A DNA stretch of 64,000 nucleotides from Massalongia carnosa (lineage: Eukaryota), in contig OZ287083.1 in the NCBI GenBank assembly GCA_965645245.1, positions 186,001-250,000 on the forward strand, in the 5' to 3' direction. Below are positions 1 through 64,000 of this stretch, piece after piece. Under the pieces are notes generated by a model. The model saw only the letters and a list, made by a program, of their open reading frames with translations, did not search any database and had not been told where the DNA came from. The stretch's first letter is position 1. Each line of letters begins with the position of its first letter. The position numbers were made by a program, and so were the translations under genes.

Positions 1-2439
1 ATGTCGCGGGCTTGATCCTAGCCACAACCTCGTTGATCTCATCGGTGTGTATGCGCAAACCCGCAAAAGCATCGGGTCGTGATAGGCGTACGTGAGCCTT
101 GGCGCTCAAATACAACGGGTGACATCTAACAAAACCCTGTCAATAACTTCTATTTGGTACGAGGAAGCCTTCTCACCTTTTTGAGTAACTCCCTTTCAAC
201 GTCAATAAGTAGTGATAATTGTCTTCAGAAATAAGCGTATCTCGGGCGACAGGGTCGAATGTATTGACAATATACTCCCACATTGCTTGCCCAGAGGCAT
301 CTAATAAATGTCTTTCCAAAGGGTTCAGGCCAGGGTCATCGAGGTGGTCTGCAAGAATCATTTGCCGCTGAGCAGGCGGCACTCCAGCAGCTTTCCAAAC
401 CCACCATTCTGTGCCAATGACTGCCCAATGCAAAACTCGGCTTAAGAGAATTCGACGTATCCTGGGCCAGGTCTCTCGTTGTTCATTTAGCGTTTTAGAC
501 TCAGATATGGCTCTAAGCTCCGGACTGATCCCTGATAACCAGGAGAGCCAACGAACTAGTCTTATCGCGTGTCCTGAGCCACCAGATTCGTAGAATCCTC
601 GGGAGGAGGCAAATCTATCCGTACGCTTGAGCCAGAATTGGAAGGCTTGCGAGCTCATGTACGGACTAAGCCTAGTGATAAGTATATGTCGAAGATTCGC
701 ATACTTCCCTTCTCCAAACATCTTCCAAACGTCCTTGTATGGAAGGCACTGAAACGCTGCAATTTTGAGCTCAAGGAGATGGTTTTGATTTGGGTTCAGG
801 TCAACAGCGTGGATCCGTCTCGGATTCGCGGATACGAGGTAATCGAGCAGATTATCCCCGGCACTTGTCAGACACAGCACGACATCCTCATTCTTGATTT
901 TCAACAGCCGCTGATCCGCTCGCGGATCTTCCCAAGTAAAGGCATAGAGATAGTCGTCATGGAACTGTGTATGTTTTCTGAGCTGATCATTGTAGTATAT
1001 GCGCCTTTGGTGGTTTTGGTAGAAAGTACTTGGAAGGGGAAGATTTGAATTCAAGTTGACAATTGCGGATTGATATGCCTTTGATCTGACTTCAATAGTT
1101 ACGGACATCTCCGTGGCCATGGACAATTCAGCACGATGTTGCTTTGGCGAAAGGTAGGAGGACTCGGTGCAGGAAGCATCCACCCGTTCCAGCAAATCGG
1201 ATGTTGAGAAAGGCAGCTCACGGCAGGAGCCCAGAAAGATATAGTAAGGAATTCCTCCCAACAGATAGTTTCTCTCATCGAGGGACTTCTTGGTTCCGAA
1301 CCGATATTCCAGATAGTCCTGTTCATGAAATCTAGTGCAGTCCGCAACGCAAGGACATGGATATGAACACTTACCCTTCGTGCCCCCTCCAGACCCACAC
1401 GATCGCAATCAAACCATGATCGCCATATGACTCGAGAAAGCCAGTTGACATGGCGATTGAAAGAGCCTCCTATATAGTTCCGTCCAGCCGTCTCGACGAT
1501 GCTCTGAACATAAAAGTCAACGACTCCGATGAGCCCAGAGGGAGCGAGCAACTCGGTCAGTGAGTCAACCACGCTGTAATAGTCTGGTATCATGCTCAGA
1601 CTGTATGACATCGTAATCAGGTCGGCTTGGTATGCAATTCCGATACCACTCCGCGAATACCGAGCGATACCAGCAACGGTGGCTTTTGGACCATTGAGAC
1701 TCTTCACGTGCTCTTCCAGCCGAAAACTACGAGCGTCTTGACACACTACCTGAACATCCCATCCAAGACGCTCGAATCGTTTTCTCGCTACTTCGCAGAG
1801 CGAAGGGGACAAATCTACTAGATAGATGCTGGAAAAAAATGTCGCCACGTTCAGGTAGGCTCCCATTGCCTCTATGTTGTAGCCTGTTCCACCACCTATC
1901 TATTTTAGTCGCTTAGTATACTTGATATCCTTTCCAACCCAGACAAGGCTTGGTAGGTTCTAGAATCTTACATCTACCCAGATTGGTTTTGATTGCGTAC
2001 CGGCACCATCTGCAGCTTGTAACTTCAGCTGTGCCGCCACCAGCCCTAACATATCTTCACGGCCACAAAGAAGCCTCTTCCGGGTTGCGTCGTATACATT
2101 AGCCTACTTCACCGTGAGACTTTCATCAAGGGTTATGCAGAAATTTTCCAAATTTTGTACCTGAACTTTATAGAAGCTCTCCAAAGCAGCTTGCTGACCA
2201 AGAGCGCCATGAGAGTCTCCTTCGGGATACGGTTTTAGAAAACTAGAGTAGAAGAATCTACCAAAGGCAACGACCAGTTCATTAATGCTTCCAACAGTTT
2301 TCGACTTGACCAAAGCAATCGCGAACATGGAGCATATGATGGAGAGGCCACATATGGCAGCAACAACAACGAAAGCATGGTGGGATCCGAATGCTGAACC
2401 ATTACTCAACAATGTAGTAAGGAGACCTAAGAAAGGCAT
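1..2439 (-). CDS. BTA1: Betaine lipid (DGTS) synthase: N-terminal TM segment, SAM methyltransferase (BtaB-like) and DUF3419/BtaA-like domains; 3' end outside the window
   Basis: Introns 2104-2160, 1900-1971, 1319-1374 and 126-176 (all GT-AG) join QQAALESFYKVQ|ANVYDATRKRLLCGREDML, WVD|IGGGTGYNIE (SAM motif), YLYAFTWEDP, LTSAGDN and AVDLNPNQNHLLELK. Confidence 0.93.
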
Positions 2440-3094
2440 CTTCAGGCTCTGCGCCGCAAGCTGGAGTGATGGTCTGGAAATACGAAAGCATGAGAAGGGG
2501 GCTTAATGGATTTCGTTGCAACATGAGCTCCTCTTTCTTGTTCTACTCATGAACCCGGCGGTAAAGCATTCTAGCGGATGAAACCCCATAGAAAAGTGTA
2601 AACAGATCTTTTCACCACACCGCAATTAATACACGCCAATCGTAACCCCACATGGCTATGATGAGATAGACAAGCCGCATGAACCATAGTCATAACGGTC
2701 AAGCGTCGCGTTAGTGTACAGCGTAGAAGAAGATAAGTCGGTCGCGAAGGTTCGACGGATGTATTGCGCAACAATTGATGCAGCTGCCGCGAGAAGATCA
2801 AAGATATAACCATCAATTTGAGGACCTGTAGCGTGATGCTGTCCCCCCATGTGGGAAAGAAGTTGCAGCGTAAGTATTCAGCACTCCGATTTCAGGACGA
2901 TGGCACAGCCAATCGTGTTGCGGCATGAAGGCACGGTGTCATCTTTGCCGGCTACTTGCGAGATTCAATGAAGATATTATCGTCCGACGTCTTGACGGTC
3001 GTGTTCATCAGGCGTCGACGATCGAGAAGTGATTTGGGGTTCTCCCGGGGGGGATGATGTCTGGTTGATTGTAATGTAAGAGTACCTACAGACA

Positions 3095-3114
3095 AGGGAA
3101 CGTGCGATCACGTG
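3095..3114. promoter_or_regulatory. Paired Pho4/NUC-1/PalcA-type sites (GCACGTT on the - strand plus CACGTG) in the divergent BTA1 / ankyrin-gene promoter
   Basis: AGGGAACGTGC at 3095-3105 and CACGTG at 3109-3114. The same pair occurs upstream of phoD. Confidence 0.55.
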
Positions 3115-3415
3115 AAAAAGGTGGTTTGAGGATGTTGAGGGGTTCTCTTATGGACATAGCTATTCGGAGGCAGCGTCACCTGTTTTCAAGAGTTTGACGG
3201 CATCACAATGATATTGCTATGAAGGTGCTTACAGACATAGAGAGAGAGTGCTCGGTACAGAGTAAAGGACGAACCAACGCTCTTAATCGTATAAAGTCTG
3301 GGATTGTACCCTGAATGGGTTCCTGACTCACGATCTCTAGAGGCAGCCTAGAGTACCTCGGTACATCATGGTGATAAGGTCTAGGTAACCAACTGCCTCT
3401 AAGTCGGTTGGTCTT

Positions 3416-3465
3416 GGATGCCTAGGATGCCTAAGATGCCTAGGATGGCTACCTAGGATGCCTGG
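3416..3465. repeat. Short tandem repeat, about 5 imperfect copies of GGATGCCTA
   Basis: ggatgccta ggatgccta agatgccta ggatggctaccta ggatgcctg, read directly. Confidence 0.75.
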
Positions 3466-3705
3466 AGTTCCCCTCCAGATCGACTTGTCGAAATCACGGG
3501 TTTGCGTGTTCGGTTCGCGCTGGTGGCCGCCTGGATCATAAACAATCCAGTCTATAAAGCGTGTCGTGTCCTGACGCTGATTCCAAGAACCACAGATCGA
3601 CTCCCGTACTCCATTCAATCACCAACATCAACTTAGGTAGCTGATTTCCAGAATTCTACAGTTCGGATCAGCTTCGCCTTATGTATCCCAGAACTTGATC
3701 CAAGT

Positions 3706-6700
3706 ATGGCTTCCACTTCCCATCCACCGGCTTGGGAACTTCCCTCAACCCCATTTCCTCATAAAACCTTCATTCAGCATGTCACCAAGCATGAAGGCTC
3801 CATCGAAGACTTGCTGGCGCCGTTTAGCAGATTCGAAAGTAGACTCCGTGAGGGGTTTGCGGTTCACCCTCAGCACCCTGCCATCCAGGATCCCTGCGTC
3901 AATTTGATTCCCGTTTTTGGAGAGTCCAATGAGCCCCTCCGCATCCGAGCAAGACCGCTTGAGGATGATAGTGTGAACGGCGAGTACATCATGCCCTTGA
4001 AGCCCGAAGATAGGAGGGCCAGCGGAACCCTAGCCATGGTGGGGTCGTTGAAAGCCTTCAAACAGAACTTTAATATATTCTCAGAGTCATCATTGGTGGA
4101 TCTGGATTGGAGCAACGTGGTCGCTGCGGGCAGCAGTGTGGTCACGCCGTTGATTCCAGTTCCGACCAAGTATAATACCTCGAAGAAAGCCCTGAGGTAT
4201 GCATCCGTAGCCTTGAAGAGCGTTCATCTCGCTAGAACGATGCAATAGGGGATACTATCACCAAAAGCTTGCTCCTTCGAGTGACATTGACCTCTTCATA
4301 TGGGGTCTGGATGAAGCAGCGGCGACGGCGAAGATTAAGTACATCGAATCCAGCATCCGTGATGCCATACTCGACGAAGTAACTGTAGGTGAAGCTGCGC
4401 TCCCATGAAGCCTCCCGTGTTAATCCACGGCAAGACGATTCGGACCAAGAATGCGATCACAATCGTTAGTCGATATCCAACACGTCACGTTCAGATTGTC
4501 TTGAGGCTTTATAAATCCATCTCGGAGATCCTCACTGGCTTTGACGTTGATTGCTCGAGCTTTGCGTACGATGGTACCCAGGTGTACGGGACTCCAAGGG
4601 CAATCATGGCCTTTGTAACGCAAACCAACACCATCGACCTCACGCGTCGCTCTCCGAGTTACGAAAGCCGTTTGAGTAAGTATGCCCACCGTGGATTTGA
4701 AATCCATTGGCCAGACTTGGATCGCACAAAAATTGATCCTACAATCTTCGAGAGATCTTTTCCCCGTACCAATGGGTTGGCACGGTTGCTGGTTCTAGAA
4801 AGGCTCCCAAAACCAAATGATCGAGAAGCATATCTCATCCAACGACGAGAAGAAAGAGGAAGACCAAACCTGAATAGTTACCATCGTTTCAGCCATCAGC
4901 TGGTCGGGAATCTCAAAGATAATGACCCGGATGACGTTGCTGAATGGATTTATGAGGACGAGGTAGCAAATTACAATTCATTCACCATCCCATACGGTCC
5001 AAAGTATCATGCCAAGAGGATTGAGAAGTTATTGTATACCAAGGATCTTCTGTTGAATGCAGGTACGTGGTACAGCAGAGTATCTCAAAGTCATTAATGA
5101 CGTCGTTCTATTCTTTCTTTCTCTTCGTCTTCACCAACAGACAGCACGTCCCAACTATGCTCCGTCTTTGGACATACGATTTACGGTACAGAATGACTCG
5201 CCGCTCAGCTTCTCAAATAAGGATTTATTTGCATCTATACATGATTACCCGCTTATATCAATCACCGTTTACTCAATCACCCTGTCATATCATTACCTAT
5301 ACGCAATGCTTCATCAGAACGGCTTTACATCTAGCCTAGTCCTTTCAGAATAATCTAATATTCCTGATAATCCGTCGATCTTTGAAACACACTCTTTTGG
5401 GCCCTTTTGTCTGCCATGTGATTTTTTGGATTTTCCACTTTGGAATCCTTCAAGTTCAAAACTACACAGTCCTTTTTTTGATTAAAACCCGAATTTGATT
5501 CCACATGCTAATACTTTGCTAAATTATGGCTTGTGCTAGAATGGAATGCGAAAAAGGACAGAAAAGTCGCCTTGCATAGACATCCCTGTTTCATCGGAGA
5601 CGCAGAATCAGTTATACATGATTGCTGTGGATTCTGTCCCAAGCCCACGACTGAGGAAGAGCGCAAGATTGCAAAAGAAGAAAGTGGCATTTATGTATCC
5701 GGAGAACTGAGCTTTTTGAAGGATGACCCCGGTCGTCAAGCGATTGGATCTTTCAATCCGCTCACAAGCGACGACTGTACCGATATGGCTTATATTGGGG
5801 GAACAGGTGAACTATGTCGGAAGATTTGTCACGAGGACATAGATTATGTAAAAGATTGGTGTTTGAGAGAAGGTTCCAAAATTAACCGTCGCGATCATAC
5901 GGGGAGAACTCCTCTCCAGCTTGCCACACAATGTTCGACCCCTGAAATTGTGCAGTGTTTAATTGACAATGGTGCTCGTATTGTAGCTAGATTGGTGGAC
6001 GGCATGACTGCTCTACACATAGCGGCGACGCGTGGTAACAGTGAGATGGTACGATCGTTACTCGAGAAGTCCAACGCAAACGAGGCGGTGGAAGCCGAAA
6101 AAGAAGATCGGACGGAGGAGGCCCCAGGCCCAACAAGGCATGATGGCGATACTCAGAGGGACGATGTTTCAGAGACAGGTGGAGAAGGGACACATTCTGC
6201 CTCTGAGGATGAAGATATGGAGGACTTCGAAAGTGATGAGAGCGACGAGTCGACGACTTTGACCCAAGGCTCGCTTGTTAAAGTTAGGGCAACATCCGAC
6301 GGGGTGACCCTGCCAGATGATGAAGGTGAAAACGATCCGGATTTTTACGACGTCAACCTGGTTGCATGGGACACGCCCGTCTCTCCCTTACACCTGGCGG
6401 TATTGGGTGGCCATGTGGATGTCATTGAGCTACTGGTCAGTACATTTGGAGCCGATCCCCTTCTACCAGTTAAGCTGGTGGACTCTTATTCTCGAAATCC
6501 CAAAACTGCCATTCTGACATTGGTTTTGGCTGCAAAAGCAACTGACTCGGACCTCTTAAACGTTACCAAGACATTGCTTTCCTTGGGTGCTTCGTCTGCT
6601 CAGGCGGATATGAATAGAATTTCGGCTCTTCATTACATTATAGCCACCCGATGTATTCCGGCCTTGGAGGCTTGTTTCAGCTTAGATCAGCCAGCAGCCA

Positions 6701-9700
6701 AAGGGGCTTTGAATCATCTAATTGTATCAAATCTCAGCTACAACACCAAGACTCTCACTCCTCTAACCACCGCTATATCGACAGGAGATGAGTCTCTTGT
6801 GAACATGCTTTTAGTTCTTGGAGCAAAGCCTACTATCGAACTCGAAGACTTTGTATTATCCTATACAGCCGCGTTCGAACAACATGGGACCAAACTATGG
6901 GGAAACACCAATGACATAACTCGGAAGTACAAAGAGACCAGTGCCCAGCCTATTGTACTAGCTGTTGAGCATAATCTACCCAACGTTGTTTATAAGTTGT
7001 TGGAGCAAGGTGCGGACGTGAACACGATAACCCAATATAGCCACATAGTCGTTGCCTGTCATGAGAAAAATGAGCGCGACTACCGCAACTATGAAGGCAA
7101 CTCCCTGCTTGATCTCATCAACAAGAAGATTGAGGTTTTGCAAAAGAAGGCAGAAGATAGCCCTGGTTTACCAGAACCGGTAGACTTGGGTGATGATAAG
7201 AAATATCTTGGTGGTCTCGTCGAAGGGTCCTATGAGCATTGGCAAATTTCCAAGGAGCTTCAGGCTGCGAAAAACCACGCCCAAGAATGGCACCAAAAAA
7301 GAAGAGAGGCTATCCGCAAGCATGAAACCCGCAAAGGGCGGAAGGAGGAGTGCGAAGCTTGGAGCCTGCTAATAGGGAATTTTCAGACCTTGCGCCAGCA
7401 TGTAATAGAGGCTGGGGCTTTGAAATTCACCCAGATTTACCCGGATATTCCAATGCTGGAGGACACTAAGTCATTAAAGCGTATCGATGAGTCATTTGAG
7501 CCCAGAGGAGGCGTTCAACATAACCGATAAATCCCGTGAAAGCTACCTTCAGCTGTAAGTTTCTAACATTCTCTTCTTTCCCCCTATTAAGTCTATTCTT
7601 CGTCTCCTTATCACTAGCTATTACTAAGGAACTTGATGATAGATTCGAAGCAGCCTGGAATGGTGATGGAGATAAGATCAAAGAGTTGACCTTGGCTCCG
7701 TGGGGTCCTGAAGGGAAAAATTGTCCGTTACAGATCGCCGTGCCTGATACTAAGGGGTTCTCCCCTTTCACTCTTGCCGTCATTCGACAACATCTAGATG
7801 TGGCTGATTTAATTTTGACCATTGCTGATGCACAACATGTACGAACCGACGAAGAATCGCAGCGCCGCCAATACAGCATGGAGGGGTTCGAAGAAGACAG
7901 CGTTTCCAGTGAGGGGGAGCCGGTTAGCGAGGTGGACGACCTCAACATATCCTATCGACTGGTCAGTGAGATTTTTACGATTAATGATATTACAGCACTG
8001 CCTAAATCTGTTGCCAGTAAAGTTTCAGGTATGTCCCACTTCATGTGCAGATTCTGGAAATCAAACTAACTTTGAAATAGTCACCAGTCTGCTCTCCTGG
8101 CACGCAGAGACTTGGATGGCTCTTGATGAACCAGAGAAAGTTGCGGCAAACATGCTTGGCTATACTGTTACTGGTCCTTCGCCCCCCGCAAGCTCGAATC
8201 AAGACTCCAAGGTGGGTGTCTCAGCTCTAAAATTTGCAAGGTCTGATTGGTTGGTAGAGTCTCTTCACGCAATCACTGGGATTCAGGCACCAAAGAAACT
8301 CCCTCGTTCACTTTGCTCTAAAGCAGAAAAGCCTTGACCTGCTTCGGTTCTTGCTGCAATGCAGCAAGAAGGCCTCGAAACTCGCCCAAAAAGACGAGTC
8401 AAAAAGTCTGGCAGGATTCGACCGGTACCACTTTCAAATTGGCCTTAAACAAGGAAACATCCAAGCAATCACCAAGATGGTAAAGGGGGCCGGAGTTCAA
8501 CTGCCCATCAAGGCTTTCGTCAAGCATGCGGGCGTGAAAGAGGCCGAAAGGCCAAAGTACTACCCCGGCCTAAGTATTGGAGGAAAGAAAATGACCAAGT
8601 GGGCTCAAGAAAGGGACCATAGATACACTACTGATTTTGAGAACGAGAAGACTCCACCTCTTCTGCTAGCCGCGCACAGTGGCTGTCTGGCTACTACCGA
8701 GTGGTTTCTTAGCGATACACCTTCTCGTTTGTACAAGGAGTTTGGAGCTGACAGTAGCGAAGATCCACGGCTGAAGATTCTTGCCAAAGCTCCACAAAAA
8801 TATAGCCAAGCAGTTGATTCTTGGCTTCACCGGCGAAGTATGTCTTAATGCTCTCAAGAGGTGAATGTATAAACTGATCAGCTGGCAGGTAATTTGGCTT
8901 TGCATGCGGCTGTGCTCTCGAAGGCCAAGGATGATCAATCTCTCGAGGTTGTCAGGTACCTTATCGAAGCTATGCCCGAATCCATGGAGACCAAGTCGCA
9001 GACTGGGTACACCCCACTCAGTCTTGCTTTTCATCGAGGCAAAGTCGACGTCGCAAAAGTTTTGATCGCCGCGGGCGCAGATCAAACGATTCGTGACGAT
9101 CAAGGTCGAAACATTGTCCATCTCATCCTCTGCGATGCACTTGATCGGCAGGTCGCCACCGACTCGGCCAAGGTCCGATCTTTGCTGGATCTCATCGACA
9201 AGCGAGTATTGAAGAGCCTGTTCCTAGAACGCTGCCACGACAACCCCGGAAGCACGACCCCGCTGGCCCGCTGGCTGTGGCACAACAGCTCCGATATCTG
9301 GCGAGAAGCATGGCACACTCACAAAAATGTGAACCGTCGATCGCCCGAGGTCTTCCAAGTCATACTTGAATACGGCGGCGGCCACGACCTGTATATGATG
9401 GACGGTAGCGGGCAATTCCCCCTCCATCAGGCCGTCAAAACAGGAACCCACCAAGTTATCGCCCTGATGCTCCAACACGACCCGAACCTACTATGGCGCG
9501 AAAACGCCACGGGCCAAACGCCCCTAGAACTGGCGGAGTCGCTGTATATTCGCCACCATACAGGCGGCAACCCAGACCTGAACCCCAAACACGACGTCGA
9601 CCGCGCTCCGACGGAATTAATCGCCGGCCGAGCACGCGTGTCTTGGGGCCCGGAGCCGGGCAAGGAGGGGGTGATGGAGACGTGGAGGGTCTGCAAGGAG

Positions 9701-9883
9701 AGCGCGGCCTCGCATCCGGGCCCACGCAAGCTCATTACCGTCACCGAGGCGCGGGAAGTGACGAAGCGCTTGGCAGACCGCAACCAAAGCGACGAGGCGG
9801 AAAAATCCAACGAGGATGAGGAAGATTCCTCGGAGATAGGGGAGTTTCAAGACGAGGTGGCCGACTGGTTAGAGTCTTATTGA
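3706..9883 (+). CDS. Large (~1,790 aa) ankyrin-repeat protein with an N-terminal nucleotidyltransferase-like domain; one apparent +1 frameshift near 7500
   Basis: Exons 3706-4196, 4249-4384, 4435-5062, 5540-7554, 7643-8028, 8081-8211, 8258-8837, 8889-9883 with GT-AG introns. Ankyrin motifs: GRTPLQLA, GMTALHIAA, SPLHLAVLGGH, GYTPLSLAF, GQFPLHQAV, GQTPLELA. The exons sum to 5362 nt (3n+1). Confidence 0.85.
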
Positions 9884-10899
9884 CCGATGCAGAATTTCCC
9901 CCCCTCCTCCAGCACGGTTTAGCAACGTGAACGAAATGGAATGATGTAAGCGTTTCGGGGCTGGATGGTTCCGGGGCCTCCTAAGTCGGATGAATGGATG
10001 AATGAATGGATAATATTTCGGGGTTGAATATAATAGCAGCAGTAGCGGATAGTAGCGGGTAGTGAAATAGAGAAGGAGAGATAGGTATTCGCATGAACAT
10101 TCATAAACCCATACAGCGGCACCCTGTGAACATGTAGCTTAAAAACGACAGTTTACACAAAGTACATATCTCTTCCTTACACACTCACTCACTATGCAAT
10201 TGACATGCCCCCCTCCCCGCCTCCTTCTCTCTCTACCTCCAGATCCAGTATTTTGCATTTTTTTATGCATGCATGTATGTATGAACCCGATTGCTGAAGG
10301 GTTATGGACAGGGGGGGGGGAAGAAGAACGGACGAAGAAAAGAGAAAGGGGGAAGGAACACCTAGATACTTAGGGTGCATGAATAGATAATTCATGAATT
10401 ATTTATATACTAACCAGATATTCCCTTCCTCTTTCCCTTTTCCAACTTCTCCATTTTCCCCCTTCCCCCTTACTCCTTTCTCCTTTCGCTTTTCCTTCCC
10501 CGTCCTCGTCGTCGTCATCATATATACACATACCTATACATACCTACACAAATACACTTCCGGCAGCAAACCCCCCCCTCCTTCTCTCCACCTGCTCCCC
10601 CTTCGAGATATCACCAAGGACGACAAGACCTCTGGACAGTACAAGACCCCGGGAGAGAACGGAACGAGCCAGAAAGACCATGGATGGCGGATTGTGGATT
10701 GTAGATTGGAGCCTGGCGATCTGGTGCTTGATGAGCTGGATACTTTAGATGGGTAGGTAAGGTGGAGTAGATGGGTAGGTAGTGGGATGGCGGTCCAGTT
10801 CCTGCATGTATGCATGCAGGTATTCTTTCGGGGGGTTGGATTGATTGATTGAGAATCTTTCGCTTAGATTCTTCCTGAAGGTTCTCTTGTCCGTCGTTA

Positions 10900-11868
10900 T
10901 CATTTAGATTCCCCTCTCTCTTTTTTTCTTCTTCTTCTTCTACTACTACTACCGACCACCCGTGGAATCAGCAACGGAGGGACTTCGAGCACTGGCGGCG
11001 GCGCAGGCGCAGGCGCAGGTGCAGGAACCGATTCGAGGAGGACTTCGGGCGCGGGCTCTTGTTGGGAGGATGAGGGATTGTAGAGCGGACAGGATGAGGG
11101 AGGGGGAGTGGGGCGGATCTCGGTCGCGGCGTCGCAGCCTACTGCGAGGCCTAGCCAGTCCTGCTCCCGGGGTTTGGTTGACGCTTGGGCTTGCGGTGAT
11201 CGGCTGGGTAGAAGGGAGAGGAACGAAGCGGGTTGGGTGGGTGCATACGTACCAGGAAGATGTCGCAGCAATTCTCGAACTCGCCTTCGCGGCATGGGTC
11301 GTTTTCTTCCCCTGGATGCCCGTTAGCCGGGAATCTTCGGGTGTTCCCCTCTGGTGGGGGCATCTTGGGATGTGCACAAATAGATAGGTAGGGATGGGGG
11401 AAGACGTACAGACATGGCAGATGGGCCACCGATCGGTTCGTTCGGCACGCTCCTCAAAGGGGAATTTCTGGAAGGGATCTTCGCAGCAGAGATGGTATCG
11501 GGAGTGGTCGACACAGCCCTTGAGAGCTTCGGCGCGGGGGTAGAAGTGGCTCATGATCGTGGCAGAGATCATGAGCTTCGATGTTGATGGGTACATCTGA
11601 TCGGAATGGAGGTCTTTCCCTGCAGACAGGACGAACGGTGTTTTTGTTGTACGACCACAGATATAGAGGAAGAGACGTGCTGTTGACGTTGAGGGTCATT
11701 GGGTAGCTATCTATATACATTCCGGGTACCGTTGAGAGAAGCATCGTCGATTTCATTTGCTTCGGAATCGGCAAGGATGGCTTGCATGCAGGGCACGGCA
11801 TGCACTCTTCCGGCTCACCTTGGGGAAAATCCAAAACAACAAAGGGTCGCGTGCGAAAACAATAATAT
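10900..11868 (-). pseudogene. Hydrophobin-pattern (8-Cys) secreted protein, paralog of the 18652-19709 gene; 5' end apparently inactivated
   Basis: Exons 11868-11730, 11619-11410, 11311-11253 (59 nt) and 11160-10900 give C-x8-CC-x21-C-x8-C-x7-CC-x12-C plus a Pro-rich tail. The signal-like start (ILLFSHATLCCFGFSPR*AGRVHA-VP) begins with ATA and has TGA at 11815-11817. Exon 1 is the least certain part. Confidence 0.6.
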
Positions 11869-12525
11869 CTGTTTGGGATCAATTCAAGACCGGCTAGAGG
11901 TTCCAAAGCGCTTTTAAGACCTATCCAGGCAACTCCACGGACTTGGCGTGACTGAGGCCAAATTATCATGACACAGAAATTAGGAGTGATCGGCGATGAC
12001 AAAAAGCCGTTTCAACCAAAGTCTGCACGCTCCCACGCGAGAAAAAACGGTTGCGGAAAGAGAAATATTTGTATTTGGTCTTCAGACGATGGGATGCTTG
12101 AAATATCATGGGCAAGACCTGACATAGGAAAGTCTATCCACAAGCCCATTTCGAAGTCTGTGCGATTGTTCTCATCAACAGTATCACTAGCAAAATGAGG
12201 TGGGAAATGCAAGCAAAAATTCCTTAAAAACAAGACTGACGAGTTTAACATAAATAATAACTCTTTCCTCTGTGTCGCTTGAAGAAAATGGTTGCGGACC
12301 AGCGAGATCTTCTGACCAATTTTTTCGCACTCATATCTCATCCTCACAGTTGAATCGTACCATTTCCAAAATAAAAATAAAAACAAAACTTTGCCTTCGC
12401 CGCTAGTCTTAGTTCGAAGTCACTGTCTTCTCTCTCGCTTTCCTAGAAAATTATGCCCATCACCCACAACTGCCCATTCGCCGATGAACATAACTCCCAC
12501 GCCCACCTTGAGCCTATCCCACGCG

Positions 12526-13208
12526 CTAGGTCTTGGCAACGCATAATCCTGCGCTGCAAATTTGGTTGGCCGTGCAACATGAGCTTCCGTCAATATTGAC
12601 ACATTCGGTTTCGCCCGCTTGGCAGGTATTCGGCTCAGGTATTTTATTCACACATTGTTGATTACCACAGGTTTGGTCCTTGCTGCAGCAAAGCAAGCCG
12701 GTGCTGGTATGACAGACTACAGCATCGGCTGCACAGAAAGTGTTGTCCACGCAAAGGCCATTGCTGCAGATCTCGCTAGTCGTGCAACAGTCCGAGCCAT
12801 CGATGTTGTTACATACGGTAGTGTTTTCTTCGCAGGTATTCGGCTCCGGAACCTTGGGATTACATTGGTTGTTTCCGCAGGTTTGGTCCTCGGCGCAGCA
12901 TAAGAGGCCACTCTTGGACTGGCAGACCACGGCCGAGGGAACGATGCAGGGGTTTTTGACAGGAGGTTGTTTGGGGAAGCATTTGCCCACAATGCATCTC
13001 TCATTCTTGGAACAGCAAGTATCGTGATGATGCTTGCTTTTACAAAGGCGCTCCCCGCGATCGCAAACTGGAAGGCGGGTCAGTATAGCTATCTGTCGAA
13101 AAGACGCGCAGTTCAACGCGTGGACATACCTTGGTAACCCAAGCCTGCGACCTGAAGAATGATGAGACTAAACAGGGCGAAGAGGAGAAGGGTATTGGTG
13201 CGTGCCAT
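12526..13208 (-). CDS. Secreted cysteine-rich repeat protein (~206 aa, 30 Cys in five C-C-CC-C-C modules)
   Basis: Signal peptide MARTNTLLLFALFSLIILQVAG. Intron 13068-13129 (GTATGT...CTGAC...CAG) joins in frame to VCDRGERLCK... Confidence 0.85.
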
Positions 13209-13799
13209 GACGTGGAAAATGAGATTTCCAAAAGGTCTAAAGTCTCTGAACGCCCTGATATGGAGAATCAGAAAAGGCGGTTGATGGCAAAGGAGAATAT
13301 CCAGTACTTGATGCTAACGATTGTGGTTAAGGAAGAGGAATAGCACTGAATCTGAATTGAGAGGCCCCATGGCCACAGTATTTATATTGAGAGCCATAAC
13401 CCCCGGCTTCAACAACGTTGCTTGCTGGGGCCATCCTGTTGCTACATGCTGTTGCACCTCGTATTGAAATCGCTGCAAAAAGATCCATCCCAGGATGGAC
13501 TCCTAGATGGCTCCATTTCCGATCAGATACGAGGTTTCCTTTTGAAATATTGTCTACTAAGTCAGCTGCTGCCTTAATATTCCTTGGCTTCACTCTCCTG
13601 CACGCCCAATACGACTCGAGGCGGGAGAGAACAGGCGACGAGCTTGGGGCTGATATTCATTGATCCTGCCAGTGATGGTCCATACCGGTGAGCACTGATG
13701 CGTTGTGGAGTTTAAAATTGGCATGGCGTTGAGAGCATGAGTTATAAGTAGATTGACAAGTAGGATATGTCGAGATGATTGGTGTGTGTTGTTGGGGTC

Positions 13800-13915
13800 G
13801 ACTATGTACGGAGTACTCTGTACTCTGTATGGAGACTGTACTCTGTACGGTCTACTCTGTACTGTGGTACAGAATACCAAGTATAACTTATGTACGAAGA
13901 CTCGGTAAAGTACAG
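13800..13915. repeat. Cluster of TACGGAGTA / GTACTCTG(TA) motifs
   Basis: tacggagtactctgtactctgtatggagactgtactctgtacggtctactctgtactg. More copies at ~13996 and 14068. Confidence 0.6.
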
Positions 13916-14003
13916 TGGCGTGAGTGGTTGCGTATTTCAATACCGGCAGCTTGGCAGATTTCACTACAGATACAAGTACAGATACAACATCAACACTCCG
14001 TAG

Positions 14004-16510
14004 TTAACCCTCGTGTTTACCTTGCGACCCCACTTGCAACACACTAATGACTTAGCAGGTCTGCCACTACTCCGTATAGTTCGATGAATCTCTGATTAGC
14101 AAATCTGATTATTAAGCTGTATAGTCAGCCCGTGAACCCGAAGGGGCTTAGCTGGACACGTCTGAGGTGCTGAGGTCTTGTACAAGAGAAAGTATGCAAA
14201 TGGGGGTTGAATCGCGCCCGAATCCCATGGTTTTTTGGTACCGTCCATCTAGTCCCGAGCATCAGCGGCATGCTTTTTGATGATGCATATGCGGTCCATG
14301 TAGCACTCTGAGACTGTCGGACGCATCTAGTCCCGCTTTCTAGCTTTTTCATCGTCCCCCTTGAAGCAAAAGGAAAGCAAGAAACCATCTTGTCAGCTAT
14401 ATTGCCTAAAACAATGCGAATTGCATCTTTTGGCACCTCCTTCTGCTTCGGCGGCTGGATGAGATGCTGAGAAACGGCTGGGCTTCTCTACTCCGAGAGG
14501 AAGTACTTCGCACCTCAACCGGATCCTTCCAATTGATGCGCACACTCCTCCTTCGGAATGCTATCCTCTCCTCAGGCATAGGATCATCATCTGCGGGGCA
14601 GAAACATGCAAACCTTCTTAATGATGTATGATGGGGCTCTCTCGACTGGAAAGGGACGTCTCGTCCTTTGTTTCCTTGTTATTAGCATTTTATTCATACT
14701 AGTTCCACCATCAAGATTCCACCGTGTATCATACATCTCCTATTCTCACCTGAAACCTGGAATAGCTTCCAAGCATCATTATGCAGCCTTCTTCTTTAAC
14801 ATTCTTACTGTATATCGCCCACAGCCAGTACCCAGGCACAAAATGTTACATCGAGTAGTGAGGCTGTAGATTTAGCTTCTGCTACTCCAACGTTAAGCCT
14901 CGGGGATCCCAAGAACATTTTATCGCTTGATTCTATTTCCGAGGTCAGGATTCAAGCTGTTTCCTTCCTCTTTATTGCTCTATATCTTATCCACATGACA
15001 ATGCCGGCATTAGCGTCGTCCCACGGCTAAGGAACTAACCCGACGCATCTAGCAAGCATGCAGTAACGACAGCGCCGGCGCCGGCGCCGGTGCCTTTTGT
15101 TGACTACGGCTATCCCTTCGTCTGGCAATTTGGCAGCCATTTAGGTAATATTCAATTTTACACGCGCCGTCTCCGGGTAATGACTAATAACTTTAATCTG
15201 GCCAATCAGATTTTCCCTTTTCAACGATAATGGGTACAACACCTCAATCACCCCTCATGATCTATGTAAAATTTCCCAACATGCCTCCTTTTTGCAACAT
15301 GGTCCACAGCTCTTACATTGCCATCTGGTCTGACTTGCACCTCGTCTTTTGGTGCAATTTTCATCAATTTCCGCAAGTGGTCGGCGTCGTTTGAGTCTTG
15401 GCACTTGCCTTTTGCAGGCCAAACAATAGTCCTTCTTATTCAAATGCTCCCATTTGCAAGTTGACTCGACGTCTTTATTAACGTCTTGATTAGTAGTAAC
15501 TATGACATCTGTCGGACGTTTCCGTAGGGCACCGGCTTGATTGGATAGTAGGGCATTTACTATTTCTTTTTGAAAGTCCAAATGGCTGAGTGTTGAATTC
15601 GGATACAGAATTCTCCACAATTTGAAGGCAATTAGAACGGCTGCATCCAGAAGAAAGATGAAAATTGACCACCAGTAGTCACGATCAGATCTTTGAGGTG
15701 AATAATATGCTCTTTGCTGAGCATTCCCATCTGACCCGCCCATGTGCTGGTTATATTCCACGATGGGCATGGGAAATGGAAGCTTTTCTTCTTCATCACC
15801 AACGATGACTCTGGAATTTGCAGGAATTCCATGACGTCGACGGGAATTCTTGTAGAAAGAAGTCTTCAAATCCTCAATTGTATGAACCGTGGTCATGAAT
15901 TGCACGGTGTTTAAATCCACCCATGCCATACACAGAATGTCCCCGTCATCAATGTTTGATTTTTTACTTTTATTTGCAGGTACCGTCATTAATGCCTTCT
16001 TTCCCCAGTCCTTATTCTTGGTGGCTGCAACCCTCAGACGTAGAAGATCAACAGGAAAACCGCATCCTGATTTAGCCGTCCCACAGGCACCAATTCCAAT
16101 GGTTTCAGAGCTTTGAATAGCTTCGTATTTGTGAAGAAGTTGTCCAGAAAGATGACGTATTTCAAGCCTTCATCAGACGGTAAACTTCGAGCCAGTTGAA
16201 TGACGACTAGGGAGGAAGGAGACAAATCCCATTTGGTTGTCGGAAATTTCAATTGTCCAGGCGTTTTTAACTCACTAATTTTGGACACCTGTCTTGCAAT
16301 TAGTACGATGCAAATTGAGGCCTTTTCTACTCACCTTGAAGGTAAATAAGAAGTCAAAAAGATAATTTTCCTGACATAAACTATAGATTTTGAAGCCTAC
16401 CCCAGCCGCCTTGGTGGCTATTTGCATAGTATGGCAGCTCCTACCCCTGAATAAAATCAATTGCTCGTCAACTGACACATGACTTCCAGGAATCCAGTAT
16501 TTCTTTGATG
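14004..16510 (-). mobile_element. Truncated piggyBac-family DNA transposon
   Basis: Transposase remnant at 15255-16510. A candidate terminus TTAA-CCCTCGTG lies at 14004. No matching opposite TIR was found, so the left boundary is tentative. Confidence 0.6.
15255..16510 (-). pseudogene. piggyBac transposase (DDE_Tnp_1_7-type), N-terminally truncated and frameshifted
   Basis: YWIPGSHVSVDEQLILFRGR, GFKIYSLC, FLDNFFT, IGACGT, PIVEYNQHMGGSD, YWWSIFIFLLD and a C-terminal Cys-rich domain. Intron 16289-16334; frameshift near 16100. Confidence 0.88.
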
Positions 16511-16593
16511 TTTACCTTCTTATTTACAAAAAAAGGGGAGAATGTTTTGAAGTTCGCGACTCAGCCCTACGGTATCTCACTAAGCCTATTTAA

Positions 16594-17285
16594 GGTGGCT
16601 GCCAAATTGCCAGACGAAGGGATAACCTCCCCTCCACTCGTTGCGCCTGCGGCCCCACCTTCCGCGGCGTTACAGCCGAATGTGAAGCAACTTGCAACAA
16701 GTCCGACTCCCACAGTACGTGCCTTTTCACTCCACTCCTCCGGAAGCCGCTGTGCCTCTCTTCCAGCCAATGAGTGCTAACCCATCCCCCTCACCCTTTC
16801 CGTAGAGACCAAAATCCTCGCCGAACAGCTTAGTGGGGAATTCTACTGTGAGAACGTCACGTTCAGCTCCATCGTTTCTGCCGCCCTGGCCACCGCCATT
16901 GTGGCCGCGGCGGCCTCGAAAGATCCTACCGTCATCCAGGACTACCCTCTCTGCGCGGCATGCTCCCTTCCTGTCCCGGACATCAAAGGAATGGGTGACA
17001 GCCGACGGACTCCTGCGCTCGCGTGAACCCAGCAATCATGCAGCTATAAATACCTCGCCGCCTCCGGATGTAGCACCGTCAGCTTCGCCAACCACAGCTG
17101 CGTCTGCAGCAACCCCAATCTCGCCCACAACCTCAGACGGTGCGAATACACAAGCTCCATCTACACACCGTCCCCATCTCAATCTCCATTCGTGGGTGAA
17201 GCGCCTGCCAGGCTCATGAGCGGAGCTCGGCGTGTGTGCGATAGTCCTGGCGAGCAACGTGGGGTTTCTAGTTTTGGGCTTGTGA
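16594..17285 (+). pseudogene. Tandem CFEM-domain protein remnant, 5' end missing
   Basis: Intron 16715-16805 (GTACGT..GCTAAC..TAG) and intron 16958-17032 (GC..AG) give ...RCACGPTFRGVTAECEATCNKSDSHKTKILAEQL... and DYPLCA|QSCSYKYLAASGCSTVSFANHSCVCSNPNLAHNLRRCEY. The latter fits the CFEM spacing PxCAxxC-x-C-x-CxC-x-C. Confidence 0.7.
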
Positions 17286-18651
17286 GAGGATAGGAACTCG
17301 TTATGATTTTTTCTCCTGCGCACGATAGAGAAAGCAAAATGAGTTGGGTGAGGGGAAGGGGATCGGTGAATGGGCAAGGCTAGTTTGCTCTAACTATGTA
17401 ATGTTTATCCCATCATTCCGCATATATAATATGTATTTATCTAGATGGTAAAGGACCGCTAACTCGATAAACATTCGCTTTTCTCTCTCTTTCCTTTCAT
17501 TTCCTTCTTTTATTTCTCCGATTTCCCCCTTCCTTCCTTGCCCTTCCTGCCCCCCCCCCCCAACTCTTTTAGTTTCATCGATTTCTTTCCAAACTCCTGC
17601 CTCCGTTTCTCTAGACTCGTTTCCTCGGGCACCTATCTATCATCGATATCTCTTCCTCTATTCCCCGTTTTCATCAAAAATTAAAAGTTAAAATAAAAAC
17701 AAAAACAAAGATTCGAAGTAGGAGAAAGAAGATGATGATGATGATGTAGGAATGTTGAAGAAAGTGAAGATTAAAAGGATAAGTTGGTTTACGGGGCGGG
17801 GAAGAAGAAAAAAAACCAATCCCCCAAAGTATAAAACTCCAGTTTCCCTCCGCCTGTTTACGTCACTTTTTTTACATCCTCACCTACCTGCCTGCTTCGC
17901 TACTTCGCTACATTCTTACCTACTTACATCCCTATCTGCTATGCTTGCTAACATCCCACCCCCGGCCTTTCTTCTCTTCTCCCCTTCTTCTCTCGAACCC
18001 GAACCCGAACCCAAACCCAAACTTCCGAGATCAGTAAACCGAGGTACTTTTCTCGTCTCGGCTCGACTTGACTGTTCGTGGAAGGGGGGGGGGGGGGGGG
18101 GGGTTACTTTAATGGTCTTACGTGGAAAGTGACACATATACATGAGTCAGCTTGTTCTTTATTTGGGGGGGGGGGTAAGGCCGTAAGTAGGTAGGTAGGT
18201 AGATAGGTAGCAAGCAAGCAGAAAAGGAAGGAATAACAACAGCTGCGTTCTTTCGTTCGTTCAATTATTCAATCGCAACTCTTTTCCCCCACCCTCTTCC
18301 GCTACCATCTAGGTAGCTGATGTAGCTGCTGCAGATACATACTGGGACTGGTATAGGAACCGGAAGAGAAGAGAAAGAGAAGAGAAAGAGAAGAGAAAGA
18401 TAGGCAACAAACAAAAGTTACATTCGTAAATACATATCACATGATACAGCGATACCTTTACAAGGAAAGGAAAAAAAGCAACCTGGGCGCCCAGCCAAGA
18501 CTTGGTGGAAAACACTCAGTGTTTTGCGCTTTTTGAAGTTTAGGGAGAGAAAATTACTAAAAAAAAAGAGAGAGGGAATCGCCTTTTTGTTTTGGCCCCC
18601 CTCTGCCCTGCCCGTTCTTCAGCATATGCCCCTTCGCCTCCTTTCCAGGGG

Positions 18652-19709
18652 TCAGTATGCCGGATCATCGTACGTGCACATTTGGTTCTGGGTGGCAGGC
18701 TGACGCACCCTCGCGGGTACGACGCTCCTAGTTTCGGCGAGTTTCTCGCACTCCTTGCCATTCCCATCCTGGGCGGGTTGCAAAAGGCACCACAGTTAAC
18801 AACAATATAAACCCCCAACAAGTAGCAAGTCTTGCGAGCTCGGAGAGGAAGGGCAAAGAAGCATAGATGGAAAGGTTGGCGCAAGACTTACTATCATGAC
18901 TTTGCAGCACATGCGGTTTGAAGGTTGACAGTAGTGATTGGTTCCGAGATCTGTGCGAAGTGCGAGGCATGATTGTCAGCAAATCCGCTTGGAATGCGTT
19001 TTCTCCCCTGAAACGTTTATTTTCTTTGGTAGGCTGCTAGAAAACGAAGACACGTACATCGCGTACAGCCACTCGCAGTGCCTTCTGGAGTAGGCCCGTC
19101 TTGGCAACAGTATGCCTCTTTTTCCAGTTCCCCACAGCGGGCCTTAAACGTAGGATCGAAAGTTATATGTGCAATCTGGCCAAATTGTGTAAGTGGCGGA
19201 GAAAACTGAGCATCCGTCGAACCAAGCGTGCTGCTGTCGCCTAGACTGTCGTCGGATTGGATGTTCTTAGACCGTTTGCAGGCTATCGGAGTAGCTGCAT
19301 CGATGAAACTGTTGGCCTGAACAGCGCTATCCTGCCCATTGACGGTTGAAATATCCCCCCCCTGAGCAACGCCACCTAAAACATCGCCCAACGGAGTATT
19401 CGCGACCTCGCCGGGGGCAGCCAGATCGTTTGAAGCTACTTCGGTTAGAAGTCGAAATATAACTAGCCTCTGAAGCTACTAACCGACAAGTAGTGGGCCG
19501 TTCTGGTTGTTTGAAACTGCGGCCACGCCTGGATTGTATGGGGTGCTGGCGTCCGTGTCAGAGTTGGTAAAGAAGTTGTTTCCCACGTTGACAGGAGTAG
19601 TGCCTCCATCACCCCAGGTTAATGGGTCAAGCTGAGGTTCTGGTGTTGGAGCGGTGCTACCAGGCACCCCGGATAAAGCTGTAATGATGAATAGAGTGTA
19701 AATATACAT
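18652..19709 (-). CDS. Secreted protein (259 aa) with a low-complexity N-terminal region and a C-terminal hydrophobin-pattern 8-Cys domain
   Basis: Exons 19709-19484, 19435-19058, 18950-18892 and 18768-18652 sum to 780 nt with no internal stop. Signal MYIYTLFIITALSGVPGSTA; Cys spacing C-x8-CC-x12-C-x9-C-x6-CC-x10-C. Confidence 0.8.
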
Positions 19710-21337
19710 GACTGGAAGAGATCAGAAGGGGAGCAGGCCTATTTACTGCTCTCGGTGCGAAGATTAAAGCTAAGTCCACGGAAGAAAAGAAACGGAATGG
19801 AGATGATCGATGATTATATAACATCGTGTGTTTACTGGTGGTGAACTCGTGCTGAACGACACGAGGCACATGATTATCATGTCCGACGTACAACAACAAA
19901 AATATAACGTAAACCAGTAAACCATTGCTTACTTGTGGAAGACGACATGTTTCAAAACTAAACATCCTTTTAGGCGTTCGCTTTTGCTCCGAGAGCGACA
20001 TCGTGAAGAACCACATGGGTCGAAAACCCTGAAGATGGCTGCGCTGCATAGACCAGTTAGCACCACATAAAATTACTCCTCCCACTGCTATAGCGATCGA
20101 ATTTCATTTGGCTTCCTCGGCATTTGGGCTTGGGTGCAATTGCTCCTGCAGGAAATAGCACCGAAGTGCACTTGCGGATGGTGCGGAATATCACGACTAA
20201 GGATCTAACCGATGCAGTGCCTCGTCAAGGCTCCGATCAAGATTCCAACGATGCGGCCCATCATCAATGTCCGAGAAACGTACTCAATAATTCGCGCAAT
20301 CTGGACTGCTTCTCAAGCACTCTTACACCTTTGGTACTTACTTTTTGCACGGGTGACTGTTTTGTCAACACAAATAGCTGCCGCCTTAACTCGGAAGTAT
20401 TCGAAAAGGCTGCCATACAGTCAGCTCGTGTCTTCAGTGTGTGCCTATTCGAAAGAAATCCTAGTCAGGGAACCTCTTCCAGCTTAAAGGAGAGCCAACA
20501 TCCAGCTCTCAGGATGATGGAGAGTATTCAACTGTTGTCTCCTAACAATACCCCACAGATCGATAGACCCGACTATAATCTAGCTTCTGAAGGCGTAAGA
20601 GCGCCGGAGCGAAAACTTTCAGTTCCCCGTCTAAATATCTTTAAGATACCTTTACGCATAAGTCCCATCTCAAATGGTCTTTACCGAGCCCTTTCAAGCG
20701 ATTGCCCGCTCGCTTACTGTTTCACGTTAAGCTAGGGATAGGAGAAGCATTTGTGTTGTGATGCTTCCAAATGCGCTGCTTCTATAGATGTTTGGCATAC
20801 TTACCTAAGACGGCACGACCCATGACAGCGGAGATGGCGCTGGGACATCGGATCAACGCATCCATCCGTACAGGTGGCTGGCCACATGGACAATAATCCC
20901 ACGGAGATGGCCTGGCCCAACTAAAAAGCTGTCAGAGTCATGAGGTCAGTGAGCACCGGGAAACACTCACACGCCGAGTTGTAGCCGTCAACGAACGGCT
21001 TAGTAGACACTGCAACTCGCGTCATGCTGTTCGGTTCCCCCTCATCTGTCAAGGAAGTTTTAATTCACATCCTTTTCAATTGGGATGATGCCTTTTGCAT
21101 GATTGAATGTAGGCTGAAAGGAGGTTTGAGATTGGGGGAAATGTGAAACCAGGAACTATGGAACCTGGTAGCAGAACGATGACTGCCGATTCATTTCATT
21201 AAACTAAAATCTTCGCTCTATGACCAAGAGGAAACAAGCTGGGGCGATCATGCCTTGTAAGAGTGCAGCTCTTCTAGATGCCTATTTTCCACTGCCCGAG
21301 GTGTGCAGCAGGCATATTCCGCTGCGTACTCACGACA

Positions 21338-23517
21338 TCAGATGTCTTCCATATCCTCATGAGAAATGAAGTAAATCCCCGTTGCGGTATCATTTGTAGA
21401 ATTTGTTTGCACAACCTTACCTCCCTTCAAATAACCATTCTCGACCACTCCACCACCAGGCACTGGATTTCGGTATAACGCATTGGCTCCGCTTAAGACC
21501 GTGAAATTGGCCAGACTAATTTCGTTTGGGTTTCGGTTGACAATTGTTGGCATTCCAAAGTAGCTCGCGTTGGCCGAGCTATGGCTAATGTGTAGCTCGA
21601 AGTACCCACGATAATACAGCTCAGACCACTGTAGCTCGCGGTTTGATTTTACGAGATAGCTACTGGCATTGTTGGCTGCTGCAATAGAAATATTCTGGCC
21701 GTATGGGCTGGGACTCGAAACTGCAGTTCCGGCGAATTCGACACCAATACTACCCTTACCGGTACTAGGATCGTACTCGTGAGCATCTAGCCACACAAGA
21801 TCAGAGACCCAGTTTGCATGCGAGTCTCCTGAGATAACAATGTTGTTGCCGATGTTATGTTCATACAGCGTTTGGAAAGTTCGGTTCCGGTTGGACTGAT
21901 AGCCGTCCCAGGCATCATAGTCAAGTGGGTTAACATTCCCATATGCAATAGATTCGTTAAGACGGGAAAAGACAGTTTGGGATCCAATCACTCTCCATGT
22001 CGCTCCACGCTGAGAGGATTCAATCAGCTGATTGTAAAACCAGTTCTCCTGTCGACTTCCCATCAGAGACCGCGAAGCATCGTCCGAGATGGCGTGAACG
22101 TAGTCGGTGTTCCAGTAAAGGTCCGTGATTGATCTATCATAATGACGAGTGTCGAGCATAATAAGATCAAGAAGCGAGCCTATGGAGAAGCTTCTCCATA
22201 TTCGAAGATTGTCGTCCATTTCAACTTGGCTGAGCTAGTTAGCATGAATTTCATATCATGGGCATAATCCACGTACCGAATGGGCATCCATTCAAAATAC
22301 GCACGAACTCAAACATGGTAAGCCTTTGACGAAGGTATGCATTTTGATCAGATGTTTACCTGCATTCATCTTTCGTTGATCAACACTAACGCCGCCATCT
22401 TCTATAAAAGAGGCCTCTGTGTTATTGAGCTTGGAGGAGCCATCTCGGTAGGTGTTATCTGGAACATCGTAAATAAAAATTTCTATGGTACGCTTCTGGT
22501 AAAGATTGTACCGGCGACCTCGTGATCATCCCACACAGGTATCCATGCATAGTTTCCATGGCTCAGCAAGAGGTCCAAGTCCGTTCGATAAGTAGCATGC
22601 CTCTTACGGTAATCATACAGAGTGTAAATCGTTCGGTCTGGCAGCGGAATCCGCCCTTTTTGGAAACACGAGGGTTAGAGACCAGGGGGTATAGAAAGAC
22701 GTGAAGCCTTCTACAGTACCTATACTTTGGCCCCAACCGTATTCACCGTTAGGGTATTCGTAAAGATAGTCTCCCAAGTGGAGCACGTAATCGACTGACT
22801 CTTTCCGTACAGGGTTTCCGTATGCGTTGAAGAAACCGAAGGGAAAGTTGCTGCAGGAATAGACCGCAAGGCTAATCTTCGCAAGCAAATCATGAGGATC
22901 CGGCGTCGTTTTCGTACGACCAATCGGGCTTTTGAGATCCGAGCCACAAACTGTGAACTGATAGAAGTATTGAGTATAAGGACGGAGCTTCTGTGCTTCG
23001 ATCTATCGAGAAAGCTCAGGTTAGCTTCATGCTGCCGAAACTCCTGAGGGTGCGTCCTTGCCTTGAGAGTATAATCCACATCTGAGCTAGTGTAAGCGGT
23101 GCCCGAGTCGACAACATTCGTCAAAGCTTTGTCATTTGCGACCTTGTAATTCAGGCACACGGGCGCCTTCGAAGCTGGAGGGGGTTTCTCCACGGCCTGG
23201 TTGTGAACGGGTACAGGATTGAAGAGCGGGACGACTCCTGTGACGGTCGAGTTGTCATTGACATCATCCACAATCGGCGCACACCTTGTCCAGAGGATCA
23301 CCGAGGTAGGATAAGGGTCCCCGGATGCAACGCCATGGGTAAAGTTCAACTTGTTAGCTGGCTGAGGAGGCGCACCAGCATGGCGCTTGTTCACTCGATG
23401 AATCGAGACTCCAAGCCCGGGGTGATTGTGAGACGGAGATCTGTAATTCAGGTTGTTGGCCCACGAGGCAGCAGCAACCCCTACAAGCGCAGCAACAGTC
23501 AGAACGTTCAGCATCAT
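21338..23517 (-). CDS. phoD: Secreted PhoD-family alkaline phosphatase
   Basis: Signal peptide; FTHGVASGDP, VYSCSNF, HLGDYLYEY, WDDHEV, RAYFEWMPIR, LDTRHY, DAWDGY, SGDSHANW. Five introns, the first (23003-23061) GC-AG. Confidence 0.95.
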
Positions 23518-23850
23518 GACAGATGGATGAAGACTTTGATCGTGCGAGAAGCAAACTTTCGAAGTACCTTGGCAGACACATGCATCATTTTATAGATTTC
23601 TCGCCCGTGGATCTTGGGTTTCTTGGAACCAGAGCCAATCTTTTGGAAGGGCAGGATCCACCAGACCTGATGCAATTGTAGAATAGGCATTGAAGCCTTG
23701 TAGCCTCCTTCTGGGCCAATGTACTTCGTCGAACCGAACATGCACGGGGGGCAACTTGTTCTTTTCTCCCATCAAGCAAGACCCATTGATGTCATGAATG
23801 TTCCTTAGGGAGTATGGGGCGGGCAGAAACGAATGTCAAATCCAAAGGTT

Positions 23851-23882
23851 AGGGAACGTGCTGAGGGTACGCTTCGCACGTG
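23851..23882. promoter_or_regulatory. Paired Pho4/NUC-1/PalcA-type sites upstream of phoD
   Basis: AGGGAACGTGC at 23851-23861 and CACGTG at 23877-23882, about 340-360 nt upstream of the ATG. Confidence 0.55.
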
Positions 23883-24051
23883 TAAAGAGATGGGTGCCCT
23901 CATTGGATGTCAGTTTCGGAGGTTTGACCGTCTAGATGTTCGTTGCATGTGCGGAGTATGCACCTAGTTACGATGAAGATCCTCCCCCACGATTAGGTTC
24001 CGTGCTCATCAGCAACCTAGCCAAGACGGGTTAGTGTATTTTCTTGCATTA

Positions 24052-24109
24052 AACACCTTACATTGATTAAGGTTAGGGTTATTAACACCTTACATTGATT
24101 AGGGTTATT
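24052..24109. repeat. Tandem duplication containing TTAGGG telomere-like units
   Basis: aacaccttacattgattaaggttagggttatt (24052-24083) followed by aacaccttacattgattagggttatt (24084-24109). Confidence 0.8.
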
Positions 24110-24628
24110 ATATAACAAGGGACAAAAAATAGGGGTAAGGGAGATTATGACATTAACCCTCTCATCGGGACTTTGCCAACTAATTAGACAGTATCACAAG
24201 CTACACGAAACGTTCTTGAATAGGAACCATTATTTGACAAGATGAAGACCATGTGGGAGGCCAAACAAGCGGGTCGAGCGAGAAGGCACATAGGAGCTTG
24301 CCAGATATCAATATCTGCCTACCTAGGTAGATGGCTTGGGTTGGTGACTTGGGAAATCAAGAGAGCAGTTCAGGATTAGATTAAGACCAATCCGAACGAA
24401 ACGACATAGCATCATCTAATGCAGTTGCAGAACCAGATACTGAAGAATGACTATAGCTAATCATGTTGGCGTGCCCAACCCAGACTTGTCATCGAAAACA
24501 CTCGAGGGAATGAGATCATCGTCAATCCTTAACCATCTTCTCCTAGAACCGTTCAAACGTAAAACACGACCCATATCAAGCTAGACATCCTGTGTCCCAC
24601 CCTTGCGCCGCTTATGCTCACCATGAGC

Positions 24629-25562
24629 CTAGCAAGACAGATCATAAAGAGCACTGTTTTGCGCGTCAACAACCCCGAAACTAGGGCTGCTCGTATAATC
24701 CTGCAACGTGTACCAAAACGTATGGGTCTCGCGGAAGGCTTGACACGCCACGGCCTTCCAGTACGCTTGCGCGTTCGCCACCGATGGCGTGGCAGCTCCA
24801 ATTGATGCCCCTGATACGGGCCATCCGGTTTCCGTGACCCACACCCATGTGCCCGGCTTGACTTGATTGGCAACGGTACGAACCTTGTTAACGCTGTTCC
24901 AAAATAAGTCGAAGCCGCTCTCGATGGCGCCCGCCTCGAAATAGGGGTATCCATCGGTTCCGAGGAAGTCGCACGCTTCGACAACCTGAAGACACCGTTA
25001 GTCCAAGGAGCGAACGTGATCGATATCATGTGGAAGTTCTCACGGCGGTATTTTCGGGTTTCACCCACGCGGTCCACGTATCTACATGTCCAACCTCCAC
25101 AGACCCGGCACCGAGGCTCCACAGCATACCGCGAACATCCTTGATCTGTGTCGCAAGTTTGTCGGCGTTAGTGTTTCCTCGGTACAGATCCTCACTCCCA
25201 ACCGTAACGGCAATGATCCAATCATGCCCGTGCTGCTGGATGGCGGTCATGAGAGCCTGCTTCTCCGCGTTGAAGTGATCATCGTTTTCCGTCCAAACGC
25301 CAACGAGAAGAGTAGTCCCCGTAGCCAATGCTGCGGGGACGGCGTTTGCAAGGGTATCAGAATCCGAGGAAGCGTAAAGACGAGCCGAGGTGAAATGGCC
25401 GGGTAGAGACTGGAGAGTGCGGAAGTCCTGTTCCCAATCGGCTTGGGTTTTGCGGCCTCCAGTAGGCTTTTCGGCACCGACATTGAAGCCTTTCCAGTAC
25501 GCGTGAGCCCCGTTGGAGAGAAAGAGGAGAGTTCCGAAGACAATGCTAGTGAAGGCCTTCAT
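24629..25562 (-). CDS. Secreted glycoside hydrolase family 17 (beta-1,3-glucanase/glucanosyltransferase)
   Basis: Signal MKAFTSIVFGTLLFLSNGAHA; VTVGSEDLYR, GHVDTWTAW, GTDGYPYF, WVTETGWP; intron 24986-25043. Confidence 0.93.
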
Positions 25563-26612
25563 GATGACGACAGATTGAACCGAGATATAAAAATAAAGTA
25601 ACGACTGATGAAGCGCCTTGTAGTATGTACAACGATTGCAACGCTGTAGAAAAATGAATCGCGTAAATATTATAATCAAATGGAAAAAAAATGGGACGAA
25701 AGAAAGAGAGAGGCAATTAGGAGAATTTGGTTGTTAACCCATACTACGGATAGGAGAGGACGAAAAATCTTGCCCTGGTCGGCATTCGCCATCAACGCCG
25801 TTCAGAAGTATTATTGGATGGCTTCATCTTCCATCGTCATGGTGCATATTTTAGCGTCGGCAGTCGACAAGCTTCCCGTACCAATTGCCAAATAAAGGGG
25901 GCACATGGAATTAATGGTGCTGTGACGGGGTATCGAAAAGGTGAAAACAAAATATGAAATGGATAACGCAGTCACATCATATCAGCTATGTGTATGACCA
26001 TTGAATTGGCTATCTGACTGAATTAACTGACTAACTAGGTAGAAACAAACGACTCGAAGATGACAGAGAAGATCGTGGAAGAGATGAGATGGCAAGAGGA
26101 TTTTTTGACACGAGACTACAGGCTCCAGGGTGCTCGATTATGTTCAGCAGCTCTAGAAACAGCCATTTGACCAATCATCTGGTAGCTCAACTTATCCTAC
26201 CATAATAGGCAAGAAATTTTCGTACATCAGATGGAGTCGTAAACATCTCATTTTCCAACTATATCTCAATCCTCCATTTTCCGTCCGTTTATAGTATACA
26301 AGGGAAAAAAATCGAGGCCCCTTGGCCGTATAATCCATGGCTGAACCAAATCCTCGAATATCAGCGCTTTCCCTCAGGGTATTTCTAAAAATCCAACGGT
26401 CCCCCCTCCACTTTTGCATCACACTGAAACTGTGGTGGGTAAGAAGATAAAGTTTCCTCCGACGTCACCATGAGAAGCGCCAGGAATGCTTGATTAGATA
26501 AACGCCTATCCGCAGCCGTAAACGCCAGGAATGTTCCCTTGAATGGCAATAGGAAACACAATTGACCGGTTTTTTGTATCCTTTTGGTTGGGAGCTCGAG
26601 TCCCACCAGTGT

Positions 26613-28009
26613 TTATTTTGAGCTGTACTTCGTTTTCGAGAAACCTGTCGGTAAGCACTGTATCAACTCCTTCTGCGCCCCAAATGTGCGAGCCTTGACA
26701 ACGTCAGGCTCGCTGTTGCACCGGGCGCTGTGTTCAATATTGATAGTGAATATTTGCTCCGTCTCGCCTTCCTCCAAAGCTCCATGAAGCTTTCCACCTG
26801 ATGTGATCCTGTGACCCGTCCATCGTTGATGGTGTATAATCTCCGGTGTCACGGCATAACAGGCCAGTCCTCCACCGTTGCACTGCATCGCATAATCGAT
26901 GTCCAGAGGCTCGCCCGAGCCAGACAGGTGATCAATCAACTTCTTCGCACCATGCCGGGATACTGCATACCCGAAGGTGCAGACGGTACCTGATGTCCCA
27001 TGCACAAACCGAGTGTGATTCTTGAGATCCTTTTCGGGGCCCCAAAGAGCTTGATAATCCTCCACCGGACCTGTCGTGTTGTCCTGTATGACCCGGTATT
27101 TATCATCCGGTACAGCGCCCGCACCACAGTGACCGAGAGCTAAATAATCCCAGTTGAAACCCCAAGGGCCGACCACACCGTAGGTAATGTCCCTGATCGC
27201 GTTGGCTATAGCGGGCACCTGTGAGCGGATGGCTACATCCCAATCTGCATCGTCTTCGAGAATAAGGGCTGAGCTATAGTTGGAGGCTATTATGCTAAGA
27301 ATCAACGATATTAGCCGGATACCAACTGCACTGCGGAACCAAGGCTTGTCGCGCCCATTGAATTGCTTGTGGTAAGCATTTGTCAAAAGCTTCAAATGTC
27401 CAAGGCGACGTAGAGCGCCTTCTTGGAACCAGGAAAGCCAAATATTTGGGACTGAGCTCAATCACCCCCGGGCATAGCCAGTGTTTGGATTGGGGAAATT
27501 TTGAAGTGGAAGCGCGCTTACTGTTTTAAAACATGCAGATGACCTAGGCGTAGTCGCCCTTCTGCATCGGTAAATTCGCCGTCAGGCTCACCCTTCTCCT
27601 GCTGTTGGATAATAGCTTTCCTCCTCTCCTCGGTGAGTGAGGCTAATATCTGCTTCATCGTGAAATTAGGCTGCGGTAGAATTTCGATGTTGAGGCCGGT
27701 TAGGTCAGCGGCCCGGAGCAGACCATCTTGCCGCCAAACCGTCTCACCCCCCGTGCTCTTGTTCGGAGCGACGACCAGGATTGCTTCGAACTGCGATCTT
27801 CATCAGTTCAGCAAGCTCGCGATGGGACAACGCCCACTTACCCCTAGCGTAGCATTGCCGGCGCTCAGGTCGATATTGGGTACAAAAGATGAAAGATGCG
27901 ACCACGATACCGATTCATAACCAATTTTGGTAAGAAGTATCAGTACTCCGAGGGCAGTCACGAAATGAAAAGCTTCGAGCCGTCGTCGTGCCAACTGACT
28001 AAATAACAT
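26613..28009 (-). CDS. Glycosyltransferase family 25-like type II membrane protein
   Basis: N-terminal TM and AGNATLG|FEAI; RLGHL; SALILEDDADWD; WDYLALGHC; CTFGYAVSRHGAKKL. Introns 27791-27841 and 27295-27521. Confidence 0.85.
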
Positions 28010-28178
28010 GATGAATCAAATAGACAAGAACCCACAAAAGAGTGATCGAACCACGTAGGATAAAATGTAGTATAGAAGAGCAAGAGAGTTACGGGAGGAC
28101 TCTAGAAGAAGTCCTGTGCAACGGGAGCCTTGTAATTCTACTGGCGTTTGCTAGTCGTGCTAGTCTGTCTCCTTTGCG

Positions 28179-28742
28179 TACTCTGTTCGTTGTCAGCGCA
28201 AAAGGGTACTCTATACACTTACAGTGCTTACGGAGGTACATGGTAATCCGAACGGAGTACTCTGTACAGAGGTAGTTACAGAGTACATACAGCAGAGTAG
28301 CCATAGTCTCATACTCGTGTCGCCTAGAAGTGCTCGGTTTTTTTTGTACATACATTAACCCAAAGAAAAAAAGCGATCACTTCTGAGCGACACGAATAGA
28401 GTGCCTTTCTACCCGCCAATACGAAGCCTGTTACAAGAAGCCAGCTCCAAAAGTAAGTGTTGTGCTCTATACTCTATACAGAGAGAGTATCTTGTCCCAT
28501 AGTACGTATTTTGCACTATCGTACCGAAGGGCTCAGCTGTAAGTAGAGTAAGGTACTGTGTACAGAGATACGTGCAATGGTAACTGCCTACCCTATCATA
28601 TCCCAAATTATTTATCACTTCACGTTCTTTATCCAATCATCAGAGCTACTCCAAGCCTCTAAGTCATACAAGGAACAACACATGCAGATCTTTGCATGTA
28701 CGGAGTAGAGTACTGTACATACACGGGACTTTCTGCTGTACA
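28179..28742. repeat. Second dispersed cluster of TACGGAGTA / TACAGAG / TACTCT motifs
   Basis: acggagtactctgtacagag (~28252), tacagagtacatacag, tacggagtagagtactgtac (~28699). Confidence 0.5.
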
Positions 28743-30321
28743 TAGCAATCGGTACCCTGTCGACAACTCTTTAAGGCTTGATTTCTCAATAACGCAATGC
28801 AACCAAAGCGAATAGCTAGGCCAACAACCAATCATTGGGACTTTTGTCTGTTAATCACGCTCCGAATGGGTAATTAGGGGCAGCCTTGGTAGATCAAGAA
28901 CCATGCACGTCTCTGCTATGGAGGTAAATCAGGGGCAGCTATTTTAAGGGATTCTTGAGATTGCCAGTGGCACTATGGTCATTCTTCCACTATAACCGTA
29001 CAAGAGTACGGAGCATTCCGCTAGAAAAGGGAACGTTTGGGGGGTCGGAGTTGCTGATCTGAGGCTTGATTTGGTCTTTTTTTCTTAGCCTGTCAGGATT
29101 AGCTTGTTTTGGCGTTATGTTTGAGTTAAAGACTGCTCTTGATTTAGCCACGCGGGCTTTTCACGCATACTAGACAGGGTCACTGTTTTCAACGCCGTTC
29201 GTCATTCTGTGATTTTATTGTGCCATTCCTATCACTTGATATGTCTATTTCTTTGAACGAGCTGACGTGAAAGCGGGCGTATGATGAAACAGGGACTGGC
29301 ACTCGTGGCAGTGGGTTTCGTTTGTAAGTTGAAGCCAACAAGCCGGAGGATTGATTCTCTGTTTTACGCCTACCTATTTATCCTGTCAGATTTGACTGCT
29401 TTCAGTAACCCCAAGCCTGCAGATGGTGTGCTTCCCCCTGATCTTACTATTGCTTGATCGCATTCCTTCATTCCCGTTTAACATCATCTCCCCGTAATGT
29501 TCTTTAAGTTCACAATCACCAATTTAGCTATCGGTTGGCTTTTCCACAAAGGCTGGCCCTCTGCAGTTTCCTCTACATATAAAATCAGCGGAAAGCATGA
29601 TATTTCATACTCAGCCACCTCGATTGCTTTGCTAGCAGTAGTGTTTCTCTCGATACCAACTCGGCTCCGAAATTAAGACCGTCAAGTCAATCCCAGTTTT
29701 TTACTCCAAGGAATTCATCCAACATTGACGTCATGTTATAGCAATCAGGAGGAAGTCATGAGAAACTCCTAGTGTTCAAAAGGCAGCGTTTTCATAGGCC
29801 TCCACCAATCCATAGCGTGGCCCCTATCATGATTTATGAGTTGAAGGAACTGGAGGTGCCCAAGACGTAGGCTAGGAACTTTATTTTTCACAAGCCATTT
29901 ATCAAAGAGATAGCAGAACCCTTGAGTGTACATTGATCTGAATGTAGGCGGAAACTCGTCCCGGCCCGGAGGGTTCTGCTGAATGAAGTCCATTCCCAGC
30001 CAACAGAGGCTAAAATATGACCTGTTATCTTAATGGTCACAAGTTAATCCTGATGGGAAGCGAACATGTTTAGTAAATACCTAGATACCTAGCTGAGTAT
30101 AGAGTACCTATGTTCCTATATTAATCCTAGCGTAGTTTCTGCTTGATATTAGTTAGCTATAAATTTACTTTGAACTTACATATCTCCGTGATCATATCCG
30201 CATTTTGATCGCATGATGGCATACAGATTCCTGCTCAAGCTGCCAGCCTTCAAGCAGCTCGAAACCCGCACGGAAAACTCCAAGAACCGTTTGCAAGGTC
30301 TAATATGCTAACCATCAAAAC

Positions 30322-33300
30322 ATGCTATCGGCATTCACAGCTCGGCCCATCGTGGAGCTCAAGCAGCGAGACAGGTCGAAGATTGAGTCAATCCTCGCAT
30401 ATGGTAAGCTCGGATTACCAGCAACGGTAAGCTGGCGTCAGAGCTGATACTATATAGGTGATCGTCTTCTTGTTGGGCTGAATACCGGTAGTCTTCGCAT
30501 TTACCGAGTCAATGAGCCCATCGACGGGCAGGAAACCGAGGATGGAGCACTTGGCCTAAACGAAAATACTCCAACGGCGCAAAAGCTGAATCCAGTAGAT
30601 TTGATGAGGGAACAGGAAAAGTTCTCCAAATATAAAATTGAGCAGCTTGCTATCGTCAAAGAAGTGAATCTGCTCATATCGTTATCTAACAGTTATGTCT
30701 CTATTCATGACCTGCAAACGTACGAGCTACAAGAAACGCTCGCGAAAACCAAGGGGGCCAGCACCTTTGCGGTCACCTCCAATATCGTAAAGGATCCATC
30801 TACTGGAGTGCCATCCATCGTATCGAGGCTTGCTGTGGCTGTTAAGAGGAGGCTTCTGCTCTGGTCCTGGTATGACATGGAGCTTGCTTCCGATACCAAT
30901 GAGTTAACGCTAGTCACTGGCATTAAGACCTTGACTTGGGCAACGGGTACAAAGCTCGTTGCTGGTCTCAGCTCGAGTTTCGTCCTCGTGGATGTTGAAT
31001 CCAATGCCGCTACAGATATCATCGGCCCGGGCAGCATTGGTGGGGCCCCTGGGCAAGATGGAGGACGATTTGGTGGTGTGGGTGTGGCCAGTATGAGTTA
31101 TATAGGAATTGCAGGAACGGCGCCGAAGCCACTTGCAACAAGACTGGGAGAAGGGGAACTACTCTTAGCTAAAGATATTAATACACTATTTATCGATACG
31201 GAAGGTAACTCTCTTGGACGACGTCAAATTCCATGGTCTGTGGCACCAGAGGCCATCGGCTACTCCTATCCATATCTGCTTGCTCTCCAAGCCACCAAAG
31301 GTACACTAGAGCTACGAAATCCCGAGACCCTAAGCCTTCTACAAACCATACCTCTCCCACATGCAACTCAACTACATGTCCCACAACCAAACGTGAGTCT
31401 GGCCCACGACGGGAAAGGATTTCTAGTTGTAAGCGAACGATTCATCTGGCGGATGAGAGCCTTGAACTATGACTCTCAAATAGATGCGCTAGTTGAAAAA
31501 GAAAGATTCGATGAGGCTATTAGCCTGCTTAAGATGCTGGAAGACGCTTTGTTGAAAGACAAGGAGGGTCGGCTTCGAGAGATCAAGATGCTGAAAGCTC
31601 AAAGCCTTTTTGACCAAAGAAAATTTCGAGAGTCCCTCGAGCTATTTACAGATGTCTCTGCTCCACCAGAAATAGTCATTCTACTATATCCACCATTGAT
31701 TTCGGGTCCTCTACCTTCGTCGGTTAGCGTTCAAAAATCAGGTCCTGAGGCATTACATGAAAGTTTGGGACAAGGTGGGAGCATAGCATTGGATGCTGAC
31801 GGATCATCAAGTTCGGATCAGCGAGGATCCTCTAACGCCGCGCACGCTACCAGGGAGATTTCAAGACCACATGATGCAGAAATCACGAAGGGTTCTATTA
31901 GGAGCAACCAAGATGACAAAGATGGAGGTTATGCTGCCAAAGATACAGGAATGCAGGGTAAAAAGGAGCCACTTGGTATGTATCATTCGATGAAACGTAG
32001 GCTTTTCCTTGTTAACAACACGTATAGAAGGAAAAGATCTTAAGACGGCAACTGAAGAGTTACGTATTTTCCTTGTTTCGGCCAGGACAAGACTGCAGCG
32101 TTACATCAACCCTGATGGCAGTCTCAAAAGCAATAACTCCAGCGCCACAAGCGCTCTGGATGAAGTTTCTCTGCCAGAAGTCAATTCTTTGCTTGTCAAG
32201 CGATCGTCCGGATCACTTGGAGGTCGAGAACAACAGTTGCGCGACACGGCTAAGCTTGTTGACACAACCTTGTTCCGGGCCTACATGTTTGCAAGCCCTT
32301 CGCTGGTTGGGCCCTTATTCCGTATCGACAATTTCTGTGACCCTGACGTTGTCAACGAGAAGTTGATTGAAACAGGTCGATATAACGATTTAGTTGATTT
32401 CTTTTATGGGAAAAAACTTCATCGACCAGCATTGGAACTGTTGAAGAAGTTTGGGCAAAAGGACGAAGAAGACGAGGCTGCTCCTCAGTTGGCTGGGCCT
32501 CAGAGAACAGTTGCGTATTTGCAAAACCTTCCCCCAGAAATGATTGATTTGATCTTGGAGTTTGCCGAATGGCCCTTGAAGAAGGATCCTGAGCTTGGCA
32601 TGGAGGTGTTTCTGGCAGACACTGAGAATGCAGAAACCTTACCGCGGCAAGTGGTCCTTGATTTTTTGCAAAGCATAGACCCCAAATTGGCGGTGAGATA
32701 TCTGGAGCATATAATTCAGGAACTCAACGATACCACACCGGAATTTCATCAAAGATTAGTTGATATTTACCTAGAGAGACTTAAGTCCAATGACTTTAAG
32801 CATGAAGAAGAACGATCCGCCTGGAAAGAAAAAACACTCGAATTCCTTCGGTCTAGCCGAAACTTTCAGCCATATAAAGCCCTCGGACAGACGCACAATG
32901 ATGGTATGGTAACGTCCGCTTCGTTCACGGCTCTTTTCGGCTGACGTTGCAATGCCAGACCCCAACCTCTACGAAGCACGGGCAATCATCTTAAGCAAGA
33001 TGGGTCAGCATAGGCAAGCACTGGAAATTTATGTGTTCAAGCTGAAAGATTCCGATAAAGCCGAAGAGTGGGATATTAGATGGTAGAACAAATTTTCTTT
33101 CGTTACTGACAGATTTGGCAGGTATTGCAACCAGATCCACATCACGGAGGCATCCCCAGCATCGTCACCGGTGCAATCCCGCCGCTCCTCAATCCTTGAT
33201 CCCGAAGACGCACCTCCGTCCATATATCACACTCTATTGTCTCTCTATCTCTCCCCACCTCATCCCCACAAACCTCAAATGGGCCCTGCTCTCAATCTCT

Positions 33301-33701
33301 TAGCAAAGCACGGTGCTCGCATGCCTGCGTCTTCAACTCTGGACCTAATCCCCGAAGTTTTGCCGATCAAAGACCTTGAATCCTACTTCCGCGGGAGAAT
33401 TCGTTCTGCCAACACAATAGTGAACGAAGGACGCATTGTTACCGGATTGTGGAGCAGCGTCGCATTCAATGAGGAAGCAAAGCTCCGACTGGGGGACAGT
33501 ATGCTTGGAGGCAACGGTGGTCGGAACCGGAGGGTTGCAATCACGGAGGATCGAGTCTGCGGTGTTTGTCATAAAAGATTTGGTGGCAGCGCCATTAAAG
33601 TCCTTCCCAAGTGAGTCGCAAGCCGCAATTCCCTGACCGTACTCCGCTTACCTCCTATCCACAGCAATTCCGTAGTCCATTACGGCTGCTCGAATCGCTG
33701 A
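30322..33701 (+). CDS. VPS39: HOPS subunit Vps39/Vam6 (AvaB): CNH, Vps39_1 and Vps39_2 domains
   Basis: MLSAFTARPIVELKQRDRSKIESILAYG; VDTTLFRAYM..NFCDP; LVDFFYGKKLHRPALELL; C-terminal CGVCHKRFG...VVHYGC. Short introns link the ORF pieces. Confidence 0.95.
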
Positions 33702-33889
33702 TAACTACTCTATACAGGCGGGGAGAATGCTCAATAGCCTTGCTTGAATAGATTTTAGGGTCGCGCGTGATTGTGGGTTGTATCCGATCTGATGTGCAAA
33801 TACCCCAATCAGTTCCATCGTGTCAGTTCGTTATTAGGTGCCGCGTAGAGTGGTGGTATAACCATGATCTTAGCCGACACCCTCAAGTT

Positions 33890-34189
33890 TTACCCCTCCT
33901 CCATCTCCTCGCCGTAGTTTTCCTCCTCTTTGCCCTCATCAACCCTCCCTCCACCCATCGATGCCGACACTTTATCATCCTCCATGCGTGCCGTCAAGAA
34001 GCTATTGACGTCTTCCTGCAACCGCACCACGGCCTGCCGTAGCGCAGACAGGTATGCGCTTTTCTCCGCTAAGGAGGTCGTGGTGGAGGCGGGGAGAGAG
34101 TGATGGAAGATTTTGGAGCTGTAGGAACAAGCGGTGTATTCAGCCTTTAAGATTGTGGGGTTGGGGGTATGGGGGGGTTTGGAAGGCAT
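33890..34189 (-). CDS. GON7: EKC/KEOPS complex subunit Gon7 (99 aa)
   Basis: LKAEYT...KSAYLSALRQAVVRLQEDVNSFLTARMEDDK...EENYGEE; start placed at ATG 34189. Confidence 0.85.
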   Translation of the reverse strand: MPSKPPHTPNPTILKAEYTACSYSSKIFHHSLPASTTTSLAEKSAYLSALRQAVVRLQEDVNSFLTARMEDDKVSASMGGGRVDEGKEEENYGEEMEEG

Positions 34190-34650
34190 GGTGGGAGAGT
34201 TGGTGGTGTAGGAGGAACGTTTGGGATAGGAATCGTCAGCTAGCGGAGTATCTAGGAGAGCAAGGGAGTATGAGCTGTTGGACACAGTATATTTAGAATG
34301 GTAGATGGTATTGCCTGGATTTTTTCTGAAAAATATACGGAGTAAGGTCGAGAAGGATTTTCCACGGCATTGTAACACTGGGGTCGTCAACTGTTCCCGC
34401 AGTCCCGTGTTTCCCGTTGTTGACGAATGCCCCCCAAGCCTAAGCCTAAACCACGCCTAATATGTGAATACCTTCATTGTTGTTCTAGTCCGGTTCAATC
34501 ATTATGGACGACGTTTGGCTCGCTTCAACGCAACGCTAGCTGAAGGATGGTGGACAGAATGGTGCGAAGTCGCAATTCTCTCAACTTCCGTTCCAGCAGG
34601 CTCCCGGTAACGAGGGTACAAAGTACCAAGTACCTCCTCTATTCTCGAAA

Positions 34651-37128
34651 ATGAATCCCTCACTCTACAGGCGGCCCGGCGCATTCTCTCCGCATCCACC
34701 GAACTCGCCTGCTTCACTTCAAGGCCGAGCCGATCATTCAGAAAGCGACTCGTCCACATCTTCCCAACTCACTGCCCCATCGATTGACAAGCGCTCACCA
34801 AAGCCTCAACACTCACAATTCTCTCGACCCTCCCTTTTACAGTCTACCAGCTCTAATGCCAGCTCCACCTCGCTCAGTAATTTCTCAAGGCCCTCCATTG
34901 CCCATGCGAGCAGCGAGCTACCCTTGCGGAAAAACTCCCCCTTCAGGCCGGACATACGAGAGCACCGCAGACAGCACTCGCAAGGATTCTTTGAACCCTC
35001 TTTGCCCACTGCAAGCCTAGCCGAACAAGCGATGGTATCTAATCTCACCGCCTCGCAGATTGCTGCGCAAGCTGCAATGCAGCACCAGGCCTCTAATCAG
35101 CATGTGAGAAAGCGATCACAGACCGTGCCCAGTCCCCAACCACCACCAGAAACGGCCGGGGGACGACGAAAACCGCCTCCTCTGCAAGTTGCAACGGATG
35201 TTGCGAGGAAGCTAAGTGGAGGCCCCTTGTCGAAACAGCAACAATATCACAATGGACTCCTTGGGGGCCATATGGCTGCTACGTCGGCGGCAAACGCGGC
35301 GTTTCCCCGAACCGCTCAACTCTCCCCTGGTCGAACTACATTCGAAGTCCCAGCGGAGAAGGAACATAAACTCAAGACAGAACGATCCAAGATCAAACTA
35401 TTTTCGAAGCCAAAGCAACTAGGGATTTCCAACAACAGAGACTTGGATCCAAAGGAGAGACCTTTGCCTTCACCCAACAAAATGGGCCCCTCTGGGCCAA
35501 GCGGTCTTTCCAAAATCGTCAACCCTTCTATGACGAGCCTCGCCGATTCTACAATCGCGAGCGCGTCGTCCATATATGTAACAAAAAACGCATCCACCTT
35601 CACATTGGTTCCCGTCGACCGCCAGACGACGAATGAAAAGGAAAAGGCACATAAACACCATTTTCTGTCGCGTCAGAAGAACAAGCTGAAGGACAGAATT
35701 GATGACCATGTGCTTCCTCTCTCTTCCACCTCCAGCAATTCGAAATACTTGGACCTTGGCGCGCCTCAACCGCTTTATTCATTTGCGCCGGCTTCTCCAG
35801 GGCCAACTACTGTCTCGTTCCCTAAATCTGTCAGCGGGCTCGACCTTCGACACGGGGGTCGTGCTCTAAGGGAGAAGAAGAAGGAAGAAAAGGCTTTCGC
35901 GGCACAGCCATCTGCTGATAAAAGATCCGAGGTCGAGCGGACGGATTGGGCTTTGTCTTCAAGCTATGGTTCTTCAGCAGCGCATTCATTCCTTGGACCC
36001 ATTGCATCGAGCGGGGCGTCGGCATTCGGGGGGCTGTCTACATCACATGGCGGAGAGCTACCAGCCGCCCAGTCAGGTTTACAAGGCTTCGGCCTTTCGA
36101 ATATGAGCCCTGAAGACGCCTGGGATTTCTTGAAGGCTAAGCTCCTCATCATATTCGAGGGCGAAGAACTCCGCATGCCTATTGAAGAATTGAACAAACT
36201 CGTGACGGTGCATATCCATCGATGCATCCTTAAGCGTGTACCCACCATTATCACTGAAGACCTTCTTGATCTTCTACACACAGGCTTTCGATCTGTTGAC
36301 CAGACTCTAAGAGGCGTGCCGGATCTTCGGCTTGTGCCCCATCTCGTAGACACATGGCTGTTCGTGTTTGGGACCATTTTACCCTACATGCAAGCTGTCT
36401 TCCTTCCCCTTGATCAGGAATTTAAAGGCCACGGACCGTTGATGACACCTCAAGAGGCCGCAGAGTTCTGGGGTGTGAATCCCGACTCAACGGATGATGC
36501 TTTTGGAAACGAGTTGGACGTGCGCAGGATCGTCCTCGTGTCTTATCGGGATCATGTCATCCTGCCGCGTCACGATTCGCTCAAAGCGATCTTCTCACGC
36601 TTGAGCCTAGACAGCATTAATGCGACGGTGAGTCTGGTCAACAGCAGCCCAGATATGGGCGCGGCTGGCCGGCCAAGCACTGCAGCAAGTCTAGATCCTG
36701 GTTTCGCGAGTTTCAATTCTCAAGGCTCAACGCTGCTCGGTGACGCAGCTGGCGGCCGCAGCAGGGCCGCCTCCAACCTTTCCGCTCCCGAACTGCCCTC
36801 TACCTCCTTTGCATCCCCCAGACTGCAGCAGCAGCAGCAGCAGCGTCAGCAAGCGCCGCCGCCGCAAGACAGCGCGCAGATCACCGAGACAGTGGGGCGT
36901 ATGTTACAGTGCGTCAGCGTGCTCGCGAGCGTGCAGAGCGGGGACGAAGCGCAGGCCAAGATGGAGAGCTTGTCGCGGGAGCTGAAGCTGAATTGGCTGG
37001 GAAGGGGCCGCACCGGGAGGAACAGGAAGGGCTTCGTGGGCACAAGGGTTGCTGCGGTGCAGCATAGAAGTTCGCAGGGGAACGTTGAACAGGTGAGCCA
37101 GAGGGGGAGCGGTCTGAGTATGTTGTGA
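34651..37128 (+). CDS. hbrB: HbrB-domain protein (Bit61/Protor-like TORC2-associated)
   Basis: Intronless 825-aa ORF with DAWDFLKAKLLIIFEGE, WLFVFGTILPYMQAVFLPLD, LDVRRIVLVSYRD and RMLQCVSVLASVQ. Confidence 0.88.
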   Translation: MNPSLYRRPGAFSPHPPNSPASLQGRADHSESDSSTSSQLTAPSIDKRSPKPQHSQFSRPSLLQSTSSNASSTSLSNFSRPSIAHASSELPLRKNSPFRPDIREHRRQHSQGFFEPSLPTASLAEQAMVSNLTASQIAAQAAMQHQASNQHVRKRSQTVPSPQPPPETAGGRRKPPPLQVATDVARKLSGGPLSKQQQYHNGLLGGHMAATSAANAAFPRTAQLSPGRTTFEVPAEKEHKLKTERSKIKLFSKPKQLGISNNRDLDPKERPLPSPNKMGPSGPSGLSKIVNPSMTSLADSTIASASSIYVTKNASTFTLVPVDRQTTNEKEKAHKHHFLSRQKNKLKDRIDDHVLPLSSTSSNSKYLDLGAPQPLYSFAPASPGPTTVSFPKSVSGLDLRHGGRALREKKKEEKAFAAQPSADKRSEVERTDWALSSSYGSSAAHSFLGPIASSGASAFGGLSTSHGGELPAAQSGLQGFGLSNMSPEDAWDFLKAKLLIIFEGEELRMPIEELNKLVTVHIHRCILKRVPTIITEDLLDLLHTGFRSVDQTLRGVPDLRLVPHLVDTWLFVFGTILPYMQAVFLPLDQEFKGHGPLMTPQEAAEFWGVNPDSTDDAFGNELDVRRIVLVSYRDHVILPRHDSLKAIFSRLSLDSINATVSLVNSSPDMGAAGRPSTAASLDPGFASFNSQGSTLLGDAAGGRSRAASNLSAPELPSTSFASPRLQQQQQQRQQAPPPQDSAQITETVGRMLQCVSVLASVQSGDEAQAKMESLSRELKLNWLGRGRTGRNRKGFVGTRVAAVQHRSSQGNVEQVSQRGSGLSML

Positions 37129-40100
37129 TGACTACTTTTAGAATGAGAAATACGAAGATAATTATTCCCGCTAAGCGAGTCTTTTGTGGCACAGCGGCAT
37201 CATACATGGGCTCACCCTCTGGTCCCGGTCTCGCGTTCTCGCTCTACGCCAAACCTCACGGGTTAGCCCCCCTTGTCAAACCCCATCCTACAGCCGCGAA
37301 CCTGCATCATTCCTGCTGAAACAATTCCCCCCTCCCTTAGGCAGCGAAGAGCAACGTATACCAGCATTTTCTGGGATCATCCCCTGTTTCGGCATTCGTG
37401 GCTTTCCCCTCATGACTCTGCGAATTGATGATGTTTTCTGCTGCTTGTTTGGGTCCTTCCAGTCTTCCCGCCGCGCCTCCTACAACACGTTCTGCCTATC
37501 TACCGCTATGTTTCCCGTGCTGGACGCTGGATAGATAGATAGATAGGTAGGTAGGTATCTATCCACAGAGCTATCGCAGTAGGAGAAAGGTAGCGGTGAG
37601 GTGTTGGTGGAGAGAGGTGTGTGAAGCGTGTTCAGCCGGGGCCGTGTTTGCTTTACTGCTTGTTTCCCATCGCTCGATTTTTTTATTTTATCAAACCGCA
37701 AACTAGATGGGTCATTAGTTTAAACCGCGTGGTTGCGTTGATGGGTGTTAGGTTGTTGAATATAAGAGTGGTGATGGCGGTTTTCTCAGTGCTTAATCTC
37801 TACGGAACTCAGACATTGTTTCATGATTCTTTATGTCTTTTCTAAGAGAGAAGTGCAACTGCATTGGTTTTGGAGCTGATTTTGCTGTGTCCAGTTGGTT
37901 TGGTCGATATTTGTTGAATCTTTGGATAAGTGCTAAATTTAATCAACCAACGAGGGCATCTTTATCACCAGCTCCTTACCTAAGAGTCTACAGACCCTTC
38001 TTTCATGCTATAATTCCAAATCGGCCTATTCACCTTCCACCCAACCTTTAGTTTTCTTTTCGCTTATTGAAACTCGCCCCCAAAGAGCTGCCAGCTTATA
38101 CATACTGCAAAAAGCCTGGGGGTTTCGAATACTCGACAGCCTAGGAACTATGGCCTGGTTGCTTCAAATGGCTGCTTTTACATGGGGATGGTTTTTAGGC
38201 TCGGATGCGGATCATCACCAACTCCTGCAACGAGAATGCCTTTTCGATCCCGCGGGTCGCCTGGTTCTGTCACGGGTGGAGAGATTTGTGGTTTCCTGCA
38301 TGGCGGTTGGTGTTTACTCGTGCCGTTGAATACTGTTTCCGCTCTCCGCAGGAGTTGATGGTATTTATCACCTTGTTGCGTGGCTGAGAGCTTCGCCCCT
38401 ATATCATCTAAGAGGGTTGCTGTTGCTTACAAAACTTTTCATCTAGTCTATGCTCTCCTCTTCCGTTGTCTCGGTTTTGTTAGATCAAGCAATTGAGGTA
38501 AGCTGGAGTCCTTTCCAATTTCTGCCTCAGTCTAATATCCATTAGGCTTCTCTTCCCTTGAGCCCGGACTAGGCTTCATTTGTATGCATATTCTGTGAGG
38601 GTGCCGCATCGTGGTTTATGCATGATTTGCACACTGGCCCAGGTTAAATTCTCGCCGAATCATCCAGGCTGCTTGAAAATAGCCAACTCCTTAGATGCTT
38701 TGTGGCCCTGCGTGAGAAATCCCACGGCCCCACCAGAAGGTTAACCGGGCTTTTATGTCAATTATTCACAGTTTCGACAAGGTTCGCCTAGCTTTCAGAC
38801 TACCTTTTTCATGACACCTTTGGGAAGGTTTTACATGGAATTACATGCGTCAAGAGTTATACTAACTTCTTTATTCGGTTTTTATGTTCAATGAGTTTTC
38901 TGCGTTCGCAGTTTGGTGATGAGTGGTAAAAATTTTCCCAGCCCCTATACTATAAAAGATTCCCAAAATTTACTATTAATACGGGGATTATGGCCATGTC
39001 TCCTCCATCATACATACCATATACGTTACACTTTAACAAAACCACCTTTTTAAACAGCTTTTCAACCCAGATCTCGTTGGTTTGACTACAACATGGCTCT
39101 TCAAAGCTCTAACTCCTTTACTAAATATATTTACCCAGATTTCGAAAACTTTATGGTTCCGCTTTGACGAAGCAAGGAAATCCCGATTTGTGGGCTTTCG
39201 CGAACCGGTTAACACTTGGAACAACGAGCGCTACCTGGCCTTCCGTTAACCAAAACGACGTTCAAACATAATACTATCGAGAGTGACACGGATAACTACG
39301 CTCGCACCGCCAATTGCGACTTCCAATTCGTCCACCAACCTCACGAGGTCTTTTGGGCCTATGCTCAAAAAGCATAAGAACGCACTGAATAGTTTCCCCC
39401 ACAACTGTACTACCGAGAAAATTAGCGTATCCGGAGGTCATCTTCGGAGGTTTCTAAGGGTATGCGCCATATATTGCCAAGGCTCCAAGGCCTCTTCTTC
39501 GTGATAGGCACGTACCATAAAATCTTCTACTTGAAGGACTATTGAAAAAATATTCATCTCCGGGTCTCGCCGCTGCCCGTCAACCATCTGCTGGTGGAAT
39601 TTGTCCAGGCTTCACCCTTGGTGGCTTTCTCGGGCTTGACGCTGCAGGTGATTGGCTTGGATTGGTGGAAGAATTGGCGAAACTCTCGAGATCTTTATCA
39701 CCTGACAGTGAGATCACAGTGAAACTCTGGGAGATAGTCCGAGACATGGGCAGCTTCCAGTCCCTGACACTGGGTTGGGTTTCTGGAGCTTAGGCTGATA
39801 TTATCAACTTTCAGCATGATGCAACTCATACAGCATCAGCCAGTTTCGACCGACCAGCGATCCAAGCTGGCAAGATCGACATTTCGAAACTTGAAAAGTG
39901 ATGCTTATAGGGAGCACAGCAGCAACTCGACAGCACTGGCGCTAACACTTGGAAAGTTAAGAAAACGCTGGAGTGGAATCTGCTTCTATGTATCACTCTT
40001 TAGCCTCTTGCTGGACAAGACTTTATAGAATTGCTAAGTGTTACGCAAGAGGAAGGTTCTGGCAGGAATATATTCTCTTGCCTTCAACGCGAAGTCTTGG

Positions 40101-43100
40101 ATTTCTCTTTACTGTCAATGTTAGACAGGTTTGGACGAAGTAATTCCTCGTTGAATATATAGCATCGATTATTGGTAAAGCGGACAGTTATCGACAAAAC
40201 TTGGATAGGAATCAATATCGAGCGTCAAGGCCAGAATCGTGTACGTTGGCTGTGGGCGAGACCTACATCGTCGATCGAACGCGTGATTCGTATTGGCGTT
40301 CCTAGAACAAGCTCAGCTGCTCGGTTCAATCTTCAAGATTAGTCAGTTCCTTCCGTCACTCGAGGCACGGAATATGCTTACTTCAATCGTTTCAAAAAAT
40401 CAATATCCTGGTCGGATAAGAGATCATATTACTCTGGTCCAGCTACCGAGTACACAGCTGATCATGGCCACATAATGACGCGTAGTCTAGCGGCCTATTG
40501 CTCGAATCGGTGAAGATTTTGACCGTAGAGCATTTTGAAGATCCTCGTGTTCCGGTAAGGATCGCAAAGTACAAGCGCCAAACATCGTCTCATTCATGAT
40601 TCGGAATAGCGAAACGCAGAGGACACAAGGTGATTTGTCAAGTTTTAACTGTTGACCTTGGGCTTGGTCAGCAGATTCAACCTATCTAGCCGTAACTTGG
40701 AGGTGATGGTGGGTTTCATTTAAGAACTTGGAGAAAAAAGCTGCTTCTCATCCTCAAAGCTGATCCTTGTGGTGCCGCACCATGCAGTGTAGGCGTCGGG
40801 CACAAATCCAGTATTTTCGTCCAAGCCACCAGGGACATTGAAATTTTCGAAGAAATAACCGTGAAATACCGGACCTGGATACTGTACCGGCCCGGGTGCC
40901 ATCCAGCTCTACCGGTGTGGCGCTTCCAGCTGCGAATTCGCGACTGAAGGCATAGACGTTGGTTGGGTTTCAAGCAAGAACCTGTTGCTGGCTGATCCAA
41001 GATAACCAACATTGACGGGTTCTGAGGCGAGAAAAACAGGCTCACCATTCTAGATACGATGGCGGTCGACAAGCTGAAATTTTTGATCGATGAATCTCGA
41101 TCAAACGTGGCATATACTCGCGCGAAGAAGAGCTTCATCGTTATGACTTTCCGCGGCAGCTCCTACTATCAAAAGCTGAACCGTGAGTATATCAGTCACA
41201 ACGGGAACGAGGAGTGAGGTGAATACATATTGCGTGATGCGATGAGAGGCATCATTGCGGGCGTCCCGGTGTGGAGCGATATTTGCTATGAAGAAGAACG
41301 TAATCGTGGTTATCAGTGGCCCTGCTGAAGAAGGACATCCAGAAACTGCCCTGGACATCCGCACGACTGTACCTACCTCATACCGCTGCTCCGTCGCAAC
41401 GTTTTCCCTACGGCTGTCAAGATCAATTCCAACAGCCTCAGCATGATATACCACCAAAAAGGATTCGAATCAGCTGATCGATCGGCCTGGTGAGAGGTCT
41501 ACAAGAAATGGCACAGTGATATCATGATTGTGCTAATCAACACATGCTGCGAGATTTTACTCTAAATGAGAGGTGGAATGCTCATATTTCCACCATCTAC
41601 GTCCTGCTAGCCTCAAACCTAGCACTAATGCCGGCCCCCTATCCCCCAGCCCACAGTCAGACCAACGCGGAAATGCAACAAAGTTCAGCCGATAGGGAAC
41701 CTGTCTGTTCGATTGCGACCAGATCCCACCATTCGCGATGCTCCAACGTTCTCGGGCAGGAAAGTCCCTACCAAAAAGTCCGAGGACTGTATAGCCGAGG
41801 CAAAAGGCGATTCGCCCCCAGGGTATGAAGCAGTCCTGTCGCCCGTGTATGTATAGATATGTGCCCAGAGGCTTCGAAAACATCCACCCACATACCCAAT
41901 TTAAACCCCCTGACCATCAGGAGGGGCTGGGAACCCTAACACCAAACCCCAAACACATATTCCCCTCCACGAGAGCGCAACAAGCCATCATCGTTAGCCT
42001 CATACCGTCCCTTTTCCACCCCTCCCCAACCCCTTCCAATCGTATCACCATCAAGCGTCCCCAGCCTCTGGTTCACTCCTCCAAGAGAGACTCTCGGCTC
42101 CTAAGAAATGGTGTCGCCGCTTGGCAAGCGTCCGGTAAAGCATAGGAAGTTGAGCCCTGAAACTTGACTGGAGCATATCTTGTCTCGATGAGCTTGGGTC
42201 TGGGTCTAGTCTGAGAGTCCGAGAGTCCGTGAATCCGAGTCGCTGCTTTCCCCAACCCCCTATAATACCTATTCGCCTAGCCCAGGTATGCACGCTTGGA
42301 TAAGTAAGCAACTCAAGCAAATCAGGAGAGAGGCAAATGTTGGAGTACTAGTCCTACCAGCAACTTGCCCTAGGCACGGATCTCCCCCACCATTATTACC
42401 CGCGTAGATAGTTTCATCCCATAGAACAATACACACTATTACACCATCGATAGTGAACCATGTTACATGCTTTCCTATCAATAAGGGGGATAGAGATATG
42501 TGGAGATTATAACACGAATCCCGGAGAAATGTTTTTTCATTTTATTTTTCTCCTCGGGGGTTACTTTTCGCTTCTTATGTATGTCAGTCGGCAGGTTGTT
42601 TGCTCGCGGTTCCTGAATGATGATCGTCCTTCCACAGAGTACGAGTAATTGTTACATGCTTGATGAAACTACTTATCGTTAATATATAGAGCACACTAAG
42701 TACATAGATAGAATTTAATAAGATATAAACGCCGTAAGTTCCAACGGTATGTAATTATAGCTATTGATATATTTATCCACCACCCACAGAAAGATTCTCC
42801 CGGCCCCCCCTTTTTTCCGTTTGTTTTTTTAAAGTTGATCAATCAATTAATTACTCATCTCCGGACTAATTACCTGGTTATTGTACATTATATGTAATCT
42901 GTAATTATCCCGAACAGGAAACAGCAGCAGCAGAGTTTCGTATTTACTACTTTACGTCCTTTATCATCCCGCGTCCTCTCTTTCTCTCTCTCACTAAAAC
43001 ATTGTTGGGTCTAGGGTCTAATTAACTAGATATTGAACTTAGTTGTGCTCTGCGCAGGCACGCAAAGTGTCGCTCGCTTTTTTTTTTAAATATATATCTG

Positions 43101-43956
43101 GCTTAAGTTAACTAAGAACCAGCGTCATTCGCTCATTTAAGAGACTCTCGAACGAGCTGATGAACGAAACCTCATCCCGATAACTATTGAGGGAAAGGAG
43201 GGGGGAGTCTGGAAAACCACAAAAAAAGGTTAGAGTACTCTATTTATGCCTACCTACCTACTGTGTAAATAGTTGCTCTACCATTTGCGAGGTCTGAGGG
43301 TCGATAGAGTAGAGAAAGGCCGAAGAGGAGGATAAAGATACAAGTTTTCCAGGGTGAGTCGCTGAAGCTGATGAGGGCTAAGCTGTACGCTTTACAGACG
43401 GGAGGACTGGCATGGATGATAAACAGCTGGAGGAGTTCCTATTAGGTAGATGTTATATACACATGCGAAACAAGGCTGTCAGGCTTGGGCAATGAGGCAG
43501 GGAAGACAAACAGTTGCGAATACAGGTTTGGTTAATCAAAGGAGGCCGTTTCCTGCGGTTTGCCAAGTGTTAGATCTTCAACTTCGGTCAGTCATGCGAA
43601 AAAGCGCAGCACAAATAAGCAAGCATGGTGACGGACGGAGGGAATGAAAAGAGGGCCATCTTTGCTGCCGCCAGATTGCCTATATGGGCCAAAGTACCCA
43701 TCGGGGACTGAAAAGCCTGCAATTTCTCATATAGCGAACAGATGCGCAGCCCTCACCGAACCCGATCGAAAACCAGTGTTTTGAGTGAGCCGTCGAGTTA
43801 GGCTTCGGTGTTAGATCGCTGATGATTTAGGAAGTTGGATTTTCTTTGATCAGGCATTGGCTGAATGTTTTCTGCTGGCGGCATTAGGGTGATACGTTCT
43901 TCAAGTGCAGCGGCAAAAGGCCCATAGATAAAAGACAGGCGTTTGATAGATTAAAA

Positions 43957-45512
43957 TCACAGGATCATAAATCCCGCATCCCCTTGGGCGACGATTTCCT
44001 CCAGTTGACGAGAACTCAACGCAATATTAGCATCTTCATCCGGAGAAGATACATCCTGAAGCTTGACGTGTAAGTCCTCGAGCAGTTTCGCCCTCTCCAT
44101 CCCATCCAGGGAACCGTCTCCGGGAGGAAGCGGTATATATGGGTTATCTCTTGTCATGGTGCTTACATATCCTAAAATTTTAGGACCCAAGGCAAGATGT
44201 TTGCCAATTGAGCCCAAAATTCCAAACAGGAGCAGGAGAATCGAAATGGTTGTTTGAATAACTGCCCAGATCGTGTTGCAAACGTAGACCTCCGGTGTCA
44301 CTCCTTAGTACATTGGGTGCTTACTGACTTCGCTCTGATTCCGAACGTGAGATATTTTTGGGCATTTCAGAACAAAGTAAATAACTTTCCAAGGTGAAAG
44401 AGGATACGCTATCAGCAGCGGTCCTCTCTACAATAAGCGAAGAATAGGCTGTATTCCCCTTGTAGACATCGAACCAGCCATCTTGGTCGCTAACGTCCAC
44501 TAACTCTACCTTTTCGATCGCAGGGCTCTTAACGTTTCCCCAAGTATCCATATGCCCGAAGCCTTGATTAGTGGAGGAGTGAGTAAAGCCGCCGAATACA
44601 ACCCGTTGATAGCAAAAGCTACCTCATTGATTGGATCAGCCCCTTGCGCAAACCACGACTCAGTGTCCAGGTTTAATTAATGTGAGATTCTGAGTGGACT
44701 GAACAATATGATCGGCTGTATCGAGGAGTCGTAGAGGTCTGGCCACCAAGCGGAGAGAACGTCCATACCAAGAGAAGCCCAGTACCGAGTCTATTGACAC
44801 TGTGTAGTGAAAATGGAGTCTCGAGAGCGCTGAAGGATGTGAGGCTGCCTATAATCTGCTCCAAAGCCTATTGTAGATAAGCTACATAAGAGGAATATAG
44901 TGTAGGTTCTGTAAGTACGCCAAGTTTCGTATCACGCCCAACTAGATAAAGCACCGAAGACTTCAGCGCTACTCCAAAGACGGCAGAGAACATGATGGGA
45001 AAAATTGTAGGGCCCTGGATATATCAGAAGTGCTGATGAAGAGAATGTAGAGGTGCTTATTACAAAACGCGTGGCAAACTTAACTATATCATTCCGAAAG
45101 GATCTTGGCGATCCTGATAGACGGAGTGTCACAACACCCAATGCTGCGCAAAAGAACGTAAGCAGATGCTTCAGGTTTCAAAGCAGCAAGGGCGATTTTC
45201 TTATGAAACCTTTCTTACATATAAATAAGATAGGGACAGTGCTATTGCCACGGTGAATAGGAAAAAAATGGCTCTGCACAGGGTCATGTTTCTTGTCTTC
45301 CTGTTGGGGCTGATGGACCAACTAGTGATTAACATGGCATCTTCCTGAGGATAATAATACTTGTTTGACTTCTTGCTCCTGGTAGGTTATTTCCGAGGAC
45401 TGCCCACCGAGGACTCCAGGAAGTTTTTTTTTGGTTCATCGGCAGATGTTCTATTATCTTCAATCAGCCTCTCCCGGCTCGCTGGATCATCCAAGTGTGA
45501 ACTTTGATCCAT
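43957..45512 (-). pseudogene. Decayed member of a widespread uncharacterised fungal membrane-protein family
   Basis: Family-like blocks LLVWTFSPLGGQ, MDTWGNVKSP and LGYVSTMTRDNPYIPLPPGDGSLDGMERAKLL, separated by stops and frameshifts. Confidence 0.7.
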
Positions 45513-45839
45513 GATGCTTTCACGTGCAAAACAAGCACAAATGAACGTGGGAGTCTGCTGAATTCAACAACTGGCAAGTGTATCTCAGGAGGCAGCTAAG
45601 ATGTGCCATGAATTCACTCATGAATTTCAATAATCTTTAGATACAGAATCTTAGAGGGATGAGATATTTACAGGATCTATTCTTGGGCTCCGTCAGGATG
45701 CAAAAATTCGGCTGGCAAGCCTGGATACTCCACATGACAAGCAATATGACATGTGCATGAAAATGAAGTCGAATAACTAACGAGATCGTCATAATCAAGG
45801 GATGAAACACGGAAATAAACTTGCACCCTCGAATTCAAA

Positions 45840-46465
45840 AACTCGAACGGTTAGGAAATCATAACAAGACGGCAAGAGCTGCTTCCACCCATGCATTGTT
45901 CAATGGGATATAAAGCGACGGGAAGTAACCATAGAAAGGCTTGAGGTGAGCTAAATGGCATCCTGAACAAATCGTCTTCATATCAGTTTCTCATGCAAAG
46001 AATTATACCATAAAAACCGTCTCAAACACCAAGCAGAAGAAAAGCGGCCGGATAGGGTATTACCTCGGAACGACAAGACCTGCTTCCACCCATTCCTTAT
46101 TTTGATGGAATAAAAGCAAGGGAGGCCACATGAGAAATGCTCTGGCCCAGCGAGCTTGATGAGATTGTGAACAATGTGCATGTCAACCAGCTTCTCACGA
46201 AAGAACCATAACATTATTATAGTTATTAAAACATCCTTTAGAAAATCCAGCGAATAGGAATCATTCCGAAATGGCAAGAGCTGCATCCACCCACTTATTG
46301 GTCCGACGGCGTGAAAAACACCGGAAGAAAACAATAGAAGAACTCTGAAACTCCTTGAGGGAATGACGCTATGCTCGGTTTCTACTCTGTACTGACAAGA
46401 ACTATAACAGAAGAAATAAAACAGTGAGCTCAACCGGCATGAACTGCTTCTACCCGTCCTCTACT
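45840..46465 (+). repeat. Three to four diverged ~200-bp tandem units, probably a decayed repeat-coding gene
   Basis: ggcaagagctgcttccaccc (45871), gacaagacctgcttccaccc (46072), ggcaagagctgcatccaccc (46273) and a partial copy at ~46437. Confidence 0.7.
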
Positions 46466-46778
46466 CTTGACTTTTATTCCCGAGACATACAAAACGCACA
46501 AAGTATGCTGTAGTACTCGAGACAATGGCCATGAAATCGAGAGATGATGGAGAGCGTCGGAGTAGGTATCTAGTCGGTATCCACTAGCAAACGCACTAGC
46601 TAGCTCATTACGTACAGTACGGAATAACTAACGTTAGTTAACTGCCGTCTTTCCAAACGTGTTTTCTCCGCCCTTCGGGTTCATCGGTGTCGCTCCGGAG
46701 ATATCGTCATCTAAGTCCTGAACCGTGCCAGCAGCACTAACCAACCCACCCTCCGGCGAATGCCCATTCCCAACAACC

Positions 46779-47306
46779 ATGCCCTCCCCCACCCCTTCCA
46801 AATCCACCACCAAAAACACCCCACCAACCACCACCACCACAACTTCTCCCCCTCCCCTCTCAGCCCCATCCGCAACCCAACCCCAAACCGCAACCTCCAC
46901 TTCGCCCGCGCAGCCAACCCCTCAAACGCTCGAAGCGCGGCACACACTCCTCACGACGCTCTCGACGCTCTCGCACCCGCCCACGCAGCACCTGCACGCG
47001 CTCGCGGGCGACATCCACGCCAACAGCGCGCAGCTGACGGCGCAGTCGACGCGTGTGGCGGGCGCGACGCGGGCGCTGGGGAAGGAGCGCGAGAAACAGG
47101 CGAAAGCGGCGGCGGAGGCCGCGGGGAAGTTGAAGGAGCTGGGCGACATCCAGAATTGGGCTGAGGTGCTGGAGAGGGAGATTTTGGTGTTGGAGGATGC
47201 GGTAAGGAGGGGGGAGGAGAAGGGGAGTGGGGTTGGGAAGGGGGAGGGGAACGGGGAGGGGAAGGGGGAGAGGGAGAGGGCGAAGGTTGGGGGCGGGTGG
47301 CGGTAG
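46779..47306 (+). CDS. BLOC1S1: BLOC-1 subunit 1 (GCN5L1/BLOS1 family)
   Basis: DIHANS...KLKELGDIQNWAEVLEREILVLED; first ATG at 46779. Confidence 0.85.
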   Translation: MPSPTPSKSTTKNTPPTTTTTTSPPPLSAPSATQPQTATSTSPAQPTPQTLEARHTLLTTLSTLSHPPTQHLHALAGDIHANSAQLTAQSTRVAGATRALGKEREKQAKAAAEAAGKLKELGDIQNWAEVLEREILVLEDAVRRGEEKGSGVGKGEGNGEGKGERERAKVGGGWR

Positions 47307-47732
47307 TTAGATGGGAGATAACAGAGAAATGTGGGGAGGTTTAGAGGGGTTATGTGATGATTTCATGACGAGATTGGATGGTTTGGTGGGGGGAAGAGTG
47401 ATGATACCTACTATCACATATCTGCGAATAACGCTTGGAAATTTCATGTCGATACTCAGGCCAAATGTCCGCAGATGAAGGGAGCAAGCAATGGCATTGA
47501 GACAGGATCATAAGAGACATGCGATAATTCAACGAACGATCGAATGTTGATGCCATCAGAGAGAATCCGAATCGGTAAACACCACCAGTCATTCGTAGCC
47601 GCACTCCATTCTTATAGACACACCATTCTTATCGCTAAGGCAGCAGCAACGGAAACCACCTCCTTCCCGAAAAGCTAGCCAATGCAAACCGCTAAAATGG
47701 ACAGTCCGAGCACGACAGCCCTCAAAACAACA

Positions 47733-50700
47733 TCAGTACAGAACCTCATCCCCATAAATCCCAATCGCCTCTGAAACGCCATCCCAGTCCCCAGTCCCTG
47801 CAATCATTAACTCCCCTCCCGCCCCTATCTTCACTCCCCCCTCCATCCTCGTCGCCACACTCTTTTCCACATACCCCCTCTTCCTCCCCCTTTCCCTCCC
47901 AGCGCAAGTCATCCTCTTTCCAATTCCATCTTCCCACTCTTTCCAGCCCTCCCATTCCCTACGCTGCCGCGCCAGAGCCCACGGGCTTGTCTCTCTCGCC
48001 GGTTTCCACTTCAGCCTTTCGTCTTTTTCTGTGGCACGGATAGCGAGGAGGCGGCTTTCAGGGTGGGTAACAAGGTTCACTAGTTCCTTCAAGACATCTA
48101 CGGCTTCGGACTTGAGGGGCCGAGGCTGAGGGGTTTGAGAGCGGACTGGAGTTGAGAGGAAGGCAAGGGAGTTGGGAAGGTAATGGGTGCTGGATGTGGA
48201 ACGAAGGTAGCGGATTGAGGATTGAAGGGAGCGGATCTCGGTTTCGAGTACGGCGATTTTATGTGGGGTCGAAGCTTCGGCGGCTGGAGGCAGGATTTGA
48301 CTAGAGGATGGACGCTTTTGCAAATGAGATGATTTCCTCCAGGTTTCCCGCTCTGTTTCGAGGGTTTGGAGATTGGCCTCCAGATGCTTGAGATGGTTCA
48401 GGAGAGATTTTTCTTTCACTTTAGCCTTATCGACCATGCCTTCTAGCTCTCGAACTTTCTCTCTTCGACCGCTGGACTCGCCCACACGTTTTTCCAGGAC
48501 TTCGACTTTAACGCTCATTTCCTCAACTAGGCGGTCTCGGACTGCGAGCGCGATATTCCGTTCTACCATTTCGTCTTTTAGCCTATGAATCTCTGTTTCA
48601 TGCGTCGTAGACATGGTGTTAGCGGCATGCATCTTTTGTGCTAGTAATTGCCACGGAGGCGGGGGTGGTGGAGCTGGGAATTCGACGATTTGAGTGAGGC
48701 TATTGGTCAGGTTGTAGAATATCTGCATCTGGGTCGTGTTTGCGTGGATCTTAGAGGATAGGGACGACAGCGGCTGCACATCGGAAGAGGAGATGGCGTT
48801 GGATATTTCTTGAAAAGTAAAAGGCGTGTTTCTGCCTTCCTCGTTCAAAAGTCTGAAAAGAGAAAGGCCAATGCTGCGGACTGAGGAAGCCAAGTCGAAG
48901 GCTGACTTTTGACACTGTTCAACAGCAGGCAGGGTCGACTGATCCAGTGTCAGAGAACGGGAGGTGAGCTCTTCGATTTGACGGACTGCTTTGCTAATAA
49001 TAACTTTCGCGCTTCGAGTCTGCATGATGAGTAAATCGGCTTTGCGCAGGAAGCCCAACATCTCTTGATCGATTCCTTCTTCGCCCACAGATGCCATTTT
49101 ATTTTGCGCCATGGTTTTAATTTGAAACAAGACGGCAGCGGTGTTCTCGAGATAGCTCTGCATCATAAAGGCGCGCATGTGAATATCATCAGCATAGCGC
49201 TCAAGGTCTGCACCGATATGTATTTCTCCCAAGTGAGTCATCAATGCAATCGAACTAGATCGAATTATTAGAACGTAGCTCTCACGGTAGGATTGTGGAC
49301 TTACCGCTGTAGCTCCGCAGCGCATTGCTCTTCCTTAAGCTCATCCTTCCGAAGACCTTCAATCCAGCCATTGAAGGCACGCTCAACAGGCTCTAGCTCA
49401 TAGAGGGCACCTTCGAGTCTTCCGAACGCCTCAACCGTGAAGGACTGAATCGACTTCACGAATCGCTCACAAGTGGATGATATCCAGACCAACTTGTCTA
49501 ATATGTCGCAAGAAATCAAAACATCGTCTTCATGGCCTGGGGAGGGCTGGCCACTGATACGCTCCTTGATAAAATTATGCATCATACTAGCTTTGAAGCC
49601 AATTCGTTTAAATGACAGAAAGGCAAGTACAGAGCTGCGCTCCGTTTTGAAGCTTTCCGGTAGGAAAAGCCGAACGATTTCTAGATGTTCCATCGCTTCT
49701 TTAGCTTCCAATCTCCTAAGCTCTAAATCTATAGCTTTGACTTGCGCCTTGGATGCCGAAATCTGTAGTCGCATGTTGAGATCCATCATCGCTCGTGACC
49801 GACTTGTCATATCGTTGGCTTCGGTCTCGGTGATCTGTTGCGATGCCCTCATGTCTTCAAGATCGCTTTGCATATTTGTAACCAAATCTCGAAACCTCGA
49901 TACTGTATATTCGAGGTCTTGGATGGTCTCCTCCTGAAGGGCGGACTTTCTCGACTGTTCTGCGCGAATACTTTCGTTGTAATCAATCTCTTCTTGAAGT
50001 TGCTTCTCGTTTTCGGTATGGTTGAGGTCGAGCTCATCGTTTAATTCCTTCAGACTTTCAAGATCTTCCACAGCTGCCTTTAGATCATCAATCTGCTCAT
50101 TGAGAGCAAAATTCTTCTCTGTAAGCTCTTCAATCATCTCCTCCGCCCCAAGGGCAGTGTCCAGTTGTTGTCTAAGCTCCTCTACAACGGACTCTGACTG
50201 TACTAGTCTTTCTTTGGTTTGCAAGTATTCCTCTTTGACGGCCTTCAGGTCTAGTACATCCTTCTCAAGCTCTGCCACCTGGTTCTTAAGATCTGCCTCT
50301 TGCTCCTGCGTCATGTCTCGAAGTCGCATCAGGGCCTCTCGTAACCGTTCGTTGCTTCTCTCCATCTGTAACCAACCTTGACTGGTCTTCTCTTCTGGGC
50401 TCATCTCCTTTCCTAGCTCTTGATTCTCTTCTCGAAGAATTTCAACCTCCAATTCGATTTCTTCGTGCTTCTGCCTTAGTGCGTCTAACTCCATCTTTAA
50501 CGATTCTGCCGTCTCCTCCGCCATCTCTCGATCCAGAGCTGCTACTTCGACGACAGTTTCATTCTCGGCTTGCTGCACCTCTAACTCGGCGAAACGGGCC
50601 ACTTCTTCCTTCAGCTGTCCCTTCAGATCCATAATCTCTTGCTGCAGGGGTTGGTATTTCGTTTGGAGCTTCTGTATAATTCCTTCAAATTTGTCGCGCT

Positions 50701-51820
50701 CGGCCTGTAATCTTTCCAAACTCTTCAACTTGTCCCGATCCTCGATGCGTTTCTTCTCCATTATGCGTAGCTTTATCTTCAAATCCTCGACTTCTCTATG
50801 TGTCGCGGAGCTTGCCAGCGGAGCCCGTTGACTCGAGGAAGGCGGTGACCTACCACGGGATGAGGGCTTCTCCAAGCCACGGGAAATGTCGGGTACAGAT
50901 GGTCGCTTTAATATCGAGCTAGTTTTTCTCTTGGGTTGGTCATCCTGGCTCCCGGCAGTTTTGGGGGATAACAAATCAGGTTCCACGCTGTCCGCCGGGG
51001 AGCGTTGACCATTACTTGCACTCACTCGGGCCTCGCCACCGACAGAGCTAAACCTTTTAGTTGCGCCGGGTCGAAGCGATAATCTGTTCGGCGCTCGCGA
51101 TGAGCTTGAGGACACATGGCCAGGAGCTTTAGATGGACCGTTCATCGTACCAACCCCGGATTGATGCAATGGCCTGGCATTGGTAGACAGCGGTGGGGGT
51201 GGGCCCATCGAGAGCCCCCTAACACTGACGCCTGTAGTGGAGTTCTTTCGCGTTGTAGAATCTGTTGTATTGGGGGGGGTGCCAATGCCTGAAGAACTCG
51301 TTGAGCTAAGCTGTTTAGTTGGGGATTTGCTGGGTGACTAAATAAACATTAGCATGGCTTGTGCACCAGCGCTGCTTCATCTCCTCCGACCTACCCCTCG
51401 CCGTGATGTTGGAACAGTCCTCCCTCCCGGAGTTGGACTTCCAGCATTGATGCTTTGCCGTTTCATTGTTCCCGAATCCATGACGCTTTGCCTCCTCAGT
51501 CCAGCCACGGTGATGCTTTGGGGTCTTGACTTCACCGCAGCACCATTTGCTTTGCCATGATCGCGGTCGTTCTGTCTAGGCGTAGGTTGATTGATGGCGG
51601 CAGCAACAGCAGGCCGCACAAACATGCCATATCCGGGCTTACAATCGAAATACCGTTGCCCAAGAACCGCCCCGTCATTCTTTCCCGACGCATCCTCCAG
51701 CTCCACTCCAAGCCAGTCTCCGCCAGCGAAGTGGGTATTACCTATGTATTGGACCTTTGCAATCCGGCCATCTTGAAGCTCGACCGTCTGACCGACATCG
51801 AAATCGGAGAGTTCGCCCAT
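47733..51820 (-). CDS. nudM: Dynactin p150Glued subunit (NudM/RO-3/Nip100)
   Basis: CAP-Gly WLGVELEDASGKNDGAV..YF; coiled coil ALDREMAEE, NERLREALMRLRD, ALGAEEMIEELTEKN; introns 51338-51394 and 49255-49304. Confidence 0.95.
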
Positions 51821-52849
51821 CGCGGAGATTCATGATAGTCTTGCACAACAGAGGATTAACTTCTTGGAAAAGTAGACCAAGATGAATTATGCCGAGTTTG
51901 TTGTGGTGATGGGGGAACTTTCGTACGGGCATGCCAATTATTGCTCTGGAGGAGGCACGGGGTTCCGCGGGGGACGCGATATTTACGGAGTAGGTCCTTA
52001 CCATACGATTACCTACTAGGACCGTCATTTCCATATCAAATTAACGTAACCGTTGATCAGGGTCCTCCTAAGGTAAAGAGTAACTGTCTCCTTTTCAACC
52101 TTGACATATTATCCTCAAGCTCGTGCTCTTCGAGTTTTCACATCCGGTTTCAAAGCGCTAGATTATTACAGTATGAACCAACTTTCGACTCGAACCTTTA
52201 TGACCCGAACCGCTTTGTTATTTCTACTTCGTACCACTCTCTTCTATCCTCCGCTTCCGCTCAGATAGCAAAATATAAAAAGGGGCGAGAAGGCTATGCA
52301 AGAGCCTCACTAAATGGGACCATTCTCGGTTCGAATATATGAAGAGACAAAGTATGTTAGGTAGAGCTACAGGTGAGTGGGTTGGCAACCAAAACCCATA
52401 GGGAGGAAAAGAAGGATGAGGTAGGAACTAGTTTTTAGGGTAGCGAAAATGTTTGCAGAACCGGATGATTTTGGCCTCTTAAATCCAGTCGTGTGTCGTT
52501 ATTACAGGCTTTTCCTGGGTACGATAGGTTGCAACCTGAAGTAAGTGAAGTGAAATGGCCGAAAGTGTATGCTATCCAACAAGCTTGCTTTCTGCGTTTC
52601 CACCTTAACGACATCCAAGTAAATCGTACGCAAACAGTTTGGAAAACCGAGCGTGCCAAGGTCTTTCTTCATCAGCCGTGCGCTGTCACAAGTTCGAATG
52701 CCTGCGCATAGGTGAATTCCTTGAGCCTATTACTTATATGGCCAATAGAGCTTGCTTTCATCTCCCTCACTCCACCAGCCTCTTCCTCCCCGTCGCCATA
52801 CCTCTTCTCTATCTTCGCATGACTTAACCATCTGCTCGTAACGCTGATT

Positions 52850-54075
52850 CTGGTCTTCTTGATTGGAAAGCTTCACCCGCTGAGGCGGTTCAGAGAATAA
52901 GTTCTACTTATAAAGCTTATTGTAGTCGAACATAATATAACCTCGCTCACGGAGTCGGTTATTGGTCAATTTGCCCATAAGCATAGAAAACTGTCTCGCC
53001 ATGATATGTTCATAGCCATGCTTCGGTAAGTCAGACATCTGGGTCTTCTGCAAACGGCGGTCGAAGAAAAGCATTACGCTCTTCCTTTGTAAGCTTAGCA
53101 ATCAGCACATCATCATAGTCGCCTTGCTCAGAGAATGCCTCATATAAGGAGTTCTCTTCGGTTTTGAGCTCCGGATTCATCAGTTGGTAGCGGTCGTCGT
53201 AAGTATTTGCAGAAACCAATCTATGGAGATATTGCAGCCCAAGAGAGAGATAATGCTCCTTGTAATAGTTGTCCGGTGGGTTTTCATCGTCTTCATACAT
53301 TATGTGTCTTTCACCTCACTCCACATCGTGCTGCGCTACGTCGCTGAAAGCTGCGTTTGTCAGTCGTCTGTGTAGTGCTCTCAACCCAATAGAACAGGTT
53401 ACCTATACACAGCTGGCGCAACAGATACCCATATACAGTCGCTAGATGTTCGTTCTCCCATGGCGCGAATTTATCAAAGAAGATTTCGCGCCGTTCCCGA
53501 ACACTATGACGGGCTTCAAGGTTCTTTTTATCATGTCGAAATTGGTTACAGTAGAGCTCGTATCCATAAAGAGCCTGTTCGATACTGATCATCTTGGTCG
53601 GCTTGAGTGGGAACGGAACCTAGTCAGGAACGCCCGTGATTGGGTTATCGCCGAGCGTAGCGGCAAAGCCAGTTGCAAATTATTCGACATTGTCATGGAT
53701 TTGGCTAAGGCCAATAGAATCTGATATAGACCAGATCTCAGGTAATGCTGCTGCACTGTGGTAGTATCTCGATAGAAAATCCCGTACATCGGCACCACGT
53801 TGAGGTGGGAGGCGAGCGAACGCATATGTTGCTAGAGCATCGGGCAAAACGCGCGCATCGAACTCATTCCTCAAGACATCCTGTAGAATGAGAGGCTCAG
53901 CCGCAAGGAAGCCACAATGATGAAAGGAAGCGCTGAGGATGAGATTCTTCAGCGAACGTGCATCGAATACGTACGAAAGAAAAGCCTGTAAAATCTCCAC
54001 CGGAAAACATTCTAAAGAAAGGGGTTTGTGCTCCATGCCTGATGCTGCGTTTTTTTTACGTAAATTGCGGAGCAT
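52850..54075 (-). pseudogene. Pseudogene of an uncharacterised fungal family (F-box-like N-terminus)
   Basis: LECFPVEILQAFL, FAPWENEHLATVYGYL, YKEHYLSLGL and LRERGYIMFD in order, broken by in-frame TAA (53680-53682), TAG (53620-53622), several TGA codons and a frameshift. Confidence 0.75.
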
Positions 54076-57000
54076 GAGAGTAGTAGTTACAACCCATCTC
54101 TCTTAAATCATTTTGTACCTAGAGGGTTCTCTAATTATATCTGAAGTCGTAGCCTCTCCTTGACCAAACGCAAAAGAAAGCCAGAGGAGACAAGGTGGCT
54201 AGCATAATCTCAATACTGTGTGTAGAGTAACCAAGACTGCGAAACAGAGTCTTGGAGGACTCATGATGACACTGTAGACGTGTTGCTATGATCTCCGGCG
54301 AATTTCATAGTGAGCTACTCCGTATATACCGATGTTCTCCAGCCGCCAAGCTAGGCGGCGTCTATATAAGCGGCCATCTCTTTGTTCTCTTCGTCTGCTG
54401 TTCTCTTTAAAATACACCACGACTGCAACGTCGTCAAGTTTACTTTGTATCAGTCTACATGATTAGGAATATTATTGTTCATCTGTACTCGTACAAAGTG
54501 CGAAACCTCTGGCGTGCAGAGTCAGCCTTACAACTTATCCTTACTCAGCGCAGCAAACGATTTTCGCCGTACTCAAAATATCCCGACGCTCGTTTCTTTC
54601 AAACCCGCGGTTTGCTTTCGAGCCGCTGTAGAATCGCTCAGCTCGTAGAAAACCCTTGCGGCTTGAAGAATTTCCCGTAGTGTAGCCCATGAGAGCCAAG
54701 CACATAGTTGAGTATGCCATCAAAATTCGAGGGCTTCAAGGCCGGGAGCAAGAGTAATGGCTAAGGCTATACGCTCTTAACTATTTCAAATCGTAGTCCA
54801 TGCATTGCACACTCTCGTTCTAGCAAGTCTTTCAGAAAATATCTCTCAGTCTCTCACACCATCTGGGTTGATCGGTGTGCTAAGATTGAGGTAGACTTGT
54901 CTCGCTGAGAAATTAAGTGTAGGTATATAAAAACCTTCATTTCAAAAGGGGGGGAGTTCAGCAAAATCAAAATTTCCATGGATTTCCACGGTTTGCCTGA
55001 GTTTTTGGATTTTGACGTTTTTTGTCTGTATTGCAGTCTTTGATAGCGAGTGGTTATTAAATCAAAGTAAATGTAGTGTGAAACAGATATTGGCGATATG
55101 ATTGTTCGTCATCGGAGGGCGTGTGTTCAAAGAAAATTCAGGGGGTCGGGAGTGAGCATGATAGTAAAGAGCCCAGATACATGTTTCTAAATTCCCTACG
55201 CTTCTCTTTGTCCACTAACTCAGCCGCGTGGTAGAGCTTTCTTCCGCGAGGTCTTCTTCGCGCTCTTCGTGCCTCCTCGAAACCTGCCCATACGTCCACT
55301 TCCGCGCCGTACAATCCCCTGGACCACCCGCCGGACGGTTGTGAACCGCACAAGCCGCAGCATCAGTACGAGCAGGAGAAGCAAGCCCATGAACGGCAGC
55401 GAGACGACGAGATACCAGGACACGGAGGAGTTCTCGGCGAATACGTCAACGGTCATCTCCAAAGCAGACGCTTTACTGAATGAAATGCAAGATTCCTCGC
55501 TAAAAGCCTTTCCAAGGCTTCCCTTAAGTGTGATATCAACAGCTTTGGACTCAACCTCTGTTGGCGCATCCAGCGGTGGTTCCTCGGTTTGATACACAAA
55601 ACTTTGGGTTAATTTGACCTTATGCATTGAAACAATCCAAGCTGAAGGATGATTGATGACTGTGAACGATAAAAAAATCTTATGCCTGATGAGAATGATG
55701 GATAGAGAGATATCCATTATTGCTAGAGAACCGTGAGAGAATCACTCCCTCCTAAGGTACGAAAGACTAACTTGAGGGACTAGGACAGAGTATCTATTGA
55801 TATTGGATGAAAGTAGCGGCGAGCTCAAGGACGCTACTGCAATCTCTTGACGCCGCAAACATGAACAAGGTTGAAGGTTGAACGACCTCAAGCCACCTTG
55901 AGATACTTAACATGAAGACAACTGTCTCTGCTCTATAGAATTAAATGCAGCAAAAGCGCCAAAGCCATTGAATCCGCATGTCTCCTGATTGTAAACCCCT
56001 TGATGTTTTCACATCCCAAAAAAAACGTTCTCACAAATGGTTAGTAAAGCCAACTCCAAAAGAGTACCTTGCTTTCGACCGTCTCAAGGCTGTTTCGCGT
56101 CGCCGCGGCACGTAGCAGAGGACATCACAGCCCATAACCAATGCAAGGTTCATCAAGGAAGCAGAGAAGCCCGCTCAACAAGCATTTCCTACAAGAACAC
56201 GCACCCGAGTTACCGGCCACATACGTGCCCGCGATGCTTTTTAGAGAGCCCGGTCAGCCGAGATACCCATATCTCCACAGCAGATTTGCAGGACGCTACG
56301 CTCATGATCCATCGTGGAGCAGGACGGGCCGTGGAATTCCAGTGGAGGCAGTCAACAAGAACATCAAATGAGCACCGCTGCGTCTCTGGATACCCCCCGC
56401 GCTGAGAATGAGCGGAAACGGAACAGGAGCAATTGCGAGAACTGTGGGGAGAATTGCGGTTGGTGCTGCGTGTTGATGTAAAAAGGGGTTGTACAACACC
56501 AAGAAGTAACTAGACTTCCGTATGGCTTAAGGGGCTGTGTTTGTAACCATTTTTCTTTGGAAAGATCGACATTAGAAATTCTGTAGACAAATGATGAGTG
56601 CATGACTAATGGATCAATGGATTGATTGCTTAGACGATGCAGATAAGGATATCATAAAGTAAACCTCAATCTCGTGATCAACATGATTTGTCGAAATGCT
56701 TACTTACGTACGATCCCCTCGGCGTTCCATTTAGCCACGCTCGTCTATCTAGCAATCCGCCGGGACGGTGGAAAGGTCCGGTAAGAGAAGAATTTCTCGC
56801 GTTATGACTACATCGATAATTAGGTCTGAGGAACGGTAGGGAGTCGATCTCTGAATAGAGATATGAAAATGTGTTGGAGCAAAAGACTAGGTAGTAGACC
56901 CTTAAGGTGGTAGACACCCCAGATGGTAAATACTACGATGAATGACAAGGCTACATACATATATCCCATCACCTGGTTGACCTCGTATAGGCTTGGATGG

Positions 57001-57081
57001 AGAATTCCTCTCGTTCTCCCCCCAAAAGAAAATGGTCTATAGTTGCCCGGATCACCACCCTCCAAAACTCGAAGATCGTAA

Positions 57082-59433
57082 CTATGCAGTCAACTCGGCA
57101 ATCCGCCGTTCGATTTCCGGTACAGCCTTGAGTTGCAGCTCCAACTCTTCCTTCTCGCTGCTAATCGTCAATTTCGAACCTAGTCGTAGCTCAAAATACG
57201 CAAGCAAAGGGAGGGCAAACGTACTCTTCAAGCCCCAGTCGACGCTCTGCGTCTAATTTCGTGAAGATATAGTGGCCCTGTCCATCAAACTGCAGAATGT
57301 TATCATGATACTTCCACAAGCTCCTCCGATGCGACACCGTCATCAGCGTGATCCCAAGCGCCTTAGCGGTATCGTACATGGCCTTTTCCACTTCGAGCGT
57401 CACGCTGCTAGTGCACTCGTCCAGGATGGCGTACTTGGGCGCGTGGTAGAAGAGGCGCGCCATGGCGACCCGCTGCTGCAAGCCACCCGATAGCACGTCC
57501 CGCCATTCTTCCTCGGCGTCCCAGCCGCCGTCGCGGTCGACAATGTGCTCGATATCGACGGTGCGCAGGATGCGGAGAAGATCGGCGTCGGTGACGCCCT
57601 TAGAGCGCATTTGTCGAAGGCCGTCGGGGTAGATGATTTGCTGCCGTAAGCTGCCGCCTGAGAGGTAGGGGCGTTGGGGGATATAGAAGATATCCGTGTG
57701 TGGTGGCTTTTTTACGATTCCGCCGTAGACTGATGAGGTCTAGTAAGCTATTGCACAAAGATACATGAAACTGGCTGTTTACCTGGCCATAAACCGCCTA
57801 AAATCCTGAAGAGAGATGACTTTCCACATCCGTTAGGCCCAACAATCAGAAGATGTTCTCCCGGCTTCACAGAGAAATTCAGCTTCCGTACGAGGACATC
57901 GCCATTTGGCGACACCACGGGAACGTTGACAAACTCGATATCCTCACTTTCTATTGATTCACCTCTCCCGCGAAGGACTTCTGCGTTTTCTTCGGTCCCT
58001 GCCGACGATACCAATTTCTTTTCAAAGCGGCCGGCTTGGATATCGTCCATCACGTCTAATAAGGTTGAAACCCTCGATGTATAGCCAGCAAGCTCGGTGA
58101 TCTCTTTGTAACTGAACATAACGCGGCCAACAGCATCTGAAGACGAGAGCAGCATTCTTCGATTAGTGACAAAACCTAGGAGCGTTAGTAACAGGTTTCA
58201 GGAATGGCATCGTTAAGCCTACTTTCTGTACGGTCACCCATGCCACGGAGTGTGTGCCCGGGGATTTTGAAGAAAACAGGTACGCTACACAGCATGAGAC
58301 CTAGAGCACCCCAGAAATATTTAACAACAAAGTCTTCCATAACTCCATGATACAGCCGCCTTCGAAGTATGCGGTTGACATGCTTGATAAGAGTGAAATA
58401 CCCCTTATCCAGCGTATCTTTCTCCGCTTCATGCCCCTGATACAAAGCAATCTCTTCACTATAGTCTATCAATCTCGAATGCTGAAACCGGAATTCTCCC
58501 TCCAGTCGCGCCTCTTCTGCGACGTATTTCCCAAATGGGGGCGTCAGTACACGCATGACATTCGCGGAAAGTTGGACCAGCAAGCTCATCATGAAAAGGC
58601 CCTCGCCCCCGACAGATCGCGATAGGGAATAATTATAAACGATAATATCCAAAATAGGTTTCGCTAGATTCGAGTAAAGTTCAGCAAGACTGTTGGAGAA
58701 TCTAGATACGTCTACAGTAATAAGTTGGTCTGCGTTCTTGATTCGATCATCCAATGCCGAGAGACTGTAAAATGTCATTTTGGAGAGGTATCGCGTGTGA
58801 AGATAAATCGTGAGACGGCTGCGGTATTGCAGAGCAATTTTGCTTTGATGGTAGGATAGCTGAGCAAAGCCATCAGCTGCGAAGCACCTGATAAAGGCTA
58901 AAAAAGCCTACCATGGAGTTGGTAAATGTTGCAGGAACAGCAACAATCATCCACCAAACTATCCCCCGGAGAAACTCCTTACCCTTCCCCCGCACAAGAC
59001 TGCTGACCAGTTTGCCATCCAGCTCCGCGACGTAGAGACTGAGCAGTGTACGAATGACCAGGAAAATGCTGTGACTGATTATCAGTCTCAATTCCTTGCT
59101 CTTCCAACCCGGTATGACGATCCTTAGCAGCCTCAACAGAGCTCTAAAGAACTCGCTGTTGATTTCCACTCGCTTCTTGGCCGTCGCCGCTGCCTCGCCC
59201 GACGCGGTGCTGCCTGGGCGCTGGCGGACCTGGGCTTGATGTATCGAAGCCGCTTTCTGTTCAGAAATGGCATTGCGAAGACGGTTGATCAGTGCAACAA
59301 AGAGTGTGAGGTAAACGGTTCGTGATATCTTGGTGCGATGCTTCAAGTACAGCTCGGTCAAGGTAGAGAGAGCTCTCTTAATAGACTTGTCTGAAGGTGC
59401 GGTTGATAACAGGAGCTTTGACTGCACCGCCAT
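57082..59433 (-). CDS. PXA2: Peroxisomal ABCD half-transporter for long-chain fatty acyl-CoA (Pxa2-like; paralog assignment tentative)
   Basis: [12 protein letters not shown]-like EEIALYQG, Walker [18 protein letters not shown], Walker B AILDE; four introns; stop TAG at 57082-57084. Confidence 0.9.
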
Positions 59434-59986
59434 ACTACCATAGGTCCATCGGCCGTCAGAAATGCTCGTGTATCTGTATGGTACAAGGGTCAGCTATTGT
59501 CCTCTTGCGCTTTCACATAGATCCTAAGTATAATTGACATGCGGAATGACTTCCAGACGCATTCTTCGGGAAACTTTGCCGAGGTCTGGATCATCGGGTT
59601 TATGCTAATCTTCGGCTTTAAGACTTTTCGGATAAAGGTTTTCCCACATGAAATGTCAGCACATCACTTCTCAATTAAATGAAATATTCAATTACTCTTT
59701 TGTCAAGAAGATATAGGTATACACACGTTTAACCACAGTTCATAATTTCAGGTGGAACAATCAGTGATACAGCATCTACAGACAACGGAGAAGAAGACGA
59801 TCTTTTCATAGCACCGTTTTGTCTTTCATTTTAAATCATGATAGAAATCAGAGCAATGCGACATTTTCCAACCCCATGTCTTGGCCTAAGCTAGACGTTT
59901 GCCTTGTTCTCTTTACTTTTGGACGCCTTTGAAAACACAAAGAAATCTAAAACTAGACCACAGATTTGAGCTTTCGTCAAAGTGAT

Positions 59987-62318
59987 TTAAACTTGTAGGT
60001 ATCAGCCAATGTCTTGAAAAGGGCAATTGAACAGAGGGGAACTCACATCTCAAATCCCATCCTATCTGGGGCCCTAACTTGGGTAACTCATCAGCCACGC
60101 TCTGAACATCCTTATCTCCCCTTCCGCTCAAGCAGATCACAATATCTTGGTCCTTTTTCATCTCCTTCGCCAGTTGTAAAGCACCCCAAATAGCATGCGC
60201 CGTTTCCAGAGCTGGAATGATCCCTTCCAGTTGGGAAAGGAGACGGAAACCTTCAAACGCTTCAGCGTCCGTGGCCGCGATGAAATTAGCTCGCTCGTTG
60301 TCCTTCCAGGAACTCAACTCGGGCCCAACTCCGGGGTAATCAAGGCCGGCGGAGATGGAATGGGTTTCCGAGATTTGACCGTGTTTGTTCTGTAGCACGT
60401 ACGTTCTCACCCCGTGCAGAACGCCCTTGCTCCCACCGGTCAAGGTTGCGCTGTGGCGTTCTGTATCTAAGCCATCACCGCCTGCCTCAACGCCCAGCAT
60501 TCTCACGCTGGGATCTTGAGAAAACGGATAGAACATTCCTACCGCGTTACTACCACCACCGACACAAGCCACGACTGCGTCTGGGAGCTTGCCCTTTATC
60601 TTTTGCATCTGTTCCTTTGTTTCGTTGCCGATAATCGATTGGAAAGTACGCACAATGGTAGGAAACGGGTGCGGACCGATGGCGGAGCCAATGATGTAGT
60701 GTGTTTTTGGCAGGTCTACAACCCAGGCACGCATGGCTTCGTTGACAGCATCTCTTAGTGTCATTGCTCCAGCCTCCACAGCTACCACTTTTGCGCCTAG
60801 AAGTTTGATGCGGAAAACATTAAGGGCCTGCCGTCGGACATCTTCTGCGCCCATATAGATGGTGCATTTCATGCCGAATTTCGCGCACACAGTAGCAGCC
60901 GCTACACCATGTTGTCCAGCCCCTGTCTCGGCGATGATCTCCGTTTTACCCAGTCTTCTAGCGAGAAGGATCTGACCTAAGGCATTGTTGATTTTGTGGC
61001 TTCCGGTATGATTTAGATCCTCGCGTTTCAGCCAGATATTGGCTCCACCCGCGTGTTCGGTTAATCGCTCTGCAAGATGAAGTTGGCCAGGGCGGCCCAT
61101 GTATGGGTAGTATGTGCGATACTCCTCCCAAAACTTTGGGTCATCCCGTGCTTTATTGAAACCTTCTTCCAACTCGGCTAAGCAATCCATTAGACTTTCA
61201 GGAACATATTGACCACCAAACTCGCCAAAACGTGACGGAACTGCTACATCTCCCCCATTGATATTCAAGGCTTCGAGCTCATCTACCAAGCCCGGTCCGC
61301 TGCCATTTTGCCCCGGGTGAATTACCTCATCGGTGTGAACACCGTTGCTGTACGACTTCTCCATTGACTTTTCTTCCTCTAAAGTTTTCGTAACCCCATT
61401 TGTGACAGTTGGTGGGCCTACCTTTCTACCAGTGATCTCAGAACAGTACTCTTCAACCTTTTCAGCACCCTGACCAGCAGGCGCGTTTGCCAAAGTGATT
61501 ATGATCTGGCTTCCAATGACCACACCCTCGGCAACCTTACCGACCTCAATGAAATGTTGCCGCGTGCTCACACCAAAACCTACCGCAGTAGGTTTATTAT
61601 TCGAGTAAGAATGAACGCGGTCGAGCAGTTCGGGCAAGCCAGCACTCAGGGTTCCGGTAGCCCCAGTGACGCCCATGCGTGAAACGACATAGATGAACGA
61701 GTCTGCGATCTTGCAGAGAAATTTCATACGTGGTTCAGATGTTGCTGGGGCGATTAGGGGTATATAGGAGAGCCTGCGAGTCATTCAGGATCGATGAAAC
61801 CAACTGTGTTCGAAAGATGTAGCATTTACCCTCCCCTTGTACACAAATCTCTAAACTTAATGGCTTCTTCCGGGGGTAAATCCACCATAATGAAGCCATT
61901 GACCCCGGCTTCTTTGGCATCTTGCAGTATCTTCTCTTCCCCGTAACTCAACAACGGATTGTAATATCCCATGAAAAGTATCGGCACTTTCAGCCCCTGC
62001 CTTCTTGCTTCACGTACTGTCTCTAGCGTGGATGTGACCGTAACGCCATTTTTCAATGCTTGCGTATTTGCCTTCTGGATGGTTGGACCGTCTGCTATAG
62101 GGTCTGTGAAGGGGAGGCCAAGTTCAATGAGGTCTAGAGATGATGAGCTCCATTGATTCACGGGTGCCACCTATCCGCTCACCGGCGCCGCCTGCTTCCA
62201 TGCCTAGCATTATTCGTACTGTCTCTTCCGCAGTTGGATACCCTGCGGTGACATAAGTGACCAGGGCCGAGCGCTTTTCCTTTTTGCATTGCGCAAAGGC
62301 TTGTTTGATTCCCTCCAT
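59987..62318 (-). CDS. TRP5: Tryptophan synthase (fused alpha and beta subunits)
   Basis: Alpha [18 protein letters not shown]; beta [14 protein letters not shown]-lysine [26 protein letters not shown]; introns 62134-62182, 61774-61829 and 59992-60046. Confidence 0.97.
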
Positions 62319-62400
62319 GCTGACGGAAAATCAAGATCAGTTGATTTTGACCTAGAGGGAACGAATACTTTGTCTAGATAGCTTCTGTACATCAAAATCG

Positions 62401-62409
62401 AAGAGTCAT
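62401..62409 (-). promoter_or_regulatory. Gcn4/CpcA (cross-pathway control) site ATGACTCTT
   Basis: TGACTC core about 85 nt upstream of the tryptophan synthase ATG, on the gene's strand. Confidence 0.55.
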
Positions 62410-62459
62410 ATCTTACCGAGGCTTACCGTACGGTAGTTTATTTGCGTCGATTATTCAAG

Positions 62460-63250
62460 ACTAGTTGGTCACTCGTTAGAGCTTCTTTCTTTTCCTACCG
62501 TGGATTACATAATGAAATATTATACGGTTACCTAAAGAGCATCAAAGCTTGCCTCAGACGTGCTGTGGCTCAGCCTTCGCCTTTATTAACCTTTTCCGGT
62601 TAACTCGGCGCTAGCTTACTTAGCCTACAAGTCTAACTTTTTATAGTTAAGCTTTGCTTACTAAGTTCGCTGCTGCCGCCCGAAGCATGTGTAGTAAGCT
62701 AAACAGAGTCTTAACCCAAAACAATTAAGCTATTCACTAAACTAGCTTAGCTTTAGACTAATAATATACTAATCTGGATAGGTTTGGTTGTGGCGAGGGC
62801 AAGGTAGGTCTGAGGTACTGAGGCAAATCAAAGCAGGCATCAAGATTTAATATTCCAAGAGCAACTAATCGATGGACAACTACATTGCTCCGCTATACAG
62901 CTATCTCTCCGAACTTTCGTAGCCTAACGGCTAGAAAGTTAATAACTATAGAGACGGAGTCCTCACTGCTTCTGTCCTGGTGGCACTACATGACCCAAAC
63001 AACTCCTTGACGAGTCTGAAATTGAAGACTGGCGTGATAGTTCGAAGTATCTACAGTATATTTGCCTAGAATATAAACGGCTGAAAACATCTACAGATTC
63101 CATTTCCTTGCTTATGAATTGGAAGCTAGCCAGGCGTATGGGCCTGAATCGCGATGAACTGCAGGAGCAGACCCTGCTCTGGACTGATCTTACTAACCTA
63201 GAATTAACAGCCATTACAGGCCCATTGTGGCTTAAGTTAAGGCACTGAGC
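62460..63250. other. TpA-rich decayed sequence, RIP-like repeat or gene relic
   Basis: Dense CTAG/TTAG/TAA (e.g. actagcttagctttagactaataatatactaa). A + strand stretch of ~80 open codons with no upstream start runs from ~62994 to 63248. Confidence 0.4.
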
Positions 63251-64000
63251 CCTCCTGAAGGACTGCCAGAAGATTCAGCGAATTACACTACTACTACTTT
63301 ATTCCAATTATACAAATCAAATATCAGGCTACCTGCAAACCTCGCCGTCAGAGCATAAACTGTCAGTCTAAAGTACAAATTATTTTTCGTGTTCCCTATA
63401 CTGATATCTCGAATATCGTTGTTGTGCTCCATTAGTACTATATCCAATCTATTCAAAGTCTTTTAACGAAAGGTTTACTGAGAAAACTCTTGATTACGCC
63501 GCTCAAGCCGTAGTGGAAAGTAGTTGTATTCGAGGTCTCATTTTTATAATCTATTTCTACCGGAGCTTCTTTTGCGCCGATTACAGTACTCCCAGATCCA
63601 GGAAACATATCCGCATCTTATCCTCTTTGGATGAATTCGCCGTTCGGCGGTTTGCAATTTTAATCAGTTCGCTCTCCGGCCACTGGATTTTTATCAGAAG
63701 TACGTACCTACGGAGCTTTAAGCCGAATCGATGAAACAAGATTGGATGGTTCTTTTCATTTTACGCTCACCTAAGAAATGACTAGACATAAGTCTAAGAT
63801 ATTCTTAAATTTCTCATAATATTTCAATCTTCACTCCGTCCTCTTTGATTGATGTCAGTTTCTTGCCTCATTGCCAAATGGAGAGCAGTTCTAGGCATGC
63901 ATCAAATTTTGCCATATGTATTATACAACCACAAACACATGTTTAGTTGGTTTCTACCATTGCCAGCAGGTTCATAAACTACGGTCTAGGCAGTCTCCCC

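Follow-up and report, generated by a model that had tools for sequence, protein, structure and literature searches.

A Massalongia carnosa gene encoding an ankyrin repeat protein carries a predicted nucleotidyltransferase module of the Gad2 family and is frame-broken past it

The stretch of Massalongia carnosa DNA analysed here (64,000 nucleotides, hereafter the window) contains a gene whose N-terminal ~500 residues are predicted to fold as a nucleotidyltransferase (NTase) of the pol-beta superfamily, with a head and a helical neck nearest to those of class II CCA-adding enzymes and poly(A) polymerases. By its sequence, this module belongs to the Pfam 38 family Gad2 (PF26128), and the window gene is a genuine member of this curated family, one more orthologue whose allele is frame-broken past the enzyme module. 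The 8-bp exonic deletion at 7507 is new here, the family itself being already in Pfam 38. The reading that we hold to be probable is that of a catalytic NTase of the Gad2 family, predicted to transfer NMP to an acceptor that would most probably be an RNA 3' end, while the ankyrins would act as a scaffold.

The gene lies on the + strand between 3706 and 9883 and comprises eight exons separated by seven introns that are GT..AG throughout, the junctions having been read in the sequence and checked against the Teloschistes orthologue P0003. The residues that meet at the first three introns (4197-4248, 4385-4434, and 5063-5539), namely ALR|EYYHQ, EEVT|TVRTKNAIT, and LLNA|EWNQ, agree with those of P0003, which aligns with the window in tblastn as six collinear pieces and matches only one locus within the 64 kb. 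The notional read-through product has ~1,787-1,790 residues, and the stop-free stretches extend over 3706-7507 (1,074 codons) and 7508-9883 (712 codons plus the stop). Thus, the splice model of the earlier note, made from the letters of this DNA, holds bar details, while the break at ~7507 had escaped it. The seven motifs quoted in it were all mapped by script to their places within listed + strand ORFs; the DxD motif does reside in a small exon as claimed (SSDIDLFIWGL, 4277-4309), but it is not absent from the ORF track, since it sits inside a 63-aa ORF. The features of the gene are as follows.

3706-4196, + strand: exon 1 (ATG at 3706), N-terminal helical region, first beta strand, and hG[GS] motif NVVAAGSSV (4114-4140)
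4249-4384, + strand: exon 2, helix insert and then the putative metal-binding DxD (D176-I-D178, codons 4283-4291)
4435-5062, + strand: exon 3, remainder of the NTase head and helical "neck", with HVQIVLRLY (4486-4512), GFDVDC (4537-4554), and RRSPSYESRLSKYAHRGF (4645-4698)
5063-5539, + strand: intron 3, 477 nt, long for this gene, GTACGT...CTAAT...TAG
5540-7554, + strand: exon 4
5540-5835, + strand: end of the conserved module at the start of exon 4, with HRHP (5575-5586), HDCCGFCP (5617-5640), and DDPGRQAIGSFNP (5722-5760)
5836-7554, + strand: first ankyrin blocks and acidic insert (Pfam Ank, E 6.6e-26; Ank_2, E 1.7e-25)
7500-7530, + strand: frame break, 8 nt behind 7507 missing relative to strain X4, stop at 7528-7530 (codon 1082 of 1787)
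7643-8028, + strand: exon 5
8081-8211, + strand: exon 6
8258-8837, + strand: exon 7
8889-9883, + strand: exon 8, stop at 9881-9883
7643-9883, + strand: exons 5-8 together, encoding divergent ankyrins and an acidic C-terminus; homology and an open frame persist, but in the window allele this frame is not that of exons 1-4

The spliced N-terminus (522 residues) is without stop and matches the family profile over profile positions 1-489 with an E value of 5.3e-228, which excludes chance. The large ankyrin array with acidic inserts that had been announced downstream is indeed present from ~5836 (Ank, E 6.6e-26), with a tail that amounts to 1,287 residues when read through and contains acidic runs; furthermore, Pfam detects Ank_2 on 8873-9880 (E 2.4e-16), and language-model features liken the middle part of P0003 to ankyrin clusters. 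Within intron 3, no Rfam family was found at E<=1 and the folding z-score is 0.22, so that no RNA gene was found there; strain X4 has a 1-nt deletion at 5150, inside this intron. The sole Rfam row in 3400-10200 (sR32, E 0.74, 9757-9818) was taken as chance.

The window allele carries an 8-bp exonic deletion, and the stop that it brings into frame lies downstream of the intact enzyme module. Homologues match frame 1 until '..SFEPR' and frame 2 onward to '..YLQL'. Strains X1, X3, X4, and X5 were compared by contigs without joints: at 7507, X1, X3, and X5 have the letters of the window, whereas X4, ~1% diverged from the window, has 8 more. Assembly error was set aside as the cause of the break because the window is matched at this site by the contigs of X3 and by those of X5, which come from a second study; X1 may be the window's own source. 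The product is truncated to 1,081 residues, comprising the enzyme module and the first ankyrin blocks, unless a putative alternative splice at 7481-7617 bypasses the deletion. That the gene has, in the window lineage, recently turned into a pseudogene or become a truncated allele, with no full-length protein made, is a serious contender, to which we give slightly less than an even chance. The deletion relative to X4 is shared by X1/X3 and X5, whose runs come from two studies, and places a stop at codon 1082, and the X4 version restores 'FEPRVSF', comparable to 'FEPKVTF' of orthologues. In addition, four conserved columns hold a rare residue in the window and not in X4, namely C for W (0 versus 232 of 239 homologues), N for H (7 versus 171 of 254), I for V, and M for T, and 16 of the 22 differing exonic codons are nonsynonymous and 6 synonymous (31 differences examined, of 40 listed and 64 in total). 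However, the catalytic motifs are all intact in the window, the 712 downstream codons remain open, and an in-frame candidate intron at 7481-7617 (GTATCG..TAG) would give a protein of 1,770 residues. Frame-broken and with its rare residues, the window copy may not be fully functional.

The fold was assessed on an AF2 model (pLDDT 83.6, pTM 0.86) of P0008, a close orthologue that shares 79% identity with window exon 3, and not of the window's own spliced protein. By the order of its secondary-structure elements, this model shows an alpha-beta-alpha-beta-alpha-beta core and comes out as a pol-beta NTase fold. Its comparison with 48,161 chains by VIA-align returns class II NTases as eight of the nine best matches, headed by 3wfo (rmsd 3.4, 172 aligned residues) with a Z score of 9.6 that is slightly above the background of 7-8 quoted by the tool for models without a clear match; 3aql (7.7), 3h37 (7.6), 4wby (7.2), 9kma (7.0), 1miv (6.0), 2la3 (5.8), and 1ou5 (5.0) complete this set. 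The ninth is TENT5B (Z 6.7), and all nine matches with Z>=5 are thus NTases. The PDB rows listed by Foldseek are nearly all pol-beta NTases or non-catalytic relatives of the fold, none of them at E<=1e-3. The best of these rows, 7cqz (E 7.2e-3), belongs to the TENT5/FAM46 non-canonical poly(A) polymerases, which differ from the module by weak scores, a large rmsd (13 A in Foldseek), and no sequence relation found.

Sequence searches returned no solved relative: phmmer of P0008 against PDB sequences gave His-tag artefacts only (best E 0.036) and the Gad2 profile 0 matches at E<=10. The search of the PDB with profile A1 was discarded, being swamped by ankyrin matches because some of its rows carry repeats. 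Pfam PolyA_pol matches neither the exons at E<=1 nor P0008 at E<=10, and exon 2 matches Polbeta (PF18765) with an E value of 0.043, below the cut-off. The Pfam copy searched was without PF26128, and P0269, a homologue of the true Gad2, gets nothing from it either, so that its silence on exons 1 and 3, P0008, and P0086 is uninformative.

The class II tRNA nucleotidyltransferases and bacterial poly(A) polymerase (CCA-, CC-, and A-adding enzymes, PF01743) are the best structural match of the module over both head and neck and share with it the motif-A-type G-[GS]...DxD. Unlike these enzymes, the module has no recognisable motif B (RRD) or D (EDxxR), FDVD standing in the place of RRD, and it shows no sequence-level match to them and no evident tRNA-binding body or tail; the class II enzymes, in turn, are without ankyrin fusion. 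The FD(V/F)(D/T) of the module is located at what we take to be the position of class II motif B. The module resembles class II enzymes in build and is not a member of PF01743.

The residues expected to bind metal and nucleotide, in G-S, D176xD178, F-D246-V-D248, and RRSPSYE-R-KY-RGF, all occur in the window and hardly vary within the family, as counted in an alignment of 267 homologues whose denominators differ by column. The G of G-S is kept in 215/218 homologues and the following [S/G] in 217/219; AAGSS corresponds to window residues 141-145, and the P0008 model places G-S between strand 139-142 and helix 144-150. The model has the DxD (D176-I-D178-L) on strand 178-183; its two aspartates recur in 235/238 and 241/241 homologues, and those of the FD motif in 257/257 and 250/257. 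The earlier proposal of an NTase of the pol-beta type in which G-[GS], DxD, and FDxD are conserved is thus borne out by the predicted fold and by these counts, the three motifs being kept in 97-100% of the homologues. E287 and R289 (263/263) as well as K292 and Y293 (261/263) are equally constant, and some ten invariant Arg/Lys residues fit a polyanionic substrate. Further on, H432 (229/243), H434 (241/242), C448 (228/240), C449 (228/240), and C452 (223/238) form a putative zinc site, and PGRQ..GSF is kept in at least 220 of 242. Two peculiarities deserve mention. In the fungal proteins, G-S and DxD lie 33 residues apart and an extra helix occupies 161-172, against a superfamily norm of 9-13 residues, and we read this as an insertion that gives no ground for exclusion from the pol-beta superfamily. 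Strands 209-236, where a third carboxylate would be expected, are without conserved Asp or Glu, the invariant D246 of FDVD coming after helix 239-245.

Family membership is documented by precomputed annotation: PF26128.2 is carried by all 120 listed orthologues (of 1,435 homologues), which are 71-81% identical to window exon 3, and by 119 of the 120 listed homologues of the true Gad2. The family owes its name to the phage anti-Gabija protein Gad2 (Atlas; Pfam 38). The NTase that had been presented as possibly uncharacterised was thus already on file as a domain. Gad2 of Bacillus phage SPbetaL7 (OQ921347.1, 109563-110765, 400 residues) is of the same curated family as the fungal protein. In hhalign, a 273-row profile of eukaryote and giant-virus sequences aligns with the Gad2 profile over 148 columns (Prob 77%, E 2e-5), pairing G-[GS], DxD, FD, and R..KY and covering residues 12-171 of Gad2 only; the E value is 6.1e-4 with a smaller profile and 0.24, not significant, with a single Gad2 sequence. 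The first ~170 residues of Gad2 thereby align with window residues ~124-310, including R..KY..[RK]G[FY], and phage Gad2 keeps the DxD and FD residues of the fungal module without variation. The fungal protein, a giant-virus protein, and Gad2 all match two PHROGs, 4400 and 1614 ('nucleotidyltransferase'), phrog_1614 matching exon 3 alone with an E value of 0.0018. The predicted structures would agree with this kinship, as both models display the same order of secondary-structure elements and the same structural neighbours: the Gad2 model matches the same class II set (Z 10.3-8.3), and 13 giant-virus targets are common to the BFVD top-50 lists of the Gad2 model and the fungal model.

The two proteins nevertheless differ markedly. 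Unlike the fungal protein, Gad2 is a stand-alone protein of 400 residues with a 13-residue spacing from G-G to DxD and another C-terminal half (~250-400), and is without ankyrins, His/Cys cluster, or DDPGRQ motif, whereas the fungal module has a helical insert of ~20 residues and an N-terminal extension of ~110 residues. The branch between the fungal and Gad2 groups is very long (3.62), and a tblastn search with P0008 of 50,697 phage records yielded nothing beyond one record at E 0.1. Moreover, it is not obvious what the blocking of Gabija, the phenotype of Gad2, would mean in a fungus. Its mechanism is still called unresolved in 2026 reviews. SPbetaL7 Gad2 is reported to be toxic in bacteria (10.1101/2023.05.01.538930), which fits an active enzyme.

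Family members are found in Ascomycota, Basidiomycota, a chytrid, and Fonticula, the sampling consisting of the best 150 of 5,005 representatives. The tree follows fungal phylogeny, and among the 120 listed orthologues the identity of the module between ascomycete classes is 71-81%; the gene looks old in Holomycota and vertically inherited. Such a conserved module and a species-like tree argue against a fast-evolving immune sensor and correspond to the pattern of a housekeeping-type orthologue. The architecture of NTase and ankyrins occurs in giant-virus contigs as well, and the relatives that had been suspected in giant viruses and amoebae do exist in giant viruses and in the amoeboid Fonticula, with further ones in phages. 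Foldseek matches the whole module with a Fadolivirus ankyrin protein of 1,496 residues (A0A7D3QUG1, E 4.6e-33, TMq 0.70), and two contigs of giant-virus metagenome bins (GVMAG loci L002 and L004) have intronless ORFs of at least 1,491 residues that share 35-39% identity over residues 25-499, with ankyrins from ~504. Unlike the fungal gene, the viral copies are intronless and often have BTB, F-box, or VWFA in place of ankyrins; altogether, the giant-virus members are fused to ankyrin, BTB, F-box, VWFA, or RING, locus L007 to BTB. Pandoravirus BTB proteins are also among the Foldseek matches of the fungal model. A preprint classes Pandoravirus BTB-NTase proteins ('cluster 7') by HHpred as class II NTases, with 'RRD replaced by DFD' and the third carboxylate missing, and proposes tRNA maturation for them (10.1101/2023.12.02.569716).

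Regarding function, the module would be an active enzyme using two-metal-ion chemistry on the DxD pair, attaching the NMP of an NTP to a hydroxyl acceptor. By analogy with its structural relatives, the acceptor would most probably be an RNA 3' end, in template-independent tailing or repair, and the ankyrins would form a scaffold for targeting or for binding partners and would not act as a ligand sensor. Of the two activities envisaged by the earlier note, RNA tailing or repair is in keeping with the RNA 3'-end enzymes being nearest in fold, and second-messenger synthesis suffers from the low scores of the corresponding enzymes. Some observations count against this preferred reading: the viral ankyrin, BTB, F-box, and VWFA fusions would fit a protein substrate equally well, and RRD and EDxxR not being recognisable, the 33-residue spacing, and no evident tRNA-binding body or tail speak against a class II-like RNA enzyme. 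It is conceivable, albeit unlikely, that the module nucleotidylates a protein or a small molecule (AMPylation or UMPylation like GlnE/GlnD, or the activity of antibiotic NTases), with ankyrins recruiting the protein substrate. The recurrent joining of family members to domains for protein interaction (in giant viruses ankyrin, BTB, F-box, VWFA, and RING; in L007 BTB) would suit this proposal, as would antibiotic NTases among the structural matches (LinB, Z 3.8; LnuA, 3.4; ANT(2''), 3.2, the latter reaching 6.0 for Gad2) and no RNA-binding body or tail domain being evident. However, RNA 3'-end enzymes lead the structural neighbours by a clear margin, and the viral fusions may say little about the substrate; giant viruses in general have ankyrin, BTB, and F-box as their commonest expanded families.

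We regard as highly improbable that the module is without catalysis, a pseudoenzyme or scaffold limited to binding nucleotide or nucleic acid. In favour of this reading are the lack of an evident third carboxylate and of class II motifs B and D, and the 20-residue insert between G-S and DxD, but the near invariance of both DxD aspartates (235/238 and 241/241) and of FD (257/257), extending to phage Gad2, is unusual for a pseudoenzyme, and two carboxylates suffice in class II enzymes, as stated by the Pandoravirus preprint with reference to Hou et al. 2005 (10.1101/2023.12.02.569716).

The least probable reading, an ankyrin-gated immune or signalling NTase making a nucleotide second messenger (cGAS/OAS/CD-NTase-like), which amounts to the 'sensor/signalling or defence NTase' originally put forward, can appeal to the pol-beta superfamily with its shared G-S and DxD, to weak Foldseek rows (CdnE 6wt9, E 0.031; CdnC 6u7b, E 0.046; such rows lie at E 0.03-0.2), and to Gad2 acting in phage-bacterium conflict, but it gives way before Z scores of only 3.4 for CdnE, 3.4 for DncV, and 2.8 for a cGAS-like receptor (cGLR) with the P0008 model, versus 9.6-5.0 for the class II heads, before Pfam finding only ankyrin families and no NACHT/NB-ARC or other sensor or NOD domain on the window exons, full-length P0003, and P0035, unlike fungal NLR-type immune receptors with their central NTPase, before an identity of 71-81% across ascomycete classes with a species-like tree, unlike diversifying fungal immune genes, and before Gad2 being anti-defence and not defence.

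A protein of hundreds of fungal genomes, whose orthologues are publicly annotated only as 'ankyrin repeat protein' or 'hypothetical protein' as had been foreseen, thus carries an apparently active, predicted nucleotidyltransferase of the Gad2 family. Literature searches retrieved no paper linking the fungal proteins to Gad2 or giving them a function, and tractable fungi could offer a route to the substrate of the family. As a speculation that we consider rather unlikely, phage Gad2 and the giant-virus BTB, F-box, and ankyrin NTases may have their cellular counterpart in the ankyrin enzyme of fungi and Fonticula, all of them modifying the same type of nucleic-acid end (3' ends of tRNA or other RNA, or DNA ends) in repair or in host-virus conflict. 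If this were true, phages, giant viruses, and eukaryotic cells would have an anti-defence enzyme family in common, and the fungal substrate would reveal how Gad2 disarms Gabija.

Positions 3706-9883 on the + strand form one spliced gene with its start codon at 3706, and the features of this gene, with motifs mapped to the genome by script, are as follows.

3706-4196, +, exon 1
4249-4384, +, exon 2
4435-5062, +, exon 3
5540-7554, +, exon 4
7643-8028, +, exon 5
8081-8211, +, exon 6
8258-8837, +, exon 7
8889-9883, +, exon 8
4197-4248, +, intron 1, junctions read
4385-4434, +, intron 2, junctions read
5063-5539, +, intron 3, junctions read
4114-4140, +, NVVAAGSSV
4277-4309, +, SSDIDLFIWGL
4486-4512, +, HVQIVLRLY
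4537-4554, +, GFDVDC
4645-4698, +, RRSPSYESRLSKYAHRGF
5575-5586, +, HRHP
5617-5640, +, HDCCGFCP
5722-5760, +, DDPGRQAIGSFNP

The motifs quoted in the earlier note are real, each being present in + strand stop-to-stop ORFs, and the exon it placed at 4249-4384 is exact. All seven introns have GT..AG borders, and the residues over introns 1-3 agree with the Teloschistes orthologue P0003 (ALR/EYYHQ, EEVT/TVRTKNAIT and LLNA/EWNQ, the slash marking the junction), which tblastn places as six collinear pieces between 3706 and 9871. The spliced N-terminus runs for 522 aa without a stop and matches the family profile with an E value of 5.3e-228. Pfam places the first ankyrin repeat near 5836, with others recurring up to the gene end, and the part of P0003 without Pfam matches is still ankyrin-cluster-like. 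Intron 3 is 477 nt long versus 46-88 nt for the remaining six, and a search of it for RNA families and folding found no family and no excess structure. Upstream, at 173-1899 on the - strand, DUF3419 (E 9.1e-99) adjoins a SAM-methyltransferase domain (E 3e-09), a pairing characteristic of betaine-lipid (DGTS) synthases. A 304-aa ORF at 15255-16169 (- strand) matches the C-terminal portion of a piggyBac-type (DDE_Tnp_1_7) transposase (E 3.3e-10) and is probably a transposon remnant.

The N-terminal module was modelled on the orthologue P0008 (501 aa, confined to this module, 79% identity with window exon 3) from a 34-row alignment, with a pLDDT of 83.6 and a pTM of 0.86. Foldseek against the PDB returned no row at E<=1e-3, the best being TENT5C (7.2e-3); the other rows listed comprise CD-NTases, CCA-adding enzymes, TUTases, Cid1, OAS1 and the non-catalytic NF45/NF90 (ILF2/ILF3), and nearly all rows listed are pol-beta nucleotidyltransferases (NTases) or fold relatives, SpoT and a pre-ribosome chain (two rows) falling outside. 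In a second, Foldseek-independent search of 48,161 chains, class II enzymes rank top: the A-adding enzyme 3wfo (Z 9.6, rmsd 3.4, 172 residues aligned), Escherichia coli poly(A) polymerase 3aql (7.7), the CCA-adding enzymes 3h37 (7.6), 9kma (7.0), 1miv (6.0) and 1ou5 (5.0), the CC-adding enzyme 4wby (7.2) and the CCA head domain 2la3 (5.8). TENT5B scores 6.7, and CdnE, DncV and a cGAS-like receptor reach only Z 2.8-3.4. The immune-sensor and cGAS/OAS framing of the earlier note finds no support in this ranking. Because best Z values of 7-8 often arise as background in this search, the fold call is not made on Z alone; it relies on the uniform match list, on motifs located where the fold calls for them (G-S after strand 139-142 and before helix 144-150, DxD within strand 178-183) and on a second model, that of the phage protein Gad2. 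The latter (pLDDT 76.7) has the same order of elements and matches the class II set more strongly (4wby 10.3, 3aql 9.5, 3wfo 8.9, 9kma 8.8, 1ou5 8.8, 1miv 8.6 and 3h37 8.3). On these three grounds, membership of the pol-beta NTase superfamily, first proposed from sequence, is confirmed.

At E<=1e-3, exon 3 alone retrieves 1,435 proteins. The 120 matches listed span several ascomycete classes and share 71-81% identity with the exon; their names are 'ankyrin repeat protein' or 'hypothetical protein', and every one has the precomputed Pfam family PF26128.2. The domain is already a curated Pfam family, and the window gene is one among many orthologues. A Pfam set without PF26128 gave only ankyrins on full-length orthologues, no match on N-terminal-only ones, and none even on the true Gad2 homologue P0269. 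In the protein atlas, PF26128 is 'Gad2'; in the three closest clusters (Ascomycota, Basidiomycota), 96%, 85% and 96% of proteins carry it. Gad2 (400 aa) comes from the Bacillus phage SPbetaL7, whose second Gabija anti-defence protein it is. It is described as toxic when expressed in bacteria, with a nucleotidyltransferase domain predicted by AlphaFold and an unknown mechanism (10.1101/2023.05.01.538930), and 2026 reviews give the same account of the mechanism.

Starting from the annotated Gad2 CDS (OQ921347.1, 109563-110765), PF26128.2 was found on 119 of the 120 homologues listed (of 569). By hhalign, the fungal alignment matches a 25-row Gad2 alignment with an E value of 6.1e-4, and a broader 273-row profile including five giant-virus sequences matches the Gad2 profile with Prob 77% and an E value of 2e-5 (148 columns); Gad2 as a single sequence gives no significant match (E 0.24). 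The pairs aligned are AAGSS/AGGA(I/T), SDVDLF/NDVDIY, GFDVDC/TFDFTVC and RLSKY..RGFEV/RVQKY..KGY.I (fungal/Gad2), and the paired residues G31, G32, D45, D47, D106, R151, K154 and Y155 are invariant in the Gad2 alignment. Furthermore, Gad2 matches phrog_4400 (7.9e-27) and phrog_1614 'nucleotidyltransferase' (8.2e-6), a fungal orthologue matches phrog_1614 (9e-5) and phrog_4400 (0.065), window exon 3 alone reaches 0.0018 with phrog_1614, and a giant-virus relative matches both (8.8e-7 and 2e-4, respectively). The C-terminal half of Gad2 (about residues 250-400) has no counterpart in the fungal protein. In the model of Gad2 (phage locus L010, 1064-2266) this half (P0269 residues ~250-400) gives weak ADP-ribosyltransferase-fold matches (Arr Z 4.8, TreX 4.8, DarT1 4.4, pertussis toxin S1 4.4, diphtheria toxin 4.1), low and within background, yet mutually consistent.

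Conservation was read from 267 proteins on the module profile (the 120 listed exon-3 matches and 147 more, best matches only, down to about 40% identity).

Conserved residues of the module (P0008 numbering, gaps left out of n)
G143: 215/218
[S/G]144: 217/219
D177: 235/238
D179: 241/241
D247: 257/257
D249: 250/257
R281: 259/263
R282: 258/263
S283, E287, R289: 263/263 each
K292, Y293: 261/263 each
R296: 259/263
H432: 229/243
H434: 241/242
C448, C449: 228/240 each
C452: 223/238

All are present in the window. Unconserved aspartates would have refuted the NTase reading of the earlier note; they are kept across this set and so do not refute it. H432, H434, C448, C449 and C452 could form a putative zinc site. 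The module departs from the canon in its G-S to DxD gap of 33 residues versus 9-13, owing to an inserted helix; moreover, no conserved acidic residue was found in the 267 proteins on the strands usual for the third carboxylate (P0008 model), and the fungal module has no recognisable RRD or EDxxR motif.

Among 1.84 billion representatives, 5,005 proteins match at E<=1e-3, 2,670 at <=1e-10 and 548 at <=1e-30; the best 150 were inspected. Ten distant representatives looked up include Gymnopilus (Basidiomycota), Borealophlyctis (chytrid), two Fonticula alba proteins (2,959 and 2,773 aa) and, from a Polykrikos transcriptome, a sequence that could be contamination. The Gymnopilus dilepis protein P0153 (1,442 aa) holds the whole module twice in tandem (364-913 and 947-1416), by tandem duplication or as a fused gene model. 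The occurrence of relatives in giant viruses and phages is borne out by Fadolivirus, giant-virus metagenome (GVMAG) contigs and Gad2. IMG/VR has eight loci with relatives. On two GVMAG contigs (L002, L004), where small ORFs lie densely packed, an uninterrupted ORF of at least 1,491 aa encodes the entire module and, from residue ~504 on, ankyrins. A viral model library gives 62 matches to the fungal module at E<=1e-3, of which the best 50 are all giant-virus, led by an ankyrin protein of 1,496 aa from Fadolivirus (E 4.6e-33, TMq 0.70); 13 targets are common to the top-50 lists of the fungal and Gad2 models. Other giant-virus members of the family carry BTB, F-box, VWFA or RING modules rather than ankyrins; the BTB of viral locus L007 (2317-3960) has an E value of 6.2e-4, just under the Pfam cut-off. 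For Pandoravirus BTB-NTase proteins, a preprint independently made the class II NTase assignment with HHpred (95% for the PolyA_pol head); it notes that DFD stands in for the RRD of motif B and that the third carboxylate is missing, and proposes a role in tRNA maturation (10.1101/2023.12.02.569716).

A quick maximum-likelihood tree with SH-aLRT support only was built from 40 hand-chosen rows (12 named eukaryote, with only the second of two Gymnopilus copies, 19 other representatives, 5 viral-contig, 3 Gad2-type and the window), the remaining members of the 267-protein set staying outside. The window lies within Ascomycota, adjoining Teloschistes (70% identity). Ascomycota, the Basidiomycota row and six other representative rows form a clade (support 100), inside which the long-branched L007 falls; the chytrid and Fonticula groups lie outside it, L002 and L004 group together on a separate deep branch, and the Gad2 group has a branch length of 3.62. 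Three viral rows have very long branches, which makes their placement unreliable. The picture is of an old gene, apparently inherited vertically in fungi and amoeboid relatives; distribution and tree go against a recent acquisition or a diversifying immune gene.

The window allele itself has a frame break. With the canonical intron 7555-7642 (GTAAGT..TACTAAG..TAG), the start and end frames of exon 4 differ, and the reading runs into a stop at 7528-7530 (codon 1082 out of a notional 1787). Homologues follow frame 1 up to '..SFEPR' and then the other frame to '..YLQL/FEAAW'. At this site, contigs from the public runs X1 and X3 (both organism A) and X5 (organism B, from a different study) show no difference from the window, for which X1 may be the source. 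X4, a lichen metagenome that differs from the window by 64 substitutions over 6.2 kb, has 8 extra letters behind 7507 that restore a single frame ('FEPRVSF', compared with 'FEPKVTF' in orthologues). These comparisons rule out an assembly slip and indicate an 8-bp deletion in the window allele. The only other X4 indels, 1 nt each at 4413 and 5150, fall within introns 2 and 3 and so support the gene model. The truncated product (1,081 aa) would retain the enzyme module and the first ankyrin blocks, and a candidate alternative intron at 7481-7617 (GTATCG..TAG) would give an in-frame product of 1,770 aa. Retention of intron 4 would lead to an immediate stop after '..YLQL', TAA overlapping the GTAAGT donor; several database orthologues (P0001, P0032, P0033, P0041, P0066 and P0101) end at 1,041-1,084 aa, which suggests either that gene models were split at intron 4 or that a short isoform is real. 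Within the module, eight amino acids differ between the window and X4, and the window residue is rare at four conserved columns: Cys in no homologue versus Trp in 232 of 239, Asn for His (7 versus 171 of 254), Ile for Val (12 versus 129 of 223) and Met for Thr (1 versus 29 of 259). Among 31 differences examined (from 40 shown of the 64), 8 are intronic and 23 exonic, in 22 codons (16 nonsynonymous, 6 synonymous). These few data, rare residues and codon counts together, hint at relaxed constraint on this lineage's copy.

Fold class, family and conserved candidate metal and nucleotide ligands are established here, and the module would be an active enzyme moving an NMP from an NTP to a hydroxyl acceptor. 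Full-text searches outside subscription journals and bioRxiv supplements turned up no paper linking the fungal proteins with Gad2 or giving them a function. We tentatively favour an RNA 3' end as acceptor, because template-independent RNA 3'-end enzymes have the closest folds, about ten basic residues are invariant and Gad2 is toxic; transfer to a protein or a small molecule appears unlikely. Synthesis of a second messenger is very improbable, and so is a module devoid of catalysis. The ankyrin array may most simply be a targeting or partner scaffold.
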